Shown: piece after piece, positions 1 to 64,000 of the stretch
How positions within the stretch are numbered: the stretch's first letter is position 1
Layout: every line of letters starts with the position of its first letter
Origin: Eledone cirrhosa
Lineage: Eukaryota
NCBI GenBank assembly: GCA_964016885.1
Contig: OZ024766.1
Location: 15,438,001 to 15,502,000 of the forward strand
DNA: 64,000 bases
Direction: 5' to 3'
The notes under the pieces: model-generated
Told to the model about the DNA's origin: nothing
The model's input: only the letters and a program-made list of their open reading frames with translations
The model's database searches: none
Program-made: the position numbers and the translations under genes

Positions 1-327
1 AGATAAAGCCTTTACCATGAAAATATAATAGTATATATAAAATAATGTGAATGCTAAAGGGTTAACCCTTTAACATTTAAACCGGCAATAACTGGCCAGA
101 GTTCTGTCCTCTTTTTCTTTTTAAACCACTCGTAACTGGCCACTCATACTGATGTTAAAGTATTGTTCTCAATATAAATAATATCAGATTCGATATTATG
201 TGAGGTAAAGACTTTGCCATGGAAATATAATAGTATATATAGAGTAATGTAAATGTTATGTGAGATAAAGACATTACCATGGAAATATAATAGTATATAT
301 AGAATAATGTAAATGTTAAAGGCTTAA
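1..327. mobile_element. Two tandem piggyBac-like MITEs sharing a TTAA (first one truncated by the window edge)
   Basis: TIR end AATGCTAAAGGG, then TTAA at 62-65, then CCCTTTAACATTTA; the second copy ends AAATGTTAAAGGC-TTAA at 327. TTAA target plus CCC termini is piggyBac-type. Same family recurs at 39671, 39841-42498, 52010 and 56490. Confidence 0.7.
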
Positions 328-328
328 A

Positions 329-364
329 CCCTGAAGAAAGGACTTTTAGGTCCCGAAATATTGG
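329..364 (+). ncRNA. Minimal type-I hammerhead ribozyme-like motif in a decayed Penelope pseudo-LTR end (329-530)
   Basis: CC-CTGAAGA-AA-GGAC(TTTTAG)GTCC-C-GAAA-TA-TT-GG. Stem I is only 2 bp. Downstream 365-530 resembles the pseudo-LTR end at 29161-29350 (shared GCATTGTT and AATGCTTCAA.CAAACT). Confidence 0.5.
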
Positions 365-1833
365 ACAGATAAAAGAACAACAACAAAAAAACAAAACAAA
401 GATTACCAGGTAACTTTTACTTTTCCTTACCTCATCTTATTGTCCATTTTGCATTGTTTAGCCTTCTATCTCTTTCAACGTTATATTTTATATAGAATGC
501 TTCAAACAAACTACAACATTTAATTATATATCATCATCATCATCTTCAATTAACGTCCATCTTCCACACTAGCATGTGTTAGACGGGTCCCATTTAGAGG
601 CAAGTGTGGGCTGGATGCTTTTTTGCTGTCTTCTACACGTTCAGTGTGGGTGAGATATATATATATGTGTATGTATATATCATCACCATTTAGCGTCCAT
701 TTTTCCATTCTTGCATGGGTTAGACGGGTCATTCACACCAGGAGGCAAGTCTGGCCAGGGTTGGCTATGTGTCGCACCTTGCTCAGGTGAGGTCTGTAAA
801 TTTGGTGGGGTATTTTACAGCTGGATTCCCTTCCTAACATCAACCATGTTTACAGTGTGGAACTGGATGGCTCTGTTATGAGGAGGGACAGGCCAGTTGG
901 CTGCACTGAACTCATCTCACAGTGGAACTATAATTTTTTTTGGGGGGGCCTGGTACTGGGTGGCACCATTGTGAGGAGGGGGTAGCCAGTCAGCTGCTCC
1001 AAACTCATCTCACGAGGTTACCACAGTTTTGGGGCCCTGTACTAGGGGCTATAGTGATGGTGTAGCTAGTTTATATGAATAAGTAAATCTGACGCAGGTA
1101 TATTTCTACAGTTTACCAATGTACCGTACTTACTGGCGCCAATGACGACCAATTTTTGAAAAAAAATAATAATCAACCTTCGGCCTCCAGGACATATGGT
1201 AGATATTTTGGACTTATATTAGGGAAAAAGTAATGTCTTTGATGCTAGGAAATATGGTGAAAATGTAAAATTTCCACTGTTAAATCTATCCCTGCATTTT
1301 AAGTATTCTCTATTATCTCATACTGTTACTTTCTTATAAGTCCTATAAGAATGCATTTTTTGCTAAACTGCCATAGAGCAGACCTCTGAAATGATAGAAG
1401 GATATAATTTATAGAGCATGCTGGAATACCACTGCTTACATTGGAGAGAATTTCTCTGGACAGAATGTTGATATCTACAGTTTACCAATATAGAAATATA
1501 ACATTTCCACTGTTAAATCTATCTCTGCTTCTAAAGTATTCTCTATTATCTCATACTGTTTCTTTCTTATTTCAGAATATCAGATGACATTGGGATAAAT
1601 TATTATTTTCAATCTTGGATACATCATCTCTATTTATCATCATTTGAAGACTAAAACCTTCTAAACAGAACTTATATAACACTGTTTATATAAATCTATA
1701 GTGCAATTACTGTGAAATATTTCCTCAAAACTGAGTTTATTTTCTTCACTATAAGATGGTTTTGTATTTTAACTAAACTTGGATGAAACAGAAGTTTGTA
1801 TTATCTTCAGATATTAACTGAAATCACAGTTGA

Positions 1834-2640
<807 letters not shown>

Positions 2641-2659
2641 TAGATAAAAACCATGTCAC

Positions 2660-3870
2660 TCACCTAAAATAGTGCCATCAATGTTGTTAATATTTTGAAT
2701 AAACCTGTTTTACTAAGAAATTCTCCTTTCATTTTATGTCTGTACAAACACAGTCTTCTCTCTTACACACCACTTCAGCTCACTCTTAAACCCAGCTTCT
2801 TCTTCAACTTGTCCAAGCTCTCCCTTTCTCTCACACTTACACAACATATCCTACAAAGCATGGTTGTTTCATATCTCTCCAGTCTACATAACCTCTGCAG
2901 TCACAGCCCTTATTTCGTTACCATGCATCATTGCATATCACCCACATGTGTCATACAGTTGTCCTTTTGTACAGAGAGAGAGAAACCTTTTGTGGTCAAC
3001 TGTTGCAGTAGCTCTCTAAACTTTTTCCATCCTATCCTTATTCTAGCTATACATCTTTCAGAGCAGCCCCCTCCACTTCTAATTAACTCACCTAGATTGC
3101 AAAATATATTTGTCAGCATACTTTATGAAGGGTCTGTTTGGAAGTGCCTCGCCTAATAAACAATGGTGCCATAACTGGACTCAGAAACCAATGGTCACAC
3201 ATACATGGTAAGTTAGCTAAGAACGTAGGTTTTACATTGGTTCACTGCGCTGGAGAAGTAAGCAGCAATCACGTTTAGGAGACAAGCTCTATCAAATATT
3301 TAAAGGGTTCCATAGAAGCAGTTGACAGTTTCTGTTACCTGGGGTATCAAATAAGCAGTGGAGGTAGGTGTTCTGAAAGTACAGTAACAAGAGTAAGAAC
3401 AAGATGGCAGAGGTTTAGGGTGTTACTACTGCTGCTAGCTACAAAAGGTTGTTTCACCAAATTGATGTGTGCATATAAACAGCAATGCTGCATTGCAGTG
3501 AGGACCCCAGAAGATTGGATAGAAATGAAGCTTGAATTCTCCAATGGATGTGTAATATTAATATACATGAAGGGGAAAGTGTAAATAAACTGAGAGAACC
3601 TGGGCATGAGAGGGAAAAGATACAGTATGCAGGAGAGGAGATTGCTGTGGTATGGACATGTGATGTGTATGAAGGTAGAGATGCTGTATAAAAGGTTGAC
3701 CACTTGAAATTGATGGAAGAGGAAGACCTAGGAATGCTTGGGATGTGGAGGTAAAAACTGACCTGACACCATTGTACCTCTCAAAGGTGATGACACAGGA
3801 TTGAAATCTCTGGCGTTATACAGTACTGCAGGAGACCTGCATTCCCATGTGCACGGGTTGACACAACATT
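2660..3870. mobile_element. Two degenerate RTE-type LINE fragments in opposite orientation (minus ~2660-3110, plus ~3130-3870)
   Basis: Both contain remnants of SGGGCSE...RIGWKKFRELL, as in the longer LINEs at 26-28 kb and 40-42 kb. Confidence 0.7.
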
Positions 3871-5442
3871 TAGTGGTTTGAAGTATGCTCCAATTTTCCT
3901 CCCTTTCACATCTTAACACTCCACCCCCTTACCAGCTAAGTACACCACCCTGACCTACCTCTCCAATCCCCACTCTACATACACACAACCCCACCCCCAC
4001 TTTCACATCTGATACACCTCTCTTGACCAACCCATGTATACAAGTAAGGAAAGCTTAACATGCTCTCCTCCAATGCTGCTGAAATGGCTAAACCCTCAGG
4101 CAACCCTGTAAGGTGGTCATGCAGGTGTCATGACAAAAGAGCACCAAGTCCTCTCTGTTAGGTAACATGACAAAAGAACACCTAACCCTCCCTGCAAGGT
4201 AGTCATGCTGATGACATGACAAATAAGCACCCAGTCCACCCTGTGAGGTAGACATGACAGAAGGCCCCTAGCCCACTCTGTAAAGTAGTCATGCTAGTGC
4301 TAGTGGCAAGACTGAAGGGACCCGAAGCACCCTTCAAAGTGATCAAATTGGTGACATGACTTGACACCATTTTTTAGTTTACTTCTAAAATATCTCATTT
4401 TTATTTTACTTCTAAACTATCTCATATATTTAAAAATTACTTATTTTAAAAAATTATTATTTATTTCTTAAAAAAATTACTTTTTAAAGATTATTTAAAA
4501 TTTTTTAATATTTTTAAATATTTTTTAAATATTTTTAAACATTTTAAATAGTTTAAGTACTTTTTAAGTATTTTATTTTGTTAAACGGGTTTTTTGAGTA
4601 TCTTCTGAGATTAAAAAACATTTTTTTTTTTATTTTTCCAGAAATTTTTTCCAGAACTTTTAATATTTTAATATTTTTAATATTTTTTAATTATTTAATA
4701 TTAGAGTTATAACCAATAACTAATTCTGGCTAAATATATCTTTCAACATTTATATCTTCGTCAAAATGGTCTCATACTAACTAATAAATAAACAAAGCTG
4801 GGTTTTTCAGTATCTTCCTAATTTAAAACATTAAAAACATATAAATAATCTTATTAACTCAGTTAATTTAATTACTTACACTAAATATAAACCAGTATCC
4901 CTCATAACTTATTTAAACAATTATCTATAACATGATATAGCCATTTATCCACTCATATATCTATTCTTCTATCTATTGATTCTCCTATTTTCTACTTTAT
5001 ATCTATTTATTTTCAATTTATTATTCAATGTCTTTATATATATTTATTTTTTCTATATATCTATTTTTCTATATACTTATAATAGTAAATATTATATTGT
5101 ATTATATTAGAATTCTAACAATAATTAGTAAATATACGTAACATTAATATAAACTTAATACTTATTTACGTTACATGAGTTCATCCTCTATAAATGTCTT
5201 TCTTCTCTCTATCTCTCTATCTATCTCATAACAGTAATTTTTTCTCTCTCTTTCTTCTCTTTCTTCCCTATCTTTCCCCAGCGTAATTTAAATAAACAGT
5301 TGTTTTTTCAATTTTTCATACATTCATTTGCATATTCACACATAACTTTGAATTACCCCTAATAAGTTTCTCCTATCCAGGGAATTTCCCACCGTTAAGG
5401 TTGATTTCCATGGGTATGTCGTTATTTATAAAACAAATTTTG

Positions 5443-5507
5443 TATTTTATCTGATGAAAGAGCACCAAGATTGACTTGGTCGCCCTTGAAATATATATAA
5501 TAAAATA
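5443..5507 (+). ncRNA. Type-I hammerhead ribozyme
   Basis: Perfect 8-bp stem I TATTTTAT/ATAAAATA; core CTGATGA at 5451-5457; stem II AAG..ACCAAG-ATTGA-CTTGGT..CTT; GAAA at 5488-5491; palindromic TATATA stem/loop III; AUA cleavage triplet ending at 5499. Confidence 0.75.
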
Positions 5508-6313
5508 AATATGCAAAAGTTCTATTTAAATTGTTGGGATACAACAAGCAAATATGTTTATAACTGATATAAAGCACTCAACAAGTATTTGGAATAAACA
5601 TACGATATTAACAATCCTTTTGTATTTTATGTACTCAATTATACTATGTACTATATTGATTTATACTTCTCTCTATATGTGAGTATATATGTATATGTGT
5701 ATATTGACATACATGTACATGTGTTCTATGCATTTTTATGAATATATGTCTGTCTGTATGTATGCATGCGTGACGCGTATCTACCAATTGGCCGAGGATG
5801 CACACACATGTATATATATGTATATGTAAGAATTGTGTGTGTACATGTACATGTATACCCATACAATTTGATTGCAGATAGACATAACTAACAGCCATAA
5901 ATGTATAACAGCTAATCTTATATATTTATATATATATATTAAAAAGAAATTGTTATAAAAAATATTTTATTTAATAACACAAAGGATGGATAACATTAAA
6001 TTAAAAATTCATTTATGCTTTGTATGTATATATTATATACGTGGTTAGATATGGTGTGTATTTTGTGAGTGTGTGTATATATATATTTATGTGTATTTTT
6101 GCGTGTGTGTACGTGTTATATGATATGTAGTTCTCTAGCAATATATAGATTTCTTAATGTTTAGATTCCAATTTTTAATATATTGATCTCAATTTTTAAA
6201 CTAAATATCTAATCATAGTTAAACAATGATTAATTTCTCATATTATGTATGTATATTCCATTCATGATTATTAATATTTCTAATTTTATTTATTCATTTC
6301 ATCTCAATTGTTA

Positions 6314-6851
6314 TCATCATCATCATCACCGTTTTACGTCCGTTCTTCCACGCTAGCATGGGTTAGACGGGTTGTCCTGTTGTGGGCAGTGTCTGGTCGG
6401 CTGACCATGCCTTGCTCATACAGGAACTGATCTGGCTTGATTTCTACAGCTGGATGCCCTTCCTAACACCAACCTCATTTACAGTGAGTGCTGGGTGCTT
6501 TTTCGTGGCGCCTACACGTCCACTTTACAGTGTGGGCTGGGTGCTTTTTTGCCGTGGCACCTCCACGACCACCTTGCGGTGGGGGGGGGGGGCATATTGT
6601 TTATATGCTTCAGCATGTACCCATGGGAGGTCGGGTACCCTGTATTACTGCGTGACGCCAGAAGTCACGGTCGTGTGTCATTGACTTTGAGAGGTGTAGT
6701 TGGGTAAGGTCGGCTTTTATCACCTCATCCCAAGTCATCTTGGGTCTCCCCACTCCGCGGTTTCCATCAACTTCTAGTGCTCTGCACCTTTTTATGCAGC
6801 TGTCATCCTTCATACGCATCACATGTCCATACCAGCGTAACCGCCTCTCTG
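6314..6851 (-). mobile_element. 5'-truncated RTE LINE 3' end with (GAT)n tail
   Basis: Near-identical to about 41790-42337 (MRMKDDSCIKRCRALEVDGNRGVGRPKMTWDEVIK). Confidence 0.85.
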
Positions 6852-7157
6852 TTAAGTTAACTTAATATGACATGACTTAATGTTTTCGTTCTTTCCCCCT
6901 CTCTCTATCTCTCTATTTTTCTCTCTGTCTGGTGTTTTGATATATCTCTCTCGTTTTTCTCTTTTTCTTTTTTCTTGTTTTCTTTCTTTCTTTCTCCCTT
7001 TTCTCTCTCTCCGTCTTTTTCCTTATCTGTAACACAACGACTTATTTAAAAAATACTAATATAAGTAAACAACTCCACTATCCCTGAGTCTTCCAAAAGT
7101 AACGGTTGCATTTTGTAAGGGTATGTCAATATTTATTTATAAAACTGTTATATATTG

Positions 7158-7222
7158 TATTTTGTCTGATGAAAGCATACCATAATTTAACATGGTATCC
7201 TTGAAATATGTATAATGAAATA
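7158..7222 (+). ncRNA. Type-I hammerhead ribozyme (diverged paralog of the 5443 motif)
   Basis: Stem I TATTTTGT/ATGAAATA with two G-U pairs; CTGATGA at 7166-7172; stem II AAG-C-ATACCAT/ATGGTAT-C-CTT; GAAA at 7203-7206; TATGTA-TA. Confidence 0.7.
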
Positions 7223-7290
7223 GATATGGTTTTATAAATATAGTTTCCATTTGTTAATATCGTATAATAAAATAAATATAGTTTTATAAA

Positions 7291-7672
7291 TCATCATCAC
7301 CGTTTTACGTCCGTTCTTCCATGCTAGCATGGGTTAGATGGGTTGTCCTGTTGTGGGCAGTGTCTGGTCGGCTGACCATGCCTTGCTCATACAGGAACTG
7401 ATTTTGGCTTTTCTACAGCCGGATGCCCTTCCTAACACCAACCTCATTTACAGTGAGTGTTACGTGCTTTTTTCCGTGGCGCCCACACGTCCACTTTACA
7501 GTGTGGGCTGGGTGCTTTTTTTGTGTGGCACCTCCACAACCACTTTGCAGTGGGAGGGTGTGGGGTCATATTGTCTATATGCTTCAGCTTGAACCCATGG
7601 GAGGTCGGGTACTCTGTATTACTGCGTGACGCCAGAGGTCACGGTCGTGTGTCATCGCCTTTGAGAGGTGTG
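7291..7672 (-). mobile_element. RTE LINE 3' end fragment
   Basis: Same 3' UTR as 6314-6700 and 41930-42337. Confidence 0.8.
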
Positions 7673-7932
7673 TGTTTATATATATATATATATACAAATA
7701 AATTATCGAGAATCGGAATCTCGGCCCATGAAATAATGAAACACAATCAAAGTGCTCAATAGTTTGGATAAACCAGAGCTATAACTAACGTTTAAATACC
7801 AACACACTGAGATAATGCTTAAAATCATTCGCACAGCCGAAAAAAACGACCAAGAAAATTCGGGTCAGACAAATAATAAATATATATATATATATTTTTT
7901 CTTTTAACATATATGTGTATATAAAATATATA

Positions 7933-8007
7933 CAGGGTCTCCCCAAAAATGTATACACACTTCAACTACAGTCTATGTAAGTGTGTATACATTTTGGGGG
8001 GACACTG
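7933..8007. mobile_element. 75-bp Tc1/mariner-type mini-MITE
   Basis: TA-CAGGGTCTCCCCAAAAATGTATACACACTT ... AAGTGTGTATACATTTTGGGGGGACACTG-TA; ~30-bp imperfect TIRs flanked by TA. Confidence 0.7.
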
Positions 8008-8454
8008 TAATATACATATCATTAAACGTATCTCCTACATGTGTATAAATAAATATACATGTATTTTATTAACAATTTTCTGTAGAATCTGTTAAACATG
8101 GAAGAAAATGTGGAGACTAAATAAATTTAACGTGTTGGTCACATTAACTTAATAATATAACTATATATTAATGAAATATGTCGAAATAAAAGTTGTAATT
8201 GTGACAAAAATATTGATTCGGTAGTTTATTATGACCAAGACTACTCATTATCCCACTACATCTTTTGTATACTATATATATACTGTATATATACTGTTTA
8301 TATATATATACACACACACATATAATTGCGTATTCACACATTATCTTAGTAATGAAATAATAATTTTAGTAAATTGTTCACCAGGCAATTCCTTCCTCAA
8401 TCATTACATAGATGTGTGTATGTAATAATTATTTTGTATTGTGTGTCTATTTAG

Positions 8455-11020
8455 AAATATGTATGTGTAGATGTGTGTGTGTGTAACACAGTAGATGTGT
8501 GTGTATGTAACACAATAGATGTGTGTGTATGTAACCCAGCAGATGTGTGTGTATGTAACTCAGCAGATGTGTGTGTGTAACACAGTAGATGTGTGTGTAT
8601 GTAACTCAGCAGATGTGTGTGTATGTAACACAGTAGATGTGTGTGTGTGTGTAACACAGTATATGTATGTGTATGTAACACACTAGATGTGTGTGTATAT
8701 ATAACACAGTAGATGTGTATGTAACACAGTAGATGTGTATATATAACACAGTAGATGTGTATGTAACACAGATGTGTATATATAACACAGTAGATGTGTG
8801 TGTATGTAACACAGATGTGTGTGTATGTAACACAGTAGATGTGTGTATGTAACACAGTAGATGTGTATATATAACATAGTAGATGTGTGTGTATGTAACA
8901 CAGATGTGTGTATGTAACTCAGCAGATGTGTGTGTGTAACACAGTAGATGTGTGTGTGTGTAACACAGTAGATGTGTGTGTATGTAACTCAGCAGATGTG
9001 TGTGTATGTAACACAGTAGATGTGTGTGTAACACAGTATGTGTATGTAACACACTAGATGTGTGTGTATATATAACACAGTAGATGTGTATGTAACACAG
9101 TAGATGTGTATATATAACACAGTAGATGTGTGTATATATAACACAGTAGATGTGTATGTAACACAGTGTATATATAACACAGTAGATGTGTGTATATGTA
9201 ACACAGTAGATGTGTATATATAACACAGTAGATGTGTATGTAACACAGTAGATGTGTATATATAACACAGTAGATGTGTGTGTATGTAACACAGATGTGT
9301 GTGTATGTAACAAGTAGATGTGTGTATGTAACACAGTAGATGTGTATGTAACACAGTAGATGTGTATATATACCATAGTAGATGTGTGTGTATGTAACAC
9401 AGATGTGTGTATGTAACTCAGCAGATGTGTGTGTGTAACACAGTAGATGTGTGTGTATGTAACTCAGCAGATGTGTGTGTATGTAACTCAGCAGATGTGT
9501 GTGTATGTAACACAGTAGATGTGTGTGTGTGTGTAACACAGTATGTGTATGTAACAGACTAGATGTGTGTGTATATATAACACAGTAGATGTGTATGTAA
9601 CACAGTAGATGTGTATATATAACACAGTAGATGTGTGTATATGTAACACAGTAGATGTGTATATATAACACAGTAGATGTGTATGTAACACAGTAGATGT
9701 GTATATATAACACAGTAGATGTGTGTGTATGTAACACAGATGTGTGTGTATGTAACAAGTAGATGTGTGTATATAACACCGTAGATGTGTATGTGTAACA
9801 CAGTAGATGTGTATATATAACACAGTAGATGTGTGTGTATGTAACACAGATGTGTGTGTATGTAACAAGTAGATGTGTGTGTGTAACACAGTAGATGTGT
9901 GTGTATGTAACTCAGCAGATGTGTGTGTATGTAACAAGTAGATGTGTGTATGTAACACAGTAGATGTGTATATATAACATAGTAGATGTGTGTGTATGTA
10001 ACACAGATGTGTGTATGTAACTCAGCAGATGTGTGTGTGTAACACAGTAGATGTGTGTGTATGTAACTCAGCAGATGTGTGTGTATGTAACACAGTAGAT
10101 GTGTGTGTGTGTGTAACACAGTATGTGATTGTAACACACTAGATGTGTGTATATAACACAGTAGATGTGTGTGTATATATAACACAGTAGATGTGTGTGT
10201 GTGTGTGTAACACAGTATGTGTATGTAACACACTAGATGTGTGTGTATATATAACACAGTAGATGTGTATGTAACACAGTAGATGTGTATATATAACACA
10301 GTAGATGTGTGTATATGTAACACAGTAGATGTGTGTATGTAACACAGTAGATGTGTATGTAACACAGTAGATGTGTATATATAACATAGTAGATGTGTGT
10401 GTATGTAACACAGATGTGTGTATGTAACTCAGCAGATGTGTGTATGTAACACAGTAGATGTGTGTGTATGTAACTCAGCAGATGTGTGTGTATGTAACAC
10501 AGTAGATGTGTGTGTGTGTGTAACACAGTATGTGTATGTAACACACTAGATGTGTGTGTATATATAACACAGTAGATGTGTATGTAACACAGTAGATGTG
10601 TATATATAACACAGTAGATGTGTGTATATGTAACACAGTAGATGTGTATATATAACACAGTAGATGTGTATGTAACACAGTAGATGTGTATATATAACAC
10701 AGTAGATGTGTGTGTATGTAACAGATGTGTGTGTATGTAACACAGTACATGTGTGTATGTAACACAGTAGATGTGTATGTAACACAGTAGATGTGTATAT
10801 ATAACACAGTAGATGTGTGTATATATAACACAGTAGATGTGTGTGGATGTAACACAGTAGATGTGTGTATGTAACAGTATATGTATGTGTATGTAACACA
10901 CTAGATGTGTGTGTATGTGTAACACAGTAGATCTGTGTGTATGTAACACAGTAGATCTGTGTGTATGTAATACAGTACATGCATGTATGTAACACAGTAG
11001 ATGTGTGTGTATGTAACTAA
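8455..11020. repeat. Minisatellite with core TAACACAGTAGATGTGT and variable (GT)/(AT) spacers
   Basis: More than 100 units of about 18-30 bp with recurring variants (TAACTCAGCAGA, TAACACACTAGA). Confidence 0.95.
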
Positions 11021-11877
11021 AGTGTAACGTACGTTACGAATGGACAACTAAAAGATTTTAACTTGTTTTTTAACAATTCATGGTGGAAAAAAATTTAAAT
11101 TGTCTCAATTCAGACCATAAAGGGCCGCAACACACGGTGTTTGACCCACTTACCGGCTACATAGCCTCGGAGTCTATTTTACTGAGACCGGCTACATATC
11201 TTCTTCCTAAAATCTTCCAACATAATTTTATACAAGAACCACATGTTAAGTTACTAATAAAATAATTAATAATTAAAAACTTCAGTAAATCCTTCAAATG
11301 ATATCTCAGTAATGAAATAATTAATAATTGTTATAAATACCTCAAAATTCCTCATTAATTAAACCCAAGACAGGTAAAAACTCCAGAGTCTTTCAATCGG
11401 ACATGAAACAAATTAATTTCTAATGGAAGAAGTAAAGATTTTAAAGTCAGCCAAGGGAGATCACTCTCAGCGACTTATCGTAATTCTTGTTCCTGAATTA
11501 ATCCGGATGAAAATATTCCGGTGTATTTTGTGTGGAGGAAACCGGATTTAGGCGGTGATAGCACGCAATACATGAACGTATGGTTCGTGAGTTCGAATCC
11601 CATACCGGGTGGTCTGTACGTCGGGGCCTTGAACAAGACACTTTATTTCTCATTGTTTTATTTCACCCAGCTGGCAAAAATAATAAGTTGTAATAATTAT
11701 AGTGGAAATGTTGTTACATAGAATTGTCACACTGAATCTCCCTGAGAAGAATGTCAACGGTATACGTGTCAATGAAATACTCAGACACATTATAATATAA
11801 GATGGGTTCTACATGTATTTCAAAGGGAAGCCATGCCATACGTCTTGCTGAATCTCCCTGAGAACTACGTATATACT

Positions 11878-12600
11878 AGTGACTATCAGACATAGTGTAT
11901 CTAGGATTACATTATCTAATGTACAGTACAGTAGTTAGTATTAGTGGCTATAAGACATAGTATATCTAGGACTACATTATCTAATGTACAGTATAGAAAT
12001 TAGTATTACTGGCTATAAGACATAGTGTAACTAGGACTACATTATCTAATGTACAGTATAGAAATTAGTATTAATGGCTATCAGACATAGTGTACCTAGG
12101 ACTACATTATCTAATGTACAGTATAGTGTCTATCAGACATAGTGTACCTAGGACTACATTATCTAATGTACAGTATAGTGGCTATCAGACATAGTGTACC
12201 TCGGACTACATTATCTAATGTACAGTATAGTGGCTATCAGACATAGTGTATCTAGGACTACATTATCTAATGTACAGTATAGTGTCTATCAGACATAGTG
12301 TATCTAGGATTACATTATCTAATGTACAGTATAGTAGCTATTAGACATAGTGTACCTAGGACTACATTATCTAATGTACAGTATAGTGGCTATCAGACAT
12401 AGTGTATCGAGGACTACATTATATAATGTACAGTATAGTGGCTATCAGACATAGTGTACCTAGGACTACATCGTCTAATGTACAGTATAGTGGCTATCAG
12501 ATAGTGTACCTAGGACTACATTATATAATGTACAGTATAATGGCTATCAGACATAGTGTACCTAGGACTACATTATCTAATGTACTATATAGCAGTTAGT
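11878..12600. repeat. 52-bp tandem repeat (~13 units)
   Basis: Unit GTGGCTATCAGACATAGTGTACCTAGGACTACATTATCTAATGTACAGTATA. Confidence 0.95.
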
Positions 12601-12632
12601 AATTGTGGCTATCATTATTATAGACTTCAAGT

Positions 12633-12797
12633 CGGTAGAGGGTCAGACGCCATGCTTTCCAGCATAGTTACGTACCTTTACGATCTGAGTTCAAATCCCG
12701 CCGAGGTTGACTTTGTCTTTCATCCTTAGGGGGTCGATAAAATAAAGTACCAGTAATGCACTGGGTAATTGCTGGTCTTGTGCCTAAAGTAGAAACA
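12633..12797 (+). mobile_element. tRNA-derived SINE (Meta-SINE-like core), 5'-truncated, with long TSD
   Basis: B-box GAGTTCAAATCCC; core CTTTCATCCTTAGGGGGTCGATAAAATAAAGTACCAG; TSD ATTATTATAGACTTCAAGT at 12614-12632 and 12798-12816. Confidence 0.8.
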
Positions 12798-13287
12798 ATT
12801 ATTATAGACTTCAAGTAAATCTTTGTCAACTTACCTCCTTCACATATAATCAATGTGTTGTGTTGTTAGTTGTTACTAAACAACCAAAGAAATAATCTCT
12901 TTGTTATCAAATTAGAAGTTTCAATGTTATCAGCTTTATTTCCTGACATTAACGTTGGTGTATCTTCTTCATCTTTAGTCATGAATTGATATCTTGTCAG
13001 AATGAAGTAGTGAGGATGACTTTATATCTTTAGCTACAGATTTGATAGGAAATATATATAGATTAGGTTGATATGTGGTCTAAAATATATATATTGTCTA
13101 TAAATGACTGATAGCAGATGTTCTGGTGAAATAGTAGTTTTACTACTACAGATTGTAATGGAACTCTTAGTAGACACAATTGTAAAGTAAGAATAGATAT
13201 GACAGTGTAAGACTGATGTCGGGGAAATAAACTTGTGTATATATATATAATTGTTACACAAGATATAATTAGATTAATTAAAGTTAT

Positions 13288-13473
13288 AATTGTTTCTACT
13301 TTAGGCACAAGGCCAGCAATTAACCAGTGCATTACTGGTACTTTATTTTATCGACCCCGTAAGGATGAAAGGCAAAGTCAACCTCGGCGGGATTTGAACT
13401 CAGATCGTAAAGGGACGTAACTATGCCGGAAAGCATGGCGTCCGACCCTCTACCGATACTGCCAATTCACCGC
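13288..13473 (-). mobile_element. Full-length SINE of the same family
   Basis: A-box TGGCAGTATCGG and B-box GAGTTCAAATCCC on the minus strand. Other copies at about 32605, 38533, 43875, 45299, 46050, 47541, 51411 and 55741. Confidence 0.8.
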
Positions 13474-13707
13474 AATGAAGGCAGCAGGTACTCGGTATCG
13501 TTGCGCATGTTTCAACTCTCTTCCCGGTGTCATACGTTAAAAGTCCCTGATATAATTTAATACCTTCAGACACAGTTCCAATCGTTTTTAGTTTATTGTA
13601 AATCAGAAAGTATCACTCAATAAAATATCAATTATATATCAATAAGAAAACCTCTAGGTAGTCTCACTGACTGCTAGAAATAGCAGCGATATTACCCATT
13701 ACAACTG

Positions 13708-13740
<33 letters not shown>

Positions 13741-14377
13741 CACACATATATGTACGTATGTATGTATATGTGTATATATGTGTATCAATGAGTGTGTATG
13801 TGTGTATATGTGTACATAGGGTTTTGGTATATATACGTTTGGTGAACATATGTGTATTTACCTGTAGGTATGTGTGAGTGTGCGTTCTATACGCATTTAT
13901 GCGTGTATATTTATATATGTATTTATAATTATATGTATATATACACACACAAACATATATTTATATGTGTATTTGGTGCATATAATCGTATGTGTGCGGG
14001 TATATGTGTTGCGCCGGTTTACGTCCGTGTGCGCCTGTTTATGTGTACGTATATGTATATGCATGCATGCCGTGAGTTTTCGCATATGCTCGTGTATAAA
14101 TGTGTGTATGTATATATTTAATTATTATTACTTTTATGATTTTAATGACATCTGTCATTTTCGTTCAACTAATTTATTTACATTATTCTGGACTCTGAAG
14201 CCGAGCATCATTCAGTTTCCTTAATAGAATATTAGTCTACGACTCCATTTACACCATAAACGTGGTTTTGTCTTTACGTGTAATTGTTGTCACCGCTCCA
14301 CATAACGACGTATTATCTTCTTTTTCCCGTTCATTGCCAGGGAACGTCTTCACGAATCAAAGCATAAATTATTTTTC

Positions 14378-14932
14378 CGAGCTGACGTACCCAGCTTCGC
14401 CCGGGTAAACAGATGATAAAAGAAAAGGTCCCTATTTACTCCCTTCACAACTCTGTATGTTAGACTGACAGACAGGCACACAGACAGATAAACTGCGTGG
14501 CGATTGTGGAACGCCGCACGTATACACACATACACGCACACAAACTTACACACGCACCCGTGCACTTACACACACGCACACACATGTTGATAGTTTTTAC
14601 TTTCTGTGGAACGCTGCACGCACGCACACATACATAAACATACGCGCACGTACATACACACGCACACATGTTAATAGTTATTGCTTTACTCCCCCTCTTA
14701 TTTCCACACACATCACACACACACACGTCTCTACACTGACACATATACATAGTGTATCCAACACAGCGTTCACTTTGCCTCTCTCTCGCCTCTCACTCTC
14801 TCATTGGCATTATACATATTAATTTAAGTTTGGCGTCGTTGAGGTGGGCGGAGTCGTTAGAAACCTATGAACCAATGATAATCGAGAATTATGACACACG
14901 GAATATTGACATTGTTGAAATTAATATATAGA
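14378..14932 (-). mobile_element. Non-autonomous Helitron derivative (~555 bp)
   Basis: 5' end TCTATATATTAAT; body homologous to 20355-20767; 3' hairpin TACCCGG-GCGAAG-CTGGGTA followed by CTCG (altered CTAG). Confidence 0.85.
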
Positions 14933-17900
14933 CTAGCTGACGTACCCAGCTTCGCCCGGGTAAACAGATGATAAGAGAAGACAGGTAAAAGAGAAAATGT
15001 CTGTATTGGATGTTTGTCTGGTTACAGTGTGAGGCGAGTCCGTGTTGTCTGTGTGATACAAAAAAACTGTAAAAGAAATCTTCCAGATATACCAGATTCT
15101 TCGTTGTCCGGTTTGTGCATAGTATATGAACAATTCTAGGTGCTCCCACCTAGAATAGTGACCTCTAGGAGATGGTTCCTCTTCGGCCTGACTGGAAAAC
15201 GTGTATCATTGCATAGACGTGGTTGTTCCACGTTTCTCAAAAGGATGATGGAAGTTCCAATCTGTTATATTATATGTAGATATAGATATAGATAATTAAT
15301 AAAAAAGATGTCCGTCAATGTAAAGAAGGTCCCTATTTACTTGAAATGGTTTATACAAATGCCAAATTAATATGGATATGGATAACCTGCTTATCTATAA
15401 GTGGTCAGCTATAATAATAAACCAACAAATTATATGACACAAACATTTATTCAGTAATTTCCAGGCTCTTAGCCACTGAGTAATAGACAGTCAATATTGC
15501 CCAGAGTTCAACTCGGGGAGGTGGCCTGGTTTGAACTCAAAATGGCGGATCCTTCTACTTCGAAAATAGAATGGTTTTTCAATATTACTCTAGCCCTGGC
15601 CGGCCATAGGCACCAAACTTTTTGCCAGATTCAGCATATGATGAGGTTTTATTACCACTGCAATCAGAAGCGATAAATTTGAAGGCAATTTCTACCAATA
15701 CTTGTTGGTTTTTATTGCTCATTATCGACAATAAATGACATTGAACATAAATGATAACTCTGCCAAAGCTCACAATACAGATGAAAGGAAACCAATGTCC
15801 GAATCATATACGTCGCTTATTGATAGCATTAAAGATATGCATACATCAGCTCAAAGCTTCATTATAGACAATATTTAGGTTTGTTCCTCTGTTAGTGGTA
15901 TCAATTGCAAATTTTATACCATCAGGATCGCACACTCGAGATGCAGCAACATACAGTTGCCCATGGCTGGATCATTCAAGCAGACACCGACTCGCTTGAA
16001 AGTCTGTCCCTGTGCCTTGTTGACAGTCATGGAGAAGGCCAAATTGACGGGAAACTGTCTCCTTTGCCACATAAATGGCAGCAGATCTTCACTTGGTCTC
16101 AGCATGATCCTCGGAATGAGAACCGATTCCTCTCTGCCTGGGAGTTTAGCTTCTAAAACTCTTCTGTTAATCAATCTCTCAACAATCAATCTGGTACCAT
16201 TGCAAAGACCCATTTTATGATTGATATTTCTAAGCAATATAATCGGCAAACCCTTTTTCAACCTCAAAATATGTGGGGGAAATCCGGGTATTTGAAGTGA
16301 ATTCAGATACTCAGTCGGAACATCCATACTGTTCTGCTGATTAGGCTCCATTGCATCCGCACTGACGGTCAACCATTCCTCTCCAGGAAACATTCCGGCT
16401 ACTTGTGAATTTATTTCAGCGACCGTTGCATTCGTATGAGTTAGAATAACACGTTCCGATATTCAGGAGATATTCTGCCAAAAAGCATTCAAATTAGGGA
16501 ACACCCAGTCAATCAAGCCTTGGCGGTCCAGTGGCATGACCAAATGGTCTGGGATTTATACAGTCTGATTATCACCAGCGTGTGGCAATTCATCGTTTCC
16601 CAACTGTATCAACCATCGGCCGTATGTCTCAGCCTCTTCGTTTTGCCCGAACATAGGAAGTCGCATATTATCGTGTAATCGCAAAACTCTGAAATGGCGC
16701 CACAACGGGGACTTTTTCAGACATGCATTGACAATTTGTGCTCTTTGAGCATTCCTAACAATTGGTAGCACCTGTCTGAAATCGCCACCAACAACGATAG
16801 TCTTACCACTGAATGGCAGGTCACTACCGCAGATATCTCTCAAAGTTCTGTCCAATGCCTCCAGCAAATATCTGTGTGCCATTGGAGCCTTGTCCCAAAT
16901 AATCAGAGACGTATTGCGTATAAGGCCCGCGAGTTCACTTTGTCCTGTAATATTACAGAAACTCAACTCATCTGGAGCCAATGGAGCCTTGAAGCATGAG
17001 TGGAAGGTCCTTCCACCACTCAGCAAAGTGGCAGCGATGCCCCTGGTGGGCACAGGGAGAGCAATCTTCCTCTGAGCTCTGACTGCCGATAACATAGTGT
17101 TGAAACAGAATGTCTTTCCGGTGCCTCCTGTAACATCTATGAAAGCACAAAGTTGCTCATTAGTGGAAATCGAGTGGAGAGCGCCATCGACCAATTCTCC
17201 GTGAGATTGGGTCAACATTGGCATACGTTCATCCACAATACGTTGCTGTTCCAGTGGATCAAACTGGAATAGTTCCCTCCGATCGAGTGGCAACCGTCTA
17301 AGCTGCAATCTCATGTTCAATGCTAAGACACGTTGCCGCATTTCTTCATCAGGAATTGGTAAATTGAAATCTGTTAAACATTTCAAATGAACTTCGAGCA
17401 GTTGCTCAATATTGAGCAAAACAATAGCTTTCAGCAAATTTTCATCATAGACCTGAAGATGATGCCTAAAATCATCAGCCATAATTCCCCAATGGCGTTC
17501 AAATAACTCTCTTGGATCGGCAGGATTGCAGAATCCTAGAATAGTGACAAACAACTGCCTTATTCGAGCTGGCATCTGTGTTGTTCCTGCAGCTTCCATG
17601 GCGTTATTCCATTCAGCGTCATCCTGAAGGAGTCCCAGATGCTGACACACAGCCTGGTATCTTTTATATTCCACGCCATTGATTGTTTTCAAATCAGCGA
17701 AGCTCTGTTTACCTCTCGAAAAATCACTATGCAACAGAATTCGGAGATAAAACACATCACCAGATGCTGGATGGACATTACAAACCCGTCCAATAGTCAT
17801 GAATCTCAACTTTTGTTTTCTATCATTCCATTTCTTTCCCTTCTTATCCCACGTATAGTGCGAAGGGAAATCGCAGTAGAGTTGCTTTTGATCCGGGTTC

Positions 17901-20767
17901 AAAGCATGTTCCCTATTATGCTTGAACCACTCAGTCAATTCCGTCTCAGGAGGTGGTGCGTTAGCAATTCTTTCGACACCTCTTCTAGTGTCCTTAAAAC
18001 AGACCATTTGCCTATTCTCTAAGTGAACCGTCAGTTTCTGAACGCTGGGTTTGCATTCATTGAGATCAAAATCGAACAATCTCCAGCAAGCTTCGCTAGA
18101 TCCAATCGAGCGAACATCCTGGAACCTGCCAACTTCATCTCCTTGGTTCACTTCCTCATTCCTGACATTCATCATTGCCCCATCATGACCTTTGTAAACA
18201 TATTTGAATAGATATTTGCAAGCTTTCACTGAGCTACAAATTTCCACATTAATATGACAACGATATTTCATAATCAAATATGGATTGTATGGCACAACCC
18301 ATTGATTTGTAACCTGTCGACCGTTTACATTTTCGACCAAACCGCCATCGGCAGGCGACCGTCTTCTGTATGAGGGATGAGCATCCCCATCATTCCAGGA
18401 AGTGTTCGTGACAAAAGATTTCGGAAAGTGCTTACTGCATTGGCCATTTTTCATGCAAGGCGCTTTCCAATTTGCCACTCCGCATTGGTTGTGCACCATT
18501 GACTTTGCCACCAAGTTGCATAGTGCCTCATTCTCCGGCAGTTCAGCACACACAATGCTGTCGACATCCTCAGCACATCTCAATTTGCAATGTCTATGTA
18601 AAATGATCAGCAAATGTGCATGTGGCAATCCTCTTTTTTGGAATTCAATTACGTATGTAAAAGCAACTATACCTCCAAAGATTCCCTCTTTTTCCACATC
18701 ATCCATTATCTTTTTCAGATATCCTTTGAATACTCTTGCCACAATATCAGGACGGTCCTTTGGCTGTTGTCCTGGCAAAAGTGCATCCTTAATATCAGTC
18801 CATTCAGGATTGCATGTAACCGTTATAAACAAATCTGGCTTTCCAAACTTTCTGACAATAGCCATTGCATCCTGATAGCGAATGTTCATATATCTCGGGC
18901 TGCCGATGAACGACGATGGCAAAATGATGCGTCGACCAATTTGCTTGTAATTGGCATCATCGGCTGTTATCGCATCCTGTATATTATTATACAATTCAGC
19001 TCTGATATGTTGCTGATGTGTAGCTATATAATTTAGCCTTTGATTTTCGATCTTTGCGTATGCCATACAACAGTATTCCTGGAACAATCTGCTGGCTTGA
19101 AATAGCGCATTTCTCTGTTGATTCCTCTCGTTCAAATGGAACGCGTAAAAGTCGCAAATCGAATTATTGTGTCTATTGCCACCTCCCTGTTGATGCTGAT
19201 TCTCATGATCATCTAAATGAACAGACATGTTCCATCCATTTTCACCTTTTGGGAATAAAAGAACATGATGCAATGGATGGTATGTCCTATTTGACTCATT
19301 GATAGTTTTGAGACCACCATCTCTGCGATTGAGGGTGATATCTCTCGATCCAGGCTTATCGTCCATCAACACAGCAACTTCACGAAATCCTTCAGGGGCA
19401 TTATATCGCCGTTCGTGTTGATTCCTTGGCACTGCGTCAGCCTTAATCACCAATGTTTGTTGCTGAACATTTTGCAGTTCAGCCACCAACATGAAATCCA
19501 TAACATAAGGATTACACTGTCTAAGCCATGATTGCAAATCACGGATCAAATCACTTAACCTTTGCCGTTCAAGTTCAGTTATATTTCCCGGCAACTTCAT
19601 CCAACCGATCCTGATATCCTCCTCCGATTCACTATAATTTGGATCGTTAATGTAAATTTGAGCGAATCAAGGCCTCTCTCCTGGGGTAACTTCTAAATTA
19701 CCGATACAATGATACAAACGGCATTGAATGACAACATTCGGTTGCCATGCTCCACTCTCAAACATCTCACTAACTCTCTGCGATGCTAAAGCTAATAAAT
19801 TGTTAATTTGCCGCGAATATTTGCGCAGTAATCTACCTCGGTCTCATTGATCACCCCACATACTTAGTATTTTAAACTCCGGTGACTCCCCATCATCCGG
19901 CATTCGCAAAGGTTCTAGTTGAACTGCTCCTTTGTGACAGCACATTGTGGTCCACGTCTTTTCGTGCCACCAAAGCAATGCTCCACAATGTGGAGACCCT
20001 GCTCGTCCACCAATCTGACAGTGACACGGTTGCCATGATCCATTTTTAATATCATTCGTTCGCCTCTTTACTGGAATGAGGAGCACTTTGCGACACATTC
20101 CCTGAACTTCTGTATTGCGCTGGCGCTGTTCAGCCAGCTCCTCTTCATCCATCGGAGCACGCCATTGCTGCTGAATTCTGGCCACCTGCTGATGATGCTC
20201 AGCCAGTTCGTTTTTCAACCATCGCAGCACTCCGTCGCCGCTGTAGTTCACTGTTTGATAAAGTCGAATTGCTTTTCTTATCAGTATTCATTTGGAGCAA
20301 TTGTAAAAAAAAATGACACAATAATAAATATAAAAGATGTCCGTCAATGTAAAGAAAGGTCCCTATTTACTCCCTTCACAACTCTGTGTATGACAGACAG
20401 GCACACAGACAGATAAACTGCGCGGCGATTGTGGAACGTCACACAAATACACGCATGGAAACGCGCACACGCACGCAAACTTACACACGCACACACTCAC
20501 ACATGTTGATAGTTTTTACTTTCTGTGGAACACTGCACGCACGCACACACACATAAACATATGCGCACATACATACACACGCATACATGTTAATAGTTAT
20601 TGAACACAGCGTTCACACTCTCCCCTCTCACTCCCTCATCGGCATTATGCATATTAATTTCAGTTTGGCGTCGTTGGGGTGGGCGGAGTCGTTTGAAACC
20701 TATGAACCAATGATAATCGAGAATTGTGACACATGGAATACTGACGTTCTTCAAATTAATATATAGA
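14933..20767 (-). mobile_element. Full-length Helitron (5.8 kb)
   Basis: Minus strand starts A|TCTATATATT at 20767 and ends with hairpin TACCCGG/CTGGGTA plus CTAG|T at 14933; encodes RepHel. Confidence 0.92.
15914..20251 (-). pseudogene. Helitron RepHel (HUH Rep + Pif1-like helicase), split by stops and frameshifts
   Basis: ORF 16556-19600 has EFQKRGLPHAH (HUH), YLFKYVYKGHD (Y2), GGTGKTF, WDKAPM (DE changed to DK) and GDFRQVLP. ORF 15914-16393 has QFPVNLAFSMTVNKAQGQT. ORF 19844-20251 has an N-terminal Cys/His motif. Confidence 0.92.
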
Positions 20768-21560
20768 TATATATATCATCATCATCATCATCATTTTACG
20801 TCCGCTTTTCTCTGCTTGCAAGCCATGTGCCTCTTCCTATATATACATATATACTATATACATATACACACATATACATATATATATGTATGTATATATA
20901 TATATGTATATATATATACGTACTTAATACATGCATACATTTATTTTTTTTAAATTAATTGAGTTCTTAACACGCAGGATTAAAATTGTTTTTAAAAAAA
21001 CTAATTAACCCACGTGTATATTATTTTACTTTCTTGTGTTTCGCGATTGCCTCCCTTTTCCGCTTCGTGACGCTGTGAAATTCCTCAGTCTAGGACTGCT
21101 GGAATTTCAAATTTGGCGGTCATTATGATGCGTGAAGGGACGACTTAGCTGACACAAAAATAACTGCGGTAAGAAATTTTTTCTTATATCAATGTTTGAA
21201 GGGCATCCACTGATGATTTATAAGTGCCCACCTGCATATGTTCTTACAGAAAAATATGTAGGCTTCTACATAAACAAGAAACATTCTCCCAACTTGTAGA
21301 AAACTTATAATGAAACAATTGTTTGGAAAGAGAGATATATTTTAATTTTAATTATATCTCATATAAAATAATACAACTGGCTTTCCACAAAATACATATA
21401 GTTAGCACCCCAAACACAAAATTGGGATTATACTAAGGTATATCCTAATGTTTGTTGAGTGAGATGGTAGCCAGTCAGAGTTTAGCTTAAAGCTTTCTCT
21501 GTTATTGTATTAAATATATGTATATATATATATATATATATATGTATCTATATATATATA

Positions 21561-24180
21561 TCACCTTGACCGACCAGTCTGTCGGGCGTCCATTCGACGC
21601 CGCTGGTCACAGCACGCCGTCCATTCCTCTCTGGATTGTGCTTTCCTCATCCATGTAGTCCCAATCATATTCCTAAAATGATCTGCCACCTTCATGGAGG
21701 CCTTCCGAGTGGTCGCTTCCACTCGCACAGGTACCACTCCGCAACTGCGCAGGTCCAGCGATTATCGGTGAACCGGGCGACGTGTCCAGCCCATCTGAAC
21801 TTGCTGCGTATATATTGCGTGATGACGTCCCTCACACCGGACTTCTGTCTGATGAATTTCGCTCCTGATGTGCTCTCTCAACGAGATTCCTGGCATTGAT
21901 CTCTCCATGGCTCTTTGAGCCGTTACCAGCCTCTGCTCTTCTCTCTTCGTTGTAGCCCAAGTTTCACTGCCATATAACTTTGTAGGTAAAACTGTGCTAT
22001 TGAAGAAGTTGGCTTGGGCGATCTTGTCTAACCTCCCCTTGAGCACATCCCTTATGCCGCTGAACGCCTTCCATCCGGCCTTTACTCTCTGCGAGATCAG
22101 CCTCTCAATGTCTCAGCGCATGTTCACTTCTTGTCCTAGGTAGACGTATTCCTCCACCTCCTCTATTTCGAAGGCCTTCTTGTAGTCTACGAACGCGACG
22201 CAAAGAGGCATCTTGTACTCTTTTGCTTGCTCAAGCAGTTGTGTCAGAGTAAATATGTGGTCCATCGTGCTGTAGTTCTTCTGGAAGCCGGCTTGCTCTT
22301 TCGGTTGCGGTTCGTCCAGATGATGTGATAACCTGTTCAGGATTATCTTCGTGAACAGCTTGTACACGTGAGACAGCAGGAATATGGGTCAGTAGTTCTT
22401 CAGATCTTCTCTATCGCCCTTCTTTTATAGCAGGATGGTATTCGACTCTTTCCACTGCGAGGGTATTCTTCCCTCGTCCAGATCGTGTGTGAATCGCTCG
22501 GCGAGGATTTCCAGAGCTGCTCTCCGCCTGACTTCAACACCTCCGATGTTATTCCGTCTTTCCCTGGCGCCTTTCCGCTTTTCATTACACCGACGGCTCT
22601 TTCGACCTCACCGACAAGGATGGGTGGCACATTTTCTTCCTGTTGGAGTGACGGCAACGGCTGCACATTCCCGGCAGACTTGAAGAGCTTGGTGTAGAAG
22701 TCTTCGTAAATCTTTTCCATCTCATTCTTGTCGCTGACCGGTACTCCAGCTGTGTTCTTCAGGGTCGTCACCTTCGATCTGTACATTGCCATGTCCGTCT
22801 CGCATTTCTTGAGGCTCTTCTTTTCCTCTGCGGCCTTCAGGAGCTTCCCCATCCGGTATGCCTCGAAGTCTCTCTTCAGTTGACGTATCACTCTGCTGAG
22901 AAGGGAATATTCGAGGTGATTTTCAGGTGTCCTCTTCATAATCTTCCTCTTCTCAAGCAACTTCATAGTTTCCTCCCAGACTCTTCCCTTCCGCTCCTTC
23001 GGGAACACACCCTTAGCCTTCCTCAAGCACTCCTTCAGTTTCCTTACCAGTGAGTCGTAGTCAGCGTCTATGCCGTCTCCTTTACACCACTTTTCCTGCA
23101 TGATGGCTTCCTGCTGCTGCGCCTCGTTGAAGACCCAGACGCATTCTCCCTTTGCCGCCAAATGCAGCGCCTTCTTCTCCCTCGTCCGATCGATGACGAC
23201 CTTCGCCCTCACCAGACGATGATCACTGCCAGTGTTAAATGGCGTTATGACGGAGACGTCCTGCAGTATACGTGGCTTGTCGACCAGGATGTAGTCGATC
23301 TCGTTTCCGTGCTCAGAATTTAGCGATACCCAGGTCCATCTTTTCTCCTCCTTCTTCCTGAATAGGCTGTTTCCGATGTAGAGCCGTCTCATCTCCGCCA
23401 TGGTGACCAGACACTCTCCTCTTTCATTTCGATATCCCAGGCCGAATTTTCCTACATACTCTTCCCCTTGCCGTCCCTGTCCGACCTTTGCGTTGAAGTC
23501 TCACATCACGACGGTGTAAGTGGACTTCACAGTTAGCACTTTGTCTAGCTGGCGATAGAATTCTTCCACTTCCTCGTCGTCGCTGGCATTTGTGGGAGCG
23601 TAGGTCTGGATGATCTTGAGGGTGGCCTTCCCTGAGAGGTTTACGTTCAGTACACCAATCCGTGACGATATGAACTGGCAAGAAGCGACCTTCGAAGCCC
23701 ATTCCTTGCTTACGATAAACCCTATACCAATCTGGCATCCTCTGCTTTCCCGAGTCTCACGGCGCATCCATCTTGCCATCGGGAATTCTCCTCCTTCTTC
23801 TGGCGGGTCTCGCACAGCCCTAACACGTCCCACCTGATCTTCTTCTTCTCCTCCATTAGGTGGTTCAGTCCTTGCCCCCCCCCCCCCCTGCCAAAGACCT
23901 GGAGTTGTATGTGCATATGGCAAGGTTAGTCCTGTTCCATGGCGGCCTTCGGGAACCTGTGATTTTTAGCAGCCTCTCGTCGCTCGGGTCGCACTCCGCC
24001 GTCATGGAGCAGCCCGATTGACTCGCAGGGTACTGAGGCCCTTTTCTTCGTGCTGTTTTAACCATAAGATGACGCCATCCCATTGGCTGGGCGGGCAGGC
24101 CGGTACCTCTTCAGTTTAGCTAGCTTTTGAACTCTAGAAGATGATGAATCATCTCTAGGACCCAATTCGGGTCAAACAAA
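21561..24180 (-). mobile_element. RTE-clade LINE, degenerate with an internal RT deletion
   Basis: AP-endonuclease remnants (IIQTYAPT, EIDYIL, SDHRLV) and RT remnants (KAPGKDGI, EQAGF, FVDYKKAF joined directly to EVEEYVYLG, LYGSETW). Confidence 0.88.
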
Positions 24181-24187
24181 TAAAAAA

Positions 24188-24220
<33 letters not shown>

Positions 24221-24223
24221 CAT

Positions 24224-24360
24224 ATACTTGGGGAGGTTCATATTGTTGTAATAATGTTGCCAGAAATAATAACAGAACACACTCACTGTTTGGTTGGTTT
24301 TCGCTTCTGTATCTTTTATATCTCCATAGTTAATTTATTTGGCAATCAAAGAACTTTGTT

Positions 24361-24435
<75 letters not shown>

Positions 24436-24582
24436 CTGTATATTTAACCATTGGTCAATCAATGCCAAATAAATTAACTATGGAGATATAAAAGATACAG
24501 GAGCGAAAACCAACCAAACAGTGAGTGTGTTCTGTTATTATTTCTGGCAACATTATTACAACAATATGACCCACTCCAAGTA
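24224..24582. repeat. Fold-back element: ~120-bp inverted arms around a (TA)n spacer
   Basis: 24224-24343 is the reverse complement of about 24463-24582 with few mismatches. Confidence 0.85.
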
Positions 24583-24583
24583 T

Positions 24584-29160
<4,577 letters not shown>

Positions 29161-29352
29161 GAGGGTGTTAAAGTTTGCTTGAAGCATTGTGAAATGTGTA
29201 AAATACGTATTTAAGAAAGCCACAACAATGCAGAGGGAAATCTCGAGGTAGGAAGTGAAAGATAAATAGGAAAAACAGGTGAAAGTGAAAATTGAGAGAG
29301 ACAAAGATGAAAACAAAACAAAGGTAGAAGGGTTACCGTAGTAGAGATTTAA

Positions 29353-29388
29353 TCCCAATATTTCGGACTCACGCCCATCAACGGGGGA
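29353..29388 (-). ncRNA. Variant-core hammerhead-like motif in the Penelope pseudo-LTR
   Basis: Minus strand TCCC-CCGTTGA-T-GGGC(GTGA)GTCC-GAAA-TA-TT-GGGA; two mismatches to CUGANGA; positionally homologous to the canonical-core motif at 329-364. Confidence 0.5.
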
Positions 29389-30040
29389 AAGTTCCAAAAG
29401 GGGGGGGGGGGGGAACAGGCCAAGCGGAGAAAGTTGTGATGTCGTTAAGTCAGGAATGCCGTTATGGGGAGAAAATTATTTAAAATTTAAACGAGGGAAA
29501 GAATGCGCGTGCGCGTGATAGGCTGTGGCAAAAGCTACTGACCAAATGGGTTAAATCAAGAGGGTGCGCTAGCGTGTGAAAGCCGTAAGATATGTGTGTG
29601 TAAATATATATGTGTGTGTAACTGTGTGTGTATAAGTGTAAGTGTGTATATGTGTGAGTGTGTGTGTGTGTGAAAGATAGTGGGCTGTAGAAGTTGGAAA
29701 TCAAAGGGTGTGAAAGGTGGTAGGTTGTAAAATATGTGTGCGTGTATAAATATAGATGTGTGTGTGTAAGCGTATGGGTATACATGTGTGTGTAACTGTG
29801 TGTGTATATGTGTGAGTGCGTTTGTGTGTGAAAGATAGTGGGCTGTAGAAGCTGGAAATCAAAGGGTGTGAAAGGTGGTAGGTTGTAAAAACATGTGTGC
29901 GTGTATAAATATAGATGTGTGTGTGTGTGCGTATGGGTATGCATATACGTGCGTGTGTGTGAAGATAGCAGGCCGTAGGCTGTGAATGGTCACTATGGTT
30001 AAGTTAGCCATGTCAGCTCATTTCTCTCAGCCCGGTTGAA

Positions 30041-31690
30041 TTCTGTGTCAGCTCGAGAGAGACCTACAACAACTTAGCTCTCCAACATCTTAATGACCAC
30101 AGCCTCTACTCGAAAGTCACAGGGACCTCCTCGACTCTAATCGAGGAAGGCATTAACACCATATGGACTAACATCTGTGTCCAACGAAAACTGCCAAAGA
30201 AGGTAAAAAACAACTTAATGACTCTAAACAGCAAATTACCCACCTTCTACCACCTGGTCAAAACACATAAACAAGGACCCGATTTGAAAATCAGGCCCAT
30301 TGTCTCTAGCGTGGAGGGCCCACTCTACAAAATATCGTGGCTGCTCTCCACACTACTGAAACCTATTCTACACACACTACCAGCCCACGTCTGCAGCTCA
30401 AAGGAAGTCTTGGAGCGACTACACCATCTGGCGCCCAACACCAGAAAGGACAACGGTTATGCCTTCAGTCTTGATGTGGTCGCCCTTTATACCTCCGTAC
30501 CAGCACCCCCAGCTGTCGACCTGTTGACCGAACGAGTCCGAGCATCTAACTTACACTGCTTCGGACTCACACACACGGACATCCACCAACTCCTCTCTTT
30601 CGTTGTGGATAATGCACTCTTCAATTTCCTCGGCCACACGTACAAACAAATCTCTGGGCTACCTATGGGCTCTAGTCTGTCCGGCATACTTGCGATCTCG
30701 TACATGGACCACCTGGAACGCAAGGCACTCAATACCTGCCAACCCAACGCCGTCGCCTTCTACTCCAGATACGTTGAGGATATCCTGATACTTACTTCTT
30801 CCCGGGAGATGGCGAATGAAATTCACCAAATCTTCAACGATACTGACCATCACATCGATTTCACCATCGAACACCCAGGAGAAGACGGGTCACTCGCCCT
30901 CCTCGACTTCCGTATCAACATCTCGGAAGAAGGAGACATAAACACCACCTTCTACCGCAAGGCAGCGTGCAAGGACTTATTTGTGCATTATAACTCAGCC
31001 CTCCCCAACAACGCTAAGAGAGGCTATGTCCTAAATGAACTGACATGGATCACTAATAGATGCAGCGACCCGATGGGTGGTCTCACCCATACCACGCAAT
31101 TCCGTAATCTACTCAGATCTAATGGTTATCCCAAGCGACTGATTAACGGAATTAGAGACCCCAGACCCAATAGACAGACACCCACTAGAAAACTTAATAA
31201 TAGCAGGTGCTTCTTTAAAATCCCCCACCTGAGTGAATATACCACGAACGCCATCCGCAGGGCCATACGGACGGAGGGACTTGACATACATTTGGCCCAC
31301 ACAGGACCTTCGCTGCGAAGATGCCTCTCCAACAAACCCGACGAGTCAGATGGGACGTGTTCCCTCAGCAACTGCCCGATACGGGGGGCAGATTGCCTAT
31401 GCACCTATGTCGTATATAAGATTCAATGCGATAAATGTAACAAGTTTTACATAGGTAGCACCATCCGACCCCTACATGTTTGTATCAAGGAACATATCAA
31501 CACCAACGCATCTTCCTTCCGTAAACACATCCTTAAATGCGGAAACCCACAGGGTAGACCCTTGGTCACAGTCCTAGCGACTGAACGCAGCATCGGATCC
31601 TTAAGGATAAAGGAAGCACTTGTTATTAAGAACCTCAGACCCCCACTTAACAACCGGGCTGAGAGAAATGAGCTGACATGGCTAACTTAA
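30041..31690 (+). CDS. Penelope-like RT + GIY-YIG endonuclease, 5'-truncated, catalytic YVDD reads YVED
   Basis: PTFYHLVKTHK, RPIVS, SLDVVALYTSVP, GLPMGSSLS, RYVED, NGYP, Cys linker CSLSNCPI..C, VVYKIQCDKCNKFYIGST...EH. Frame is open from 30041; first Met at 30218. Confidence 0.9.
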   Translation, partial: FCVSSRETYNNLALQHLNDHSLYSKVTGTSSTLIEEGINTIWTNICVQRKLPKKVKNNLMTLNSKLPTFYHLVKTHKQGPDLKIRPIVSSVEGPLYKISWLLSTLLKPILHTLPAHVCSSKEVLERLHHLAPNTRKDNGYAFSLDVVALYTSVPAPPAVDLLTERVRASNLHCFGLTHTDIHQLLSFVVDNALFNFLGHTYKQISGLPMGSSLSGILAISYMDHLERKALNTCQPNAVAFYSRYVEDILILTSSREMANEIHQIFNDTDHHIDFTIEHPGEDGSLALLDFRINISEEGDINTTFYRKAACKDLFVHYNSALPNNAKRGYVLNELTWITNRCSDPMGGLTHTTQFRNLLRSNGYPKRLINGIRDPRPNRQTPTRKLNNSRCFFKIPHLSEYTTNAIRRAIRTEGLDIHLAHTGPSLRRCLSNKPDESDGTCSLSNCPIRGADCLCTYVVYKIQCDKCNKFYIGSTIRPLHVCIKEHINTNASSFRKHILKCGNPQGRPLVTVLATERSIGSLRIKEALVIKNLRPPLNNRAERNELTWLT

Positions 31691-31981
31691 CCATAGTGAC
31701 CATTCACAGCCTACGGCCTGCTATCTTCACACACACGCACGTATATGCATACCCATATGCATACACACACACATCTATATTTATACACGCACACATGTTT
31801 TTACAACCTACCACCTTTCACACCCTTTGATTTCCAGCTTCTACAGCCCACTATCTTTCACACACAAACACACTCACACATATACACACACAGTTACACA
31901 CACATGTATACCCATACGCTTACACACACACATCTATATTTATACACGCACACATATTTTACAACCTACCACCTTTCACAC

Positions 31982-33126
31982 CGAGTCAAGATATATGTGT
32001 GTGTGTGTGTATGTATGGAGGGGGAATATCAGGTGCAGTGTTAGCGAATTTCAGGCAACATGGAGGTTTTAAAGGATGCAGTGTCCCGGCAGCACACAGC
32101 TGATGCGGGTAGTTTGTTCCATGCTTCAGTGAATTTCAGGAAGCATGGAGGTTTTAAAGGATGCAGTGTCTTGGCAGCACACAACTGATGCGGGTAGTTT
32201 GTTCCATGTTTCAGCAAATTTTTATATATATCGATTGACCAACAGTTAAAAAATATAAATATAAATATAGTTTCTCAGAGTTTTTTCATCACACATCTGT
32301 GACATCATCAGTGATATTTCTATGCTTGTCATATTCCTGTGATGTTTTCTTATTCTATTTTATTTATTTGCAGTAGTTCCAACGTAAAAGACTTTCATAA
32401 TAGTTGATCACTATAAATAACAGTTAGGAAAACCAGATAAAGTACATGTGGAGATAGAAAGAAGTAGACGGAGGGTCCTGTAAGGAACAGGTGCAAGTTT
32501 GCTTCCTTGCAAATACTTCTGTCTACATCTACCTTTCTCCTGAGATACTTTACTACCCACATTAACCTGTCACCTGTGGTCCATTACTGTCTACCAGGAA
32601 TAATAATTGTTTCTACTTTAGGCACAAGGTCAGCAATTATCCCAGTGTATTACTGGTACTTTATTTTATCGACCACGTAAGGATGAAAGGCAAAGTTAAC
32701 TTCGGTGGGATTTGAACTCAGATTGTAAAGGGACATAACTATGCTGGAAAGCACGGCATCCGACTCTCTACTGATACTGCCATAATATAGTTAGACTAGT
32801 TAGAAGTAGAAATAAAAGACTATTAAACATATGTAGTCATTAATAATATAGTTATACTAGTTAGTAGTAAAAGTGAAAGAGTAATACACCTATGTAGTCA
32901 TTAATAATATAGTTATACTAGTTAGTAGTAAAAGTAAAAGAGTAATAAACCTATGTAGTCATTAATAATATAGTTATACTAGTTAGTAGTAAAAGTAAAA
33001 GAGTATTAAACATATGTAGTCATTAATAATATAGTTATACTAGTTAGTAGTAAAAGTGAAAGAGTAATAAACCTATGTAGACATTAACAATATAGTTATA
33101 CTAGTTAGTAGTAAACGTAAAAGAGT
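31982..33126 (+). repeat. Direct copy of 37916-39483 (with a shorter 61-bp array) inserted in the pseudo-LTR
   Basis: Starts CGAGTCAAGATATATGTG as at 37916 and is near-identical through the CR1 tail repeats, the SINE and the satellite. Confidence 0.93.
32273..32316 (-). ncRNA. Hammerhead-like motif (copy of 38205-38248)
   Basis: TATCA-CTGATGA-T-GTCACA(GATG)TGTGAT-GAAA-AAAC-TC-TGAGA. Confidence 0.5.
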
Positions 33127-33370
33127 TTACAACAATCTGCATTGTTGTGGCTTTCTTAAATACGTATTTTACACATTTCACAATGCTTCAAGCAAACTTT
33201 AACACCCTCATATACATGTATGTATGTATATATATATATATACATGTATGTATATATATATACATGTATATATATGTATATATATATATACATGTATATA
33301 TATATGTATATATATATATATATATATACATGTATATGTATATATATATATACATGCAACAAAAAAAAAA

Positions 33371-36187
33371 CTACGTCCTAGTCAGGATGCGTGACAGACA
33401 GGATGTGCAGTGTGTTCGTGTTCTTCGTGGAGCTGAGTGCTGGACGGACCACCGCCTGGTACGCGCAAAAGTGAAACTAATCACCAAACGTAAAATCCGG
33501 GCTCCTGGTGTTGCCCTGCCCAAAAGATTGAATGCTGCTCGTCTTAAGGATAAAAATGTGAAGAGGACATTGGAAGAAGAGATGCAGGCTGCAGATCTTG
33601 GTGAGGATTGGCCGACCCTTAAAAAGTCGGTTTATGATGTAGGCAGGCGTGTTCTGGGATTGGTGCAGAGAAAACATCAGGACTGGTTTAATGAGAATGA
33701 TGTACATATAGAAGACTTGTTGGCTGATAAGAGGCGTGCTCTGTCACGCTACTTGACGGCAAAACCACAGGAGAGGAATACGTTGCATGAGGAGCTCAGG
33801 GATGTAAAATCACGTGTTAGGCGGAGTCTTTCTCAGATGAAGGATCAGTGGTGGAGTGAGAAGGCTGGTGAGATACAAACTGCGTCTGATTGCAATAACA
33901 CAAAGCTGTTGTACAGTCTCTTGCGTGAGGTTTATGGACCGTCTTCTTCTCTGGTGACACCGCTTCGCAGCAAGGATGGCAAAGAACTTCTTCGTGACTC
34001 ACAGGGAATTCTATGAAGGTGGCGAGAGCACTTTGATGATCTTTTGAATCGGCCGTCTGTCGTCAGTGAAGATTTCCTCAATCTCATTCCAGAAAGTCCT
34101 GTGAAAGTAGCTCTCGCAGAACCTCCGACGCTTGTGGAGGTTGCAGTGGCTATTTCGAAGCTGAACAGTGGAAGATCTCCAGGTATGGATGGCATACATG
34201 CTGAGCTCCTACAATATGGTGGTGAGAGACTCCTGCAACATCTTCACTCTCTGTTTGGAAGGATATGGGCTAATGAATCCGTGCCTGAGGACTGGAGAGA
34301 TGCAGTAATGGTGGTCTTGTACAAGGGAAAGGGTAACAGGAATGATTGTGGGAACTACAGAGGTATATCATTGCTTTCTGTCGTAGGGAAAGTTTTATGT
34401 AGGGTGCTTCTGGACCGTCTGCTGACACACATTGCAGATTGTGTCCTTCCTGAAAGTCAATCTGGTTTTCGTGCTGGACGCGGCACTACTGATATGATCT
34501 TCTCAGCTAGACAGCTCCAAGAGAAGTGCATTGAATAAGACTTGGATCTGTATCAGGTTTTTGTCGATCTGACAAAGGCTTTCGATACTGTCAACAGAGA
34601 TGCATTATGGAAGGTTCTCCAGAAACTTGGTTGCCCTGATAAGTTCCTTGCTTTAGTTAGTGAAACAGGGGGATATTCCAGCACCGACCCTGTTTGCCAT
34701 ATACTTTGCAATGGTTTTCTGTATTGCATTCAGGAATTGCGAGCATGGTGTTTACATCCGATATCGAACCTCAGGCAGCATATTTAACATCAGGCGCTTT
34801 GCGGCGAAGACAAAAGTATTTACATCAGTCATAAGAGACCTCTTGTATGCAGATGATTGCGATCTTGTAGCGCACACAGAGAGTGATATGCAGCACATTT
34901 TGAATGTATTTTCTGACGCTTGCACTGCCCTGGGTTTGACTGTCAGTCTCAAGAAAACCGTCGTCATGTACCAACCTGCCCCTAGTAAGCAGTACACTGA
35001 ACCAAACATCTATGTGTATGGCAAACGACTTGGAGTGGTTGATCAGTTTGTCTACCTGGGAAGCACTGTCAATCGATACGGCAACCTTGACAGTGAAATC
35101 TCACTTAGGATTAGGAAAGCAAGTGATGCTTTCGGAAAGCTAGAAAGGCGACTCTGGGGTCGGCGAGACATATGCAGGAGGACAAAGGTAAAGGTGTACA
35201 GGGCATGTGTACTCTCTTGTCTTCTTTATGCCTGCGAGACCTGGGTCACATATCGACGCCACCTTAAGCAATTGGAGCGTTTCCATCAGATGTGTCTCAG
35301 ACGGATCCATGGCGTTCACTGGAGGGACCACATCAGTGATGTCGAGATTTTGGAAAGCTCTATGTGTGACAGTATAGAAGCTCTTGTGCTTAAGCAACGA
35401 CTCCGTTGGAGTGGTCACCTTGCCAGGATGAAGGATTCTAGAATACCAAAACAACTCTTCTATGGAGAGTTGGTTAAAGGAAAACGACCGCCACATAAAC
35501 CAAAAAAGAGGTATAAGGATTCCTTGAAAGCCTCTCTGAAAGACGCTAACATCTCTGCTGATACATGGGAAAATATTGCTGCTGATCGTAATAAATGGAG
35601 AAAGACTGTATATGAGGGAAAAGTTGCCTTTGAGGCATCTCGAATCGCACACGAGAAAGTAAAGCGGGATGTGACGAAGGGCATTGCTGTTGCACTTCCA
35701 GACGGCGAGGGTCCTCCTATGGTGCTGACATGCAGCGTCTGTGCGAGACTCTGCCTAAGCAAAGCTGGACTCGAAAGTCATCTTCGCAGTCATAAAGTAA
35801 GACCAGTGGTTGACTACCAGGCTGCTGTTAGAGATGCTACTCATCATGCTTGCCAAACATGTGGTAGAGAATGTAAATCAGCAGGAGGGCTCAAGCGACA
35901 TGCAAAAGTACATGAACTCCAACCACAGCCGACTATTCCCAGTGAATGTTTTGGTTGCCGACTCTGTGCAAGACATTTTAGATCATTGGCTGGGCTAAAA
36001 AGCCACATTCGATCGCAGCACTGTTAGTTGCTATCGTGTGTGTGTGTGTGTGTGTGTAGATATGCTTATGTGCGTGCGTGTGTGTATATATATATGAATA
36101 TGTATATTATTATTATTGTTATTAATGTATGTGTGTGTGTATATGTGTGAGTGTATGTGTATGTATGTGTGTATGTATATATGTATG

Positions 36188-36230
<43 letters not shown>

Positions 36231-36231
36231 C

Positions 36232-36267
<36 letters not shown>

Positions 36268-36330
36268 TATTTTTTTTTTTTTTCTTCTCGTGCAATGGCC
36301 ATACTCGATAACGAGGGGGCAGCCATCATA
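33371..36330 (+). mobile_element. 5'-truncated RTE-clade LINE with three C-terminal C2H2 fingers, disabled
   Basis: TDHRLV, SPGMDGI, NYRGISLL, FVDLTKAFD, KQGD, LYADD, LYACETW; in-frame stops at 34014 and 34536; internal deletion near 34660. Confidence 0.9.
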
Positions 36331-36413
36331 TATATGTATACAGATGTACAGTAGTATGTATATATATACATACATGCACACATATATATATGCACGTATC
36401 AGTTTAAACAAAC

Positions 36414-36715
36414 AAACAGCCCGAATTACGCCGTACAGTGTTTAGGCAACCACGTCACCTTCGTTTCATTCTATTCCATTTATCGTTTTCGGTGTGCCCG
36501 GCCGACTGAACTCACTCAATATGCAAATTAGGCTGCTCAGCCGTTAATATGCATAAGGAAAGTATATACTTTCAGATGTTCAACCATCTGGCAGGAAGGT
36601 ATACAATGCTGACGATAGTTAATAAGCTTGAAATTAGTACATCGTTCCTGTGTCAGGGTTGAACAAAAAGGTGACGTGGTTGCCTAAACACTGTACGGCG
36701 TAATTCGGGCTGTTT
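36414..36715. mobile_element. MITE-like element with perfect 48-bp TIRs
   Basis: AAACAGCCCGAATTACGCCGTACAGTGTTTAGGCAACCACGTCACCTT at 36414-36461 and its reverse complement at 36668-36715. Confidence 0.85.
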
Positions 36716-36860
36716 ACAAACAAACAAACCGGACATTATAATAAATGTTCAGTAAACCGATACGTGCATATATATATGTGTGCATGTATGTATATATATA
36801 CATACTACTGTAGGTCTGTATACATATATGTATGTACGTATACATACATACATACTTACA

Positions 36861-36892
<32 letters not shown>

Positions 36893-36893
36893 C

Positions 36894-36930
<37 letters not shown>

Positions 36931-37056
36931 TATATAGAACAATAAAATATGGCACCAGATGTTCAACCCAAGACCTTATGATTGAGAATAGCACACCTGT
37001 AACTTCTAAGCTATATATCTTCACACAGACTTTCTGATAAAGACAGAAGTACCCAC

Positions 37057-37194
37057 CTGACTGACAGTTGTCTCCCCTGAAACCAGCTGCACATCCAACA
37101 CTAGAACACACCCCAGATTTAATGTCGCAATGATCGTTGTCAGCACAGTAGCACAAATACTGACAGTTCAAGCCAAAATAACCCTTTTTACATT
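37057..37194 (-). CDS. Multi-EGF-repeat gene exon (last exon detected)
   Basis: 138 bp, AG/GT, phase 1-1: ECKKGYFGLNCQYLCYCADNDHCDIKSGVCSSVGCAAGFRGDNCQS. Confidence 0.88.
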
Positions 37195-37859
37195 CTGAAA
37201 AAAAAAAAAAAAAGAAAATAGAATTATATACACAACATATATATAAAATTATACACAATAACACATATATACAATTATACACAGCTATAACATACATATA
37301 CACAATTATACATAACTATAATGCCAATGTGCGTGAATGACCAAGCATAGACGAGTTGAGAAAGAAACTGGGTATAAGAGGGATAAGTTGTGGTGTGCAG
37401 GAGAGAAGGCTGAGCTGAGATGGTATGGACATGTGATGCGCATGGAGGATGACCGCTGGGTAAAGAAGTGCCAACAAATCCCAGTAGAAGGAAGACGCAG
37501 TAGAGGTAGACCATGAAAAACATGGGCGGAGGTGGTGAGAGAAGACCTCAAATTGCTGAAACTCACGGAGGAGATGACAAGGGACTGTGACGAATGAAGA
37601 GATGTCATGCTTAATAAGACCCGTCCCACCCTTGCAAGCAGGGAAAAGCGGACGTAAAATGATGATGATGATGATAATAATAAAATTATTGTGTACAGTG
37701 CTCAGGTGCACTACAACTCATCAATGGTGAATGTATAGTACATTAGTGAACAGACAGTGAACAGTGTATGAGTCATGAGATACACACAGACACATGCATG
37801 CGTGTGTATGGAGGGGGAATATCAGGTGTAGTGTTGGCGCAAAAAAAAAATAAAAGGAA

Positions 37860-37918
37860 ATGCTTACAGCACCTAGGTTTCTCAAGTGGTTTCCCATCTA
37901 AGTACTAACTAGGCTCGA
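37860..37918 (-). pseudogene. 5S rRNA 3'-half fragment
   Basis: Minus strand TCGAGCCTAGTTAGTACTTAGATGGGAAACCACTTGAGAAACCTAGGTGCTGTAAGCAT matches the metazoan 5S 3' half and is followed by a T-run. Confidence 0.8.
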
Positions 37919-38204
37919 GTCAAGATATATGTGTGTGTGTGTATGTATGGAGGGGGAATATCAGGTGCAGTGTTAGCGAATTTCAGGCAACATGGAGGTT
38001 TTAAAGGATGCAGTGTCCCGGCAGCACACAACTGATGCGGGTAGTTTGTTCCATGCTTCAGTGAATTTCAGGAAGCATGGAGGTTTTAAAGGATGCAGTG
38101 TCTTGGCAGCACACAACTGATGTGGGTAGTTTGTTCCATGCTTCAGCAAATTTTTATATATATCGATTGACCAACAGTTAAAAAATATAAATATAAATAT
38201 AGTT

Positions 38205-38248
38205 TCTCAGAGTTTTTTCATCACACATCTGTGACATCATCAGTGATA
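38205..38248 (-). ncRNA. Intronic hammerhead-like motif, sense to the EGF gene
   Basis: Canonical CUGAUGA, GAAA and UC; 6-bp stem II; short stem I; 1-bp stem III. Confidence 0.5.
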
Positions 38249-38712
38249 TTTCTATGCTTGTCATATTCCTGTGATGTTTTCTTATTCTATTTTATTTATT
38301 TGCAGTAGTTCCAACGTAAAAGACTTTCATAATAGTTGATCACTATAAATAACAGTTAGGAAAACCAGATAAAGTACATGTGGAGATAGAAAGAAGTAGA
38401 CGGAGGGTCCTGTAAGGAACAGGTGCAAGTTTGCTTCCTTGCAAATACTTGTCTACATCTACCTTTCTCCTGAGATACTTTACTACCCACATTAACCTGT
38501 CACCTGTGGTCCATTACTGTCCACCAGGAATAATAATTGTTTCTACTTTAGGCACAAGGTCAGCAATTATCCCAGTGTATTACTGGTACTTTATTTTATC
38601 GACCCCGTAAGGATGAAAGGCAAAGTTAACTTCGGTGGGATTTGAACTCAGATTGTAAAGGGACATAACTATGCTGGAAAGCACGGCATCCGACTCTCTA
38701 CTGATACTGCCA

Positions 38713-39483
38713 TAATATAGTTAGACTAGTTAGAAGTAGAAATAAAAGACTATTAAACATATGTAGTCATTAATAATATAGTTATACTAGTTAGTAGTAA
38801 AAGTAAAAGAGTAATACACCTATGTAGTCATTAATAATATAGTTATACTAGTTAGTAGTAAAAGTAAAAGAGTAATAAACCTATGTAGTCATTAATAATA
38901 TAGTTACACTAGTTAGTAGTAAAAGTAAAAGAGTATTAAACATATGTAGTCATTAATAATATAGTTAGACTAGTTAGTAGTAAAAGTGAAAGAGTAATAC
39001 ACCTATGTAGCCATTAATAATATAGTTATACTAGTTAGTAGTAAACGTAAAAGAGTAATAAACCTATGTAGGGATTAATAATATAGTTATACTAGTTAGT
39101 AGTAAAAGTGAAAGAGTAATACACCTATGTAGCCATTAATAATATAGTTATACTAGTTAGTAGTAAAAGTGAAAGAGTAATAAACCTATGTAGCCATTAA
39201 TAATATAGTTATACTAGTTAGTAGTAGAAGTGAAAGAGTAATACACCTATATAGTCATTAATAATATAGTTACACTAGTTAGTAGTAAAAGTAAAAGAGT
39301 AATAAACCTATGTAGCCATTAATAATATAGTTATACTAGTTAGTAGTAAAAGTGAAAGAGTAATACACCTATGTAGTCATTAATAATATAGTTATACTAG
39401 TTAGTAGTAAAAGTAAAAGAGTAATAAACATATGTAGACATTAATAATATAGTTATACTAGTTAGTAGTAAACGTAAAAGAGT
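38713..39483. repeat. 61-bp AT-rich tandem repeat (~12.6 units; ~5.6 units in the copy at 32783-33126)
   Basis: Unit ATAATATAGTTATACTAGTTAGTAGTAAAAGTAAAAGAGTAATAAACCTATGTAGTCATTA. Confidence 0.95.
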
Positions 39484-39494
39484 ATTAAACCAAC

Positions 39495-39632
39495 CAGTTT
39501 GACAATCAGTTCCTATATAGCCTGGTTCACCGTTGCCCTCTTCACAAACACCATTGGTTCTGTTGCAGTATTTACTTTCTTCACAATGACAAACCTTTTG
39601 ACAGTTAGACCCAAAAGTATTGCTTGGACAGA
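39495..39632 (-). CDS. EGF-repeat exon (7th Cys replaced by Gly)
   Basis: 138 bp, AG/GT: CPSNTFGSNCQKVCHCEESKYCNRTNGVCEEGNGEPGYIGTDCQT. Confidence 0.82.
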
Positions 39633-39865
39633 CTGGATGAAATAAAGGATCAAACAGAAATTTAGTAAATTTAACCCTTTAGCATTTACATTACTTTATA
39701 TATATATACTATTGTATTTTTACAGTAAACACTTTATCACATATTATGGAATCTACGAGATTTTGATGATGATATTATTTATTTTGAGAAGAATACCTTA
39801 ATGTCAGTATTGGTGACCGGTTATTGAAAGAAGTCAATATATAACCCATTAGCATTTACATTACT

Positions 39866-42337
39866 CATAGACATTCAATGTAGAAGAGAACTGGGAGTTC
39901 CTAAAAAATAACTTACTAGAGGCGACGGATGAGGTCTGTGGCTGGAGTAAGACCTCAAGCAGGAGGAGAGTGACTTGGTGGTGGAACAATAAGGTATATG
40001 AGGCAGTTAAGGCATGGAAAGAATGGAAGAACGGGGGGAGCAGGGTAAATTACATAGAGAACAAGAGGGAAGCTAGGCGACAAGTATACTTAGCTAGGAG
40101 GGAAGCAGAGGATAGAAAATTCAAGCATGTTTTGCAATGTAAGGACCAGAAACAGGAGGTGTTCAAGATTGCGAGGTAGTGTGTCAGAGAGAATTGTGAT
40201 GTCATTGGAGAGAAGTGTATCCGGAATGATAAAGGTGAGCTTGCCCTCACAAGTGCTGAGAAGAAAGATGCATGGAAGAGTCATTATGATAGATTACTAA
40301 ATGAGGAGAATGCATGAGAAGAAGAGACCCTACCCCAAGTAGACCCTACAGAGGGGCCAGCAGTACAAGTCAGCAGCAGCGTAGTAAGTAAGGCAATCAA
40401 AGATATGAAGATGGGGAAGGCAACCGGTCCATCGGGTATAGCTGCTGAGATGCTGAAGGCATCTGGGTCTGTAGGTCACACTATAACCACACGTATTGTT
40501 AACCAGGTAATACTAGAAGGTGTCATACCAAAAGATTGGTGCAGTAGCATTATTGTCAACTGCTACAAAGGTAAAGGTGATGCACTAGATAGAGGAAACT
40601 ATAGAGGTATAAAGCTGATGGACCAGGTCATGAAAGTAACAGAAAGAGTTATAGCACAGTTGATTAGGGACCGGGTGAAACTAGATGAGATGCAATTTGG
40701 GTTTGTACCAGGAAGAGGCACCACTGATGCCCTCTTCCTTGTGAGGCAGTACAGGAAAAGTACCTAGCTAAAAGCAAGCCACTCTACCTGGCATTTGTCG
40801 ATCTCGAGAAAGCCTTTGACAGAGTTCCACGTGCGGTAATCTGATGGGCTCTTAGAAAACTAGGAGTAGATGAATGGCTTGTGAAAGCGGTACAAGCCAT
40901 GTATAGGGGAGCAGTCAGCAAAGTTAGGATTAGCAATGAGTATAGCGAGGAATTTAGCGTACAGGTTGGGGTCCACCAGGGCTCTGTTCTTAGGCCCCTC
41001 CTGTTCATCATAGTCATGCAGGCAATAACGGAGGAGTTTAAGACCGGATGCCCATGGGAACTCCTGTATGCTGATGACCTCGCACTTATAGCTGAATCTA
41101 TGGTAGAGCTAGAGAAGAAATTCCAAACTTGGAAGCAGGGACTAGAAAGAAAGGGTCTCAAAGTCAACATGATAAAGACTCAGGTCCTTGTAAGTAGACG
41201 AGAAAACAGAACCCAGATCCCCTCAGGGAAATGGCCTTGCTCAGTATGTAGGAAAGGTGTAGGTAGGAACTCCATTCCCTGCCCCAAATGCAAACAATGG
41301 GTACACAAGAGATGTAGCGGGATCTCAGGAAGCTTAATTAAGAATGTAGGCTTCACATGCAGCAGCTGTGCTGGGACAGCACGCAGCAAAAAGCCACAGG
41401 AAACAAGTACCACCAATCTCTCGGAGGGCTCTGTAGAAAGAGCAGACAGCTTCTGCTACCTAGGTGACCGAATTAGCAGCGGAGGTGGGTGTTCAGAAAG
41501 TACAATAACTAGGGTAAGAACGGGATGGAAGAAGCTTAGGGAACTACTACCACTGCTAGCTGCAAAAGGCTTTTCCCTCAAAATGAAAGGCAGACTGTAT
41601 GATGCGTGTATCCGAACAGCAATGTTGCATGGTAGTGAGACCTGGGCGCTGAAGGTGGAAGACTTATGTAGATTAGAGAGAAACGAAGCCTGCATGCTCC
41701 GATGGATGTGTAACAGTAATATACGCGAACGACAAAGCATAAATGAATTGAGAGAGAGACTGAGCATAAGAGGAATCAAATGCTGTGTGCAGGAGAGGCA
41801 GTTGCGTTGGTATGGACATGTGATGCGTATGAAGGATGACAGCTGCATAAAAAGGTGCAGAGCACTAGAAGTCGATGGAAACCGCGGAGTGGGGAGACCC
41901 AAGATGACCTGGGATGAGGTGATAAAAACCGACCTTACCCAATTCCACCTCTCAAAGGCGATGACACATGACCGTGACCTCTGGCGTCTCGCAGAAATAC
42001 AGAGTACCCGACCTCCCATGGGTACAAGCTGATGCATATAGACAATAAGCCCCCACACCCCCCACTTCAAGGTGGTCGTGGAGGTGCCACGGCAAAAAGC
42101 ACCCAGCCCACACTGTAAAGTGGACGTGTAGGCAACACGAAAAAGCACCCAGCACTCACTGTAAATTAGGTTGGTGTTAGGAAGGGCATCCAGCTGTAGA
42201 AATCAAGCCAAATCAGTTCCTGTATGAGCAAAGCATAGTCAGCCGACCAGACACTGCCCACAACAGGACAACCCGTCTAACCCATGCTAGCGTGGAAGAA
42301 CGGACGTAAAACGGTGATGATGATGATGATGATGATG
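39866..42337 (+). mobile_element. 5'-truncated RTE-type LINE inserted into a piggyBac-like MITE (39841-42498)
   Basis: RT remnants at 40405-42032 are homologous to the 26-28 kb LINE; (GAT)n tail; the MITE halves rejoin as ...CATTACT|CTATATATAC... Confidence 0.9.
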
Positions 42338-42749
42338 ACTCTATATATACTATTGTATTTTCATGGTAAAGGCTTTACCTCACATAAGTATCTCATAATG
42401 TCGAATCTATGAGATTTTGATTTTATCTATTTTGAGAAGAATACCTTAATGTCAGTATGAGTGGCCAGTTATGGCCGGTTTAAATGCTAAAGGGTTAAAC
42501 ACCCCAGTGTTGAAATGTGGTAGTGCTGGTGCCATGATAAAGTGCACCAAGCCTACACTGGAAAATGGAAGTGTTTGATGCTGTGATAAAATGCATCCAG
42601 CCCATACTGTAAAGTGTTAGTGTGGTACCATGATAAAAGTAGCAAGACCACCCTTGCATGTGGTAAAGGTGGTGCCATGAGGAAATGCACCCAGTACATG
42701 CTGTGAGGTAGTGTTAGGAAGGGCATCCAACAATAGAAACTATGCTAGA

Positions 42750-43565
42750 GAAACACTGGCACACTTGGAAAATTAGAAGCACACAGGTACAGTGGGAACA
42801 TCAGAGACACAGTGGGTACTCAAGAGGCACAATGGCTCACTGTGAACATCCAGAAGCACACTGGGATATTAGAGGCATACTGGCATACTGGGAACATTGG
42901 AGCACAGTGGGAACATCAGAGGCACACTGGAATATCAGTGGACACTAGGTACATAGGAGGCATACTGAGAACATCAGAGGCTCACTGGGCACATCAGAGA
43001 CACACTGGGAATACAAGAGGCACACTGGGAACATCAGAAGCACAGTAGGCACATCCGAGGCACACTAGGTATATCAGAGACACACTGGGAACACAAGAGG
43101 CAGACTGGGAACATCAGAAGCACAGTAGGTACATCAGAGGCACACTAGGTATATCAGAGACACACTGGGAACACAAGAGGCAGACTGGGAGCATCAGAGG
43201 CACAGTTGGCACATCAGAGGCACACTAGGTATATCAGAGACACATTGGGAACACAAGAGGCAGACTGGGAGCATCAAAGGCACAGTTGGCACATCAGAGA
43301 CACACTGGGAACACAAGAGGCAGACTGGGAGCATCAGAGGCACAGTTGGCACATCAGAGGCACACTAGGTATATCAGAGACACACTGGGAACACAAGAGG
43401 CAGACTGGGAGCATCAGAGGCACAGTTGGCACATCAGAGGCACACTGAGCACATCAGAGACACACTGGGAATACAAGAGGCATACTGGGAACATCAGAAG
43501 CAGAGTAGGTACACAAGAGGCAGACTGGGAACATCAGAGGCACACAGGGCACATCAGGAGGCACG
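42750..43565. repeat. 20-bp minisatellite with 60/80-bp higher-order periodicity
   Basis: Variants CACACTGGGAACACAAGAGG, CAGACTGGGAGCATCAGAGG, CACAGTTGGCACATCAGAGG and CACACTAGGTATATCAGAGA recur in order. Confidence 0.9.
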
Positions 43566-43609
43566 CTGTTAATAAATGAACATTTACAGTTTAAAATAAG
43601 CATACTAAC

Positions 43610-43747
43610 AAGCTTGGCAGTCATGACCAGTAAAACCAGGTAGACACTTGTTGTTTGGACAGTGTCCAGTTTTAGGGTTACAGTTTGCACTGTCCTTGCA
43701 TTTACAGGGATTTGAACAATGGACACCAAAATAACCAGCTTTACACA
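43610..43747 (-). CDS. EGF-repeat exon
   Basis: 138 bp, AG/GT: VCKAGYFGVHCSNPCKCKDSANCNPKTGHCPNNKCLPGFTGHDCQA. Confidence 0.88.
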
Positions 43748-43802
43748 CTGTTAAAATAAAACAAACAAGTAGAAATATCTAACATTACTTTACAAATATA
43801 TA

Positions 43803-44871
43803 CAGGGTGCAGCATAAATACTGTTACAAAATATCAAATGAGTTTAAGTCATAATATTAATTACTTTATGCTTTGCAGCATAGAGTTACGGCCCTTTATG
43901 ATCTGAGTTCAAATCCCGCCCAGATTAACTTTGCCTTTCATCCTTACTGGGTCGATAAAATAAAGTACCAGTCACACACAGGGAGCGCTTTAATAGACCC
44001 CCCCCCCCCCACAAATTTCTGGCGTTATGCTTATATAAGAAACCAATAATAATTACTTTATTATTGATCTGATTGCTCAAATATTAACCTAATACTATAT
44101 ACTAACTGTTTTGGGGGTTATATAAGGATTCATTGCACATTTTTTCATGTTCAGAGTTGCTGAAGCATGGAACAAATTACCTGCATCAGTTGTTAGCTAC
44201 TGGGACACTACATCCTTTAAAACCTCCATGCTTCCTGAAATTCGCCAACACTACACCTGATATCCCCCTTCCATACACACGCATGCATGTGTGTGTATTT
44301 CATGACTCATACACTGTTCACTTTCCTGACCTTTATACATTATTCTATGTACTATATATGCACCTGAGCAGTGTACACAATAATTTCATTATTATTATTA
44401 TTTAAATGTCCTTAGAATTGAAAGGAAAATTCATAATTGGACAGCATGAAAAAAAGTAGACTCCACCTCAGATTTTTATAACTGGAAAACAGCTTGAAAT
44501 TAACAGAATGCTCATAAAAAGGACCATTGATCACTTCAAAGAAACTTCCTCAACAAAAGCCAAGATCAGGACGTCCTAGCACCTTCTGAACACCAAAACT
44601 AATCAAATACATGCATGAGAAAATCAGATGTAAGCCAAAAAGATTCATGAGAAAAATGGTGAAAGAGGCCGAAATTTCAGAGAGATCCATGAGGAGGCTA
44701 TGTAAAGATGATCTCGAGATGTGAGAACAAAAGGAAAGCATATCAAATAAGATTTCATGGTGTTAATAAACATTTTATTAATTACATTGTGCCACAATTG
44801 TAGCTAGGTACAATAAATATTGAAGGAGTTATAAGCATTTTATTTTGTAACAGTATTTATGCCGTACTATG
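43803..44871 (+). mobile_element. Degenerate Tc1/mariner-superfamily element with nested SINE and CR1 tail
   Basis: TA-CAGGGTGCAGCATAAATACTGTTACAAAATA ... TATTTTGTAACAGTATTTATGCCGTACTATG-TA; transposase HTH remnants (RSGRP; PKRFMRKMVKEAEISERSMRRLCKDDL). Confidence 0.72.
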
Positions 44872-44971
44872 TAGTATTATGTGGTCAGAAACTCTCAAGA
44901 AAGTTGGACAGGAGAAGGTCACCAGAGAAGAACCACCCTCTCACCTCATGCAAGGGTTTCAGCCATTAACC

Positions 44972-45264
44972 CAGGCATGGGCAACCTTTTTCGAGAAGCG
45001 GGCTGCATGAGATATGGCTCATCATCAGGGAGGCCGCAAGCGCTAATTTACATTTGTGCCCACATTAAAAAAAAAGGGTGATAACTCAGGTTGTTTTGAT
45101 TTGTTTCTTCAGAATTCGTACACGTTGTTTTCCTCAATCGTTAAAAATTATAGAAAGATAAATTACGACTGAAAAGTTGGGGTAAAAAAATCAGAAAGAT
45201 TTCACTTAGGTGATTTAGGTGAGTCATTTAGAAAGCTTTGTGGGCTGCAGGTTACCCATGACTG
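44972..45264. mobile_element. hAT-type MITE
   Basis: TIRs CAGGCATGGGCAACCT / AGGTTACCCATGACTG; imperfect 8-bp TSD CATTAACC / CCTTAATC. Confidence 0.65.
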
Positions 45265-46933
45265 CCTTAATCTATTTAACATTTACATTACTGTGTTTGG
45301 CGGTCGTTTGGCAGTATCGGTAGAGGGTCGGACGCCATGCTTTCCAGCATAGTTACGTCCCTTTACGATCTGAGTTCAAATCCCGCCGAGGTTGACTTTG
45401 CCTTTCATCCTTACGGGGTCGATAAAATAAAGTACCAGTAATGCACTGGGTAATTGCTGGCCTTGTGCCAAAAGTAGAAACAATTACTGTGTTTAAGTGT
45501 GTGTGAGTGAGTGCATTTGTGTGTTTTAATGTGAGTGTGTTTGTGTGTTTTAGTGTGTGAGTACATTTGAGCATTTAAGAGTGTGAAAGAGTATGTGTGT
45601 GAGTGTGTTTGTGTGTTTTAGAGTGTGAGTGCATGTGTGTGTTTATGTGTATGTGTGTGTGAACTCTTTTATTCACCTCTTACAATAGGAAAGGACACTG
45701 TGCCAGTTATTTTGTGTCTCAACTAATTGCAACAAAGCTAATAAACTTTCATGCTCTATTTAACACTAACACAAGTGTAAATGGTGTTAAACTTACAATC
45801 ATGTTCTGGGTTTCATTCTTGAACTGGGTTGTGTGTTATGTTCTTGAGCAAAACATTATACTCAGTATGTATGAATGGTCCTGTAACTCCTGACAGAGTC
45901 GTAGAGGTGCCGTATTAACAGACATCATTTCTTGGGTATTTTAAGCCAGGCGGAGCCCATCCCTGTCCAGGCCTGAATACAGCAGATTTCTTCCAGAGAA
46001 AGATAGAAAGTGAGAGAGAGGAAATGAGAAAGAGATATAGAAGAAGAATCGACCCCAGTACTAGACTGGTACTTTTTTATTGACATCAAAAGGATGAAAG
46101 GCAAAGTTGACCTCAGCGGGATTTGAACTCAGAGAGCAGAGAGTTGGAACGAATACCACAAAGCATTCTATCTGATGTTCTAACGACTCTGCCAATTCAC
46201 TGCCTATATACTCAGTATACTCAGTTGGAAATGAGTATCAACAATTGCTGGGGAGTTTTCTCTGCAATGGACTGGTGTCCTGTCCAGGCTGGAATTGTTT
46301 ACTGTCAGTCACATAACACCATGGAAACCAAGGTAAACACTGGCCTGATTAGCATCCAGGCTTGAGACAGACTTTAGACTCAGAACAAGTAACAGCCAAA
46401 TTATAGATTAGTATGATAAAAAGGAAAGGACACATTAAATAGTGTAGTCCTAGTTATGCAATGCCTGAGAGAAGGGTGGAATGTGCTTATCTCGGTTTCC
46501 ATGGTGTGAAGCAACTGAGAGTACAGAATTCCATCCTGCACAGGACACCTGTCCTGTGCAGGATGGAATTTAAAATCCCCCAGCAATTGCTGGTACTCAT
46601 TTTCAACTGAGTATACTACGCAAGAATGTTTTGCTTAAGAACGCAATGCACATCCAAGTCCAGGAATCAAACCCACAACATTATGATTGTAAATCCAACA
46701 GCTTTACCACTTGTGTTAGTGTTAGATAGAGATGACAGTTCATTGATCTCATAACTAGTTTAAACTGTAAACAACTGACACAGTGTCCTTACATATTATA
46801 AAGAGGTGAATAAAAGATATTGAAAAAGATACTGTCAATTCACCAGCTTTTATTTTAATTTACAAATCTGCCCCCCCCCCCCTCACTCCCATAAAAAAGA
46901 AAGAATGGAAATTCGATATTTAGTTTTACTCAC

Positions 46934-47069
46934 CATTTTGGCAGTTTCTTCCTTCAAAACCAGCAACACATCTTCCGTCAGAACATATTCCTGTCACAGT
47001 CACATTTGTTGCTGTCTCCACAGTGACATATACCTTCACAGTTGCTGCCAAATCTACCATTCTGGCAGA
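46934..47069 (-). pseudogene. EGF-repeat exon copy with 2-bp deletion (136 bp, frameshift)
   Basis: CTGTCACAGTCAC here versus CTGTCACTGAGTCAC in the paralog near 50860; splice sites intact. Confidence 0.8.
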
Positions 47070-47356
47070 CTTTCAAAGAAACAAAAACATTGTTTGTTAA
47101 TAAAAAAAAAAACAAACCCTTTTTTTTTCAGAAACTTCTGGCGGAATCCCAAAGTCTCATATTTTTATATGGTTTGAATATAAATATACTTCTCTACCTT
47201 TTTTTCATGGAACCCCAGACATTCCTTTGCAGAACCCTTGGGTTCCATGGATCCCACTTTGGGAATGACTAATAAAGAACAACCTAAAGTTTTGAGAGAT
47301 AAAACAAGAATTCATATATGTTGCACAGAGTAATTAGCTTCTTTCATTTCACTCAC

Positions 47357-47494
47357 CTGTTTGACAGTTGTTACCTTTATAGCCAGGTGTACACCCACCA
47401 CTCGAACAGGTACCAGATTTAGGGTTACACGTGCTATTGTCATAGCAGTGACAGCTATAGCTACAATCTTTACCAAACTTGCCACTGGAGCACT
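47357..47494 (-). CDS. EGF-repeat exon (duplicate of 51227-51364)
   Basis: 138 bp, AG/GT: ECSSGKFGKDCSYSCHCYDNSTCNPKSGTCSSGGCTPGYKGNNCQT. Confidence 0.85.
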
Positions 47495-48481
47495 CTGAAA
47501 TATAGAGCTATTATTTATTATTTATTCATGAGTGAATAAGAATTGTTTCGACTTTTGACACAAGGCCAGCAATTACCCCAGTGCATTACTGGTACTTTAT
47601 TTTATCGACCCCGTAAGGATGAAAGGCAAAGTTGACCTCAGCGGGATTTGAACTCAGAGAGCAGAGAGTTGGAACGAATACCACAAAGCATTCTATCTGA
47701 TGTTCTAACGACTCTGCCAATTCACTGCCTATATACTCAGTATACTCAGTTGGAAATGAGTATCAACAATTGCTGGGGGGTTTCTCTGCAATGGACTGGT
47801 GTCCTGTCCAGGCTGGAATTGTTTACTGTCAGTCACTTAACACCATGGAAACCAAGGTAAACACTGGCCTGATTAGCATCCAGGCTTGAGACAAACTTTA
47901 GACTCAGAACAAGTAACAGCCAAATTATAGATTAGTATGATAAAAAGGAAAGGACACATTAAATAGTGTAGTCCTAGTTAAGCACATTCCACCCTTCTCT
48001 CAGGCATTGCATATCTCGGTTTCCATGGTGTGAAGCAACTGAGAGTACAGAATTCCATCCTGCACAGGACACCTGTCCTGTGCAGGATGGAATTTAAAAT
48101 CCCCCAGCAATTGCTGGTACTCATTTTCAACTGAGTATACTACGCAAGAATGTTTTGCTTAAGAACGCAATGCACATCCAAGTCCAGGAATCAAACCCAC
48201 AACATTATGATTGTAAATCCAACAGCTTTACCACTTGTGTTAGTGTTAGACAGAGATGACAGTTCATTGATCTCATAACTAGTTTAAACTGTAAACAACT
48301 GACACAGTGTCCTTACATATTATAAAGAGGTGAATAAAAGATATTGAAAAAGATACTGTCAATTCACCAGCTTTTATTTTAATTTACAAATCTGCCCCCC
48401 CCCCCTCACTCCCATAAAAAAAAAAGAAAGAATGGAAATTCGATATTTAGTTTTACTCACCATTTTGGCAGTTTCTTCCTT

Positions 48482-50823
48482 GTACTGCACTGAGCTACAG
48501 CGCCCAAACTGGCATGAGATGTATAACTCTGGAGATGTGAACTCTATACTCCAGAGCATCCTGGACTCAATATGGATAGCGTGTGCAGCATCAGTGCCAC
48601 AGAAGCGGAAAAATAACCACCCCAAAAGTGCAATCTGGGAAACTTCAGCGGTCCGACTTGCCAGGAAAGAACGTCGGAACGCTGAACGGGAATATAAACT
48701 GCATAGATCAGATGCCAACAGAAAAAAGTGGAATAAATCTTCTAACCATCTCAAGCAAGTGACAAAGAAGGCAGTGCTTGAATTTGAACAGTGCATCGCA
48801 ACCAATCCTGACAGTAAGGTGTTCTGGAAATATGTTCATTCAAAGCAGAGACCTCACTCTCCAGTTGGTCCTCTTCGCAATCCCCACACAAGCCAGATCA
48901 CTGACGATCCCAAGGAATGCGCAGAACTCATTGCTGAGTGCTATGCAAGTATTTTTACTGTTGAAAACCAGAATGTACCATCTTCACCATCTCTAACATC
49001 AAATTCCATAACAACTATGGAATTTACACCTGCAATGTTGCGACGTCACCTTAAGAATAAGCGCAACTATGCCTCCCCTGGTCTTGATGGTGTGACATAC
49101 CTGCTTCTCAAACGTGGCGGGGATTTCCTTTTGCGCCAGCTTTCTTTTTTCTTTCAATACTGTCTCAGCAATGGTGCTACTCCGGAGCAGTGGAAAACTG
49201 CCAGTGTCATTCCCCTGTTCAAAAAGGGCAACCGCATGTCACCTGTCAACTATCGTCCAGTCAGTCTTACTAGCTGTATGGCCAAACTGATGGAATCCTG
49301 TGTCAGAGAAACACTTTGGAACTTCTGGAGCTCTCACAGCCTCATCCGGCCCTCACAGTTTGGATTTATCCCTAACTCCAGCTGCTGTGATCAGCTTATC
49401 GAGTTCCTTGAGGACATCACCCGGATCACTGACAGCGGCTCATGGGTGGATTTTGTTTATCTTGACTTTGCTAAGGCTTTTAATTCTGTGCCACACAAAA
49501 GACTTATGGCAAAACTCTCTGCAATGGGTGTGAGGGATGATCTTTTCGACTGGCTGAAATCCTTCATTCTCAGCCGAAAGGAAGTAGTCACGGTTCTAGG
49601 ACAGCATTCTTCACCATATGAGATGTCATCTGGTGTACCACAGGGATCTGTTCTTGGTCCTCTTTTGTTTGTGGCATATATTAATGACATAGATGCCAAC
49701 TTACAGAATGCCACGGTACTAAAATATGCAGATGACATCAAGCTGTACCTTGAAATCAAAAGGACTGATCCTGAAATTTACAACTCTTTCCTACAATCAG
49801 ACCTGGACACAATGCAGCAATGGATCACAGACTGGCAACTGAAGCTGGCTGTGGACAAGTGTACCACCATGCATTTTGGAAGGAAAAATCCAGCGTCCAC
49901 ATACTCCCTCCACAACACTGACATCAAAAAGTCCTCTTGTGAACGTGACCTGGGCATTACTGTCAGCAACGATTTCCGTTGGACAAAGCATGTCTCTAAG
50001 ATTGTCAAGAAGGCCGAGGGTGTCTTGGCATCACTCAGCAGGATCTTTGTTAGCCGCTCTCCAGCCATCTATTTAAAACTGTATACAGCTATGGTGCGAC
50101 CACACTTGGAATTCGCATCATCAGTCTGGAACCCCTATCTTGCTCGGAACATTGACCTCCTGGAAACTGTTCAGAGACGTGCAACCAAGCGCATACTCTC
50201 CATCAGACACCTACCATACTCTGAACGCCTTGCTTCCCTGGGCATGGATTCATTGAAGCTCCGACGTCTGGCAATGGACTTGGTGAATACCCACAAAGTT
50301 TTTAACCATCTCGCCAACTGCAACCCTGAGCGCCTCTTTGATCTCCATGTGTCTAACACACGTGGACATGCCTACAAGATAAGAAAACAGCACAGCTCCC
50401 ATGACTTTCGCAGACATTTTTTCACGCTCAGAGTTGCTGAAGCATGGAACAAACTGCCTGCGTCAATTGTTAGCTGCCGAGACACTGCATCCTTTAAGAC
50501 ACTCATGCTTCCCGAAATACGCCAAAACTACACCTGATGTGCCCCTTCCATACACATGCACACATGTGTGTATCATGACTCGTGCACTGTTCATTTTACT
50601 GATGTTTGTGCATTGCCCTATGTACTGTACATGCACTTTTTTGATGGGTTGTGGGGCACCTGGGCACTGTGCACAATATTTCATTATTGTTATTGTTATT
50701 ATATCATGACTCATACACTGTTTATTTTCCTGACATTTGTACATTATTCTATGTACTATACATGCACCTTTGATGAGTTGTAGTGCACCTGAGCACTGTA
50801 CACAATAATTTCATTATTATTAT
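48482..50823 (+). mobile_element. 5'-truncated CR1-type LINE with uninterrupted RT frame, duplicated 3' UTR and (ATT)n tail, inserted antisense into an EGF exon
   Basis: NYRPVSLTS, YLDFAKAF, SGVPQGSVLGP, KYADD, VRPHLEFASSVWNP, FFTLRVAEAWNKLP; no TSD, 1 bp lost at the target. Confidence 0.93.
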
Positions 50824-50939
50824 AAAACCAGCAACACATCTTCCGTCAGAACATATTCCTGTCACTGAGTCACATTTGTTGCTGTCTACACAGTGACATA
50901 TACCTTCACAGTTGCTGCCAAATCTACCATTCTGGCAGA
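50824..50939 (-). pseudogene. EGF-repeat exon split by the LINE (remainder at 48461-48481)
   Basis: VCQNGRFGSNCEGICHCVDSNKCDSVTGICSDGRCVAGF, then the LINE, then GRNCQN and a GTGAGT donor. Confidence 0.88.
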
Positions 50940-51226
50940 CTTTCAAAGAAACAAAAACATTGTTTGTTAATAAAAAAAAAAGCAAACCCTTTTTTTTTCA
51001 GAAACTTCTGGCGGAATCCCAAAGTCTCATATTTTTATATGGTTTGAATATAAATATACTTCTCTACCTTTTTATCATGGAACCCCAGACATTCCTTTGC
51101 AGAACCCTTGGGTTCCATGGATCCCACTTTGGGAATGACTAATAAAGAACAACCTAAAGTGTTGAGAGATAAAACAAGAATTCATATATGTTGCACAGAG
51201 TAATTAGCTTCTTTCATTTCACTCAC

Positions 51227-51364
51227 CTGTTTGACAGTTGTTACCTTTATAGCCAGGTGTACACCCACCACTCGAACAGGTACCAGATTTAGGGTTACAC
51301 GTGCTATTGTCATAGCAGTGACAGCTATAGCTACAATCTTTACCAAACTTGCCACTGGAGCACT
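51227..51364 (-). CDS. EGF-repeat exon
   Basis: 138 bp, AG/GTGAGT: ECSSGKFGKDCSYSCHCYDNSTCNPKSGTCSSGGCTPGYKGNNCQT. Confidence 0.88.
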
Positions 51365-52009
51365 CTGAAATATAGAGCTATTATTTATTATTTATTCATG
51401 AGTGAATAAGAATTGTTTCGACTTTTGACACAAGGCCAGCAATTACCCCAGTGCATTACTGGTACTTTATTTTATCGACCCCGTAAGGACGAAAGGCAAA
51501 GTTAACCTTGGCGGGATTTGAACTCAGACCGTAAAGAACCGTAACTCTATGCTGCAAAGCATGGCATCCGACGCTCTACCGATACTGCCAATCCACCACC
51601 CTCGCGATTCAATAATAATTATTTCTACTTTTCGCACAAGGCTAGCAATTATCCCAGTGTATTACTGGTACTTTATTAGTAATACACTGGATAACAATAA
51701 TGTTATAATAGTATTATAATATCATTAATATTCAGTTTGTTTGCCAGCAAACAGCCTCATAAACACCACGTGTGTTTTCTAGATGAACAATGTCATCCTT
51801 TTGTTGTAAAAGGGAAAGAAATGGGAAGAACTGTTGGAGTGTTTGTTGGATGAAATGCTTTGCAGAACTTCTGAGTTCTGAGTTCAAATCTTGCTCAGGT
51901 AAAACTTGAATGTCATTTTTACAAGCTTGATAAAATAATGTACCAGTTAAATACTGGGGTAGATATAATCAACTGACTTTCTCTTTACTCCAAAATTAAG
52001 AAATCATTA

Positions 52010-52237
52010 TTAACCCTTTACCATTCACATTACTCTATATATAATATTGTATTTTCATGGTAAAGGCTTTATCTCACATAATTATCTCACATAATATCGA
52101 ATCTATGAGATTTTGAAAGTATTTATTTTGAGAACAATACCTTCACATCAGTTTGAGCGACCAGTTACAGCCAATATCAACAGAAAGAGGTAGAGAATTC
52201 TGGCCGGTTTGGGCCGGTTTGAACACGAAAGGGTTAA
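52010..52237. mobile_element. piggyBac-like MITE
   Basis: TTAA-CCCTTT ... AAAGGG-TTAA. Confidence 0.75.
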
Positions 52238-52966
52238 TTAAAAACATTGGTACATTTGTGCTTTACATAGGTTTGGCTTGGTTTTACTGGTTGGGTATTC
52301 CTCTTGTAACCAACCACTTTACTGAGGGGCCTGGGTGCACCAGTTCTTGAGAGGTTGTACTAATTAGGGTGGCACCAAGTGGATACAAAATGTGGGACGA
52401 AAAGAAGAGAGAGGAGTCAGTTGAAAATGTCTGAGTGGAGGTGGCATGAACCTAGAATACTCCGAGGAACAGAGTCCAATATAGTAGTGGTGGAAAGCAG
52501 GAGGAGAAGGCACATGGGGAGAGTATCAGTGAAGTAGAGAAAAAATGGTGTATCCATTTGGTTTATAGTCAAGTTTTATTTTTTTTAAACAAGCACCTTT
52601 ATAGGGTTAGTCGGCCTCCTATGAGGTTGTCACCCCATAGGAAGTATTCTGGGTGTTTCAATGGTAAGGACACCATGCCTATCATGTTGTTGTTACAGCT
52701 CACATTTATGTAGGTTTGGCTGGCCCCCTACAAGGATGCACTCCATAGGAAATATTCTGGGTGTTTTAATAATAAGGCCCCCAGGCCTATCATGTTGTTA
52801 CAGCTCTACCTATGTAGGTTTAACTGGCCTCTGACAAAAATGCACCCCAAAGGAGCCTCGGTCTTTTCATGTCACTCTTTCCTTGGTAAGTTTGGAATCT
52901 CACTTTGAAGTGCCATATGCTCACCTAGAAATACAAATAGCATAGAAGATCTACTGAATGACTCAC

Positions 52967-53104
52967 CTGTCTGACAATTGCTACCTTGATAGCCAGCTTC
53001 ACAGCCACCACTGGAACATACACCTGTGATGGGGTCACACTTGCTGTTGTTGGCACAGTGACATAAGTTAATACAGTTGTCACCAAATTTACCACTTCTA
53101 CACT
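52967..53104 (-). CDS. EGF-repeat exon
   Basis: 138 bp, AG/GTGAGT: ECRSGKFGDNCINLCHCANNSKCDPITGVCSSGGCEAGYQGSNCQT. Confidence 0.9.
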
Positions 53105-53144
53105 CTGGGTACATTAAATATGAAGAATATAGAAGTTAGATGGA

Positions 53145-54200
53145 ATGAGATGTGAAATGTATGTGATATACAATGTATGAGTTGTGAAATGTATGGGATG
53201 GGAAATGTAGGAATATGAAATGTAGTGGGTGTGAAATGTAGGGATGGGGAATGTAGGAGATGTGAAATGTAGGGATGAGGAATGTAGGGATGAGGAATGT
53301 AGGAGATGTGAAATGTAAGGATGTGAAATGTAGGGATGAGGAATGTAGGAGATGTGAAATGTAGGAGATGTGAAATGTAGGAGATGTGAAATGTAGTAGA
53401 TATGAAATGTAAGAGATGTGAAATGTAAGAGATGTGAAATGTAGGAGATGTGAAATGTAAGGATGTGAAATGTAGGAGATGTGAAATGTAAGGATGTGAA
53501 ATGTAGATGTGAAATGTAGGAGATGTGAAATGTAGGAGATGTGAAATGTAAGAGATGTGAAATGTAAGAGATGTGAAATGTAAGAGATGTGAAATGTAAG
53601 AGATGTGAAATGTAAGAGATATGAAATGTAAGAGATGTGAAATGTAGGAGATGTGAAATGTAAGGATGTGAAATGTAGGAGATGTGAAATGAAAGGATGT
53701 GAAATGTAAGAGATGTGAAATGTAGGAGATGTGAAATGTAAGAGATGTGAAATGTAGAAGATGTGAAATGTAGGTGATGTGAAATGTAAGGATGTGAAAT
53801 GTAAGAGATGTGAAATGTAGGAGATGTGAACTGTAGGAGATGTGAAATGTAAGAGATGTGAAATGTAGGAGATGTGAAATGTAAGAGATGTGAAATGTAG
53901 GAGATGTGAACTGTAGGAGATGTGAAATGTAAGAGATGTGAAATGTAGGAGATGTGAAATGTAAGAGATGTGAAATGTAGGAGATGTGAAATGTAGGAGA
54001 TGTGAAATGTAAGAGATGTGAAATGTAGGAGATGTGAAATGTAGGAGATGTGAAATGTAGGAGATGTGAAATGTAAGGATGTGAAATGTAAGAGATGTGA
54101 AATGTAGGAGATGTGAAATGTAAGAGATGTGAAATGTAGGAGATGTGGATTGTATAATGTGAAATATAGATGTGAATTGTGTGAGATGTGAAATGTAGAG
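53145..54200. repeat. 15/16-bp minisatellite
   Basis: Unit GATGTGAAATGTAGGA / GATGTGAAATGTAAGA. Confidence 0.95.
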
Positions 54201-54257
54201 AATGTACAAGAATAACATTAAACATCAATAACTACAACAGCAACCATCATCAACAAT

Positions 54258-55380
54258 AGTGGTGGTGGTGGTGGTGGTGGTAGTGGAGGTGGTGGTGATG
54301 GTGGTGGTGGTAGTGGTGGTGGTGGTCGATGTGGTGGTGGTGGTGGCGGTAGTGGATGTGGTGGTGGTGGCGGTAGTGGCAGTGGTGGTGGTGGTGGTAG
54401 TGGTGGTGGTGGTAGGGTGGTGGTGGTACTGGCAGTGGTGGTAGTGGTAGTGGCAGTGGTGGTAGTGGTGATGGTAGTGTTGGTGATGGTTGTGGTGGTG
54501 GTGGTGGTAGTAGTGGTGGTGGTGGTGGTAGTTGTGGTGGTAGTGGTGGTAGTGGCGGTGGTGGTAGTGGTGGTGGTGGTGGTAGTGGTGGTGGTGGTAG
54601 TGCTGGTGGTGGTGGTAGTGGTGGTGGTGGTAGTGGTGGTGGTGGTGGAGGTGGTGGTGGTAGTGGTGGTGGTGGTAGTGGTGGTGTTGGTAGTGGAGGT
54701 AGTGGTGGTGGTCGTGGTAGTGGCAGTGGTGGTAGTGGTGGTGGTGGTAGTAGTGGTAGTGGTGGTGGTAGTGGCATTGGTGGTGGTGGTAGTGGTGGTG
54801 GTAGTGTTGGTTGTGGTTGTAGTGGTGGTGGTGGTGGTGGTGGTAGTTGTGGTGGTAGTGGCAGTGGTGGTGGTGGTGGTGGTAGTGGTGGTGGTAGTGG
54901 CAGTGGTGGTGGAGGTGGTGGTAGTGGTGGTGGTAGTGGTGGTGTTGGTAGTGGAGGTAGTGGTGGTGGTGGTGGTCGTGGTAGTGGCAGTGGTGGTAGT
55001 GGTGGTGGTAATGGCAGTGGTGGTAGTGGTGGTGGTAATGGCAGTGGTGGTAGTGGTGGTGATGGTGATGATGGTAGTGGTGGTGGTGATGGTAGTGGTG
55101 GTGGTGGTAGTGTTTGTGGTAGTAGTGGTGTGGGGGTGGTAATGGCAGTGGTGGTAGTGGTGGTGGTGATGGTGGTGGTGGTAGTGGTGGTGGTGTGGTA
55201 GTGGTGGTGGTAGTGGTGGTGGTGGTGGGGGTAGTGGTGGTAGTGGTGGTGGTGTGGTAGTGGTGGTGGTAGTGGTGGTAGTGGTGGTGGTGGTGGTAGT
55301 GGTGGTGGTGGTGGGGGTAGTGGTGGAGCTGGTGGTGGTGGTAGTGGTGGTGGTGGTGGTGGTGGTAGTGGTAGTGGTGA
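54258..55380. repeat. 1.1-kb (GGT/AGT)n trinucleotide repeat
   Basis: Direct inspection. Confidence 0.97.
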
Positions 55381-55434
55381 TGATGATGATAATAACAATG
55401 ATGATATTTATGATGATGATAGTACACCACTTAC

Positions 55435-55572
55435 CTGTCTGACAGTTGCCACCTTCATATCCAGGAGCACATCCTCCATTAGAGCAGCTACCAGTCTGTG
55501 GCTTACATTTACTCTTGTCAGCACAATGACACATGTTTCGACAGTTTGGTCCAAATTTTCCTCTCTTACATC
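55435..55572 (-). CDS. EGF-repeat exon
   Basis: 138 bp, AG/GTAAGT: GCKRGKFGPNCRNMCHCADKSKCKPQTGSCSNGGCAPGYEGGNCQT. Confidence 0.9.
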
Positions 55573-56489
55573 CTACAAATCAATCAATAACAAATATATA
55601 TTTTGGTGTGTATTTGTGTGGCCTTGTGGTAAGGGTGTTGGACTTACAATCATAATGTCGTGAGTTCTATTCCTCAACTAGGTTGTGTGTTGTGTTCTTG
55701 AGCAAAAGTATTTCCATTCATGTTGCTCCAGTATAATAATAATTGTTTCTACTTTTGACACAAGGCCAGCAATTACCCAGTACATTACTGGTACTTTATT
55801 TTATCGACCCCGTAAGGATGAAAGGCAAAGTTAACCTTGGTGGGATTTGAACTCGGATCATAAAGGGACGTAACTCTATGCTTCAAAGCATGGCGTCCGA
55901 CTCTCTACCAATACTGACAATCCACCGCTCCAGTATAATAATAATAATAGTGAAATTATTGTGTACAGTGCTCAGGTGCACTATAACTCATCAAAGGTGC
56001 ATGTAAAGCACATAGAATAATGAACAAATGTCAGGAAAATGAACAGTGTATGAGTCATGATAAACATATGTACGTGTGTATGGAGGAGGGATATCAGGTG
56101 TAGTGTTGGCGAATTTCAGGAAGCTTGGAGATCAGTGCCAGTAATAGCTGGTGATTTAACCTTGGGATGGACTGGTGCCCTGTCCAGGGGAAGTTTTGTA
56201 TTTTAAGTCACTTCATGCCATAGATAGCACTGGCCTGATGACCCTCAGCACTCGAGACACACTTTAGACATTTTTTGTTTTTGTATATTCAACAGCCCAG
56301 TCCTTCTAACTGTCGGTAGGTATCACACTGAGCAGAGTCCACTGTATTCCCCACACCTGGACAGGATGCTAGTCCATTGCATGGTATTTCACTGCTATAT
56401 TATTCTATCTACTCCAAAAGTATGACAGAAAAGTTGATTTTGGTGGGATTTGAATACCGTTTTAAAAAAGGACTCAAAATCACAACCCA

Positions 56490-56709
56490 TTAAAACCTTT
56501 AGAATTTAAACCGGCCACAATTCTCTCACTTCTTTCTGTTCAAACCAGCCATAACTGGCTGCTCATACTTATGTTAAGGTATTGTTCTCAAAATAGATAA
56601 TATCAAAATCTCATAGATTTGCTATTATGTGAGATAATTATATGAGATAAAGCCTTTACTGTGAAAATATAATAGTGTATATGAAGTAGTGTAAATGCTA
56701 AAGGGTTAA
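56490..56709. mobile_element. piggyBac-like MITE
   Basis: Same family as 62-327; ends TAAATGCTAAAGGG-TTAA. Confidence 0.7.
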
Positions 56710-56933
56710 TCTGTAACTCTACTGCCCCTGCTACTCACATCTTCCTCATGATGAACATTTAACATTCACTTCCCCTGTAACCAAGAGTGGGATGTGTCAA
56801 CAGAAACCGACTCAGAACTTAATCGGAGCTACTGACCTCTCAGATGTTACTGGATACATTTCATCATGACTGAAGAGGACATTCATCCATTTGTCTGGTA
56901 GATTTTCTAAAGAAATAGAACTACAAAGGAGCA

Positions 56934-59900
56934 CACACGTGTCTGACAGGTGCTACCTTATAACCAGGACCACACCATCTACTGTAACACACCTGTCTGA
57001 CAGATGATACCTTATAACCAGGACCACACCATCTACTGTAACACACGTGTCTGACAGGTGCTACCTTATAACCAGGACCACACCATCTACTGTAACACAC
57101 CTGTCTGACAGATGATACCTTATAACCAGGACCACACCATCTACTGTAACACACCTGTCTGACAGCTGCTACCTTATAACCAGGACTACACTATCTACTG
57201 TAACACACTTGTCTGATAGATGATACCTTATAACCAGGACAACACCATCTACTGTAACACACCTGTCTGACAGGTGCTACCTTATAACCAGGATCACACC
57301 ATCTACTGTAACACACCTGTCTGACAGCTGCTACCTTATAACCAGGACCACACCTTCTACTGTAACACACCTGTCTGATAGATGATACCTTATAACCAGG
57401 ACCACAGCATCTACTGTAAGACACCTGTCTGACATGTGCTACCTTATAACCAGGACCACACCATCTACTGTAACACACCTGTCTGACAGGTGCTACCTAA
57501 TAACCAGGACCACACCATCTACTGTAACACACCTGTCTGACAGGTGCTACCTAATAACCAGGACCACACCTTCTACTGTAACACACCTGTCTGACAGCTG
57601 CTACCTTATAACCAGGACCACACCATCTACTGTAACACACCTGTCTGAAAGATGATACCTTATAACCAGGACCACACCATCTACTGTAACACACCTGTCT
57701 GACAGCTGCTACCTTATAACCAGGACTACACTATCTACTGTAACACACTTGTCTGATAGATGATACCTTATAACCAGGACCACACCATCTACTGTAACAC
57801 ACCTGTCTGACAGCTGCTACCTTATAACCAGGACCACACCATCTACTGTAACACAACTGTCTGACAGGTACTACCATATAACCAGGACCACACCATCTAC
57901 TGTAACACACCTGTCTGACAGCTGCTACCTTATAACCAGGACCACACCATCTACTGTAACACAACTGTCTGACAGGTGCTACCTTATAACCAGGACCACA
58001 CCATCTACTGTAACACACCTGTCTGACAGGTGCTACCTTATAACCAGGACCACACCATCTACTGTAACACACCTGTCTGACAGCTGCTACCATATAACCA
58101 GGACCACACCATCTACTGTAACACACCTGTCTGACAGGTGCTACATTATAACCAGGACCACACCATCTACTGTAACACACCTGTCTGATAGATGATACCT
58201 TATAACGAGGACCACACCATCTACTGTAACACACCTGTCTGACAGGTGCTACCTTATAACCAGGATCACACCATCTACTGTAACACACCTGTCTGACAGC
58301 TGCTACCATATAACCAGGACCACACCATCTACTGTAACACACCTGTCTGACAGGTGCTACATTATAACCAGGACCACAGCATCTACTGTAACACACCTGT
58401 CTGACAGGTGCTACCTTATAACCAGGACTTCACCATCTACTGTAACACACCTGTCTGACAGGTGCTACTTTATAACCAGGACCACACCATCTACTGTAAC
58501 ACACCTGTCTGACAGGTGCTACCTTATAACCAGGACCACACCATCTACTGTAACACAACTGTCTGACAGGTGCTACCTTATAACCAGGACCACACCATCT
58601 ACTGTAACACACCTGTCTGACAGGTGCTACCTTATAACCAGGACCACACCATCTACTGTAACACACCTGTCTGACAGCTGCTACCATATAACCAGGACCA
58701 CACCATCTACTGTAACACACCTGTCTGACAGGTGCTACATTATAACCAGGACCACACCATCTACTGTAACACACCTGTCTGATAGATGATACCTTATAAC
58801 CAGGACCACACCATCTACTGTAACACACCTGTCTGACAGGTGCTACCTTATAACCAGGATCACACCATCTACTGTAACACACCTGTCTGACAGCTGCTAC
58901 CATATAACCAGGACCACACCATCTACTGTAACACACCTGTCTGACAGGTGTAACATTATAACCAGGACCACACCATCTACTGTAACACACCTGTCTGACA
59001 GGTGCTACCTTATAACCAGGACTTCACCATCTACTGTAACACACCTGTCTGACAGGTGCTACTTTATAACCAGGACCACACCATCTACTGTAACACACCT
59101 GTCTGACAGCTGCTACCTTATAACCAGGACCACACCATCTACTGTAACACATCTGTCTGACAGGTGCTACCTTATAACCAGGACTTCACCATCTACTGTA
59201 ACACACCTGTCTGACAGGTGCTACCTTATAACCAGGACCACACCATCTACTGTAACACACCTGTCTGATAGATGATACCTTATAACCAGGATCACACCAT
59301 CTACTGTAACACACGTGTCTGACAGGTGCTACCTTATAACCAGGACCACACCATCTACTGTAACACACCTGTCTGACAGGTGCTACCTTATAACCAGGAC
59401 CACACCATCTACTGTAACACACCTGTCTGACAGGTGCTACCTTATAACCAGGACTTCACCATCTACTGTAACACACCTGTCTGACAGGTGCTACTTTATA
59501 ACCAGGACTACACCATCTACTGTAACACACCTGTCTGACAGCTGCTACCTTATAACCAGGACCACACCATCTACTGTAACACACCTGTCTGATAGATGAT
59601 ACCTTATAACCAGGACCACACCATCTACTGTAACACACCTGTCTGATAGATGATACCTTATAACCAGGACCACACCATCTACTGTAACACACCTGTCTGA
59701 CAGGTGCTACCTTATAACCAGGACCACACCATCTACTGTAACACACCTGTCTGACAGGTGCTACCTTATAACCAGGACTTCACCATCTACTGTAACACAC
59801 CTGTCTGACAGGTGCTACCTTATAACCAGGACCACACCATCTACTGTAACACACCTGTCTGATAGATGATACCTTATAACCAGGACCACACCATCTACTG

Positions 59901-60690
59901 TAACACACCTGTCTGACAGGTGCTACCTTATAACCAGGACCACACCATCTACTGTAACACACCTGTCTGACAGGTGCTACCTTATAACCAGGACCACACC
60001 ATCTACTGTAACACACCTGTCTGACAGGTGCTACTTTATAACCAGGACCACACCATCTACTGTAACACACCTGTCTGACAGCTGCTACCTTATAACCAGG
60101 ACCACACCATCTACTGTAACACACCTGTCTGACAGGTGCTACCTTATAACCAGGACTTCACCATCTACTGTAACACACCTGTCTGACAGGTGCTACTTTA
60201 TAACCAGGACCACACCATCTACTGTAACACACCTGTCTGACAGCTGCTACCTTATAACCAGGACCACACCATCTACTGTAACACACCTGTCTGACAGGTG
60301 CTACCTTATAACCAGGACCACACCATCTACTGTAACACACCTGTCTGACAGGTGCTACTTTATAACCAGGACCACACCATCTACTGTAACACACCTGTCT
60401 GACAGCTGCTACCTTATAACCAGGACCACACCATCTACTGTAACACACCTGTCTGACAGGTGCTACCTTATAACCAGGACCACACCATCTACTGTAACAC
60501 ACCTGTCTGATAGATGATACCTTATAACCAGGATCACACCATCTACTGTAACACACCTGTCTGACAGGTGCTACCTTATAACCAGGACTTCACCATCTAC
60601 TGTAACACACCTGTCTGACAGGTGCTACCTTATAACCAGGCCACACCATGTACTGTAACACACCTGTCTGATAGATGATACCTTATAACC
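56934..60690 (-). repeat. 54-bp minisatellite (~70 units) derived from the 3' half of an EGF exon
   Basis: Unit CAGACAGGTGTGTTACAGTAGATGGTGTGGTCCTGGTTATAAGGTAGCACCTGT, contiguous with the half-exon at 60673-60755. Confidence 0.93.
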
Positions 60691-60782
60691 AGGAACACAC
60701 CTTCCACTGGAACACACACCTGTCTCTGTCTTACACCTACTATCATCTTGACTAAATATATTAAGTAGCAAACAAAGCTTAC

Positions 60783-60920
60783 CTGGCTGACAGTTGCTAC
60801 CTTCATAACCAGCAGTACATCCTCCTCTAGAACACACACCTGTCTGTTTGTTACATTTACTGTTGTCAACACAGTGACATGTGTTGCCACAGTTGGCTCC
60901 AAATTTTCCATTTCTACAGA
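60783..60920 (-). CDS. EGF-repeat exon
   Basis: 138 bp, AG/GTAAG: VCRNGKFGANCGNTCHCVDNSKCNKQTGVCSRGGCTAGYEGSNCQP. Confidence 0.9.
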
Positions 60921-61185
60921 CTGTGGAAATAAAAATATGAGAACAATGACAATAACAACAACATATAACACTATACAAGATAATGCTTTCTGATTTAGGC
61001 ACAAGGCCAGCAATTTTAGGGGAGGAGAAAATCAATTAAATCGACCCCAGTGTGTGACTGGTACTTCATTTTATCAACCCTGTTGGGATGAAAGGGATAG
61101 CTACCACAATTCTATCATCTATATTATAGCGTTGTCATCTATACTATATCTATATCATCTGAACTATATTTGTATCATCTTAATT

Positions 61186-61835
61186 TCCATGTTTCTAACA
61201 CCCATGGATATGCCTACAAAGTCAGAAAACAGCACAGCTCCCATGCTTTTGGAAACATTTTTTCAAGCTCCGAGTTGCTGAAGCATGGAACAAACTACCT
61301 GCATCAGTTGTTAGCTGTCGAGACACTGCATCCTTTAAAACCTCCATGGAACAAACTGCCTGCATCAGTTGTTAGCTGTCGAGACACTACATCCTTTAAA
61401 ACCTCCATGGAACAAACTACCTGCATCAGTTGTTAGCTGTCGAGACACTGCATCCTTTAAAACCTCCATGGAACAAACTACCTGCATCAGTTGTTAGCTG
61501 TCGAGACACTGCATCCTTTAAAACCTCCATGGAACAAACTACCTGGATCAGTTGTTAGCTGTCGAGACACTACATCCTTTACAACCTCCATGGAATAAAC
61601 TACCTGCATCAGTTGTTAGCTGTCGAGACACTGCATCCTTTAAAACCTCTATGCTTCCTGAGATTCGTCAACACTGCACCTGATGTCCCCCCTTCCATAC
61701 ACACGCACACGTGTATTTCATGACTCATACACTGTTCCTTTTCCTGACATTTAAACATTATTCTATGTACTATACATGCACCTTTGATGAGTTGTAGTGC
61801 ACCTGAGCACTGTACACAATAATTTCATTATTATA
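61186..61835 (+). mobile_element. CR1-type 3' fragment with an internal 61-bp unit amplified about 6 times
   Basis: Unit CATGGAACAAACTACCTGCATCAGTTGTTAGCTGTCGAGACACTGCATCCTTTAAAACCTC; homologous to 50345-50823. Confidence 0.88.
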
Positions 61836-62521
61836 TTATTTTATACTCCAGTGGTATGACCTAAACTATATATAATCCATACTATATCTATACAATCTAT
61901 ATGATTTCCGTAACATCGATATTATGTCTATATACTTGCCGATTCTCTACACTCCATACCAATGTTATACTATATATTCATGAGGCTATAATATCCCCTT
62001 TATATTGTAAGCACATAGCTTAGAAGTTAGAGCATTGGCCTTGCAATCGAAAGGTTGTGAGTTCAATTCTCAGACCGGGTGATGTGTTGTTTCCTTGAGC
62101 AAGACACTTTATTTCACATTGCTCCAGTTTACTCAGCTGTAGAAATGAGATGATAGGGACTGGGGTCAATATCATTCCACTGCAAAGTGGTCCTGGAGGT
62201 GCCACGGCAAAAAACACCCAATACTCACTGTAAATGAGGCTGGTGTTAGGAAGGGCATCCAGCTGTAGAAATCAAGCCAGAATCAGTTTCCGTCCCACCC
62301 TTGTAAGCAGGGAAAAGCAGACGTAAAATGATGATGATGATGATTGTAGCTCCAAAACAGTTTAAATCTACCTGTCTCACAGGTGTTACCTTCATAACCA
62401 GCACTACACTTTCCACTAAAACACACACCTGTCTCTGTGTTACACCTAGCTGTGTGTTACACCTACTGTCATCTTGACTCAATATATCATGTTAGAAACA
62501 AAGCTATACTACACCACTTAC

Positions 62522-62659
62522 CTGTCTGACAGTTGCTACCTTCATAACCAGCAGTACATCCTCCACTAGAACACATACCTGTCTGTTTGTTACACCTGTT
62601 ATTATCAGCACAGTGGCATGTGTGTTTACAGTTAGCTCCAAATTTACCAATGTGACAGG
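62522..62659 (-). CDS. EGF-repeat exon (most 5' exon in the window)
   Basis: 138 bp, AG/GTAAGT: CHIGKFGANCKHTCHCADNNRCNKQTGMCSSGGCTAGYEGSNCQT. Confidence 0.9.
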
Positions 62660-62736
62660 CTGTAATATGAAATGTAATGTAAACAGTTTGAACAATTTCA
62701 AGATATAATATTTAGAATTATTAACCTTTTTGATTA

Positions 62737-63886
62737 AGTAGAAATATGGTAATGAAAGGGTTAATGATATAGACAGTGTCTTTAAGTAGAGATATGTAAT
62801 GAAAGGGTTAATAACATAGACAGTGTCTTTAAGTAGAGATATGTAATGAAAATGTTAATGACATAGACAGTGTCTTTAAGTAGAAATATGTAATGAAAGG
62901 TTTAATTACATAGACAGTGTCTTTAAGTAGAAATATATAATGAAAGGTTTAATGACATAGACAGTGTCTTTAAGTAGGAACTTGGTAATGAAAGGTTTAA
63001 TGACATAGACAGTGTCTTTAAGTAGAAATATGGTAATGAAAGGTTTAATGACATAGACAGTGTCTTTAAGTAGAAATATGGTAATGAAAGGTTTAATGAC
63101 ATAGACAGTGTCTTTAAGTAGAGATATGTAATGAAAGGGTTAATGACATAGACAGTGTCTTTAAGTAGAAATATGTAATGAAAGGTTTAATGACATAGAC
63201 AGTGTCTTTAAGTAGAAATATGTAATGAAAGGTTTAATGACATAGACAGTGTCTTTAAGTAGGAACTTGGTAATGAAAGGTTTAATGACATAGACAGTGT
63301 CTTCAAGTAGAAATATGGTAATGAAAGGTTTAATGACATAGACAGTGTCTTTAAGTAGAAATATGGTAATGAAAGGTTTAATCACATAGACAGTGTCTTT
63401 AAGTAGAAATATGTAATGAAAGGTTTAATGACATAGACAGTGTCTTTAAGTAGGAACTTGGTAATGAAAGGTTTAATGACATAGACAGTGTCTTCAAGTA
63501 GAAATATGGTAATGAAAGGTTTAATGACATAGACAGTGTCTTTAAGTAGAAATATGGTAATGAAAGGGTTAATGACATAGACAGTGTCTTTAAGTAGAGA
63601 TATGGTAATGAAAGGTTTAATGACATAGACAGTGTGTTTAAGTAGAAATATGGTAATGAAAGGTTTAATGACATAGACAGTGTCTTTCAGTAGAAATATG
63701 GTAATGAAAGGATTAATGACATAGACAGTGTCTTTAAGTAGAAATATGGTAAAGAAAGATTAAATGATATAGACAGTGTCTTTAAGTAGAGATATGGTAA
63801 TGAAAGGGTTAATGACAGAGACAGTGTCTTTAAGTAGAAACTTGGTAATGAAAGGTTTAATGACATAGTCTATGTCATTAAACCTT
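62737..63886. repeat. 47/48-bp tandem repeat ending in a fold-back palindrome
   Basis: Unit AATGAAAGGTTTAATGACATAGACAGTGTCTTTAAGTAGAAATATGGT. Confidence 0.95.
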
Positions 63887-64000
63887 AATCCAAATATTCA
63901 ATTACTTTCAAGCAAGAAACAAATGCAAATATCCGACTAACTTGAATTTTCCATCGGATTTTAAAATTATTTTACGTATTTTTGCTATATTAGTTTTTTT

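Follow-up and report, generated by a model that had tools for sequence, protein, structure and literature searches.

The window analyzed here, a 64-kb stretch of Eledone cirrhosa DNA (C27:15438001-15502000), carries a pair of hammerhead ribozyme motifs within a run of transposon-derived segments. About 2.8 kb upstream of the pair lies a C2H2 zinc-finger frame (1924-2650, + strand), which has two intact fingers followed by stops and frameshifts, ends after about 88 codons and belongs to a duplicated block. Downstream, a minisatellite of 20-26-bp units occupies 8430-11030, and a 171-nt inverted repeat (12632-12802 and 13286-13456; 96% complementary, 483 nt apart) is either MITE-like or a hairpin-shaped retroelement remnant. 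Long Rep/helicase-like frames of 1,036 aa and 182 aa are found on the - strand at 15914-19666, and we take them from their motifs to be of Helitron type. EGF-repeat exons lie on the - strand near 36749-37315, 55400-55579 and 60625-61035. A second, unrelated Penelope-like ORF of 560 aa (30008-31690, + strand) matches Pfam RVT_1 (E 2.8e-9) and, weakly, GIY-YIG; the CxxC between its VVY and YIG is that of a canonical, not Hydra-type, endonuclease.

When both strands of the entire window were scanned for the hammerhead structure, exactly two type-I motifs emerged, both on the + strand, at 5443-5507 (hammerhead 1) and 7158-7222 (hammerhead 2), with cores beginning at 5451 and 7166. Each has the CUGANGA, GAAA and NUH elements of the type-I core together with helices I-III. 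Both comprise an 8-bp helix I (including two G-U pairs in hammerhead 2), CUGAUGA, GAAA, a helix II domain of 30 nt with A-U as its closing pair, a UA cleavage site with A at the cut, and an 8-nt, self-complementary helix III (AUAUAUAU or AUAUGUAU). On this basis both are real type-I hammerhead motifs, and self-cleavage is predicted, with cuts after 5499 and 7214. The initial annotation, prepared from the letters of the window, had described the same two complete + strand motifs and the same cut positions, and the scan agrees with it on both counts. Its stem II sequences, ACCAAG/CTTGGT and ATACCAT/ATGGTAT, do pair, the motifs do have their flanks and a pyrimidine tract upstream in common (mean column identity 72%), and the spacer is free of ORFs as described (none of at least 120 aa in 5200-7290). 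By contrast, the diverged units of ~400 bp that it proposed were not recovered: the motifs share 51 of 69 nt and, apart from a low-complexity tract, their likeness extends over no more than about 140-200 bp of pseudo-LTR.

At gathering score, Rfam recognized nothing in the window, and the active form was absent from free folding of the motifs. Closing helix III inside one molecule costs about 2.9 kcal/mol, whereas helix III pairing between two molecules yields -2.2 to -3.2 kcal/mol. The heteroduplex of motifs 1 and 2 reaches -3.2 kcal/mol, equal to the 1+1 homodimer.

We searched the 3.0-Gb genome with a 19-nt pattern of helix I and core, which gave 10,974 exact matches, compared with none for the reversed control. 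The fetched loci contained 84 helix II variants, from which 30 of equal length were picked for covariation analysis. The scan behind this set admitted only motifs with helix I and the closing pair of helix II, and the upper part of helix II, whose register differs between the two types of motif described below, was omitted. In this set 99.2% of cells were paired, 4 of 16 pairs had changed on both sides, and none of 500 shuffles reached the score. Together, the match counts and the covariation in helices I and II among variants argue that the motif is not a chance occurrence. Helix III changes in sequence among loci, with ATATATAT in 138, ATATGTAT in 98 and ATGCGCAT in 13 of 257 matches (redundant loci included), and thus remains self-complementary while varying. 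Copy number and covariation were the genome-wide checks proposed at the outset, and conservation of cores and stems among genomic copies was found. We also observed a further hammerhead family, in which helix II is long and helix III forms a perfect ATGCGCAT palindrome, and another with a G+C-richer helix I (L010:1194-1268, L059:923-997, L112:8059-8123 and L071:1719-1784).

The two motifs belong to different subfamilies of a Penelope-like element (PLE), designated A and B. The segment from about 4368 to 5512 (+ strand) is a 5'-truncated copy of subfamily A, consisting of 3' UTR and 3' pseudo-LTR, with 87-88% identity to L008, L010 and L016 (the same loci as L061-L063). It starts some 100 bp past the point where the ORF of longer copies stops; among these, L062 and L063 extend upstream into frames that contain YRDD and carry a nuclease-like (GIY-YIG-type) module at the C-terminus. 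Hammerhead 1 has the A-type helix II (145 exact matches genome-wide), and hammerhead 2 the B-type (548 exact matches). Subfamily B spans 5513-7262 overall, as an inverted tail followed by direct 3' UTR with pseudo-LTR. The inverted tail (5513-5614, - strand; 92-95% inverted identity to the B copies L059/L065, L069, L070, L072 and L100/L108) corresponds to the ~100 nt that normally follow the pseudo-LTR and here makes up, in inverted orientation, the 5' part of the insertion, a layout common in dispersed copies (e.g. L059, L009, L013, L014, L021). The first part of the B 3' UTR (5613-6313, + strand; 89-92% identity to L070, L073, L079 and L100/L108) starts about 470 bp downstream of the L073 ORF stop, and the second part with the 3' pseudo-LTR (6850-7262, + strand) is 82-96% identical to dispersed B copies. 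In the B parents L073 (678-aa frame) and L108, RT and GIY-YIG-type frames lie upstream of the B UTR.

As judged from these matches, each motif is the 3' pseudo-LTR of a 5'-truncated PLE with Hydra-clade motifs. The earlier link between the hammerheads and PLE pseudo-LTRs is borne out, since both match the 3' ends of coding copies. What had been read as units of a non-autonomous repeat or retrozyme are instead two separately inserted subfamilies of a protein-coding PLE; the motif positions given for them hold, but the element limits do not, as A starts near 4368, outside 5200-7290.

To characterize the parents, we ran a protein search of the genome, in which 150 of 22,986 candidates were scored as matches, and picked 16 loci for long open frames, sister subfamilies included. 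All 16 carry a 743-816-aa frame with DKT (the DKG-to-DKT change of Hydra), together with RWR (14/16), YRDD (13/16) and CxCx5C (15/16); RWR occupies the N-terminal RWK column, which holds RWK or RWR among homologs. The single ORF encodes RT followed by a C-terminal VVY...YVG module of GIY-YIG type with weak profile support, and the endonuclease lacks a CCHH finger, having at most one Cys between VVY and YVG and a CDLC..EE...N...C(R/K)H signature. The protein had 529 homologs at E <= 0.001, the top match at 40% identity. Pfam returned no family and no RT match for four ORF pieces, Pfam GIY-YIG appeared in 1 of 18 aligned homologs at a sub-threshold E of 0.012, and the only PDB match was a retron RT (E 0.0084). 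With profile and structural support this weak, the RT and endonuclease calls rest on the motifs together with the weak retron RT match. Nine copies have the complete pseudo-LTR-ORF-pseudo-LTR arrangement, in which 3,676-4,234 nt separate the two co-oriented hammerheads and the pseudo-LTRs are 91-100% identical (at least 97% in eight of the nine; L109 was examined in full). The true co-oriented pairs of the family are therefore near-identical and flank an ORF, unlike the ORF-free pair at 5443-7222 with its 51/69-nt identity.

By their protein motifs, the parents likely belong to the Hydra clade, whose published description (Craig et al. 2021, PMC8557442) gives DKT, CxCx5C, no CCHH, CxxC and CxH on either side of E and N, a hammerhead, and insertion at (TA)n. 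Our family shares with these C-terminal EN+ PLEs the single ORF with RT before a GIY-YIG-type module, the DKT and the CxCx5C linker, the missing CCHH cysteine pair, and the CxxC and CxH about a conserved E and N. It also shares the canonical 3' hammerhead, here within a pseudo-LTR, the bias towards (TA)n insertion, and the partial tandems, inverted 5' pieces and tail. It differs in carrying RWR where Hydra has RWK, in a tail of about 100 nt as opposed to 30-40, and in its more than 10,000 motif copies and intact ORFs (PMC8557442). Hydra elements are generally <3 kb, whereas the units here measure 3,676-4,234 nt; Hydra-1_Obim is 2,507 bp, compared with 3.7-4.2 kb and a 1.2-1.5-kb AT-rich 3' UTR in our family, whose hammerhead departs in every helix from the Hydra-1_oBim motif given in supplement S2 of that paper (PMC8557442). 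Membership among Naiad PLEs, which have an N-terminal EN, DKA and no canonical hammerhead, was rejected given the C-terminal EN, DKT and hammerhead found here. We did not find this PLE family described in the literature, although it may stand in Repbase or Dfam under another name; the words 'hammerhead', 'ribozyme' and 'Hydra' are absent from the main text of an O. vulgaris repeat paper (PMC13282606), whose repeat library may hold the family. The initial suggestion of an undescribed family thus survives insofar as the family appears undescribed in the literature; what was taken for a new repeat unit looks like another family of a known PLE clade, distinct from Hydra-1_Obim.

The junctions between A and B explain how the two motifs came to lie together. 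A 17-mer occurs in the window only at 5496 and 7263. Its left copy (5496-5512, + strand) overlaps hammerhead 1, taking in the end of helix III together with the helix I 3' strand; its right copy (7263-7279) directly follows the normal 3' end of B and continues into 12 further bases of A tail (7263-7291, + strand), where it is cut off by a second RTE-like fragment. The repetition of the 17-mer and the A tail beyond it indicate that B inserted at ATATATATA, within the (TA)4 helix III of A's hammerhead, with a 17-bp target-site duplication whose edges are blurred by microhomology. We consider ATATATATA the usual kind of target, because 33 of 49 parsed 3' ends of the family adjoin (TA)n, the others running on into tail (15) or taking another form (1), with 29 more unparsed. 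The second RTE-like fragment (7290-7671, - strand) interrupts A's tail, the last ~30 nt of which do not resume after it (7290-7700) and were probably deleted when it inserted.

Searches with the left and right A/B junctions gave 26 genomic matches each (union 27), all in clusters on C16, C19, C20 and C27, compared with 8,379 ordinary 3' ends genome-wide. Eight duplicates were fetched at 9.9 kb, and in every one of them the sequence beyond A and B is 89-99% identical to the window for kilobases. The restriction of the junctions to segmental duplicates, at 26 against 8,379 ends, points to a single insertion event that was later copied, and the A-B pair exists only where this one nested insertion was copied by segmental duplication. 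Habitual insertion into hammerhead helix III was considered and rejected in this exact register, as the 26 matches are duplicates of one event. The duplication itself is young and large, with at least 27 copies (C20:3.52-5.30 Mb, C27:13.08-15.45 Mb, C16 and C19) that are 89-99% identical where compared; on C20, 15 junction copies lie 83-212 kb apart. Haplotypes in the assembly could account for some of the copies, yet LINEs occupy different sites from one copy to the next, an indication that many are genuine. No broken core was found in 26 copies of hammerhead 2 or in 21 readable copies of hammerhead 1. Hammerhead 2 has 21 mismatches in 1,794 nt among the duplicates, compared with 0 in 2,496 and 0 in 988 in its flanks, and its changes keep pairing; the copies are too young for a selection test.

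The spacer is further interrupted by a young, 5'-truncated LINE fragment of 536 bp (6314-6849, - strand), which we take from its motifs to be RTE-like; its tail is (GAT)n, and its insertion duplicated 5 bp of target, TGTTA. The fragment is present in 3 of 26 duplicated copies and so arrived later than B; the site is empty in the remaining 23, of which 14 were measured and have 1,133-1,248 nt from cut to cut. A late RTE insertion had been proposed in the initial annotation, and these copies support it. The empty-site joint also appears in three of four public contig runs. The insert encodes the C-terminus of an RT ORF that is longer in L180, and its interpretation as a fixed-length SINE was rejected in view of longer copies in L180 and L183 (L180:5761-8307; L183:2209-3445). 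RTE-like copies 99.3-99.8% identical to the window insert occur at three different sites in duplicates of the block, and the sequences suggest a very young LINE family, recently or currently active.

With high confidence, we conclude that both motifs are 3' pseudo-LTRs of two separately inserted, 5'-truncated and related PLE copies, likely Hydra, and that B inserted once into A's helix III. The parental elements, boundaries, 17-bp duplication, inverted tail, polymorphic LINE and restriction to duplicates are observed, and from them we infer the following order of events. An A copy would first have been reverse-transcribed into the locus, truncated inside its 3' UTR. To a B copy, the ATATATATA palindrome in the A hammerhead would then have been a (TA)n target like any other, and insertion there would have left an inverted tail, direct 3' UTR and pseudo-LTR, with a target duplication that happened to keep A's motif complete. 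The region would subsequently have been multiplied within the large segmental duplication, and the RTE-like LINE would have entered a few of the copies.

Two co-oriented complete motifs with common flanks and an ORF-free spacer would fit a non-LTR retrozyme dimer, or a non-autonomous PLE, with diverged units that move together by way of circular RNA. Metazoan non-LTR retrozymes (Cervera and de la Pena 2020, PMC7229834; Li, Clavereau and Pollet 2026, preprint 10.64898/2026.07.22.740005) likewise combine type-I hammerheads with AT-rich non-coding sequence and kinship to PLE pseudo-LTRs. Their published monomers are however 150-450 bp long and arranged in tandem (PMC7229834), whereas here we found no short head-to-tail units with a hammerhead each; the spacing is 1.2-1.7 kb, the motifs belong to two different coding subfamilies, and both units are truncated UTRs of coding elements. 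The spacer opens with an inverted tail and closes in a target-site duplication. Close pairs (<1 kb) of the family, counted by eye in the first 100 matches listed of each type, are all on opposite strands (8 A-type, 15 B-type), and same-strand pairs within 1 kb number zero in 25 dispersed loci. The composite shows no sign of movement as a unit and occurs only in segmental duplicates; its junction counts, in that it has never dispersed, largely refute a retrozyme, which we regard as extremely improbable. Among 30 unselected motif loci (28 independent places), two other places have co-oriented, dissimilar hammerheads less than 400 bp apart.

The accidental nesting could, alternatively, have produced a double ribozyme that now works as a heterodimer in transcripts reading through the locus, for instance from the same-strand zinc-finger gene upstream, and releases a 1.15-1.25-kb RNA (1.7 kb here) able to circularize. 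The equal strength of the helix III heteroduplex and the 1+1 homodimer fits this idea, as do the helix I strands that a circle would join, which by their sequence still pair, and the presence of the pair with intact cores in at least 27 duplicated copies behind a zinc-finger frame. Yet the helix III duplex is weak, metazoan PLE hammerheads are reported to cut poorly in vitro even as dimers (PMC4209133), both motifs have A-U, not G-C, at the base of helix II, and the zinc-finger frame ends after about 88 codons; moreover, hammerhead 2 is more variable than its flanks among the duplicates (21/1,794 versus 0/2,496 and 0/988), although pairing is kept. We therefore consider such a double ribozyme very unlikely. 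Release of a 1.7- or 1.2-kb RNA by co-transcription is geometrically possible from the positions of the predicted cuts, and an active, circle-producing cassette at the locus seems, from the sequence, a slim prospect. Equally doubtful is a retrozyme at its birth, in which insertion of a PLE into the hammerhead palindrome duplicates helix I, two compatible ribozymes come to lie 1.2 kb apart in at least 27 places behind a zinc-finger gene, and read-through transcripts are cut into circular RNA; if true, it would offer a concrete route from PLE ends to retrozymes. We compared four public contig runs over 5300-7400, in which contigs cannot show RNA ends; joints from about 5467-5513 to 7199-7230 were rejected as circles or deletions and are best read as A-like copies continuing into their own tail. 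Nested insertion of two PLE copies thus remains our preferred reading, in which both ORF-less copies at the locus are, although their cores are intact, most likely inert passengers.

The motifs resemble the minimal and PLE-associated hammerheads of other metazoans, which are type I, reside in pseudo-LTRs, have a long helix II and a palindromic helix III, are mostly single or in opposite-strand pairs 100-700 bp apart, and form several sequence families per genome (PMC4209133). They differ in having A-U in place of the usual G10.1-C11.1, an 8-bp helix I, and a helix II mismatch after three base pairs (C-C in motif 2, A-C in motif 1; PMC4209133). It has been proposed that the hammerheads of two pseudo-LTRs act as a dimer via the palindromic helix III to process precursor RNA, and metazoan motifs showed only low activity in vitro (Cervera and de la Pena 2014, PMC4209133). 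By analogy, the two identical motifs of the full-length parents likely dimerize by way of helix III and would weakly cut unit-length RNA, and the conservation of the helix III palindrome in the family fits this proposal.

The locus itself, a pile-up of transposon ends, is of little importance, and it illustrates that two co-oriented hammerheads are insufficient to call a retrozyme in a PLE-rich genome. The nested site is a clear example of how a hammerhead's own TA palindrome can act as an insertion target. As a by-product, the analysis has brought to light a PLE family that is abundant and was active recently; it has intact ORFs and the motifs of the Hydra clade, differs from Hydra-1_Obim, and offers covarying motifs suited to tests of dimer cutting by PLE hammerheads.
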